In this document: positions 1 through 64,000 of the stretch, piece by piece
Position numbering within the stretch: position 1 is the first letter of the stretch
How the letters are laid out: each line of letters starts with the position of its first letter
Source: Raja brachyura
Taxonomy: Eukaryota
Assembly: GCA_963514005.1 (NCBI GenBank)
Contig: OY740783.1
Span: 56,048,001-56,112,000, forward strand
DNA: 64,000 bases
Direction of reading: 5' to 3'
Translations under genes and position numbers: made by a program
Notes under the pieces: model-generated
What the model was told of the DNA's origin: nothing
The model's input: the letters and a program-made list of their open reading frames with translations, nothing else
The model's database searches: none

Positions 1-12669: not shown

Positions 12670-14010
12670 ATCAAAAACTGCTGCAGGTGCTGGAAAATCT
12701 CCTCCGGTCAGGTAGCATCTACTGAAAGAGAAACTGAATAATGTTTAGGGTTGAAGACTCCATCACTGAAGTTGTAATTACTTGTAATTTCCATGTCTCA
12801 TTCCTAAACCGTGGCTTTGACCTTTGACTGCATTTCATCTATTTCCTGTATCTCTTTGTCACCATATTTCCACCCCAAAAACAGCGCAGGGATATAGTTT
12901 CCATGGACTTCACGTTTGGTTCCTTCTAGTCTTTACATTCAATGTTTCATGATTTCCATCACCTTCAATGTTATTTCAACCGCAAGGTGTATCTTTCCCC
13001 TACCTTATTTAGAATAAGAATAAGTTTATTGGCTAAGTATTCGCATACAAGGAATTTGCCTTGGTGCTCCACCTGCAAGCGACAACATGACATAGTGTCA
13101 GTTAAAACTGACACATAAAACATTAAATATTAATAATGAAACATTAATAGTTTAAATATGTGAATTAAAGAAAATGCCAGAGCAAAAGGAGGCTACAGAT
13201 TTTTGGTTATTGATTAGAGCTACTTCTCGTGGGGAAAAAAGCAATTTTTATGTCTGGCTGTGGCAGCTTTGACAGTCCGGAGTCGCCTTTGAGAGGGAAG
13301 TGATTCAAAGAGTTTGTGGCCAGTGTGAGAGGGGACAGATGATCTTACCCGCTCACTTCCTAGCCCTTGCAGTGTACAGTTCGTCAATGGAGGGAAGGTT
13401 GCAGCCAATAACCTTCTCAGCTGATCGGACGATTTGCTGCAGTCTTCGGATGTCCTGCCTGGTGGCTCAGTATTCCACAGAGATCTTTACTTTCATGACT
13501 CTCTTATCTGCTCTTCCATTTACACCAACCACTTCCCATCCTACAGCCCTTTACCATGCAGCTGGAGGAATGTGGCATTTGTCCTTTTACCTTTTTGTTT
13601 TCTGCCATTCTTGCAAGTTCATCTAGCGAACTGCATTCATTGCTCACTTCCACTTTGGAGAAAATGACTGCAGATTGGGTGTCTGCTTTGTGGAGCACCC
13701 AAGTTTAGTTTGTCACGTGTACCAAGGTACAATGAAAAAGCTTTTGTTGCGTGCTATCCAGCCGGCAGAAAGACAATACATGATTACAATTGAGCCATTC
13801 ACAATGTTCCAAGTTCATGAATCCTAGCTCATTTGCAGGGGTATTCCTGAGTTTTCAGTCATTTTAATTTACTATCCCACTCCCCCTTTGACCTATGTGG
13901 GCTTCTGCATTGTTTTAACAAGGCTCAATGCAATCTTCAGGAACAGGATCTCTTCCTCTCTCTCAGTGCTTTGTAGCCTTTCAATGCTCTACCAATTCCA
14001 GAATGTCCGG
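12670..14010 (+). mobile_element. Degraded Penelope-like element interrupted by a Rex1-type 3' fragment
   Basis: Penelope-like linker and endonuclease-derived sequence at 12860-13010, resuming at 13470 (ttccacagaga), with an inverted terminal unit at about 12675-12770. Confidence 0.6.
13011..13468 (-). mobile_element. Rex1/Babar-type LINE 3' end
   Basis: The minus-strand frame reads SHTGHKLFESLPSQRRLRTVKAATARHKNCFFP. The UTR is shared with 54355-54615. Confidence 0.8.
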
Positions 14011-14504
14011 CATCTTGTACTCTGGTATCAGAATTGGCCATTTCATCTATAGGTCATCCATCTACCATACTAGCTCAATATTTCTCATTCCTTCAGTTTA
14101 GCAGTTTGAGACTTTAATTGTTCATGCTCTCAATGCCCTTGGTTAACTTACCAACTTCAAATATAACCTCTTCACAGCTGTCCCAGACTTCTTCCCTATT
14201 TCTTGTACATCCCTACCCCACTCTTCAACAAAACAAATTTGTGTTTACTCGCAAAAAAAAGACAGTTTGAGTAACTCAGTGGGTCAGGCAGCATCTCTGT
14301 AGAATATGGATAGATGACGTTTCTTTCATTTGAAATGTTAACTGTTTTGCTTTCCACTTTTCTTTCAATGGGTATCATTTGACCTGCTGAGTGTTTGTAG
14401 TACTTGTTTTTGTTTCAGATTTCCACCCTCTGCAGTCATTTAAAAAATTTGAATAATATTATCCAAATTATAATATATCAGCAGAATTAACTCTACTGGC
14501 TAAA

Positions 14505-14850
14505 AGGCGAGTCTGCATGGAAGCTGAGGGGAGGAGACCTGTTAGAAGTTTATAACATTATGAGTGGCATAGATAGGGAAGCCAGTCACAACTTTTTGCA
14601 AGGGTGGAAACGTCAGAGACAAGAGGGCATAGCTTTAAAGCCAGAGCAAAATGTAAAGGAAATATGTGGGGCAAACCTTTTCCACAGAGTGGTGGATGTC
14701 TGGAGTGTGGGGGGGCAGCAGATACGACAGTGGCATTCAAGATGCTTTTAGATAGGCACATGTATATGCAGGAAATGTAAGTATGTGGATAACGTCGAGA
14801 CAGTGGAGATTAATTTAACCTGGCATCATTCATGTGGTGCACTGTTCCAT
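14505..14850 (+). mobile_element. CR1 3' fragment
   Basis: gaggggaggagacctgttagaagtttataac (decayed LRGDLIEVYK), TRGH-like and ttccacagagtggtg motifs. Confidence 0.75.
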
Positions 14851-15824
14851 GTGTTCAAATCCATTGCTTTTCATTGGTGGGGTGTTGGTACTAATGTGGT
14901 GGTGATAATATGGTGAAAGTAGTACATAGCAAAATGATGGACTTGATGTTTTTATCCAAAAATTATTTTGAGACGCTTTAATTGTTGATGTTTGTTTAAT
15001 TACATCCTTGACTTTGTAGTCTGTGTAATTTTACAGTGTTGTGCTGAAGTCGGCTATCTTAAATGTAGGTGTTCTGAGATATTGAATATCAGTTCCTGTC
15101 TCCACTGTTGTAGGTGGAAGGAAGAAACAACTCCACCTGAACAGATGCTAAGTAACTTGTGAACTGATGTGTTTCTGTGTATGTCATCTCAATGCAATGT
15201 CAGGCAGTAGCTTTAATCAATGAGCAGTTGAGATATTTTGTTTAGTCTCCAATGGGCATGGGAAAGAATAATTACTGTAAACTTTGCAGTTATCCTTCAG
15301 AAAGACCCAGAAAGATTTGCTTAGAATGCCTGTTCACTGTGTTAGTGATTGAGTCAGCTTTTTTTTAAACCTTTGTCACCCATAATTGAGCATCTGATTT
15401 TTCTTTAAATAGCATAACAATAGTCATACAGTATGGAAGCAGACCCTTTGGCCCAACTTGCCCACGTTGACCAATATGATCCATCTACACTAGTTTCACC
15501 TGTCTGCTTTGGCATGTATCCCTCTAAACCTGTCCTATTCATGAACCTGTCCAAAATCTTTGGGTTTTTACGACGTTGTTAATTTAGTTGCAGCCGGATG
15601 AGCGAGGGAGAAACAGGGGCGCGCGAGAGACCGAATTCTCCATTCCTGTCGATGCAATGGAGAATTCTGTGTGAACAGAATCTGTGCCGTATGAATTTTG
15701 TTTAGTCACCTAACCATCTGCTAAGATGAACTCTTATCTTCAACATTGCTCCAGAAATTCTGTCTTTGCTGAACAAAGTCCCAAAATGAAGGTCTTTTAT
15801 ATGGATGATTGCAATTAATCATTT

Positions 15825-16245
15825 GAGAGCATATAGTACAGAAAGAGGCCCTTTGGCCCAACTTGTCAATGCCGACCAGATACCCTATCTAAGCTAGTTC
15901 CATTTTTCTGTGTTTGACCAATATCTGTAGAGACTTTTCTCATCCATGTATATGTCTGTGTCTTTCTAAATGCTGTTATTGTACCTTCCTCGACTATCTC
16001 CTCAGAACTGTTCCACCGCCCTCAGATGTTGCTCCTCAGGTTCCTCGCCTTAAACCCATGCCCTCCTCTTGTTCCTGATTCCGCAACTCGGGACAAAAGG
16101 CACTGTATTCACCCTATCCCTTCTCCTCATGACTTTATGGACTGCTTTCAGATCACCCCTCGGCCTTTGAATGGCAAGGAATAAAGTCCAAGCCTACCCA
16201 TTCTCTCCCTAACCTCAGCCCCACTAGTCCTGGCGACATCCTGGA
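15825..16245 (-). mobile_element. CR1 3' fragment (older subfamily)
   Basis: Reverse-complement tail gaggccctttggcccaacttgtc followed by decayed ORF2 sequence. Similar short tails lie at 15420-15560 and 20325-20460. Confidence 0.7.
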
Positions 16246-16249
16246 AAGG

Positions 16250-17215
16250 TAGAAACACAGAACTGCAGATGGTGGCTTATACCAAATTTAGATACAAAGT
16301 GCTGGGAACCCTCCTTCAGACTGAAAATGTAAGTGTGTGTTTGGTGAGGAAAGACCAGGACCAATCGGAACAAATTACTTTAGGCAGAGCAGTGCCTCGT
16401 AGGACCATTGTTCAATAGAGAACATGTGATCTCAAGAAACAATATGGAGAACTGTGGAACTGGTAAAATGGCTAGGGAGGGGAGAGAATATGGGTTGAGG
16501 TTATGGGCCAGTCCCACTTACGCAACTTTTTCGGCGACTGCCGGCAGCCGTTATTACATGTTGGGGGAGTGTCGCCTGTATGATCATGAGTAGTCTCCTC
16601 AGTTACCCAAAGAGTTGTAGTGTCTTTCTGGTTGCCACTGGGATTTTCAACATGTTGAAAATTTTCAGCGACCTACAACAACCTGTGAAGGGTGCTGGCA
16701 GTCGCCGAAAAAGTCACGTAAGATCAACAGACCGATTACTTAAAATTTGAGAATTCAATGTTCATGCTGCTGATTTGTAAGCTGCCCAAGTGAAATATGA
16801 GGTGCTGTTCCTCCCATTTGCATTCTGGCTTCACTCTGGCAATGTCGGAGGCCCAGGACAGAAAGGTCAGTATGGGAATGGGAGTTGAAATGGTCGGCAA
16901 CCAGACGATCCCGTAGGCCTAGGCGGACCGAGCGCAAGTTCAGGAACACCAGAAGCAGTAGATGAGCTTGGAGGTGGTACGTGTGAACCTCTGTCTAACC
17001 TGAAAGGACTGTTGGGGCCCCTGAATGGAATGGAGGTATAAGGGTTGCAACATCTCCTCTGGTTGCAGGGGAAACTACCTGGGAAGTCGATGGTAGGGGT
17101 GGCAATAGACGAGTCAACCAAGGAGTTGCGGAGGGAGTGGATCCTGCAGAAGGTGGAAAAGGGTGGAGATGGGGAAATGCATTTAGTGGTGAGTTACTCC
17201 AGCACTTTGTGTCTA
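16250..17215 (-). mobile_element. Neptune-type Penelope fragment split by a Harbinger MITE
   Basis: Minus-strand frames give FPCNQRRC (zinc linker) and VADHFNSHSHTDLSVLGLRHCQSEAR (C-terminal to GIY-YIG). The UTR and terminal unit lie at 16250-16500. Confidence 0.8.
16504..16735. mobile_element. PIF/Harbinger-type MITE
   Basis: Left end TGGGCCAGTCCCACTTACGCAACTTTTTCGGCGACTGCC. The right end GGCAGTCGCCGAAAAAGTCACGTAAG is its near-perfect reverse complement. TTA is duplicated at 16501-16503 and 16736-16738. Confidence 0.85.
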
Positions 17216-18019
17216 ACATCCTGTAAATCCTCTCTACACTCTATCCAGCTTAACGACATCCTGTAGCAGTGTGACCAAAACTTAACAAAAACAAAATCTA
17301 AAAGTTGCAAAATAGTGCAGGAGTGTGGCAATTTGCATGCTGTGCCAGAAGAGAATCTACTATTGTCTGCCACAATCATTTCACTCTTATACTTGTGTAT
17401 GATTATAGTCGTGCTATGATTTGACTGGTTAGCGCACAAATATATTCAAAGATGTATTTCGGTGCATTTGACAATAATAAGTTCAACTTAATTAAACTGA
17501 ACTAATCTAAACAATTGAGTGCATATGTCACCCTTTTTAATATAGCAAAAATTTGAAAGAACTTTGAGTGTTATCAAACATAACTTGCATAGGTGCCTAA
17601 AATGTCATGTCATTCCAAATTTGGTCAAGGATAATCTTTTGGGGAAAGCATTAAATGAAAAAAAAGTCCTTAAAGCCTCCAATTGCTCCGCACACAAATA
17701 TTTTCCAGCTTTGCATTAAACTTTGCAAGAAAAAATGCTTATTGATAGTTGCCTGATAGTCATTTTAAGAATATGCTCATATACAGTATCCCCCAGCAGT
17801 GGAAATAATCAGTCTTTCACTGTGATCCATTCACCACCCTTTCTCAAAGCTCAGTCTTGTTCAAAGTCCAAACTAACTAATTGGATCTTTTTGTTGCCAG
17901 AAAAGCAAATTTATCGCACACATTTTGTAGGCAGCAATTTCTGCTGTTGGTCGCGACCATAATGCTGGGTTAGAGACTAGTATAGAATATTTTAAAACAA
18001 CCTTGTATGTTTGGGGACA

Positions 18020-19035
18020 GTGGCTATCTGGACTACACTTCTTCCCACCCTGCTTCCTGTTAGGACTATCCCCTACTCCCAGTGCCTCCATCTATGCCCC
18101 ACTGCACCTAGGATGAGATGTTCCAAACCAGGGCATCGGAGATGTCCTCATTCTTTATTGAACGGGGGTTCCCCTCTTCTACTATAAATGATGCTCTCAC
18201 CAGGGCCTCCTCTATATCCTGCAGCTCCACTCTCACTCCCCATCCCCCTACTTGTAACAAAGACAGTCCCCCTTGTCCTCATCTTCCACCCTACCAGCTG
18301 TCGCATACAACATACAATCCTCCAGCATTTTCATTACCTCCAACAGGATCCCAGCACTGGCCACATCTTCCCATCTCCTCCCCTTTCTGCTTTCCACAGA
18401 GACTGTTCCCTCCGGAACTCCCTGGTCAATTTGTCCCTTCCCACCCAAACCACCTCCTCCCCTGGTACATTCCCTTGCAACCGCAGGGAATGCTACACTT
18501 GTTGCTTTACCTCCCCCCTCGACTCCATCCAAGGACCCAGGAAGTCTTTCCAGGTGAGGCAGAGGCACCTACTCCAACCTCATCTATTGCATCCGCTGTT
18601 CCAAGTGTCAACTGCTGTACATCGGTGAGACCAAGCGCAGGCTTGGCGATCACTTCACCCAACACCTCCACTCGGTTCGCAATAACAAACCTGATTTCTC
18701 AGTGGCTCAGCACTTCAACTCTCCTTCCCATTCCGAATCCGACCTTTCTGTCCTGGGCATACTCCATGGCCAGAGTGAGTCCCACCACAAATTGGAGGAA
18801 CAGCTTGGGTAGTTTACACCCCAGCGGTATGAACATTGACCTCCAATTTCAGGTAGTCCTTGCTCTCTGCTTCCTTCCCCTCCCCAGCTGTCCCACAGCC
18901 TTCTGTCTCCGCCTCTTCCTTTCTTTTACCGTGCCCCCACATCAGTCTGAAGCAGGGTTTCGACCTGAAACGTCGCCTATTCCTTCGCTCAATAAATGCT
19001 GCCTCACCCGCTGAGTTTCTCCAGCTTTTTCATCT
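18020..19035 (+). mobile_element. Neptune-type Penelope-like element, 3' ~1 kb (RT C-terminus, Zn linker, GIY-YIG endonuclease), frameshifted
   Basis: Motifs YLDYTSSHPASC, SEMSSFFIERGFP, FPCNRRECYTC and LIYCIRCSKCQLLYIGETKRRLGDHF across shifting frames, then the terminal unit at 18945-19030. Confidence 0.92.
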
Positions 19036-19059
19036 ACCTTGGGTATATGTTTGGGTATA

Positions 19060-19280
19060 TTCAGCGTGTGAGGCAGCATCTATGGAGAGAAGGAATAGGC
19101 AAAGTTTCGGGTCAAGATCCTTCTTCAGACTGATGTGGGGGGGGGCAGGAAAAAGTAAAGAAGAGGCGGAGACAGTGTGACTAGAAGCAGAACTGGGAAG
19201 GAGAGGAGGGAGAAGGTGAGGGCTATCTAAAATTAGAGAAGTCAATGTTGATATTGCTGGGGTGTAGACTACCCAAGCTT
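19060..19280 (-). mobile_element. Second Penelope 3' end, inverted relative to 18800-19020
   Basis: Its reverse complement aligns along its length with 18802-19015 (gcttgggtagt.tacaccccagc...cacatcagtctgaag...gctgcctcac.cgctga). Confidence 0.88.
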
Positions 19281-19299
19281 GTCTCCTCACTACATTTAC

Positions 19300-20200
19300 T
19301 GCTGGCTCCAGTAGCAAATCTGAGTTTGAATGATCGGTGCAAGGCATTGATTGATGCTGCAATTCCACTGTGGAAATTGGAAAACAAATCAGAGGTTTTT
19401 TAGATAAATACACAGAGGAACATATTGTTGTGCAGAAAATTAGAGATGAAGTTGCCTGCAACAAAATATGGATCTCAATCGATGAGACAACCGATGCTGT
19501 GGGGAGATGTGTTGCCAATGTTATGACCGGCATACTGGAGGCAGGTCAACCATCAAAGGAATATTTGTTGACATTGGAAGTATTGGAGAAGTCAAACAGC
19601 TCAACTATTGCTCAGTTGTTTATATCTTCACTTGCTGTACTTTGGACAGAAGGGATAAAACATGAGAATGTTCTTCTGTTTGTGACTTAAAGTTTTATTC
19701 CCCAAAATGTTGCCCAAATTATTCCCCAATTTGACATGCTTAGCTCCAGGACTTTATAGAATTGCCAAGCACATACGTAGCTTGTTTTCAAATGTCGATC
19801 GCCTAGTTTCTGCTGTCTAGAAAAACTTCCTCAAAGCACCGTCACGTGTGAAGTTGTTGGAGATAGCTGTTCAAGGAGATTCCACTACCTCCGCCCGTTT
19901 TGACTAGGTGGGGTTCATGATTCTCTGCTGTGCTCTACTATGTTGCAAATTTTGAAAAGATAAAATAAATTGGGATTGTCAGTGAAATCATGCAGAAAAA
20001 GTCCCTCCACTGCGATCTTGTGTTTATCGCTTCCAATTTTGCAAACTTCCCACAAGCTATCACTTCCCTTGAGAAATGTGGTGAAACATTAGTGAATAAA
20101 TTGCAGGTTTTCAACAAAGTAACTGACGATATTTGCAAACTTCCTGGCGATGTAGGTAAAGACATCCAAGGAAAATATGAGAGTGATTTTAGCTAACAAA
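19300..20200 (+). pseudogene. Decayed hAT-superfamily transposase (CGGBP-like / DUF659-type)
   Basis: Motifs in order across stops and frameshifts: D.CKALIDAAIPLWKLEN, GFLDKYT, IWISIDETTD, LLFVT, LTCLA.GL.RIA, FLKAPSRV, PVLTRWGS*, DLVFIASNF...ITSLE. Confidence 0.8.
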
Positions 20201-20760
20201 GAATAGGATCCATTTACACGGAATTAGCACAACTTCTGATGGTGGAGGTTTTTATTTCTTGCAGTTTATATTTTGGTGTTGGATATGTGTACTACTTAAT
20301 TCATGTATTAACCTGTCGCCCAACACAAACGGGCCCTTTGGACCAACTTGGCCGTGCTGACCAAGCTGCACCATCTACGCTAGTCTCACCTGCCTGCATT
20401 TGACCCATATCCCTCTAAACTTATGCTATCCATGTAAGTGTCCAAATGTCTTTGAAATGTTTAGGACTGAAGGTTTGGTAAAGCTAGGCAGAAACAAACA
20501 TTTATGTGTAGCCGTGCTGCTACACATTACCAAGTTTTGAGTAAGGGTGATGAACGTTAAGGTGTTTAAAGCTGCTGTTAGATGACGCCTGGAGGGAGCA
20601 AACGGGGAATAGCGAAGCTATTGGATGGAATAAGCATGGTGGGAATGGAGAAGTAGTTTCATCTCTTTAAAGCTTGAACCTGATGTTGTGTGGTATGTAC
20701 TTGACATGAAGTTTATGACCCTATATAACAAATATAAATGCAATTATGACAGTAACTAAA

Positions 20761-20945
20761 AGCTGGAGTAACTGCGGGTCAGACAGCGTCTCTGGAGAAA
20801 AGGAATAGGTGACATTTTGGGTCGAGACCGTTCTTCACACTTCTGAAGAAGGGTCTCTATCCGAAATGTAACCTATTCCTTTTCTCCAGAGATACTCTCC
20901 GACCTGCTGTTTGTGTCTATCTTCAGTTTAAACCAGAACCTGTGG
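20761..20945. repeat. Palindromic pair of Penelope terminal units with hammerhead-like core
   Basis: Arms tctggagaaaaggaataggt.acattt.gg..gagacc.ttcttca and tgaagaagggtctc.atccgaaatgt.acctattccttttctccaga, centred near 20840. Confidence 0.85.
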
Positions 20946-21594
20946 TTCCTTCTTACATGTTTAGAGGGATTTGGCCAATCACAGGCAGGCGAGACTAATG
21001 TAGATGGGGCATGTGGGCAAGTTGGGCCAAAGGGCCTGCTTTCACACTGTATGTCTCTGACACTGACTTTGTATGCATTGGTTTTATAGAATACAATGTT
21101 GTGAAATGTTCATTGCTGAAACTGAACTACTCTTGACTCTGGATGTAGTGTAACATGCATATATTGACTGGCAGGAAGTCTACAGGCTGTGTCTCTAAAG
21201 CAGTTCAAGCCAGCAAATTAATTTATCAAACTCCCCGGTACTCTAATGTGGTCAAAGCTACAGCGGTTGCTGCTCTGGACGATTACACACATTTCCTTCA
21301 GCAAGTCAATCGTACTTATGCAAATATTTGGAACGTTTTCAGTATTCTAAGACGTACTTGTTTAGATATACTGGCTACTTTGTTCGTGGAAAAAGGTTGT
21401 GTCGTAATCAAATCTTTATTGCTTCTGTTCATAGAAAATGGATTTGCCCCTAACCGTTGGCTCCATTTACTGCCTTTTTCACACCGGAACCCAGGTCCTG
21501 AGTTGAAAGTCAGTACTCTGCAGCTGCTGAAAATCTGCAATTTAAAAACATCTGACTAGACAGCATCTGTGTGGAAAGAAATAGAGTCGGGGTC

Positions 21595-21985
21595 GACTGG
21601 GCTTGTATTCACCGGAATTTAGAAAGATGAGGGGATCTTTAAGAAACATGTAATGCAGGCTAGATGCAGGAAATGTTTTCCTGATGTTGGGGGAGTCCAG
21701 AACCATAGGTCACAGTTTAAGAATAAGGGGTAGAGCATTTAGGACAGGTGAGGAAAAACGTTTTCCCCCAGAGTTGTGAATCTCTGCCACAGAAGGCAGT
21801 GGAGGCCAATTCACTGGATGTTTTCAAGGGAGAGTTAGATTTATCTCTTGAGACTAAAGGAATCGAGGGATATGGGGCAAAAATGGGTATGGGGTACTGA
21901 TTTTAGATGAGCAGCCATGATCGTATTGAACAGTGCTGGCTCAAAGGGCCGAATGGCCTACTCCTGCACCTATTTTCTATGTTTC
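21595..21985 (+). mobile_element. CR1 3' fragment inserted into a palindromic Penelope-terminus element (21510-21590 and 22060-22120)
   Basis: Intact tail gggccgaatggcctactcctgcacctattttctatgtttc. The flanks gcatctgtgtggaaagaaatagagtc and gactctgttcctttttccacagatgc are approximately complementary. Confidence 0.8.
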
Positions 21986-22299
21986 AAAGCTGCAGTTTGC
22001 AGACCTGGCCATCTGAACTGTGGTGGCGTTGCATGAGAGTTCTGAAAAGGCCTGGGATATTGACTCTGTTCCTTTTTCCACAGATGCTGCTGACTCGCTC
22101 AGTATTTTGACATTTTTTGCCTTTTGTCTTTGGTCCTGAATTGTTGAGTACTCCAGTCTTCTAAACTAATATTCCCTAATCTATAGATGGTTCAATTGAT
22201 TTAGTCGGTAACATAATAGTTACACATTTATACAACAGAAGATTGGGGCATGCGTGTTGTTGCCTCACAATTTCTGGCCTCCTGTGCTGCATTGAATCA

Positions 22300-22480
22300 A
22301 GTTGTAGAGAAGTTTCTTTAGGCAGAGTGTGGTGAATCTGTGGAATTTGTTGCCAGAGACAGCAGTGGAGGCCAAGACATTGGGCATTTTTAAAGTGGAG
22401 ATTGATAGGTTCTTGATTAGTAAGGATGTCAAAGGTTACAGGGAGAAGGTAGGCAAATGGGACTGAGGGGTGAATCACTT
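22300..22480 (+). mobile_element. CR1 3' fragment
   Basis: gagtgtggtgaatctgtggaatttgttgcca...ggttacagggagaagg. Confidence 0.8.
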
Positions 22481-23724
22481 GTTTGAATAAGATTATTTGA
22501 AAATGAAATGATCCACACCAACTCTTAAAAATAAATCGCCTTTATGTGAAAAATAAAGCAATTGCAAAACGTTGCCAACACGAAGGGGAATATTCTTTGG
22601 GGCCGTTCGCTACCATCCGCAATCACGGATAAAACAGTGCAGGATATGATAGCGTGGCCAATGATGCAGGTGTGAGGTGAGATCCCCGAAATACAGTCTG
22701 TCGAGCGATGAATGAACAGGGGTGAGAAATGTACTAACCGTCACCCTATATATTGAAAAATCCCAAAACTCTGGTTCAGTGAGTTTAGAAAAGTACATTA
22801 GACAAGAAACCTTTACAAATAGCGAAGCTTCACGTATGGCAGTGCACACACCTGGTGCAAATGTCCCAAAGGATGGAAACCGGCCCTTCGGCCCACTGAG
22901 CCAGCCGTCAAACACCCATTTACTTCAATCTCATTTCTGCCCGCATTCACATCAATTTCCCACCTGAGCCCCATTCGATCACTCACCGACACATCGGGGG
23001 AAGGTGACAGTCCTTCAGGTGTTTTTGCCATTCATTTCTCATCCAGTCATGGGTTCAAACAACACAGCAGGTGTTGCAGGGAGCATTCATACAACAAAGC
23101 AGCGTGTGGGGAGCGAAAAGGAGCACTTGGGGGAAACTTCATAAAATAGTACTGGAGTTTAGAATCGAAACCCAGGTCCCTGGAGCAGTGACACACGTTG
23201 CTCAAGTGAACGTATAATGAAATGAATGAGGACAGACAATAATCAGATTAATTGAACTGATCAAAGGGTGTAGATTTAACATGAGCAGCAGGCGGAATAG
23301 AGGGCATTTTTTTTCTCAACCCAGTAAGTACTGTAGTCGTAATCTGAGAACGTGACGGAGGCAGGTTTACAAAGTATCTGGGCCAGAACTCGAATAGCGG
23401 TCAGGAAGGCTATGGTTGGAATGGACATGGTGGGCGGAGGAGCCTGTTTCTGTGTTGTATGAACCCATGACTCGATGAGAAATGAGTGGCAAAAACACCT
23501 GAAGGAATGTGAGATAATGATCATGGATCACTTTTAATGGAAAGTCCACACATACAGAGAGACAGCCAAGAAGAACTTCATATCTACACTCAGATCGACT
23601 GGCAGATGGAGGAGATAGGAGTTGGGCAAAGAGAGGAAAAGCCCAAGAGAAATACAGGGAAAGGGATATTGGAAAAGACAGATGCTGGAATCCTGAAACG
23701 CATGTCAAAACATTTAAAAGGTAT

Positions 23725-23865
23725 AACACACAGCAAATAGGTGTAGGAGTCGGCCCTTCGAGCCAGCATTGCCATTCAATATGATCATAGCTGATCATCC
23801 AAAATCAGTACCCCATTTCTGCTTTCTCCCCATATCCCTTGATTCTGTAACCCTAAGAAATTTAA
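23725..23865 (-). mobile_element. CR1 3' tail
   Basis: aataggtgtaggagtcggcccttcgagccagc... is the reverse complement of the CR1 tail. Confidence 0.85.
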
Positions 23866-23879
23866 ATATGGGATGCTTT

Positions 23880-24146
23880 TTATAGTGGTAAAAAAGACTG
23901 CATGACACCATTTTTATCATGTGACGATTTTTCCACATGTCGGTAGTCGTTGTTTGCTCAAGAGTAACTCGGGAGAGGGACTTGGTACATTGCCGAAATG
24001 AGAAGTAAACGGCAAACTTAGACATACATGTGTGAACTCGTTGAAACTCGTGAACATAAACTTGGAATCTCGTAGAAAATCACGAGTTTGATTTTTTTCT
24101 TTAACTCGGGATAACTTGTGGGTGGACTCTCACTGTGGGACAGGGA
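23880..24146. mobile_element. Partial Harbinger-type MITE related to 55062-55568
   Basis: Right end gtgggacaggg, and internal ttttatcatgtga.. shared with 55385-55405. Confidence 0.6.
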
Positions 24147-24249
24147 TACAAGGCAGCATCTCTACCGCTGTGCCAATTGTGTTGGGAAATTGGAATGTAA
24201 TATATTTTGGTGCCAGCGAATGTGTTGAATAGTAATATGGACTTGATAT

Positions 24250-25148
24250 TATATACTTATTAAAACTCTGATCTTGTTAGTGTGTGTGTATATATGGTTG
24301 TCTTTACATCTTCACGAAAAAACTATGCGGTAACGATAACATTTTTACATATTCCGGTTGACATTTTTCCCGTCGAGGCCGGGATCACCTTATCTGAAGA
24401 TTTCATGCTTTATTTCTCAACTTATTACTGATTAAAGTTTAAAAACATCAAAAGACTTTTAAATTAAAAACAACAGCTTCAAATGATGTCACAATGGCTC
24501 GGCAAGCAGAGACCAGCATGAATGAAGATTTCATCCTATATTTGACACATACGCGATTTAAAAAGGCACTAGATTTTTACATATTCTGATTCACATTTTT
24601 ACCCTTGAGGCTCAGATCACTTTCACTGAACATTTATGCTTTATGTCTCAACTTATTACTGATTAAAGTTTTTTTTAAATCAAGCCTCAATGAGGATTTC
24701 ATTCTATATTTGACACGTTATTCATGATCAAAGTTTTTAAAATGCCAACTTTTACAAAATGATTACATATTCTGATTCACATTTTTCCCATCTAGGCAGA
24801 GAGTACTTTCACTAAACACTTTATGCTTTATTTCTCGCTGATTAATGACCTTGAATTTCAAACCGACCAGCTTCAAATGATGAAGTCTTTGAATTTTAGA
24901 CCGACCAGCAACAAATGGTGTCACAATAGCTCGACTAGAAGGGGGAGGGCAAATTGCTATAGCAACATGCAGGGCAAGTGGAAATGGATTTTTTTTTTTT
25001 AAGATCACTGCTGAGGAGGGCAAGGAGAGTGTTGGAATCTTATGTTCGGGGACGGTTTGAGTTGGAGGACCACGCCTCCCGTGAGGGCTACGGGTAGGGA
25101 ACGGGTGCGTTCGGGGAGCAGACCCAACGGGTCTTCAGTTGGTCTTGT
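24250..25148 (+). mobile_element. Putative non-autonomous Helitron with internal tandem repeats
   Basis: AT-rich 5' end (tatacttattaaaactct) and three ~190-230 bp related units. Subterminal hairpin AGACCC-aac-GGGTCT (25120-25134) is followed by CTTGT, one mismatch from the CTAG/T terminus. Confidence 0.6.
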
Positions 25149-25850
25149 GCTATTTAAAAATGGTGATGCCTCAATATCTAGGTGGTTTACTTTTTTTAAG
25201 GATGGCTAATTTAAACAGTAGGATTAATATTAGGTCAGTTTATGGATGTCACTAATGAACCATTACACCAATGAACCATGCACCCCATCTCACCAAAACT
25301 TCCATGTTTAAATGTATACATTTTATTTCAGATGTTTATCAGAATTCCTCCATTATATTGGCATGCATTAACTACTAATATTATTAATGTGAATTATCTG
25401 GTTTCTACTTGTCAGTATGATTAGGGATTCAGAATGTTAGGATCTTCAGAGACCTATTTGACACCAAATTGATCAACTTTTTTTTAAAACATAGGCACCA
25501 TTTTTTTAAGATTGTATTTTCTGACTTGTCAAGACATTTTCATGTGGAGTGCCACTGACAAATTTCAGGCAGAGAACTAGTTAGTGAGTTAAGAATTCTT
25601 GAATTTGCACGCAAGTGTTGAATTTGTATAAAAGACTGATGTAGAACTGCTGCCTTTTCCTGGGAATATCCAGTGGTTAATTTTCTGTCCAAGCATTTGT
25701 CTGTTATATATTAAGAAGCAAGATGTGTCCAAAAGGGAAAATGGAAAAAGAGGATGTCGCTAGGATGAGATGACATGGGTGGAGCAGAAACACCGGCACA
25801 GAACAGTAGTGATGTACACTGGAAGTTCTACACATTTATCCTTGGGGTGG

Positions 25851-25945
25851 TAGACACAAAATGCTGGAGTAACTCAGGGGACCAGGCAGCATCTCTGGAG
25901 AGAAGGAATGGGTGACGTTTCAAGTCGAGGCCCTTCTTCAGACCC
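25851..25945 (-). ncRNA. Penelope terminal unit with a minimal type I hammerhead-ribozyme-like motif (25910-25945)
   Basis: The minus strand reads GGGT-CTGAAGA-A-GGGCCTCGACTT-GAAAC-GTC-ACCC: conserved CUGANGA and GAAA core, GUC triplet, GGGU/ACCC stem I, weak stem II. Activity is not shown. Confidence 0.6.
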
Positions 25946-26249
25946 TTTTATCCTGGGAAGTTCTTTGCTGTGAATTCTGTGCATAAAAATTGGTCAGTCC
26001 AGCAGATAAAGTGCCAAAGAGCAATCAAATATTTTCTTTAAGATGAAGTCATTCCTGCCTTAGGAAAATAAGATAATCTGAGTTGGGTCCGTCCAAAATA
26101 TCATGTTTAACCTTGGGTAGCAGTAAATGCATCTTTGAAGAAATTATAGCCAATGGATGAAAACCACATTTGGTTGAAATAGTAATCTGTTTTTCAATTT
26201 TTATCTTTTACAGCAAATGGCACTCTAGAAAGTCATATTTACACCTGCT

Positions 26250-26416
26250 CAGGCCCTCTCATAGATGAACTGAGGCCCATGCCAAGTTCAATTTTAGAGG
26301 CCTCCCAAACCAAGATCAAGCAGAGGCCCCCAAATCAAGATCCCTTTGAAACAGACAGGCATGAGGCCCATGCCAAATGGCACTCGTTGCCCCCCACCCC
26401 CCTCTGATAGGGCCTG
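26250..26416. mobile_element. hAT-type MITE
   Basis: TIRs CAGGCCCTCTCA and TGATAGGGCCTG, 8-bp flanks cacctgct and cttctgct (6/8 match), and internal GAGGCCC subterminal repeats. Confidence 0.75.
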
Positions 26417-27084
26417 CTTCTGCTCTGTTTGGCAAATCTCGCCTGTTTTTATTAAGCAATCAAGCATTGAAATGATTATGGGAAATATACTTTATCTGAT
26501 GGTGAGAGGAAAACCATGCATGCCTATTTTGTTTCTGTTTAGTTCTGTGACCTAGTTTTATTGTAATTTGGAAACTAATGTTCCAGAAAACATTTGTAAT
26601 AATTGCCACCCCAAGATTAGCATTCTGAACAATTTCCTCTTTGGAAATAATACTTTAAGTCCTTCATCCATTCAGTTAAATATTATCTAACTTTTGGCAT
26701 TCTTGCGAAAGGCTACTGGCTGCAATTGACAGTCGTTCTCAAATGCATAATTCGTGAGATTTGTTGTAACTTTGGAGTTCAAGGAATCTGTGTGCTTTCC
26801 TTATGTTGACTTCATTAATTTGTTTTTCCAACTTAAGATTTATGTGAATTTGTTTTTTTATTCACTCATCACTAACACTTTTTATGACAACAGAAATTGT
26901 AGTAAATGTCTGAGTTTTTATAATTGTTGGAGTTGTTGCTTGGCACCTTTTGAACAGCTAATGCTGTGTCTGGTATGACTCGACAAAGCTAAATGTTATT
27001 CAGCAGGTCTTGTTAAATGTTGGTTTGATCTGCCTCTGTGAGGAATTGCAAATAGTTTATGTAATTAAATCTCCCAGCTTTGAT

Positions 27085-28250
27085 CTCTCCACTCCACTCT
27101 GGACCATTTGGACAACAAAAACTCGTATGTCAGGCTGTTGTTCATAGACCACAGCTCGGTGTTTAATACCATCATCCCCTCCAAGCTGGTTACCAAGCTT
27201 ATGGATCTCGGTCTCTGCGCATCCTTCTGCAATTGGATCCTTGACTTCCTCGTCCACAGACGTTCATATTGGTGGAAATGTCACCCTCGATAACAATCAG
27301 TGCGGGAGCACCTCAAGGCGTGCGTGCTGAGCCCCTGCTGTACTCGCTCTATACTCATGACTGTGTAGTGCGAACTCTATCAAGTTCGCCGACGACACCA
27401 CTGTTGTTGGACGAATCGCAGATGGTGATGAGTCAGTCTAGAAGTGCGATTCACTGATTGACCAAATGGTGCCAGCACAATAACCTGGCTCCCAACACCA
27501 GCAAAACCAAGGAACTGTTTATGGGCTTTTTGGGTCCCTAGCCTATCCCTTCCAATCTCGTTTAAATCAACAGGATGATGGTGGAAAGGATCAAAAACTT
27601 CAAATTCCTGGGCGTGCATATTTCCGAAGATCTTTACTGGTCCCAGCACACTGATGAAATTATAAAGAAAATGCCTCTACTTCCTGAGAAGATTGCGGAG
27701 AGTATGTCAAGGAGGACTCTCTTGAACTTCTACAGGTGCACAGTAGAGAGCATACTGACAGGCTGCATCGTGGCCTGATACAGCAGCTTGAATGTCCAGG
27801 AGCAGAAAAGAATGCAGGAAGTTGTGACCACTGCCCAGTCCATCACTGCTCTGACCTACCCATCATCGAAGGGATCTATCGCAGTGGCTGCCCCGAAAAG
27901 GCTGCAAACATCATCAAAGACCCACACCATCCTGGCCGCACACTTATTTCTCCGTTGCCATTGGGAAGAAGGTACCTAGACATCCAGGCCTGAAATCCGT
28001 AACATCCATATTCAGGAACAGCTTCTTCCCCACAGCCATCAGGCTATTAAACACGGCATCAAATAAGCTCTGAACAATAACAGTCTATTATCACTATTGC
28101 ACTTTATCTGTTTATTTATTGTGTGTGTACATGGTCTATGGTCTATAGACACACTGAACTTTATCTTCCATTCTGTATTATGTTTACATACTCTGTTGTG
28201 CTATCTGGGACACATGACAATAAAACTCTCTTGACTTGACTCTTGACTTG
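27085..28250 (+). mobile_element. Rex1/Babar LINE, 5'-truncated, frameshifted RT
   Basis: [60 protein letters not shown], and the tail (CTTGA)n. Confidence 0.93.
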
Positions 28251-28954
28251 ATCTTTGGAGTAAAAGTCACTGAAGCAGCAGTAGATAGTTGGGCCAAGGG
28301 CACCAACCTGACAAACACTGCCAACTGGTGAAATGACTTGACCTCCAAAAATTGCATTCTATTAACATTGGATACGATATGATGTCAGCTGCTCTAGAGT
28401 TTCCCAGATGAACTTCCATTTTATCTGTGGTGCATGAAGCCACGCTTAGTTAAATGTTAAGCTGTATTAGTCTTTATCTCAGGTCCATGTTTGGACCACC
28501 TTTATTTTCCATGTTTCCACCAATGCTGTATGGAGCAGAACCAAAATTGACTATTGGTGAATGGGTGAATGTGTGAACTTAATAGTATTTTGTTCATTAG
28601 TGAGAATGATTTTGGGAGATGGGGCAATAATTGACCAGATTGGATTCTTCCTACATTTTCTGTATAGAGTGTTGGCATGTTGTAAATGTAATGGAACAGC
28701 GTGCCTAAAGAATCTGCAATAAAGCCATGATGTTGTTGTGTCCATAGCCTTTAGTGTTTCCAGGGCACACAGCTGTAATATCTTTGTGCTAGGGAGAAAA
28801 TTGGCAAGTAGAATAAATGTTTAAAGTCAAAGTTTCTATGTTTTCTTTATTTAAAATAATATTGCCCGATGGGTTGATTTCAAAATGTGAAAGATATTGA
28901 GATGTTCGTGTTAGTTACTGGACAATGTAATACTTTCAACAAATTAACCATAAA

Positions 28955-29572
28955 GGTTCACTTGCGCCTCCTCCAACCTCATCTACTGTACTGTTGTTCA
29001 AGATGTGGACTGTTATACATCGGCAAGACCAAACGTAGACTGGGCAATCATTTCGTTGAACACCTTTGCTCAGTCCGCCTGGACCTACCTGATCTTCTGG
29101 TTACCAAATGCTTTAATTCCCATTCCCACTCTGACCTTTCTGTCCTAGTCCACCTCCGTTGTCAGAGTGAGTCTAAACGCAAATTGGAGGAACAGCATCT
29201 TATATTTCGCTTGGGCAGTTTACAGCCTAGTGGTATGAGAATTGATTTATTTAACTTCAAGTAACCCCTGCAGGCCCTCTCTCGCCATCCCTCCCCCACG
29301 CAAGTTATACCAGCTTCAAAGTTGTCTTGAGTCTCATTGTCTGTACACGTTCTCACCTAACATGCGTCTAACGATGGCCTGGTTCCTTTCATCTTTACTT
29401 TTTTTGCATATTTTCATTCATTTGCTTGGTCTCTGTACGTTGTCTATATCTCTTGTTTCTCTGTCCCCTGACTCTGAGTATGGAGAAGGGTCATGACCCG
29501 AAATGTCACCTATTCCTTTTCTCCAGAGATGTTGTCGGACCCGTTGAATCACTCCCGCATTTTTGTGTCTAT
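28955..29572 (+). mobile_element. Penelope-like element 3' fragment (GIY-YIG domain plus terminal unit)
   Basis: YCCSRCGLLYIGKTKRRLGNHFVEHL...RKLEEQHLIFRLGSLQPSGM, then the terminal unit at 29480-29572. Confidence 0.92.
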
Positions 29573-31221
29573 TAACCATATGAAATTTGGTTTTACACTC
29601 CTTTATACTGATTAACAACCGCACCTCTCTTGGAGCTGTTAATCGCAATTTGGATGCTCCAATCCTGGCAGCTCCAGCTAGGAACCTGTGCTGTGACTGA
29701 GCATGTGGCAGGCAGGACCTTATCAACCTAATCATTTTACGCTTAAAATATTTACATCATAAATTTGCAGATAAATACATTCATGAAGGCAAAGTTAAAA
29801 ATGCGTAAAGAAAGTTCCCAAAGAAAAGTGTCCAGTTTGATTAGATATATCTGTGGAGCAGGATGAGAAGGGAGTGCAACAGTATGCAAACAGATGCACA
29901 TTTGGCTTCTATTCTCCCCATTTCCACTCAAATAGTGATCTACAGCTCAATCTTTGTTAAAGCTGTATTAACGTCTGGGAATTTTCAGACAACCGTTTGT
30001 GAAGAACCATCATGATACCAATGACATGGTTTGCTGGACCAATAACACATGCCAACATAGAATCCATTTTCAAGTGCACCCTGCTCTGCTCTCTTTTGTC
30101 CCTCTCCTTCAAATAAACGCCTGAATCTGTCCAGGAAGAGTCTAGGCTCTCTGGTGTGTTGTCAAAAGAATCCTTGCAATCCCCTGTCATAAATTTAATT
30201 TTGAATATTAACAGAGATCCCTTCTACCGATATCGTGTGCAGAGAACGCGGACATTTCTGCCTGGGGTGCACTTTTGCAGGGGAAATGGTATATTGAAAA
30301 CTTGCATTGAGTTTGGCTGTGATTCCTTCCTGCACGATTGTTTGGCAACGCTTGCTGCGAAGATAAGGAAATGTTCAACTGGAAGAATTGCTGGATGGTA
30401 CTGAAATTAAATTCTCTTTTGGAAAATTTCTTTTCAAGAACAGAGTTATTGTCATTGTTTGCTTTGGAAAATCCCACATGCTCAAAGTGGGAAATGACAG
30501 GATTAAATTTGCTGTCAAAGTTTTCAACTTTTGAACACTAACTGATCTGTTTTGTAACTTGAATCTAGAGCAAATATTTATCGTGGATTTGACCACCTCT
30601 CTGTGTTTACCTTATTCCACAGCAGTCAGTCTACACACAAACAGAAGCAGCACTGTCAACCCTCGCTAAATCCAGATACTAGTGTCCAATTTTGTTTTGG
30701 TCTGATCACCTAAATGTTTTAGCTGCCGCACTGATGCTGGTTGGGAGATGTTGCTGATTAACAAAAACTTCAAAATAATAATCGGTGGAAAAAGTCAGAG
30801 TTTGTCAAATAATAAAAGGAATCAATTTGCTCTGAATTGATTTTGATTTAACCATGTGCCAGAGGCTCAAAGGTGCAAGACCCTTTACAAAGATTTGAAC
30901 AGCTACTCTAGGCTGAGCCCCCCCCCCCCCCCCCCATTTGATTAAATGATTATGGACACTATTTCGGGAAGCAACAGTGATCTCTGGTATTTTGGTTAAT
31001 GTTTAATCCTGCAATAATACGGACACAATTTTGATCTTGCTGTTATTCATGGGATCTTTGTGCAATTGGCTACTTTATTTTCTGCTTTGATTGACGTGTG
31101 CTTGAATAGGGAAGATTTAAGGAGTTGAACAAATTGATGTCTTTCAGATCGGAAAATTGAGTAATCACCCAGAAACAACTTCTTGGAGAGGTCCAGAATA
31201 TGGGGCCTGACAACATTTGGA

Positions 31222-32120
31222 TTTGCACTATTAAGATAGGTGGTGTTGTGGATAATGAAGTAGATTTTCAAAGTCTACAGAGAGATTTATGCCATTTGAA
31301 AGAGTGGGCTGAAAGATGGCAGATGGAGTTTAATGTTGATAAGTGTGAGGTGATACATCTTGGCAGGACAAATCAAAACAGGGACATACATGGTAAATGG
31401 TAGCAGTTGAACAGAGGGATCTAGGAATAACTCTGCATAGTTTCCTGAAGGTGGAATCTCATGTAGGTAGGGTGGTAAAGAAATCTTTTGGTGTGCTGGC
31501 CTTTATAAATCAGAGCATTGAATATAGAAGTTGGGATGTAATGTTGAAATTGTGCAAGGCATTGGTAAGGCCAATTCTGGAGTCTGGTGTACAATTGTGG
31601 TCGCCAATTTATAGGAAAGATGTCAACAAAATAGAGAGAGTACAGAGAAGATTTACTAGAATGTTGTCTGGTTTCAGCAACTAAGTTACAGAGAAAGGTT
31701 GAACAGGTTAGGTCTTTATTCTTTGGAGCGCAGAAGGTTAAGGGGGACTTGATAGAGGTCTTTAAAATGATGAGGGGGATAGACAGAGTTGATGTGGATA
31801 AGCTTTTTCCATTGAGAGTAGGGAAGATTCAAACAAGAGAACATGATTTGAGAATGAAGGGACAGAAGTTTAGGGGTAACATGAGGGGGAACTACTTTAC
31901 TCAGAGTTGTAGCTGTGTGGAATGAGCTTCCAGTGGAAGTGGTGGAGGCAGGTTCGATTTTATCATTTAAAAATAAATTGGATAGGTATATGGACGGGAA
32001 AGGAATTGAGGGTTATGGTTTGAGTGCAGGTAGATGGGACTAGGGGAGAATAAGTGTTCGGCACGGACTAGAAGGGGCAAGATGGCCTGTTTCAGTGCTG
32101 TAATTAGTATATGATTATAT
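31222..32120 (+). mobile_element. CR1 3' fragment (~900 bp, RT C-terminus)
   Basis: LQRDL..L.EWAERWQMEFNVDKCEVIHLG, LVRPILE...WSP...IERVQRRFTRM, and a 3' tail. Confidence 0.92.
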
Positions 32121-32199
32121 TTGAGCACTAGGTCGGAAAGCATTTATTTACCACCTCCTTTAAAGGATACAGAGAGATTAACTGGGAATTTGCTTTTAG

Positions 32200-32530
32200 A
32201 TTGCAGTCTTGAATTATAAGGAGAGGCTGGGGCATTTTTTCTTTGGTGTGTAGGAGGCTGAGGAGTGACTTTATAGGATACAAATTCAGGAGGGGCATGG
32301 GTAAAGTGAATGCTTGCAGTCTTTCTAGGTAGAGGATTCTAAAACTAGAGGGCAAAGGCTTAAGGTGAGAGGGAAGACATTTAATAGAAAAATCGGGGGC
32401 ATGCTTTTCACACAAGGGTAGTCCGTATCTGAAGTCAAGGAAGCCGATACAATTATGAATTTAAGATGACACTAGGACAGATATATGGATAATAATGGGT
32501 TTGGAGGGCTATGGTCCATATGCCACTTCA
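32200..32530 (+). mobile_element. Degraded CR1 3' fragment
   Basis: aggaggctgaggagtgactttatagga...aaaactagagggc. A similar piece lies at about 33090-33320. Confidence 0.7.
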
Positions 32531-33395
32531 TTAGCGTGAACATTTTGTTCCCATGCTGTCTAGTACCGACTCCGTGATTCTAACCTCTTTAGTCTTTGCA
32601 CTTCCAGTTCCTGCATCTCCAAAATACACAGGTGTGCAGATTTGTGGGGGGGGGGGGAGAGAAAGCGGGAAGCAGCTGTGTTTAATTTTTTTTTAAGTTC
32701 GAAACAAACATGGATAAAGTAGCATGAGTTACGTTACCGGATTTGTATCTAGAAACCTAGAATTTTGTTCTGGAAACTTCAATTTCACCACCGCAGCCAT
32801 GGAATTCAAAATTCAAGTAATGAAATAAATCTGGAATAAAATGTTGGTGTGGTAAATGACGACCATAGTCTGCTAATGACTCAAAGTATGCTAAAAGTTG
32901 TGGATCTGCTATCGCTGATGACTATTGTGGATGACTCTCAACTGCTTTTTGAAATGGCAATTTCGTGTCCCATGAAAGATATGTACAAAAGAAACATACG
33001 TTTCTGTTATTCATATGTAAGGAATACTGAGATACAGGAGAAATGTAGGGTCAGTGTAAATGCAATGAATTGTACCCAGAGCAGCAGAATCAAGAGCAAG
33101 AGGACATGGGTTTAATAGGAACCCGAGGGGCAACTTTTACCTCACACAGGATGGTGGGTATATGGAACAAGATGTCAGAGGAAGAAGTTGAGGCAAGTAC
33201 TATAACATCGTTTAAAATACATTTTAGATGGGTACATGGATATGAAGCATCAGGAAAGATTTGGGACTAGTGTAGATGTGGCATTGTGCCTGCGTGGGCA
33301 AGTTGGACTGATCTGCCTGACTGACTACAGGTGGATGAGTTGACCAGTCCAGCTGTGATCTACGTGAATGGCTGTATATGTTTGAGGTGCTGAAT

Positions 33396-33620
33396 GGGGC
33401 AGTCGCGGTGGCACAGCGGCAGAGTTGCTGCCTTACAGCAAAAATGCAGCACCAGAGACCCAGGTTCGATCCCTACTATGGGTGCTGTCTGTATGGAGTT
33501 TGTACGTTCTCCTCGTGATCTGCATGGGTTTTCGCCGAGATCTTCGGTTTCCTCCCACACTCCAAAGACGTACAGGTTTGTAGATTAATTGGCTTCATAA
33601 AAATGTAAAATTGTCCAAGT
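33396..33620 (+). mobile_element. tRNA-derived V-SINE (HE1-like)
   Basis: A-box ggtggcacagcggcagag, B-box ggttcgatccc, and V-domain ggagtttgtacgttctcc...cggtttcctcccacactccaaagac. Confidence 0.9.
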
Positions 33621-34279
33621 TGGCGATATGCTACGAGTACTGCCCTGCTGACTACAAAATTCAGAAGGATTGACATTCCCATTCTCAGTCCTGCTGAAAT
33701 AGACAGGACTTCCAAATTGGTTGGCTCTGTTCTTTGGAAGGTCCTTGACGGCATAAGCGCCAGAATGTCAGTTTGCTTAAAAATCTCCAGTTTATAAACT
33801 GCATGATCATCTTGTTCTCTTCCAGCCAAAGTCATCTATTTTTAGTATGTGCTACCATGTTTCAGCTAGTCATTTTGAAACCAGTTTTGAGCCTAAGGGC
33901 ATTGTGAAAGGGTTTGAATTCATTATAAGCTCAGCTGCTAACCTGGCACCACCAATTCTAAACTTTGTATCCACGCAAACCAATAAAGACCATCTTAAGC
34001 TTGAGTTACTGTCATCTGTTCACCGTGGGAGAATTATGAGAGGAATTAATTTGTATTTGAGAGGCAGCTGTCAAATAGTGTCAGTTATTATTGATTGTCT
34101 GCTATAACCGAGTATTGCATTATCATTGTATATAATTGAAATAAGGAACTGCAGATGGTTAATATTCAAAAGAACACAAGTAACTCAGCGGATCAGGGAA
34201 CATCTTTGGAGAACATGGATAGGTAACGTTGAACCATTCAGTCAGCTGAGTTACTCCAGCACTTTGTGTCTTTTCACCT

Positions 34280-34929
34280 TAAAAGTAAACGGCAATGCAG
34301 CTGGCCTGCACCAGGGAGCTGTTCTTCACCCACTGCAGAGTCTAGTTGAAGTGGTTGTTGTTGCGGCTCACGTTGTCTCCCCTGGGGACAGCGCTTGCTT
34401 CAGGCCGCACACCAACAGGATGGGCTCTGTCACCGTAGGGCACCGCTCCCTCCCACCAGATGCCGCTGCTTCCTTTGCTTTTCCGTTTCCTACTCCATTG
34501 CTGCCGCCACCACCACCTCCCCTGCTGTCACCGACATCTTCCAAGGTGGAGTATGTCAGCGAATCTGGGGGAGGAGGAAGAGACAACGATGGAGGGGTAG
34601 GGTTAGGGGAGAAGCCAACTAGATGGAGTGACGGAAGGAGAAGGACGTGGGACGGACAAACTGAAGGAAGAAATAGCAGTTGGTGAAGGGGAGGGAAGCC
34701 GCATCGTTTTCGAGCGTACCTTCTCAGTGGCAGCGACCTCAGGAAAGCACTGTCCCCAGGGGCTATAACGTGAGCTGCAACAACAGTCGCCATGTGGTGG
34801 GTGAAGAAGTGTTAGAAGCTGGGGCTGTAAGCGGAGGGGAGGTGGTGAGAGCTCGAGGTGGCATCAGCAGGTCTGTCCACTATAACTGAAATCCGTTATA
34901 AAGATGTCCATTAAAATCAGGGTTTACTC
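34280..34929. mobile_element. GC-rich insert with an internal inverted repeat and a pogo/Tigger-like right terminus
   Basis: The right end gtccactataac...ccgttataa...gggtttactc-ta resembles a Tigger-type TIR plus TA. The inverted arms are about 34321-34404 and 34737-34819. The left TIR is unclear. Confidence 0.5.
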
Positions 34930-35758
34930 TATTTTGCATGGGATTTCTTACAAACCAATCCAAAAGTGATAAATTGTCATATTGTAGTCATGTGGCACAG
35001 TTGGGAAGGCTGAGGCTGAAGACATTTTTTGAGGTTAACATCTACCAAAGGAAAATATTTTACTAGACATTTAATGTCCTTGTTTGGTAGAGGTTTGTAT
35101 TTTAAAATAGGAATATTTAATTTGAGTAATTTATTTGTGCTGAGAACATGGTTCTGCATATTCAAAATCTATCATTCAATACTACCTAAAGTTCATAATT
35201 AAGAGTTATTAAAAATTTTACTGAGGTGAAAAATATTGCTTATTACAAATGCAATTTAAAGACAACCTGCTTATTTGTTTTCACTAATTCATCCATTACC
35301 AAAAAAAATCTATAATATGGAAGCTCCAAGTTGCCCGATTTATTATGGTTAAAGCATAAAGTTGTGACTTCCTGAAATTGGAATTGAGTTTAAGTCCAAT
35401 TGTAAAGTCTATCTAAGGCATATTTACAAACACTAATACTGTGGTAGATTTCACTTGGGGGTTACTGATCAAGTTTGCTCGACAGTGTATCTGAATAGTT
35501 TGCTCATGGAGTTTTTGCACTTATTTTTCCCCTGTTGCACTTGCTTCATTTCAGCAGCAATATCAAATAATGCAGTTCCGTATTACTGCATGGAAAGGTT
35601 TGGCCTGGGTTGGGGTTTTAAGTACAGACAGTCTTGGACTCTCAACCTTGGGATTGCTCCCACTGACCTCGATAGTATTAACCTTGCCTGATGGCAAAAT
35701 TCATTCTCTTTACCTTAATAATGGCTTACCTTTCCTTTATGATGTGTTTTGTTGGCAG

Positions 35759-35872
35759 GTGGAATGGATACAGCAACAGGTAGTAAAAAGGAGGATAAAG
35801 AGAGATTTTAAAGCTGGTGCTTCCCAGTATCCTTACTTCAATGATCCTAAATGGCCAAGCATGTGGTACATA
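35759..35872 (+). CDS. PCSK5: PCSK5 coding exon (end of prodomain, autocleavage site; exon 3 by analogy), 114 bp, phase 0-0
   Basis: Acceptor ttttgttggcag|GTG and donor ATA|gtaagt. Translates VEWIQQQVVKRRIKRDFKAGASQYPYFNDPKWPSMWYI, with the R-X-K-R|D site and the PC5-type FNDPKWPSMWY motif. Confidence 0.97.
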
Positions 35873-36614
35873 GTAAGTACATGAATGGCGTGAAACGTAC
35901 TTGGCTTTTGTGGCAGTATATGCTCTTTCTATGTCAGCATATTAGTGTTGCAAAATTAAATTTGGCACGGACTTGGTGTGCCGAAGGGCTTGTTTCCATG
36001 TTGTATCTCTAAACTAACCTTAAAACTAAAAGCATAGGGAGTGCAGAAAACTGAACCATTTAAGTGCCAATGTGGCACCGGTGAATTTTTTTTCAGGGAA
36101 CCACAGGAAGGAGAACTACTTGTTTAAAAGGAGGGTGGGAAATGAGGCCCGTGTATGGTGAAGAAAGAGGGACCAAGGTACCTGGTGTTGGAGAGAGTTG
36201 GGAATGAGTGCCTACTGAGCTAGATGTTGAACCACTGAGTGTCAAACAGCCAGACTGTGGGTTGTCACGGTTGTGCTGTTTTATTTATTCTGTGTTTAAA
36301 TCCACACACTTCGCACCCACTATTCTTTCTCCTTGGCAGTTTGTGCCGACTTTGAACAAGCCATGGGTTTTCTAGTTTTATTAAATGGGGACAGGAGTGG
36401 GACCCTTCACACCTGTGAACATTAAGCACAATGAGGGTGTGTGCATATCCATAAATGTGCCCATTTAATGAACTAACTTCTCCACCTCACAGAGCAAAAT
36501 AATCTGTCCAATGTTTTATTTTGGTCTTATCACATAGAATATGTCGTTAAGAGGGTACTTTTGCTGAATGTAATGTTGTTGCGTTTGAGGTTATCTCCTT
36601 TCTCTACTTGTCAG

Positions 36615-36758
36615 CATTGTAACGATGATACTCACCACTGCCAGTCAGACATGAACATAGTAGGAGCCTGGCGAAGAGGATTCACTGGCCGAAATGTGGT
36701 GATTACCATTCTGGATGATGGGATTGAGAGAAATCACCCTGACCTCCAGCAGAATTAT
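36615..36758 (+). CDS. PCSK5: PCSK5 coding exon (catalytic Asp; exon 4 by analogy), 144 bp, phase 0-0
   Basis: Acceptor tctctacttgtcag|CAT and donor TAT|gtatgt. Translates HCNDDTHHCQSDMNIVGAWRRGFTGRNVVITILDDGIERNHPDLQQNY, containing the subtilase ILDDG motif. Confidence 0.97.
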
Positions 36759-37453
36759 GTATGTTATTACTTTGTTCTCATACTCATTTAAAAAAGTGCT
36801 TAAAATGTTCTAACGTACCTTTTTAAATCATTTGAGTGCACTTTTAAAACATAATATACAAATGTGGAATTCATTGTTACTTGGAATTGCAACACTAAAG
36901 TTAAACCAAAACAAGATTGTTTGCAAGGTTTACAATTGTTGCTGCTCCTTTGTGGACCTTGAAACCATAATGTTGCTGCAATTGGAATTTGAACTCTCAC
37001 TCCACCTGGACTTGTGCTTTTGATGATTACAAACCTAGTTCGATGTAATTGGACTGTGTAATCTATTTGAGATAATAGATTTATTTTCCCTTGTTTTGAG
37101 GTCAATTGCCACTAAAATCACAGAGTGCAATTAGAGAACAGTTAAATAAGGAATTGGACCCTTCACTTGACCTTGGGATTTCTTCTTGGCCACGCCTTGA
37201 ATATTTAATGTTGGCAAGTCATCAAAAGTTCCAAACTCCATCCTTTATCGAACCATTTAAAAGGAATGTGTATATTGTTTTTATATTCCTTGGTTATAAA
37301 TAGAAGCTGCTAACCAAACATAACTTGTTTAGTCTAAATGACTTGCAAGCATTCACCTCCATGTGAACAAACACTTGTAATCACATTTCCTCACCATCTA
37401 ACAGCTCTGATAGCTTTCAACCACCTTATTCTGTACAATATAATATTAAATGT

Positions 37454-37652
37454 TGAAACAAGAAACTGCAAATGCTGGTTTACAAAAAATGGCGCTGGCG
37501 TGACTCGCTGGGTTGGGCAGCATCTCTGGAAAACATGGATAGATGGCCTTTAGAATCAGTCTAATGAAGGGTCCCAACCTGAAACATCACCTATCCATAT
37601 TCTCCAGAGATGCTGCCTGACCTGTTGAGATACTCCTGCACTTTGTCTTTTT
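37454..37652. repeat. Palindromic pair of Penelope terminal units
   Basis: Arms ggcagcatctctggaaaacatggatag and ctatccatattctccagagatgctgcc. Confidence 0.85.
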
Positions 37653-38450
37653 TAAATGGTAAATGTTGATGGTTTCTGCCTCAACTCAATGGTAGTGCTG
37701 AGCTCCATTTATATTCTATTCACCATGTTTTCTGTGTATCATAACTCTCACAATGGGAAGTACTGCTAAGAAATCTTCCAAAAATAAGTCAGTGCAGGAT
37801 GGAATGATTAGAATATAAAAATATACAAAAAAATGGGTTAGTTGTGTTTTGCTCTATTGAAAAAAACATAGACAACATAGGCTGCTCCATCTAATCCTTT
37901 GGCACACCTCTACACTTATAAAATGCAGGACATAGGAAATGAGCATGAATTGAAGAAATTAGCCATTCCATTCTTTTCATTGCAATTATCCAACTGCAAG
38001 TATTCGGTTTGTACTCCTGGTACCTTCAGGATCTTAGGCACATCCCATTATGTTAACAAATTACTTGTCCGACAATGACATGTTGATGAAAATAGCCCGT
38101 TGACCAGTCATTAGTGTAAAGAGAAAAGGTGTAAGAGGGAAGCTTGAGCGTGTAATTTTCCACATGACCAATGCACAAAGTTGCAAACTGAAAGCATTTT
38201 AACATGTCTCCTGTTCAGTTTCCTATATTCAAACTTTTTTCTTGCTGCTTTTATGTTTCTATTAAATTGCTGTTTTTCACTTATTTATCGATAATGATAC
38301 CGGCTGCTGAAATATGTTAACTAAAGATGTTTGGAAGCCTTCCAGTATTTTCAATGATCTTGGAAATAATTCTGTGAATCAAACAGTTGGCATGATTCGG
38401 AGCTCAATAGGTTATGCAAGGAGGATGGAGAGGGTGATATTAAAAAATAT

Positions 38451-38545
38451 CTGACGACGGGTCTCAACCCGAAATGTCGCCTATTCCTTTTCTTCAGAGA
38501 TGCTGTCTGACCCGCTGAGTTACTCCAGCATTTTGTGTCTATCTT
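38451..38545 (+). ncRNA. Penelope terminal unit with hammerhead-like core (38451-38478), sense to the PCSK5 intron
   Basis: CTGACGA-C-GGGT-ctca-ACCC-GAAA-T-GTC, followed by the family tail gagatgctgtctgacccgctgagttactccagc. Stem I is poorly formed. Confidence 0.5.
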
Positions 38546-38688
38546 TAGGTGATATTGACACATGGTTCCCTTCTGTTCTTGTGGCTAAGTTGAATCATTT
38601 ATGTATGGAAAACCTTTTAAGAATGCATGAATTGGATGGTGTGTTTATTTATTAATGAGGTTGTGTGATTTTTCTCCTCTTGCTGAAG

Positions 38689-38765
38689 GATCAAATGGCC
38701 AGCTTTGATGTCAATGGAAATGACTGGGATCCCATGCCTCGATATGATATCAGCAACGAGAATAA
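38689..38765 (+). CDS. PCSK5: PCSK5 coding exon (exon 5 by analogy), 77 bp, phase 0-2
   Basis: Acceptor tttctcctcttgctgaag|GAT and donor AATAA|gtaagg. Translates DQMASFDVNGNDWDPMPRYDISNEN(K). It is too short for the ORF track. The expected next exon (HGTRCAGEV) was not found downstream. Confidence 0.95.
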
Positions 38766-39924
38766 GTAAGGGAAATATCTATTTCAGTTCAGGCACCTCA
38801 AGCACTTTAAGATAAAATTAGTTTGATGATGAGCTTTTTCTATTTCACATTATTATTTATATTTATCATTGCTTTTCTTTTATAATACTGAAAGGAAATG
38901 ACATGCTGCCCCCCCACTTATTCCACCCTGACAAACTGTTGGTTGCATGACATGAAATCTCTTGCAAATTTTGAACCCTTTTGAGACTGTCACATAATTG
39001 CATTAGTAAGAGCACATTGGTTCGAATAATCAGAATAATTTTTGCTTATTTACTCTAAGATGTAAAATTTGGCACCCAGCAACAGTCACCATGTTAAGAA
39101 ATTAAATGTAGCCAGAAAATTATGTGCAGTGTAAGCCAAAATGTCTGACATTTGATTCTGGCCAGTAAGGTTTGCTTCCATAAGTAAACAGAACATAATG
39201 CCCATTATTAGGCAATACATGTATTTCACTGGCAGAATAATATTCTTCTTATCGAGTCCACACATACGATTAGTTGTTCAGCCAGAGCTGAACACACTTC
39301 TCAGCATCTGCATGCAATGACGTCTGTCTTGCGCTTCCTGTGCGTGGCGGTGGAAAGATTGGGGGAAACAGGGCCGCGACATGAATGCTCTTTCCTTGAC
39401 CCCAGAATAATATTGCAATTTACATTAATAAATCTGTCCATATGCACATCCTCAAAGTAAAGAAGTTTCAAACATTTTCCATTGCTAAAAATGTTTCAGT
39501 AGCTGAAAATTTAATATCTAATGTTGCTCAAATATAGCCTTAAGAGGCTTCTTAATGTAGCATTTTATAGTTCAGGATGTTGTGTCTCAAAATTTGTTGC
39601 AAAATTTACGCATCAAAATCTTCCGTCTAACAGTAAACATGTAGATCCATCTAACACTAGGCTTGTATGTCTGACACCAGTATGGGGAAACTAGATTTGG
39701 CAAAACAGTCAGAAGCTGAAGAACTGATGCTAATTTTCTCAATTCAAAGTAGATTGTTAAAAGCACTGTTGGTTCATGTTGATTTCATCAACGTTGACAT
39801 TGACATTGAAATACGTTTTAATGTTATTATGGCTAAATAATACATGCTGGTTGGATAAAGAAACTCTTCCCAAACTTCCATTTGATATTGGGAGGCAGTG
39901 ATAAGAGGATCACAGAGCTTTTAA

Positions 39925-40605
39925 GGTCATAAGTGGTAGGAATAGAATTGGGCCATCCGGCCCATCAAGACTACTCTGCCATTCAATCATGGCTGATCTA
40001 TCTCTCCTTTAATTCTGAGGCTGTGACCTCTAGTCCTAGATGTCCACTAGATTCCCACTAGTGGAAATGTCCTTTCCACATCCACTCTATCCAAGCATTT
40101 CACTATATTGTATGTTGCAATTAAGTCCCCCCTCATTCTTCTAAACTCTTGTTTACCTTGGGCTTGTCGGTTAATTGGCCATTGTCAATTGCTCCGTGTG
40201 TTGACAAACGGGTAACATCTGAAGATGATGGGAATGGGGGTGTGGAGAAGGGTGAATACATTGTGTGGAGAATGGTTTTGAGTTCTGAGCTGGCATTGAC
40301 TCGGGGGCCAAAATGGCCTCTTCCCGATAGACAATAGGTGCAGGAATAGGCCATTTGGCCCTTCGAGCCAGCACCGCCATTCAATGTGATCATGGCTGAT
40401 CATCCCCAATCAGTACCCCATTCCTGCCTTCTCCCCTTATCCCCTGAATCCACTATCTTTAAGAGCCCTATCTAGCTCTCTGGAAAGTATCCAGAGAACC
40501 AGCCTCCACCGCCCTCTGAGGGAGAGAATTCCACAGACTCGCAACTCTGTGAGAAAAAGTGTTTCCACGTCTCCGTTCTAAATGGCTTGCCCCTTATTCT
40601 TAAAC
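39925..40605 (-). mobile_element. Two CR1 3' fragments (39925-40150 and 40325-40605)
   Basis: Reverse-complement tails ggccatccggcccatcaag and aataggtgcaggaataggccatttggccc with adjoining ORF2 end. Confidence 0.85.
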
Positions 40606-40809
40606 ATCATAGGAAAAAAGGGAAATCTTGGGTGGAATGAAAGATGGTTATCCACTACCAGATTAAAAAAAACTGGAGCTGCTTATGTGATTCAAATGGA
40701 ACAAATCTTATCATTAAGATCTTTGACAGCATGCACACACACATTCCATTTCACTGCAGGAGATGCCACAGTCCCTTGAGTGATTAAGATACCAGCTGGC
40801 CTGACTGAA

Positions 40810-41240
40810 GTATGTGTGAATGTGCCTTTTCCTCTTTGATGAGATTTATAAGAACATATGCAAGTGACGAAGGCATATAGATAGGGGTAAGCAAGTGAGA
40901 AGGGACCTAATAAATGGAGTATAGCAAGGGAAATGTGAACTTGTTCGATGTGGTGGGACCACATTTGACTAGTGAGGGATTCCACATTGCTGGGATGTGA
41001 GTGAACTGGATGTCACTGTCCATTTCATCAAAGATCAGCTTGCTGGTAATTTAGAAATCTAATAGTATGCTAGCCTTTACTGCTGATGAAATTGGATTAC
41101 AAAAGTGTGCTTGGGTTATGCTTCAACTACATTGGGCAGTGAAAACTGTACAGTATTGGTCTCATTAATTGAATGTTAATGTTTTGGAAGCAGTTCAGAA
41201 AAGACTTGTTGAACCAATGGAATGGACAGGTTGTCATACG
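40810..41240 (+). mobile_element. Old CR1 RT fragment
   Basis: Decayed WQM.F and LEAVQKR (ttggaagcagttcagaaaag) segments. Confidence 0.55.
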
Positions 41241-43419
41241 GATCAATCTGAAACGTCACCTATCTGATTTCCCCAGAGATGCCACCTGACCCAGAATTAT
41301 TCCAGCACGTTGTATTTTAAAAAATACAGCATTTGCACTTCTTTGTGCCTACATTACATTTATTGTTTGTTTTCTGTTCGATAGACATTCTTCAAATTCT
41401 ATTTGATTCTTCATGGCTATACAACTACAGCCAATTGTTTAATTTGGATAGTGGTCAGTTATTGGATGGTGTAATATTAAACTATGCAATGTGCATTTGT
41501 GAAAATAGAAGAAAAATAACAAAGACCCTGGTGGTGTTGTGTGAGGGTGTCTAGCAAAATTCTAAATGTTTAACTAGCTGGAGCAGCTTTAGATTTGCTG
41601 CGACTTCCAGCAGCTGCATAGTAATTGAGGGTTTTGAGCTGGCAGCTTTGATGTACTCTATGGCTGGCCTTGTTCTTCAATTAAAGGCCTGTGACTTGGT
41701 CTCCTGCTTACAACATTTTGCTTGTGCCTAGTTATACACTGAGGGGATAAGAAAATAAGGCCAGGGTACCAAGCAACAAGTTAAGAAAATAAATTTGTCA
41801 AAACATCTGCACTAGCAAAATATTTATCACTTAAGTTTGTCATTTGCTTTCAGCAACTTAGCTGCAAGGGAGAGCATCACACTCTTGCCTTTCTCTAATC
41901 CTCAGGAATAAGAAGGGCTTGACCTTGTTTACTGTAAGTGTATTTCCTTGTAAATTAAGTGATTAAGTAACAACAGTTGTAGCCAGCTAATGCAGTTTCT
42001 CACTGCAGAAGATATGTTTCTTGGCCATTTCATGTTGGCTTTGGAGAAAAATAAATGAAGGAATTTTACACACAGATGCAGAACAGTTGCCCAGTGCAGT
42101 TTGTTCCGCATAAGCTTCTACTCGCATGTTATCCTTCAGATTGCTTTCTAATACAAGTTGTTCCCAGGTTACAGCAGGATTCCATTCCTGAGAATGGTTT
42201 ATAACTCGGAACAGTCCATGCAGCTGCAGCAAAGTTCCCACCTGACAGAAGGTGCCACCAGCCCTGTGGCAGACGGCAAATCCATACCACCAGCCTCACT
42301 CGTATTTACATAGGTCGACTCTTCATATTCTGGGGAGTCCTTTAGTTTAGTTCAGCTTATTGTCACATGCACTAAAGCTTTTCACTATACGTGAATAAAA
42401 TAAACTAGGGAGCCTATATATGTTCCTTTCCAGATTTCTTTGAGTACAATTCTTGAATTTAATCTCTGAATATATTAGTGATAATCTTGTCCAAAGAGCA
42501 TCTCTCCAGCCTTTCTATTCGCAGGCTTATGAAATGTCTTTAATCTCCATATCTGGTTGCTTCAATGTCCCTCCATGTTACAAGATGGTGGCAGTGACCA
42601 ATGATTGAAACAAACTAGAAAATTATTTGCTTTGGTTTGGTTTTGGTCATTTTGGTTATGTTTTTGCATAAATGTCCTAAAAGACATTTAGCAATAGATT
42701 GATGTTCAAAAAGCAGTTTTAAATTGAAATATTGTCATTTTGTGTGGGTTTTATTCAAGAGAGGGCGAGATCTGCATAGTAAATATTTAAGTTTTGTTAA
42801 TCATCACATATTGAATATTAATATTGGAGACTCAAATGTTTCAAATATGTTTCAGATCAGTGACATTTTTATTGATACATAGCTATTTTGTCTTAAAGCT
42901 GAGATCTTCTGGTGGAGGAGAGTGCATGTACTGACATGACAATTGGGCAATGTGTAACTTAGTGAAAATCCCAAAAATGTAAGTGCTAGAAAACTGAAAT
43001 GAAAACAGAATTCTAGAAATAGTCAGCCGAGAGACTGCATTTGTGGAGGGGGGGGGAATATATTATTGCTAAATGACTCTTTTACTTTCCTCCTTGGAAT
43101 GTAGTAAAAGGATTTGGAAACCAAAGTTGAGCAGAGACCTTCAATTAAATTTAAAAAAAATCAGGTTGGCAAAGCTTTGTTTCTTAGGCTGCCTTTAGGA
43201 TAGATGTGATTTTATTGGATCTGAAAGTAATTGGAACAATCTGCTTTTAAAAAAATAAAGCAGCCTATATCTAGATTGACAAAGGAAATTTGACAATTAC
43301 AAGTTCCTCTTTAAGTTAGTGGTTTTAATGTTTTTTTTAAATATTCGGTTTTATACAAATTCTAATCCAGTGTTTGCAGACATCTATTCTTGATATTTTT
43401 CTGCATTGCTTTATCACAT

Positions 43420-45640
43420 TAAAGTTCAAGTGTGTCCCTGATAGGACAATGAAATTCTTACTTTGTTTCGGCACACAGAACATAGTAGGCATTTACTACA
43501 ATACAGGTCAGTGTGTCCATATATCATTATATAAATACATACACACATTAATAAATAAACTGATAAAGTGCAAATAACAGACAATGGGTTATTAATGATC
43601 ATAGTTTTGTCCGGGCCAGGTTTAATAGCCTGATGGCTGTGGGGAAGTAGCTATTCCTGAACCTGGTCGTTGCAGTCTTCGGTCTTCTGTACCTTCTACC
43701 TGAAGGTAGCAGGGAGATGAGTGTGTGGCCAGGATGGTGTGGGTCCTTGATGATGCTCACAGCCTTTTTGAGGCAGCGACTGCGATAAAACCCCTCGATG
43801 GAGGTAAGGTCACAGCCGATGATGGACTGGGCAGTGTTTACTACTTTTTGAAGTCTTTTCCTCTCCAGGGCGCTCAAGTTGCCAAACCAAGCCACAATGC
43901 AACGAGTCAGCATGCTCTCTATGATGCACCGTAGAAGTTAGAGTCCTCATTGACAAACCGACTCTCCGTAATCTTATCAGGAAGTAGAGGCGCTGATGTG
44001 CATTCTTGATAATTGCATTAGTGTTCTCGGACCAGGAAAGACCTTCAGAGATGTGCACTCCCAGGAATTTGAAGCTCTTGACCCTTTCAACCATTGACCC
44101 TTTGATATAAACGGGACTAGGTCCCCGTCCTACTCCTTCCAAGGGCCAGGTTATTGTGCTGGCGCCATAAGGGCAGTTGCTCGATCTCTCTTTTATACTC
44201 GGACTCATCCCCATCAGTGATACATCCCACAACAGTGGTGTCGTCAGCGAACTTGATGATGGGGTTCGCGCTATGACCGGCTACGCAGTCATGAGTATAG
44301 AGTGAGTACAGCAGGGGGCTGAGCACGCAGCCTTGAGGTGCTCCCGTGCTGATTGTTATCGAGGCTGACGCATTTCCACCAATACGAATGGACTGTGGTC
44401 TGTGAATGAGGAAGTCGAAGATCCAATTGCAGAGGGATGCGCAGAGACCCAGTTCTGAGAGTTTGGTAACCAGCTTGGAGGGGATGATTGTGTTAAATGC
44501 TGAGCTGTAATCGATAAATAACAGCCTGACATACGAGTTTTTTTTTGTCCAAGTGGTCCAGAGCAGAGTGGAGGGCCAGCGAGATCACTTCCACCGTTGA
44601 TCTGTTGTGGCGGTAAATGAACTGCAGTGGGTCCAGGCTTTTGTCGGGGTAGGAGTTGATTTGCTCCATGATCAACCTCTCAAAGCACTTCACCACAGGC
44701 GTTAGTACCACTGGTCGATAGTCATTGAGGCACGTCACCTTACTCTTCTTGGGCACTGGTATAATTGATGCCCTTTTAAAGCAGGTGGGGACCTCAGAAG
44801 TGGGAGGTTGAAAATGTCCCTAAAAACTCCAGCCAGCCGCACAGGTTTTTAGAACACGACCAGGTATACCATCACGTCCAGGCGCTTTTCGAGGGTTCAC
44901 CCCTCTGAAGGATTTCCTGACATCGGCCTCTGACTGAAATACCATCACAGCGAATGGGGGCTCGGGAAGGCACATCAGTGTTTTCCCTATCAAAACGTGC
45001 ATAAAATGCATTGAGCTCGTCAGGGAGTGATGTTTCGCCGCCATTCGAGCTGCCTCCTGGTTTCGCCTTTTGGGAGGTGATAGCATTCAGGCCCCGCTCA
45101 GCTGCAGAACATCTGTCCAGTTTGGAGCAGAAGTCCCTTTTGGCCTTTTTGATGGCCTTACCAAGGTCGTATCTGGACTTGTAGTCCACTGTATCATCAG
45201 ACTGTATCATCAGCTCGGTGTCTGGACATCAGAAGAGTGCGTATCTCAAAGTTCATCCAAGGTTTCTGATTGGGAAACACTCAGAAGGTTTTTGTAGGGA
45301 TGCAGTCCTCCACACATTTCATTATAAAGTCTGTAATGACTGTGGCATATTCGTTCAAGTTCGTTGCTGAGTCCTTGAACATTTCCCAGTCTGCAGACTC
45401 CAAACAGTCCTGGAGTGTTCCTCTGCCCTCTCCCCCCCCCGACCAGCTCTGTACTGTCCTCACCTCTGGGAGTGCGCTCTTCAATTGCTTCCTGTAGGCA
45501 GGGAGAAGCAGCACCGCGGTATGCTTGGATTTACCGAAGTGAGGGCGAGGGTTAGAGCGATAGGCATTCTTGATGGTGGTGCAGCGGTGGTTGAGGGCGT
45601 TTGGTCCTCTGGTGCAGCAGGAGACATGTTGGTGAAACTC
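43420..45640 (-). mobile_element. Rex1/Babar LINE, ~2.2 kb, 5'-truncated (endonuclease C-terminus plus RT), frameshifted
   Basis: QHVSCCTRG...PHFGKSKH (APE end), [43 protein letters not shown]...[22 protein letters not shown]...PSGRRYR. Confidence 0.95.
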
Positions 45641-45721
45641 TTGCGTCACATCTTTTAAACTGGAATTGTACTAATTTTTTTTTTCTTGAAAGGATTCAAC
45701 AAAATTTTTTAAAATGGTCTT

Positions 45722-45845
45722 ATGTTGCCATAAGTGATAGGAATAGAATTAGGCCATTCGGCCCATTAAGTCTACTCCAGCCATTCAATCATGGCTGACC
45801 TATCTCTCCCTCCCAACGCCATTCTCCTGCCTTCTCCCCATAACC
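45722..45845 (-). mobile_element. CR1 3' tail (further short minus-strand tails at 46738-46875 and 52820-52955)
   Basis: aggccattcggcccattaagtctactccagccattcaatcatggctga. Confidence 0.85.
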
Positions 45846-47649
45846 TGTCAATTGATTGCTTGGGGGAAAAAATAAATTATTTTGCAAATATGTTTGAGTC
45901 TTTGTGGTGCTTAGTAATTTGAACCTAAAGTGAACAATCAATTTGGCGAGAATTCCTTTCACCAACCTAACCCAGAACCCTGGAAACAAAACATTATAGA
46001 AGGAGATGTGGAAATATTATAGCAGCTGGATGCCTCCAGGTAATAGTCAATGCAGGGGAAATGCTGGTATTCTGCATTTCAAGGACACGGCTGTACATGG
46101 TGTAAATTCAGATTTTAGTGAAATAACCCATTTACTTTAGATTGGTTACCAGTCTGGCACTGATCCCTTTTATCTGCCCTTATGCAATACTATGAACTCT
46201 GTAAATATTTATCTGCATTCTAACATATGTTGAATGTGCATATTGAAGGTAATCATCGAGGAAGTCACTTGCTGAATCTCTTACTAAGTTCAGGCTATTA
46301 AAGGAATGCATTGATTTGGCAGATGGCTATTTATGATTGATGTTGGGATTCTGGAAGGATGCACTGTCGCTGGAGCCTGAAATGTGGGTTAATTTGGTTC
46401 TTTTGTGCATACCTGGAGGGAGAGCTGACTGACACATTTACAAGTTAACTAGTGCTTTTGGAAATGTTCTTGTGCCCTGCTTTGCACTTAAAAAAACAAT
46501 CCCACTACTTAACATTGGTTTCCAGATTACATGGGCTTGGATTAGCTGTGGACGTGGTCAAAGTAGCGAAGGGCAAACCAGGGCGGAGTCATTTCCACTC
46601 TTCAACTCCTGACCTGGACTCTACCCCACCGAACCCCAACAACAATTTAATATGTTTATATTAAATGCCACACGCATTAAATGATGTGCCCATCCAAAAA
46701 TAATCAAATTTCTGCTTGGACCTTTGGTTAAATCTAGAATCATAGAAAATAGATGCAGGAGTGGGCGATTCGGCCCTTCGAGCCTGCACCGCCATTCAGT
46801 ATGATCATGGCTGATCATCTAACTCGGTATCCTGTACCTGCCTTCTCTCCATACGCCCTGATCCCTTTAGCCGCAATCTTGGGTAAGAGGCTGAAAATGA
46901 AAGAAATATTAAGGAAGGAATTCTGCTGATCTCTCATCTTCTCTGCTTGCTAGTCTTTGACTGGTAATGTAATGTAACAGAGTCATTGAGCACTGTTTGA
47001 AGAATTGAATCTACTCAACATCTAAAGTCTTATATGTGGTGTGGGGGTGGAAATGCTCCATATTTTCATTACTACTTATTTTTAAAAAAGCATTTCCTCT
47101 TTTTAGTTCCGAAAGGCCAAGTGTTACACATGAGTGGTTATCCCCTATCAAATTCCTTTTACAATTGTAACTAATTTAATTAGATAAATTGTAAAGCGAT
47201 TTTGTTCAGCCTCTATGCCAGATCTTTCCCAACACCAACATATCCATTTTGGTTGTAAAAAGCTCCAGATGGAATCTGACCAATATGAAGTAGAATTTGA
47301 AACATCACTTCCTGCCTTTAAGATAATGTGCCCACCACCAGATTTTTCTTTCCCTTGATGCAGCTAGATTTCTGGTAATTTTTAATTAAAATTTCCTTTA
47401 TCTTTTAATCAGCTAGGTGTTGCCAGTTATCATTTGCACGAAGGTCATTTGGTGTGTTTGCGCGTAGTTCTGTCCAACAACTTGCCTTGTTATTAGATTA
47501 ACGAATATTTCCTTGTTTGATGTTCCTGTCTCTGTAGCTGTTAAGTAGAATCTGTCAAAACACTGGCGGTATCCAAGGACCACCTTAACAGTATAGTATG
47601 ACTGGTTAGTACGCAAACAAACCTTTTCATGGAATCTCAGTACATGTAA

Positions 47650-48105
47650 TCATTAACCAATAATACCAATTTGGAACTTAAGGTCAAATATGCATCGGGG
47701 AAAGATTGGCGTTGTCATTTTCAAGCAATATTATTACGTGTTGAACATCCATGTGCTCCAAATCTATTCGGTGCAGTTTTCCCAAGAGAGATTGCGAGAG
47801 CATTGATGTACAGAGGGAACTTGGGTCCAAGTCCACAGCTCCCTGGAAGTGGCAACACAAGCAGATAGTGGTAAAGCAGGCATATGATATGCATGCTTTC
47901 ATGAGTATGAATATCACAAAGTCGTTTTACATCATTATAGGACTTTGGTTAGCCTGCATTTGTAATATTGTGTACAGTTCTGGTTGACCATTACAGAAAG
48001 GATAGGGAGCCTTTGGAGAGGGTGCAGAAGGTTTACGAGAATGCTGGTTGGATTAGAAGGAAGGAGAGGTTGAACAAACTTAGATTGTTTTTTCTGCATT
48101 GTCAG
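47650..48105 (+). mobile_element. Old CR1 RT fragment abutting the young CR1 tail-to-tail
   Basis: ttggagagggtgcagaaggtttacgagaatg (LERVQ.RF) and aggttgaacaaacttagattg. Confidence 0.7.
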
Positions 48106-48107
48106 AT

Positions 48108-51100
48108 GAAACATAGAAACATAGGAAATAGGTGCAGGAGTAGGCCATTCGGCCCTTCGAGCCTGCACCGCCATTCAATATGATAATGGCTGATCATCCA
48201 ACCCTGATCCCTCTAGCCACAAGGGCCACATCTAACTCCCTCTTAAATATAGCCAATGAACTGGCCTCAACTACCTTCTGTGGCAGAGAATTCCACACTC
48301 ACCACTCTCTATGTGGAAAAAAGATCTTCTCATCTCAGTCATAAAAGACTTCCCCCTTATCCTTCAACTGTGACCCCTTGTTCTGGAGTTCACCAACATC
48401 GGGAACAATCTTCCTGCATCTAGCCTGTCCAACCCCTTAAGAATTTTGTAAGCCTCTATAAGATCCCCCCTCAATCTCCTAAATTCCAGCGAGTACAATC
48501 TGAGTCTATCCAGTCTTTCTTCATATGGAAGTCCTGCCATCCCAGGAATCAGTCTGGTGAACCTTCGCTGTACTCCCTCTATGGCAAGAACGTCTTTCCT
48601 CAGATTTGGAGACCAAAACTGTACGCAATACTCCAGGTGTGGCCTCACCAAGACCCTGTACAACTGCAGTAGAATCTCCCTGCCCTTGTACTCAAATCCT
48701 TTTGCTATGAATGCCAACATACCATTCGCTTTCTTCACAGCCTGCTGCACCTGCACGCCTACTTTCAATGACTGGTGTACCATGACACCCAGGTCTCGTT
48801 GCATCTCCCCTTTTCCTAATCTGCCACCATTCAGATAATAATCTACCCTCCTGTATTTGCCGCCAAAGTGGATAACCTCACATTTATCCACATTATACTG
48901 CATCTGCCATGCATTTGTCCACTCACCCAACCTATCCAAGTCACCTTGCAGCCTCCTAGCATCCTCCACACAGCTAACACTGCTCCCCAGCTTCGTGTCA
49001 TCCGCAAACTTGGAGATGTTGCATTCAATTCCCTCATCCAGATCATTAATATATATTGTAAATAGCTGGGGTCCCAGCACTGAGCTTTGCGGTACCACAC
49101 TAGTCACTGCCTGCCATTCTGAAAAGGACCCGTTTACTCCTACTCTTTGCTTCTTTTATGCCGGCCAGTTCTCTATCCACATCAATACTGAACCCCCAAT
49201 ACCGTGTCCTTTAAGTTTGTATGCTAATCTCTTATGTGGGACCTCGTCGAAAGCCTTCTGAAAGTCCAGATATAACATATCCACAGGTTCTCCCTTATCC
49301 ACTCTACTGGTTACATCCTCAAAAAATTCTATAAGATTCGTCAGACATGATTTACCTTTCATAAATCCATGCTGACTTTGTCCAATGATTTCACCGCTTT
49401 CCAAATGTGCTGCTATCCCATCTTTAATAACTGACTCTAGCATTTTCCCCACAACCGATTGGTCTAATTCCCCGTTTTCTCTCTCCCTCCCTTTTTAAAA
49501 AGTGGGGTTACATTAGCTCCCTCCAATCCTCAGGAACAGAATCTAAAGAGTTTTGAAAAATTATCACTAATGCATCCACTATTTCTGGGGCTACTTCCTT
49601 AAGTACTCTGGGATGCAGCCTATCTGGCCCTGCGGATTTTTCAGCCTTTAATCCATTCAATTTACCTAACACTACTTCCCGGCTAACGTGGATTTCACTC
49701 AGTTCCTCCATCTCCTTTGACCCCCGGTCCCCTGCTATTTCCGGCAGATTATTTATGTCTTCCTTTGTGAAGACTAAAGTAGATATTCAATTGGTCTGCC
49801 GTGTCCTTGTTCCCCATGATCAATTCACCAGTTTATGACTGCAAGGGACCTACATTTGTTTTAACTAACCTTTTTCTCTTCACCTATAAAAACTTTTGCA
49901 GTCAGTTTTTATGTTCCGTGCCAGTTTTCTTTCATAATCTATTTTCCTTTTCCTAATTAAGCACTTTGTTCTCCTCTGCTGGACTGAATTTCTCCCAGTC
50001 CTCTGGTAGGCTGCTTTTTCTGGCTAGTTTGTATGCTTCATCTTTAGTTTTGATACTATCCCCGATTTCCCTTGTTATCCACAGATGAACTACCTTCCCT
50101 GATTTATTATTTTGCCAAACTGGGATGAACAATTGTTGTAGTTCATCCATGCAGTCTTTAAATGCCTTCCATTGCATATCCACCATCAACCCTTTAAGAA
50201 TCACTTGCCAGTCTATCTTGGCAAATTTGCGTCTCATACCCTCAAAGTTACCTTTGTTTAAGTTCTGAACCCTTGTTTCTGAATTAACAATGTCACACTC
50301 CATCCTAATGAAGAACTCAACCATATTATGGTCACTCTTGCCCAAGGGGCCGCGCACAACAAGACTGCTAACTAACCCTTCCTCATTACTCAGTACCCAG
50401 TCTGGAATAGCCTGCTCTCTCGTTGGTTCCTCTACATGTTGGTTCAGAAAACTATCCCGCATACATTCCAAGAAATCCTCTTCCTCAGCACCCCTGCCAA
50501 TTTGATTCACTCAATCTATATGTAGATTGAAGTCGCCCATTATAACTGTTTTACCCTTGTTGCACGCATTTATAATTTCCTGTTTGATGCCATCCCCAAC
50601 TCCACTACTACTGTTTGGTGGCCTGTACACAACTCCCACTAGAGTTTTCTGCCCCTTAGTGTTTCGCAGCTCTACCCATATCGATTCCACACCCTCCAAG
50701 CTAATGTCCTTCCTTTCTATTGCGTTAATCTCCTCTCTAACCAGCAACGCTACTCCACCTCCTTTTCCTTTCTCTCTATCCCTCCTGAATATTGACTATT
50801 CCTGGATGTTCAGCTCCCAGCATTGGTCACCCTGGAGCCATGTCTCCGTGATCCCAACTATAATCATATTCATTAATAACTATCTGCACATTCAACTCAT
50901 CCACCTTATTACGAATGCTCCTTGCATTGAGACACAAAGCCTTCAGGCTTGTTTTTTTACAAAACTCTTACCTCTTACACAATTATGTTGAAAAGTGGCC
51001 CTTCTTGATTTTTGCCCTGGATTTTTCAGCCTGCCACTTTTCACCTTGCTACCTATTTCTTCTACCCTCATTTTACATCCCTCTGTCTCTCTGCTCATGC

Positions 51101-51485
51101 TCCCATCCCCCTGCCACATTAATTTACATCCTCAAATCCTCCCTGACAGCACTAGCAAACAAGGTCATTGGTTCCCTTCAAGCCCAGGTGCAGACCGTCC
51201 TGTTTGTAGTGGTCCCACCTCGCCCAGAACTGGTTCCAATGCCCGAGAAATTTGAATCCCTCCCCTTTGCACCATTTTCCAAGCCACGTATTCATGTGCA
51301 ATATCCTCCTATTTCTACTCTGACTAGCACGTGGCACTGGTAGGAGTCCAGAGATTATTACCTTTGAGGTCCTACTTTTAAGTTTATCTCCTAGCTCCCT
51401 AAATTCGCCTTGTAGGACCTCATCCTGTTTTTTACCTATATCGTTGCTGCCAATGTGCACCACGACAGCTGGCTGTTCACCAGGA
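48108..51485 (-). mobile_element. CR1-clade LINE, ~3.4 kb, 5'-truncated in ORF1: partial SGNH esterase ORF1, APE endonuclease and RT (frameshifted), 3' tail
   Basis: ORF1 VVVHIGSND...DGLHL. ORF2 LCLNARSIRNK, GVVYRPP, MGDFN, LGKSDH, QHGFMKGKSCLTNL, YLDFQKAFD, VPQSSVLGP, KFADDTKL. Tail (TTTCTATG)n. Confidence 0.97.
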
Positions 51486-51789
51486 TCTCTCCAGGATAAA
51501 CTAGAGAGTACATGAAGAGAATATCCTAAAAATACGAGTAACTGTTCTACTTGATCCAAATACTGGCTCTGATTCCGACACTGACTTATTCCAAAATTTT
51601 CACTCCATGTTTAGCTGAGTCATATTATACAAATAATGTACAATTTTCAACATAATCGTTAAAAATCTAAAAGTCAATTTTCCACAGATTTTCTATTGCA
51701 ACTTGCTTTTAATGTGTTTGTACAAATTTACACTTATTATTATCTCTTTGGCTGTGTTGCTTTGACACATCAGTGGTGTTGTCAGTTTA

Positions 51790-52075
51790 GCGCAGCACAA
51801 TGGCGCTGCAATAAAGTTGCTGCTTTGCAGCACCAGCGACCCGGGTCTGATCCTGACTGTGTGCTGTCTGAGTGAAGTTTGTACATTCTCCCTGTGACAG
51901 AGTGGGTTGGCTCCCGATGCTCTAGTTTCTTCCCACATTCCAAAGATGTGCAGGTTTGTAGGCTAATTGGCTTCTGTAAATTGCTCCTAGTGTATAGGAC
52001 ATAGACCTAGTGTATGGGTGATCGACGGTCAGCGTGGACTCGGTGGGCCGAAGACTTGTTTCCACGCGATATCTT
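51790..52075 (+). mobile_element. tRNA-derived V-SINE (HE1-like), near full length
   Basis: tRNA-like head, V-domain, and CR1-like 3' end ggactcggtgggccgaag. Confidence 0.88.
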
Positions 52076-53671
52076 AAGTTTAGTCTGAAGCTGTGTTTGA
52101 ACTAGTTTCTATAATAAATCAGCTGAACATGTAAGGCAGCCAAAGATATTGTTTTTGGCAACCTTGCAATTGACTCCATTTACCTTCCTGACCATTCACA
52201 AACAAAACTCTGTGCAAGCTTGGTGCCAATTCAGACATTTGAATTAAGGTTCAAGGTTAATTTAGGCCCAAAATTTCACTTGTGTGACTACAGGCAACAA
52301 GCAGCTCACACATTCCCACTAAACTCAGTCGCCTGGAAAGGATTCCCTGGGCAATGAATCTACAAAGAACTGATCTGAGTAGATCGGTAAGGAACTGAGA
52401 AATGCAGATTCCTGCTACTCAACAATCTCATTGAAATGCTGCAACACCTGATTAAGCTGTGCTTCCATACGGTGCAGCTGTCAGATCGCGAACAATTGTG
52501 AATGTCTCGTGTACCAAATAATTAACTTGCAAAACAAAAATTTGCCGTAACTTGCAATCTCCCTTGCGGATGTTTCTCTCCGTTGAGATGAATGAAGTCA
52601 CTGAAGCGATGCTGGGTTTAACCAGGCTGTTTAGACAGGCAAACTCTGAGGAGTTCAGTGCTGGAGCACCATCTGGACATTTCTGTCAGTCTAGTATGTA
52701 GACATTCAGTCTTGCTCTAATATGCAAGCCTTCTTTTGTTTGCTTGTGCCAAATCTCTTCCAAGGTTTCATCTGTTCAGTATTTAGCGCTGAACATTGTT
52801 ATGAATTTTTTTTTGTCAGTTCATAAACGATGGGAGCAAATTAGGCCATTCTGCCCATCAAGTCTACTCTGCCATTCAATCATGGCTGATCTATCTCTCG
52901 CTCTCACCCCTATTCTCCTGCCTTCTCCCCATAACCCCTGACACCCGTACTAATGAAGAATTTGGTCTTCTCTTTAACGGTCACATGCAAGACCCCACCA
53001 TCATTGTGGGCAGGTGTATTCTTGGAGCTGCATCCCATTATCCATTAAATTGTGTACTGCAATTTATTATATCTAGATATGGTGGGGCTAGGGATTGTGA
53101 GATCACTGGACTGTCTTTTGAACGCTGTTTGGAGCATGTGTAGTCCGATATTGCAGCTTCACTAAGCTGACCCCTAATGCTCTGTGTTAGTCTCTACCTA
53201 GCACACCCTTCCAAACTCATTAAATCAGGGTTGATCCTCTGTCCTGATATTATTGTAAATTGTAATTGTAAAATGAAGGATATGCTGTTCTGAACTCAGA
53301 TTAAGGCAGTGTATAATGTTGCTGCCGCTGCAGATTTAACTGAAGTTTTTGTGTTTTAAACCTAATCTTAATATTCTCCTCCGATTTCAACAATCATATC
53401 TTCGCTTAACTTTTTTGGTCTTGTCTTCTGCCTCGTTTTGAGCTCCCCAATATGATTTAATTTGCATTACTCTAAGGTCGGTCAAAGGTTTCTTGGGAAA
53501 ACCTCGAGACGCACCTTTTTCAAACTTCCGCTGTACTCGTTGGATTCATTCCCACCAAATCTGAGAAAATGTTAGTGTCCTGGAATGATATGTGAAGTGT
53601 GTGCGGGACCATGGGAAAGCTACTTTATTCATGAATAAAACACAGTGCAGTTATAGGCCCTTTGGCCAACG

Positions 53672-54325
53672 AGTTAATCTGCTAGTTGAATCGGTAGTAA
53701 AGAAAGCAAACTTAATGCTAGCATTTATTTCAAGAGGGCTAGTATACAAAACCAGGGATGTAATGCTGAGGCTCTATAAGGTGCTGGTCATGCCGCATTT
53801 GGAATATTGTGAGTAATTTTGGCCACCATATCTGAGAAAGGATGTGCTAGCTCTGGAGAGGGGTCCAGAGGAGGTTTACAAGAATGATCCCAAGAATTAG
53901 TAGGTTAACCTATGATGAGTGTTTGTCAGCACTGGGCCTGTACTCGCTGGAGTTTAGAAGAATGAGGTGACCACATTGAAACATAGAGAATAGTGAAAGG
54001 CTTGGATAGGGTGGTTGTGGAGAGTCAGTGGGAGAGTCTAGGACTAGAGGTCAGTCTCAGAATTCTTTTAGGAAGGAGATGAGGTGAGATCTATTTCCAG
54101 AGGGTGGTGAATCTGTGGAATTCTTTGCCACAAAAGGCTGTGGAGGCCAAGTCGGTGGATATAGGCATAGATAGATAGATTTTTGATTAGTGCAGGTGTC
54201 AAGAGGTTATGGGGAGAAGGCAGGAGAATGGGGAAAGGAGGGAGAGATACATCAGCCATGTTTTAACGGCAGAGTAGACTTGATGGGTTGAATGGCCTAA
54301 TTTTACTCCTGTCACATGACCTTAT
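53672..54325 (+). mobile_element. CR1 3' fragment
   Basis: VKKANLMLAFISRGLVYKTRDVMLRLYKVLVMPHLEYC plus the 3' tail. Confidence 0.9.
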
Positions 54326-54354
54326 GATGCCTGCTGATCATGATGCCATTTTTA

Positions 54355-54615
54355 AGTAAGTTTATTGGCCAAGTATTCACATACAAGGAATTTGCCTTCG
54401 TGCTCCGCCAACAAGTAACAACGTGACATACAGTGACAGTTACGAATGACTCGGAAAACACTACACATTAATAATAATAAAACATTAATAATAAAACACC
54501 ATTGATCAAGCATGTGAACCAACAAAATACCAGATCAGAGGCTACAGATTTTTGTCGGTTGAGTAGAGCAACTACTCGTGGATAAAAACTGTTTTTATGT
54601 CTGGCTATGGCAGCT
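54355..54615 (-). mobile_element. Rex1-type 3' UTR fragment
   Basis: Highly similar to 13020-13270 (aagtttattggccaagtattcacatacaaggaatttgcc). Confidence 0.8.
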
Positions 54616-55061
54616 TAAACTAATCCCTTCTGCCTATACATACTCCATATCTCTCCAGTCTCTGCATATCGATGTGTCTGCCTAAAAGCCTCTTGAGCAT
54701 GTTTGTATCTGCTTCACCATCACCACTCCTGGCAGCAGGTTCCAGGCACAAACCACTTCTCTGTAAAAACAAAGTTAACCTGCGCATCTCCTTTAAACTT
54801 CCCCCCTGCTCATCTTCAATTTATCTCATCTGGTATGTGGCATTCCCACCCGAAAGAAAAGGTTCCAACTACCTACCCCCTCAATTTTATCAACTTGTCT
54901 CAATTTTAATTAGTTTCTTTCTCCATGGAGAAAAGCAGTCTCTTGTTCATATCTGGCATGTGGATTTTATGTATGATAAACTTGAAGCCTTTGGTACGGT
55001 AGACCGATAGACCTGAAGAAACCACATGGCCACATGCAAGTGTAGTTCAAAGGATTGCTAA

Positions 55062-55568
55062 AGCCACTGTCCCACTTTCACGACCTAATTGGAAACCTCT
55101 GCTGAGTTTCCCCTTCATTCGTAATCTCAGCATGGCCGCCACGAGGTTGTAGGAGGTCTCCGTAACTCTTCCTCATGCTCGTGAGTGGTCTCCGCGTACT
55201 CGTGGCCTCAAGTAGGTCGCGTCGTTTTTTCCAGCCTGATAAAAAATGTCCACGAGTTGAAAAAAATGTCCACGGGTTGAAATGGAAAAAATTGATACTT
55301 TTTACTCGTAGGTCGGTCACAGTAGTCCGTGATGGTAGTCATAGGTCAGTAACTGGCCCGCGAAAAAAAATTGCAAACACGACATTTTATCATGTGATCA
55401 TTTCCAATCGTAGCCAGTCGTAGTTGGTCTTGGATGTGGAAGACCGAGGTCGAGGATAGTCGTAGGAGGTCTTTTACTTTGGCGAGTCAACACGACCTTG
55501 ACATTTTTTTTAACTTGTCTAGGGTGTTTTAAACTCGTGGATTAGGTCGTCCAAGTGGGACAGGCCCT
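55062..55568. mobile_element. PIF/Harbinger-type MITE (~500 bp)
   Basis: TIRs CTGTCCCACTTtcACGACCTAAT and ATTAGGTCGTccAAGTGGGACAG, flanks taa and tga, CpG-rich interior. Confidence 0.8.
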
Positions 55569-55704
55569 TGAGCCACTATTGGGGAATCCAGCACTGAAAT
55601 TGACAACTTTGTCTGCATATTGCTTGAGGAACTGCCCGTCCTGACCCATTTTCTCATTATCATGTTCTTGGTAATGATAATGATGAAGGCAGCGCATACT
55701 TGTA

Positions 55705-55920
55705 GAAAGAAGAACTGCAGATGCTGGTTTATATAAAAGTGCTGTTTAAATACACAGTGCTGGAATAACTCTGGTCAGGCAACATCTCTGGAGAACATGG
55801 ATTGGTGATGTTTCGGTTTAGACCCTTCAATCTGAAGAAGGGTCCTGAGCCGAAGCAACACCTATCCATATTCTCCAGAAATGCTGACTTATCCGCTGAG
55901 TTACTCCAGCATGCTGTCCT
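55705..55920. repeat. Palindromic pair of Penelope terminal units
   Basis: Arms tctggagaacatggattggtg.tgtttcgg and ccgaagcaacacctatccatattctccaga, centred at cttcaa|tctgaag (about 55830). Confidence 0.85.
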
Positions 55921-57676
55921 TTGGCATATACTTGCTCCCACATGCCAGGCATGAAGATTTTAAATCAAGCAGGAGCCAAATATGACATATTTCTGTTAAT
56001 ATGCAGTTCTGTACAGTGGTATTATGCAGTACTAGTAAATATAGTGGTGCTAATTAGGTGTTGGTACTCCTGATCTGCTAATTTCATTTCTAAACTATTT
56101 CCAATCTGCAATCTTAATGAAGTTACTAGCAAACTCTTTACATTTAAACATAAACATATGTTCATGCATACATAAATTGAATGTTGTTCTCGGAAATATA
56201 CTCTTTATACTATTCTTAATGGGTTGCTTTATGTAGTGAGCAATGTTTGAAATTTTCAACCTCTGGTCCTTGCAATGTTATTTAGTATATATGGCTTAAT
56301 CCAGTGAAGCAATTAATTTTAACTAGGAGTACGATTGTGTATTTCTGGAGAATTGCTATTGTGCATTTGTTTTTGTATACATGATGTCAATAGGCTGTGG
56401 GATGAGAGTTTGTATATTTAATCCACCAGGTACATATGCCTTGTTCATCCATTGAGGTGATTGGAAGATCAGGAGGAGATAATTGCTTGTTCTGACGTCT
56501 GTGTTTTAGCCTTCCTAAAAATGTATAATTAATATTTCATGAGTATTTTGCAGGAGACAACTCAATGTTGTTCCATCTTGATTTTGGCTCCACAGGAGTT
56601 GCATCTACCTTAAAATCAGTGGTTCTGAAATCAAAGTTATTTATAAAGCATGCAATTGTGTTGAGTATTTCATGGCATTTTTAAGCTTGAGCCGGTTTGA
56701 ATTATTTCATTATAAATTTTAATAGAAAGTAATGTTTATAATTTGTGCTTGGTTGGATGAAAGATTTGTGCAATTAAAAATTTATTGCAATAATTTATTT
56801 ATAAGTTATTGCAAGAATTTCAGTAATAAGGAAGTAAACCTACTGATATTTGGTAGCTGAGTAAAACACTGCACTTAAACCTGACTTAGCCATGGTGCAC
56901 ACAAATATTATAATACGTGATTATTCTACTTATACCTATGAAAGTAGACAGTTGCATATTATAAATGCTTGCTTGCATCTCTGAGGTGAGTTTTTATAAA
57001 ATTCAACATATCACATTGCATTGATTTTTGACATTGCTAGTATTGTAAATGGATAAAAATGTTTCTGTGTAAAGAGTGGGGAAACCTAACAAAATGCATA
57101 AAACATCACGAATTAGAACAAAATCAAGAAGCTGGAGGCAGAATTCAGAGAATCCGGAGATGGATAGTGGCCGTCATTCTTTCTCCAGGATTGCTTCAGG
57201 TGCTGTGTGTAAACAATTTGCGTTGTCATAGGGAGCACCAAGGTATCTAATATTTCAGGAAATAGGCACAATAATTCAGAAATTGATGAAATGTAATTGG
57301 TGTAGCAGTTATGGATAGGCAAAAAAAACAGACAAGGTTCATCCAATCAACATTAGGTAAAGCTTTGCAACATTATTTTAAATTATTTACAAGGTGTATG
57401 GCTGATTTGCACTCATCCAATCCATTCTATGCATTTTGCACCTAATTGCCAGGGTCTGCAGATTTTCCCTTTCTCTTCCTGCAGCTCCGATCAGGGCTCC
57501 AGACAAACTGGCGCCACTACGCTGTGTGTCCCAGTTCTACAGAGAGCACTTTCAAATTGACCAATGGCCTAGCAACCCTGAAGCCTTTACTCAATTTTGG
57601 AGTCCTAGCCTCTCACATCTGGCCAGGATTAACAGTGGCAAATTGAATGAGACAGATGTTCAAAAATGGACTAGGT

Positions 57677-57916
57677 CAGGGGTTACCAACCTTTTTCATC
57701 CATTTGTTCATTTTCCCTGGCAACTTTAATAGCACATAACAATGTTGTTTCACTTATTTATGAACAACTGATGATGAACAGATATCGGTATACCAGAACC
57801 AAATGCAGGCAGTCAATGAGAAAAATTATGTGCAAATCCTGAATCAACAAATATACCCCTGGGTAGGTGAAATTCACCCTCCGGGGGATAAATTTACCCC
57901 AGTTTGGGAACTCTTG
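57677..57916. mobile_element. hAT (Charlie-like) MITE
   Basis: Ends CAGGGGTTACCAAC and GTTTGGGAACTCTTG are approximately complementary, with subterminal aaatttacccc-like repeats. No clear target-site duplication. Confidence 0.6.
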
Positions 57917-58109
57917 AACTGTAAACATTTGACGAAAAGGTTAAAGTGTGATATTGAATCAAGGCAAACGTATGGTGTAACACTGAAACAATGACATGGA
58001 ATTTTGGCTCCTGGCTATTTCCATGTAATTCAGTAGCATGCTACCCAGCCAAACTTTCCTTGATTTTAGTTTAGTCTATGATTAATTTCCTTATTTAACC
58101 AATATTTAT

Positions 58110-58390
58110 TTTAGAGATGGAGCATTGCACACCATGCCAAACAAAAGCTAATTAACCTGAAAACCTGCATGTCTTTGGAATGTGGGAGAAAACCCACGCG
58201 GTACAGGAAGAACATACAAACTGCGTACAGACAGCATCTGGTCCACTTTACTCCCATAACCCAAATATATACGGGTTTGTTGGTTATTTGGCCTAATCAA
58301 AATTGCCCTTTGATGTGTAGGGAGTGGATGAGAAAGTGGGATAACATAGAACTGAACGGCTGATCAACGGATAGCATGGATTTGGTGGCC
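58110..58390. mobile_element. Two V-SINE fragments in opposite orientation
   Basis: Minus piece ctttggaatgtgggagaaaaccc...catacaaactgcgtacagacagca, then plus piece ctcccataacccaaa...gggtttgt...tgatcaacgg. Confidence 0.7.
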
Positions 58391-58434
58391 CAAATCTTAC
58401 AAACACACACATGCTGAAAATGGCAGACAATAGT

Positions 58435-58855
58435 AGTGGAATAATAAGAGTCTTTTGAAGTTCAGCGCTTATTTGAGGTTGTGATGGTAAATAGCCTGGT
58501 GGCTGTAGGGAGGAAGCTGTTCCTACACCATTACAGTTTTCAGGCTCCTGCACATTCTTCCTGGTGGCAGGGGTGAAATGAGTGCGAGGCCAGGATAGTG
58601 TGGGTTTCAGATGATGTTGGCTGCCTGATTAAGCGACTCTGATAAATCCCTTCAATGGTGGGGAGGTCAGAGCCGGTGATGGACTGGGCAGTGTTCACAA
58701 CTTTTTGCTGTCTTTTCCGCTCCTGGGCGTTCAAGTTGCTGAAGCAGGCCATGATGCAACATGATAAACTCAATAAGCTTTCTACTGTACACCTGTAGAA
58801 GTTCAAGAGAATCCTCTCTGACATACCGAATCTCCGTAATCTTCTCAGGAACTAG
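58435..58855 (-). mobile_element. Rex1/Babar 3' fragment
   Basis: ILLNFYRCTVES...ACFSNL...QKVVNTAQSITG. Confidence 0.88.
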
Positions 58856-59856
58856 AATGTGCTTTATTTATAATTGCATCAGTGAAACAGTCCAGGAACC
58901 ACTGCAATGTCGACTGGATATTTCTACAGTGATTGGTAGTGTGTTGATAAGGTTTACCTCAATCCTCAATTTGCCTTTGCTGAGCAGAACATTTTTTCTG
59001 TAATTGGCTCTGGTCAAAATTTCATAACAAGCAACAACTAAATAATGCAAATTCTTTATTTTGTGACTTGTTGCTGCTGACAACTTCAGAAACAAAGAAA
59101 CACTTGTTCTGCTTGGGCAATAATCCTCACATATTCTCCTGGCAAAACCTTTCTTTTAATGAGGGCAGCTTGTGAAATAGAAATCCAAGTCTTTCCATAA
59201 CGACAACAAAAAATCCCAGAGTTTGTATTGTCCCTTTAAAGTAGGAATTGTCCCAGTGATGTGACTATTAAATTAGCATAGATCCAAATAGGCAGCTGCT
59301 AAGATAGGTAACCAAGAGCTTGACAAAAGATGCATTTTAAGTTACTTAAGTTATTTTCTCTATGCAGTCACTCTGCTTGTTTGGAATTCAGTCCTGATAA
59401 ACCACCTAATGGCCACGAATAAACAAGAGAAAATTTAGGCTATCATCTTTGTTTCCCAAAGTAAATTTAATCAAGCCAGCCTCCCATTCACTCTAATGCA
59501 TATTGGGCCCTAGTCGATCATGGCTGTGGATCTGTGCACCCTGAAATCCATTTGCTGCAGTGCTGACAGCTGACCCTTCTGTCACATAGTTGCTTCCCTG
59601 AAATTGCTTCCGGAAACATTGCTTTTTTTCTTTTTAAAATTGAAATCCCAACTTATTTTCTCCATCCATTCTAAAGTTCCTCCTTCGGCTTGCTTCTTTT
59701 TCCTTGGGACATTTGATTGAACAAGCTATTGCAATCTGTTGAATAAACCGGGGGGGGGGGGGGGTGGTAATTTTACGATGCAAAAAATGACCTTTTAATT
59801 GATTAACATGACATTTGAAAAAGTGTTTGTTTACTAATTATATAATTGTATAATGC

Positions 59857-60153
59857 TTAGTTTGGAGATCCAGTGTGGAAACAGGCCCTTCAGCCCACCG
59901 AGTCCGGACTATCCAGCGATCTCCACGCACCAACACTATCCTACACACACTAGGGACAATTTACAATTGCACCAAGCCAATTAACCTACAAACCTCTATT
60001 TATTTTGAATGTATGAGGAAATCCGAGATCCCGGAGATAATTGATGTAGGTCAGGTGGAGAACATACCATCTCCGTGCAGACAACGCCCATAGTCAGGAT
60101 CGAACCCAGGTCTCTGGCACTGTAAGGCAGCAACTCTACCACTGTGCTGCCCC
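59857..60153 (-). mobile_element. tRNA-derived V-SINE, near full length
   Basis: Reverse complement: gggcagcacagtggtagagttgctgccttacagtgccagagacctgggttcgatcctgac...gggctgaagggcctgtttcc. Confidence 0.9.
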
Positions 60154-60881
60154 TTCTCTTCCATGTTATGTCTCATTTTCGATCATACTTTCATTGCTGG
60201 TCGCATACTCAAGTAAAGTGTAAGAGTTTGCAGGGGAAATATAAGTTCAAGGAAATATTGTCTTTGAGCGCTTGTTTTAATAATTAATTTGACTCCAACA
60301 TTCTCCTGATGCTAACTGCAGGATGGACACGGTCTCTATCACATTTTGTATACTTTTGACTTAAATAATGAGTGGTTGAAGTCAAATTCAAATGGGTAAA
60401 GCAGTTTGATTTGTTCAGTAGATCAACCGATGCGTATATTGTGCATTTGACTTCCTTGCCATTCAACTGAAATGCTAACCTTTAGTGTAATCTTATTGTA
60501 AATGGCACCAAGATTTCATGTTCCTCTTATTGGGTACAGAATAAAATGGTTGAGAAAGCAGATAGGATCAGTTTTGTTTGGACTGCCTGTCTTGTGAATT
60601 GCAGACTAGCTCTAATCTATAGTTGCTCAGATAATTGAACATTCTTGTCAGACTTATTGCACCATGCCATTTGGATAGCCGTCTGTCTTGCTGTAAACAT
60701 TAATTATCTCAGATTAAAGTGTTTAATTTTGGTTCTTGATAGTCTATATGGTTAGCTGCAAAACATCGCGTAATGGCAATTGATGTGTAAAGATCCTTTT
60801 GAAGAGTGTGGGTGATGCCGCAGAGAAAAGTATACATTCAATAAGGGAACATAGTGAGATCAATGGGACTGCATTCATAAT

Positions 60882-60885
<4 letters not shown>

Positions 60886-60939
<54 letters not shown>
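60886..60939. repeat. (CT)n microsatellite
   Basis: Direct reading of the sequence. Confidence 0.97.
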
Positions 60940-60941
<2 letters not shown>

Positions 60942-61334
60942 CTGTCAGTAGCACCGCAGTGGGATGGAACCAAGTGCTTACCAATGGTCCCGCCTAACCA
61001 ATTTCTGCCAATTTTCGGATTATTTCTTGCTAATTATTTTCAAATTCATGGATGCATTTGAGCTTTTGATGTCCATTTGTCCATGCAAAAGCAAAAACCA
61101 TCTGGAGGACACCAGCAACGGAATATGTTGACGATGATTGTAATAATTTAAAAGCTGCAATTTTTTTGTTTGAGTCAATTTGTGCGGCCTCCATTTGTCA
61201 AAGCACAAAACCATGAAGTACAATGCAGGTGACTTGGAAAATGTAAGGCTTTGAACTATGACAACACTGGTGTAGGCTCTCAATTACAAAAGAGCGAAAG
61301 TTGTGTGTTTTCAGAGCCCTGTTTAATTAGCAAA

Positions 61335-61630
61335 AAAGTGCTGGAGTAACTCAGCAGGTCAGTTCGCAACTCAGGAGAATGTTTTGGGTAGGAAGCAGCC
61401 TTCGGAATGATTCTAGTAGGGGGCAGAAAGCTGGAAAAGAAGTGGGAGCAGGACAAAGCCTGGCAAGTGATGGGTAGATACTATTGAGAGTGGGGGGGGT
61501 TTGATGGGCAAGTGGATTGACAAAGGTCGAATGAAAAGGAGACAAAGACTAAGGAGAAAAGATATATGAATTGTGGGGCCAGAGGAAGAGATGTAGGGAA
61601 CAAGATTGCAGCATCCACAGTTCCATGTCT
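61335..61630 (-). mobile_element. Penelope-like 3' UTR and terminal unit
   Basis: aaagtgctggagtaactcagcaggtcag followed by a purine-rich UTR, mirroring 8950-9220. Confidence 0.7.
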
Positions 61631-62829
61631 TCAACTTAGCATTGCTGCCCACAAGTCTGTCAGTTCATAGCTGGGGGGCAACAATAACTCTTGCTTTTCT
61701 GCACTGCAAGTAATTCTCTTTATTAAATGCAAGACCGTTGTGCATTGGGGAAGTACTGATGACAGCATTTTTTCCCATGCAGTTGCTGGCAAAACACTTT
61801 GAAACCTGCTGCTTTTTCTTGCAGATTTAGTTGTTGGCAGAGCAAATTTTATTTGAGGCCAAGAAACAATTGTGAGTTTAATAATCCACCATTGGAGCAT
61901 TTTCAAAATGCTGACTGGTCACATCTGGCGAGGTGCGAAGGTTGGCTCATTTGGCACAGTACATTCTGTGTTTATGATAATCTGGAGAAAAAAGTACCAA
62001 CATTTGTTTAATTGACAAGGCATATGAATGTTTTACAAAGCAATGAAACATGAGGCTTGCAGGAATGTCACCTATTCCTTTCCTCCAGAGATGCTGCCTG
62101 ACCTGCTGTTACTCCAGCATTTTGCAGCTTGTTATCTGCCCATTAACCTCAGTGACATTTTATTATGGCCGTCCATCAGCTAGCCCTGACCGGATGGGGG
62201 AAGTGACAAGCCTTCAACAAATGCTCAAATTTAGTTTACTTTTGTTTGGTTTGTCATCACGTGTACCAAAGTACGGTAAAAATGTTTTTGTTCTGTCTGT
62301 ATGGAGACACAACAAAAACCTGTGTACTAACCAGTCAATGGAAAGACTACATGATTACAATCGAGTCATCCATGGTGTACAGATATATGATAAAGGGAAT
62401 AACATTTAGCACAAGATAAAGTCGAATCAAAGATAGTCCAAGGGTCTCATGTGAGGCAGATGGTAGCTCAGAGCCTCAACACCCAATAGAAGTTTGATTA
62501 GTAGGACACATTTAAAAGCTGTCCTGTGATTGTGTTTCTTGTGCAACCTACTCTGGCCCCTGAGGTTTGCTTCGCCAGCTATATTCTTATCTGAAAGAAA
62601 ACACAAAAGGGAAAATTGCAGTAAATGAAGCACTTTTTTCCCCATCACCTTTGTGAATACACTGTTCGATGTTAAATGGGTCTTTGGGGAGGCTCAAAGA
62701 ATTAACAAACGTGAGACTGCGCAAACATTTTTTTTATCACTTATTGTGTGATCAAATGAAGAATTTGCAGTTTTGTCATGTTCGTCCTTTGTGTATTGGA
62801 ATTGTTCGTCCTTTGTGTATTGGAAGTGA

Positions 62830-64000
62830 GTCAGAGGGGGAAAACAGTTGAAAACTGAGGAATTTGGTTTGTAAATTAGGCAATTGAACAGTCAATATAA
62901 GCAAGGCAGCTCTTGGGGAGCGGCCTTGTGAGGGAAGTGCCCTGTGAGTAAAGTGTGAGTCTTTGGCTCGAGAGTCTTCGGAGAGGAGGCTGCGCAAAAC
63001 ACTGGATAGGGAGAGACGGAGGCAAAAGAAGATGTCAAGCAAGCTGATGCAGTGTGATGCTTGCAGTATGTGGGAGGTCAAGGACACTGCTGGTGCCTCT
63101 GGATGCTACAAATGTGAGAAGTGCATCCAGGTACAGCTCCTGAAGGATCGTGTTGGGGAACTGGAGAAACAAGTGGATGACCTCGGGTTCATCCGAGAAA
63201 CTGAGTCGTTCCTCGACAAGTCCTTCAGTAAGATTGTTACACCCAAGGCACTAGAAGAGAAAAGGTGGGTGACGGTGAGAAAGGGAGGAAAACATGGAAT
63301 GCAAAGGTCCCCGGGTGTTGTACCTCTTGTGAACAGGTTCACCCACGTGGAAGCTGCCGGGACAGAAGACGGTATCTCACTGAGCGGCGGACTGGCTTGC
63401 AAAACAAAAAGGGCTGATGAGCCAAAACCAAAGAGGCCAAAGTCGGGCAACGCCATTGTAGTTGGAGACTCCATTGTGAGAGGTACGGACAGGGGTTTTT
63501 GCGGCAACAGACGGGATTCCAGGATGGTGTGCTGCCTTCCTGGTGCCAGGATCCAGGATGTTACGGACAGAGTGCAGACAATCCTCAAGGGCGAAGGTGA
63601 ACAGCCGGAAGTGGTCGTGCATGTTGGCACAAATGATGTTGGAAAGAAGGGGATGAATATTTTGCAGCGGGACTTCAGAGAGCTTGGAAAAATGCTGAAA
63701 AGCAGGACTTCCAGGGTTGTTATCTCCGGTTTGCTTCCAGTTCCTCGTGCTGGCGAGAGCAGGAACAGGGAGATACGGGACCTGAATGTGTGGCTGAGGA
63801 ACTGGTGCAGGGGGCAGGGATTTAGATTCTTAGATCACTGGGATCTGTTTTGGAGTAAGGGGGAACTGTACAAAAGGGACGGATTGCATCTTAACAGGTG
63901 GGGGACCAGCATTCTGGCCGGCAGGTTTGCCACTGCTACACGGATGGTTTTAAACTGAATAATTGGGGTGGGGTGTCAAATGGGATAATCGAGAACGGAG
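62830..64000 (+). mobile_element. 5' end of a CR1-clade LINE (5' UTR plus intact ORF1), running off the window
   Basis: GC shift near 62900, an open ORF1, and homology to the ORF1 remnant at 51152-51480. The left boundary is approximate. Confidence 0.88.
63032..63958 (+). CDS. CR1 ORF1 protein: C4 zinc finger, leucine zipper and SGNH/GDSL esterase domain (308 aa from the first ATG)
   Basis: CDAC-x16-CEKC, heptad-like LLKDRVGELEKQVDDL, and SGNH blocks GDS, PGA, GTND, DGLH, with no stops. Confidence 0.9.
   Translation: MSSKLMQCDACSMWEVKDTAGASGCYKCEKCIQVQLLKDRVGELEKQVDDLGFIRETESFLDKSFSKIVTPKALEEKRWVTVRKGGKHGMQRSPGVVPLVNRFTHVEAAGTEDGISLSGGLACKTKRADEPKPKRPKSGNAIVVGDSIVRGTDRGFCGNRRDSRMVCCLPGARIQDVTDRVQTILKGEGEQPEVVVHVGTNDVGKKGMNILQRDFRELGKMLKSRTSRVVISGLLPVPRAGESRNREIRDLNVWLRNWCRGQGFRFLDHWDLFWSKGELYKRDGLHLNRWGTSILAGRFATATRMVLN

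Follow-up and report, generated by a model that had tools for sequence, protein, structure and literature searches.

The short units that recur throughout this 64,000-nucleotide stretch of Raja brachyura DNA (the window) are almost certainly 3' pseudo-LTRs of Penelope-like elements, in which at least five subfamilies of Neptune type can be told apart; each unit comprises a minimal hammerhead plus 95 or 127 nt. A wider reading, which we consider probable, is that these pseudo-LTR ends were inserted one by one and that the 5' edge they share is likely where the element's RNA begins. Both the motif and the element that carries it are already known; what we add is the scale and the regularity. Our literature search, which did not extend to repeat databases and supplements, found nothing on this family in skates, rays or sharks and nothing on a fixed 5' edge; the word 'penelope' does not occur in a shark-and-ray genome preprint. 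Throughout, position 0 is the C of CUGA, and cleavage is predicted between +27 and +28.

Pseudo-LTRs of Penelope-like elements

What is the unit a part of? Walking upstream from it in the same genome, we reached a reverse transcriptase (RT), an N-terminal region and finally partial tandems: there a truncated copy bearing this unit continues, by way of the tail, into the next copy's 5' part. Because these tandems place the unit before the element's 5' part, the unit is a pseudo-LTR. Five subfamilies, A to E, have the core in common and differ in upstream sequence. GIY-YIG sequence lies upstream in long copies of every one (A 40/43, B 4/7, C 3/12, D 6/8, E 5/6). An open frame of 593 amino acids in a long subfamily E copy stops about 230 nt before the unit and matches RVT_1 (E 8.5e-6) and GIY-YIG (E 7.3e-4), in neither case at gathering level; a PDB sequence search with this frame gave no matches.

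The order of RT and C-terminal GIY-YIG in one natural frame is that of EN+ Penelope-like elements, and a CX4CX2C linker precedes the nuclease. Neptune and Nematis are marked by such a Cys-rich, Zn-finger-like linker, placed between RT and EN (PMC8557442). Judged by the linker and by elimination (only Neptune and Poseidon have been found in vertebrates), the elements appear to be of Neptune type. The Neptune-type partner named in an earlier note on this DNA is thus supported by long copies with RT, Cys linker and GIY-YIG. The same three features characterize the EN+ Neptune-type elements of Craig et al. 2021 (PMC8557442) and Arkhipova et al. 2013 (PMC3846280). The insertions described there also share heavy 5' truncation, partial tandems, an inverted head-to-head copy with a palindromic junction, a one-sided tail of 30-40 bp and occasional target duplications; here too the Penelope-like layout of partial tandem pseudo-LTR, inverted copy and one-sided tail is present.

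Subfamily E is young, with a median identity of 98.8% to its own profile and long copies that are 97-99% alike. It may still be active. Two young subfamily E copies in the genome sample described below (L262:2-1783 and L277:2-1783) have open frames of at least 593 amino acids that run off the sampled stretch.

The consensus pattern proposed in the earlier note matches 7 times in the window, against 0 in 100 shuffles, and an iterated profile matches 24 times. The profile covers every position listed in that note except 16260, an internally deleted copy, which brings the total to 25 and bears out the claim of about 15 or more recurrences. The length given there, about 100-150 bp, is corrected to about 98 or 130 bp, with two fixed 3' ends.

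Several copies in the window are long. A 5'-truncated coding copy of subfamily A (18021..19040, plus strand) consists of the Cys linker, a GIY-YIG piece (18558-18812, plus strand; PF01541, E 2.7e-4, below gathering) and a pyrimidine-rich 3' UTR, followed by the unit at 18944. A second subfamily A copy (19059..19290, minus strand) reaches about 155 nt upstream of the core, and a subfamily B copy (28965..29570, plus strand) shows GIY-YIG similarity (tblastn E 7e-24) upstream of its unit at 29477. Three old copies extend upstream by about 75 nt (3945..4029, plus strand), 244 nt (9141..9221, plus strand) and 200 nt (61335..61407, minus strand, core damaged).

The remaining copies are short. Four head-to-head pairs are present: one of subfamily B (20759..20960), with starts at -3 and -1 and a tail on the plus arm only, and three of subfamily C (37492..37660, 55756..55913 and, consisting of core-less fragments, 34179..34265). 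Solo stubs lie on the minus strand at 1691..1794 (start -3, internal insertion), 6234..6315 (start +1) and 7025..7102 (10-bp target duplication) and on the plus strand at 38450..38545 (start -1, subfamily B). Others are worn or incomplete: 12686..12755 (minus strand, worn, start +13), 14266..14323 (minus strand, start +21, without CUGA and stem II), 41243..41310 (plus strand, without CUGA), 62063..62122 (plus strand, start +22) and a core-less fragment at 9609..9644 (plus strand). The copy that the profile missed, at 16250..16325 (minus strand), has its head joined to the tail region.

The window also holds other repeats. A 336-aa frame at 62948-63958 (plus strand) carries a GDSL esterase domain (PF13472, E 1.2e-12); it is probably the first ORF of a CR1/L2-type LINE. 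An RVT_1 fragment (E 8.5e-10) lies at 48364-49155 (minus strand), and the repeats around it presumably represent CR1-type LINE 3' ends, of which there seem to be several families in the window. A weak DUF659 match (E 0.003, below gathering) at 19355-19690 (plus strand) adjoins the Penelope copies and is perhaps a DNA-transposon relic. At 24338-24836 an 81-nt repeat, unrelated to the Penelope unit, occurs three times at a spacing of 186-232 nt.

To what extent has the unit spread? In a genome sample of 139 evenly spaced 10-kb stretches from large contigs (1.39 Mb), we found 545 matches, with none in a reversed-sequence control; 16 stretches had none. Scaled from this large-contig sample, the genome is estimated to hold 1.06 million copies (bootstrap 0.92-1.21 million). 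At about 100-130 bp each, they would make up roughly 4-5% of the 2.7-Gb genome. After 36 matches were dropped (unalignable, duplicate or at an edge), 509 copies were analysed.

A hammerhead outline, mostly decayed

All five subfamily profiles contain the catalytic boxes, an extra base before stem II, a palindromic 15.2-16.2 and the NUH triplet. The earlier note's assignment of a Penelope terminus with a minimal type I hammerhead, in which a palindromic ACGU replaces helix III, is therefore upheld. The minimal hammerheads (min-HHR) of metazoan Penelope-like elements described by Cervera and De la Pena (2014, PMC4209133) have the same CUGANGA and GAAA, the same extra base between 9 and 10.1, the same G10.1-C11.1 and the same palindromic 15.2-16.2 without loop 3. 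There too, motifs are mostly single, ascribed to truncated elements, with some opposite-strand pairs. Numbers differ: 4,000-9,000 min-HHR motifs in coelacanth and Xenopus, against about 1 million units here, an estimated tenth to an eighth of them with an intact core. The available text of PMC4209133 contains no breakpoint map and no cartilaginous fish.

Stem I departs from the published descriptor, which has 4-5 bp in helix I. The four bases before the core read CAGT in 93 of 334 sampled copies and GGGT in 10, and -3 and +30 form a standard pair in 6% of 243 copies, so that the family's stem I has 2 bp. The core is intact in 62 of the 279 copies that span it; 46 of these have a stem I of at least 2 bp and 6 one of 4 bp. 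Stem II is the same in all subfamilies, and its changes are mostly one-sided (U-A to U-G in 21/407, G-C to A-U in 8/385). The covariation among subfamilies that the earlier note had looked to as a check thus could not be shown, as stem II is identical among them; no compensatory changes separate the subfamilies.

Rfam gave no gathering-level match in the window; at E<=10 on a young pair it returned no hammerhead family, and what did come up were hairpins of microRNA models, matched by chance. Five copies were folded singly; none took a hammerhead fold, and one of the five had a z below -2. Core identity (0.950, against 0.932 downstream) was rejected as a sign of selection after insertion, the difference being too small and confounded by alignment anchoring.

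The copy singled out in the earlier note illustrates these points. It is a solo pseudo-LTR stub of subfamily D (25850..25943, minus strand), with its 5' end at -2, the proximal 3' end and no tail. By direct reading against the PMC4209133 descriptor, its minimal hammerhead motif occupies 25910..25945 on the minus strand, in the order GGGU, CUGAAGA (25941-25935), an extra A, stem II (25933-25922), GAAA (25921-25918), CGUC (25917-25914) and ACCC, with predicted cleavage between 25914 and 25913. Stem II, GGGC/ACUU, has two G-U pairs and one C-A and is therefore decayed. The copy folds no better than shuffles (z 0.19).

Imperfect repeats enclose this copy: 11 bp on the 5' side (25947..25957) and 12 bp, one base longer, on the 3' side (25835..25846), both read directly on the minus strand and likely a target-site duplication. 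Between the 5' repeat and the templated start lie three extra junction bases (25944..25946, minus strand), much as at other junctions bounded by target duplications; they may be a re-copy of the element's own +6..+12, which they match. Since these bases supply the outer G pair of its 4-bp stem I, that stem is a junction product. The earlier description of this minus-strand copy was thus right about CUGAAGA, GAAA, GUC and the presence of GGGU/ACCC, and wrong in so far as GGGU/ACCC is not the family's stem I.

Could the units be an independent, non-autonomous family, retrozyme or SINE-like, processed by the ribozyme into its own unit-length or circular RNA and moved by the Neptune protein? Such a family would fit with units that are so numerous, end so regularly and have target duplications of their own, and some stubs may carry a transcription start themselves. 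An origin of retrozymes from pseudo-LTRs has been reported, one chondrichthyan genome included (bioRxiv 2026.07.22.740005). Non-LTR animal retrozymes (Li et al. 2026, bioRxiv 10.64898/2026.07.22.740005; PMC7229834) are likewise non-coding, with a type I hammerhead and pseudo-LTR relatives. By definition, however, they form tandem repeats in which every unit has a complete ribozyme (bioRxiv 10.64898/2026.07.22.740005), whereas the copies here are dispersed solos or inverted pairs: 32/509 have a same-strand neighbour within 300 nt, about 29 being expected from density by a hand estimate. Nor are the ends set by the cleavage site; 21/509 copies start at +27..+31, and the 3' ends lie at about +94 and +127. 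Lacking both tandem arrays and cleavage-set ends, the unit is not a retrozyme. The few intact cores, the six 4-bp stems and the absence of compensatory changes also stand against an independent family, as does the finding that every short subfamily has long coding copies. Such a family, the first of two explanations in the earlier note, is largely refuted, and we think it very unlikely: all five subfamilies have long GIY-YIG copies, tandems are at chance and the whole core was copied.

The only arrays found, in 3 of the 139 sampled stretches, are of a 66-bp minisatellite, present in 2.5-7.8 copies with 86-99% matches, that corresponds to about +20..+85 in the pseudo-LTR of subfamily C. Its four loci (L043:7640-8156, L046:9347-9514, L216:6777-6974 and L274:3005-3334) have the same junction. 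Without CUGA and stem II, it is not a retrozyme.

The 5' edge in front of the core

Where do the copies begin? The interval -5..-1 holds the first base of 138 of the 509 copies, 0..+4 that of 59 and -10..-6 that of 29; stops occur at a rate of 0.135 per nt within -5..-1 and of 0.006-0.017 outside -10..+4. A plot of 5' breakpoints, suggested earlier as the way to tell random truncation from its opposite, is thus non-random, with 215/509 starts at -7..+4, just 5' of the CUGA core. The second explanation in the earlier note, stereotyped truncation at the ribozyme, holds in that ends pile up; the point at which they do so is the core's front edge, about 30 nt 5' of the cleavage site. Flanks are 47% pyrimidine in 135 piled-up copies and 82% in 34 long copies (79-locus subset), so the edge is real and not an unmodelled subfamily. 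It is found in 57 of 145 copies with a tail and 143 of 335 without. Because it is the same in both, it is set by position, not length, and a length limit of the enzyme was rejected as its cause. A step in read depth at the edge was not counted, as it arises partly from subfamilies with other upstream sequence. Neither this fixed edge nor the counts of tail exclusion in pairs given below are described in the available text of PMC8557442 and PMC3846280.

Two features of the junctions suit a template end. Re-copied head sequence precedes 20/159 piled-up solos, against 25/477 control windows (p 0.004), and an extra G stands before 23 of the 46 starts at -3 (12.8 expected, p 0.001), with no excess before starts at +2..+60 (59/207, 60.6 expected). 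An extra G is what a cap would leave at a template end, and the sequence at the edge, TCAGT, resembles the initiator consensus. A first, smaller G test was not significant (5/12, 6/11 and 9/19; p 0.22, 0.057 and 0.055). The excess is absent in the youngest solos (0/6 at -3; 5/13 at -2, 3.9 expected), and at -2 starts two confounders come in, A>G decay and microhomology with the partner arm.

The edge is not sharp: retention drops from +2 to -6. Of 26 short solos whose AGTCTG is intact, 14 retain the templated base at -4 and 17 that at -5; with about half keeping them, one start base at -3 cannot account for every copy. A comparison with D. virilis also counts against a transcript start at the edge: there 46 nt and a 75-nt intron separate the start site from helix I, which lies downstream (PMC2377424, PMC4209133).

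A pause of the reverse transcriptase where the core meets the pyrimidine tract, or closure by annealing of the near-palindrome TCAG-N-CTGA, would be another source of the edge. A stall could come from bound protein or structure. The ragged edge, about 8 nt wide, falls on the near-palindrome (-5..+3), and it is exactly through this sequence that young pairs are joined; a tract of 82-90% pyrimidine lies just upstream in all five subfamilies, and 77/509 copies read through by more than 30 nt. Yet the share of stops is similar for all five upstream sequences, different as these are, the pile-up is seen in solos as well as pairs, and the G excess and re-copied heads suit a template end. We regard a pause or closure as the less probable origin, though one to be taken seriously; run-off from the RNA's end is in our estimate about three times as likely as a pause.

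Did the ribozyme cut the templates? Most copies hold the whole core, which means that their template RNAs were not cut at GUC. Solos that start at the cleavage site show a weak excess (13, 6.2 expected; p 0.011, post hoc), so that some templates may be cut.

Reads of run X24, from another organism, lose their match to the element at the same bases as the copies here, -2 (815 reads) and -3 (885 reads), and have unrelated flanks. This polyA run, of which about 6% was sampled, has near-equal strands over the unit and no pile-up of molecule ends and is uninformative on start, cleavage and circles. At L139:1700-2011 and 2132-2400, coding parts have 2-5x more first mates on one strand, the unit being near equal; under the usual stranded protocol this bias would represent antisense RNA.

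Two 3' ends and head-to-head pairs

The 3' side has two fixed ends, at about +94 and +127. Among solos from all loci analysed, target duplications of at least 10 bp flank 27/333, against 6/997 shuffled, and 8/26 in subfamily E; they begin at +89..97 (16) or +124..134 (11), and around stubs they measure 10-15 bp. One stub (L187:1233-1319) has a 20-bp target duplication in which 7 bases are identical to the element's head, a microhomology at the 5' junction.

A head-to-head partner accompanies 202 of the 509 copies. The pair tests used 119 head-to-head pairs, likewise from all loci analysed and not from the 509-copy sample alone. Both arms belong to the same subfamily in 93/101 typed pairs (25% expected), and a single duplication surrounds the whole pair in 22/95, against 0/469 shuffled. 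Tails exclude each other: among 108 pairs, 79 have one, 28 none and 1 two, where 15.2 two-tailed pairs are expected (p 1.5e-6). The arms share non-consensus bases at 46 of 4,783 sites (0.0096, against 0.0047 in shuffled arms), which could mean one RNA per pair or finer subfamilies. One-sided tails and palindromic inverted junctions are known in Penelope-like insertions (PMC3846280, PMC8557442).

Stubs could be solo repeats left by recombination between pseudo-LTRs, as solo pLTRs in Adineta are ascribed to recombination or deletion (PMC3846280), but recombination gives neither head-to-head pairs under one duplication nor re-copied heads. They could instead come from splicing at the YAG in front of the core, where every subfamily has a pyrimidine tract followed by CAG; the D. 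virilis intron ends at helix I (PMC4209133). Conservation, however, is steady across -1/-2, and the flanks of 107 piled-up solos share no common exon, so the splice product was rejected. In 23/27 cases, moreover, the duplication and the 5' end are no more than 4 nt apart or overlap, which counts against either process. Together we give the two hardly any weight.

A related system offers a parallel. The protein of PAc, a Poseidon element of Anolis and so of another clade (Frangieh et al. 2024, PMC11167929), nicks both strands in vitro and starts reverse transcription at two sites on uncut RNA, downstream of the hammerhead. The two 3' ends and optional tail seen here match the two internal start sites and optional tail reported there; in PAc, too, the two 3' ends lie downstream of the hammerhead and about 30 nt from each other, the RNA template is uncut and both strands are primed, with no RNA-seq ends at the cleavage site. 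It differs in that the in vitro start site is equal on both strands, whereas pairs here are almost never two-tailed, and in that its transcript start is not tied to the hammerhead.

How might these observations be combined? We propose that the transcript starts a few bases before the core, at the initiator-like TCAGT. Most events would copy only 95-130 nt and then run off the RNA's 5' end, and longer copies would come from read-through RNA or a template jump. Where both nicked strands are primed, one per start site, the product would be a head-to-head pair with one tail. The hammerhead outline is inherited, mostly decayed, and was left uncut in the RNAs behind most copies; for cleavage in an active element, a partner RNA or protein would be required. 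In full, the proposal is that the stubs, about a million of them, are integrated 'strong-stop' cDNAs, the Neptune RNA starting at the hammerhead's front and a dimeric complex priming both strands at different sites so that one tail results. We advance this specific version tentatively, as falling somewhat short of an even chance.

With its high copy number and a young subfamily (98-99% identical, with long open frames), this family is a natural data set for Penelope transposition. The steps it addresses, namely RNA start, ribozyme cutting of the template and the origin of inverted copies and one-sided tails, are called not yet validated in PMC11167929. If the strong-stop proposal is true, the genome would record both the transcript start and the strand assignment of the Penelope integration reaction.
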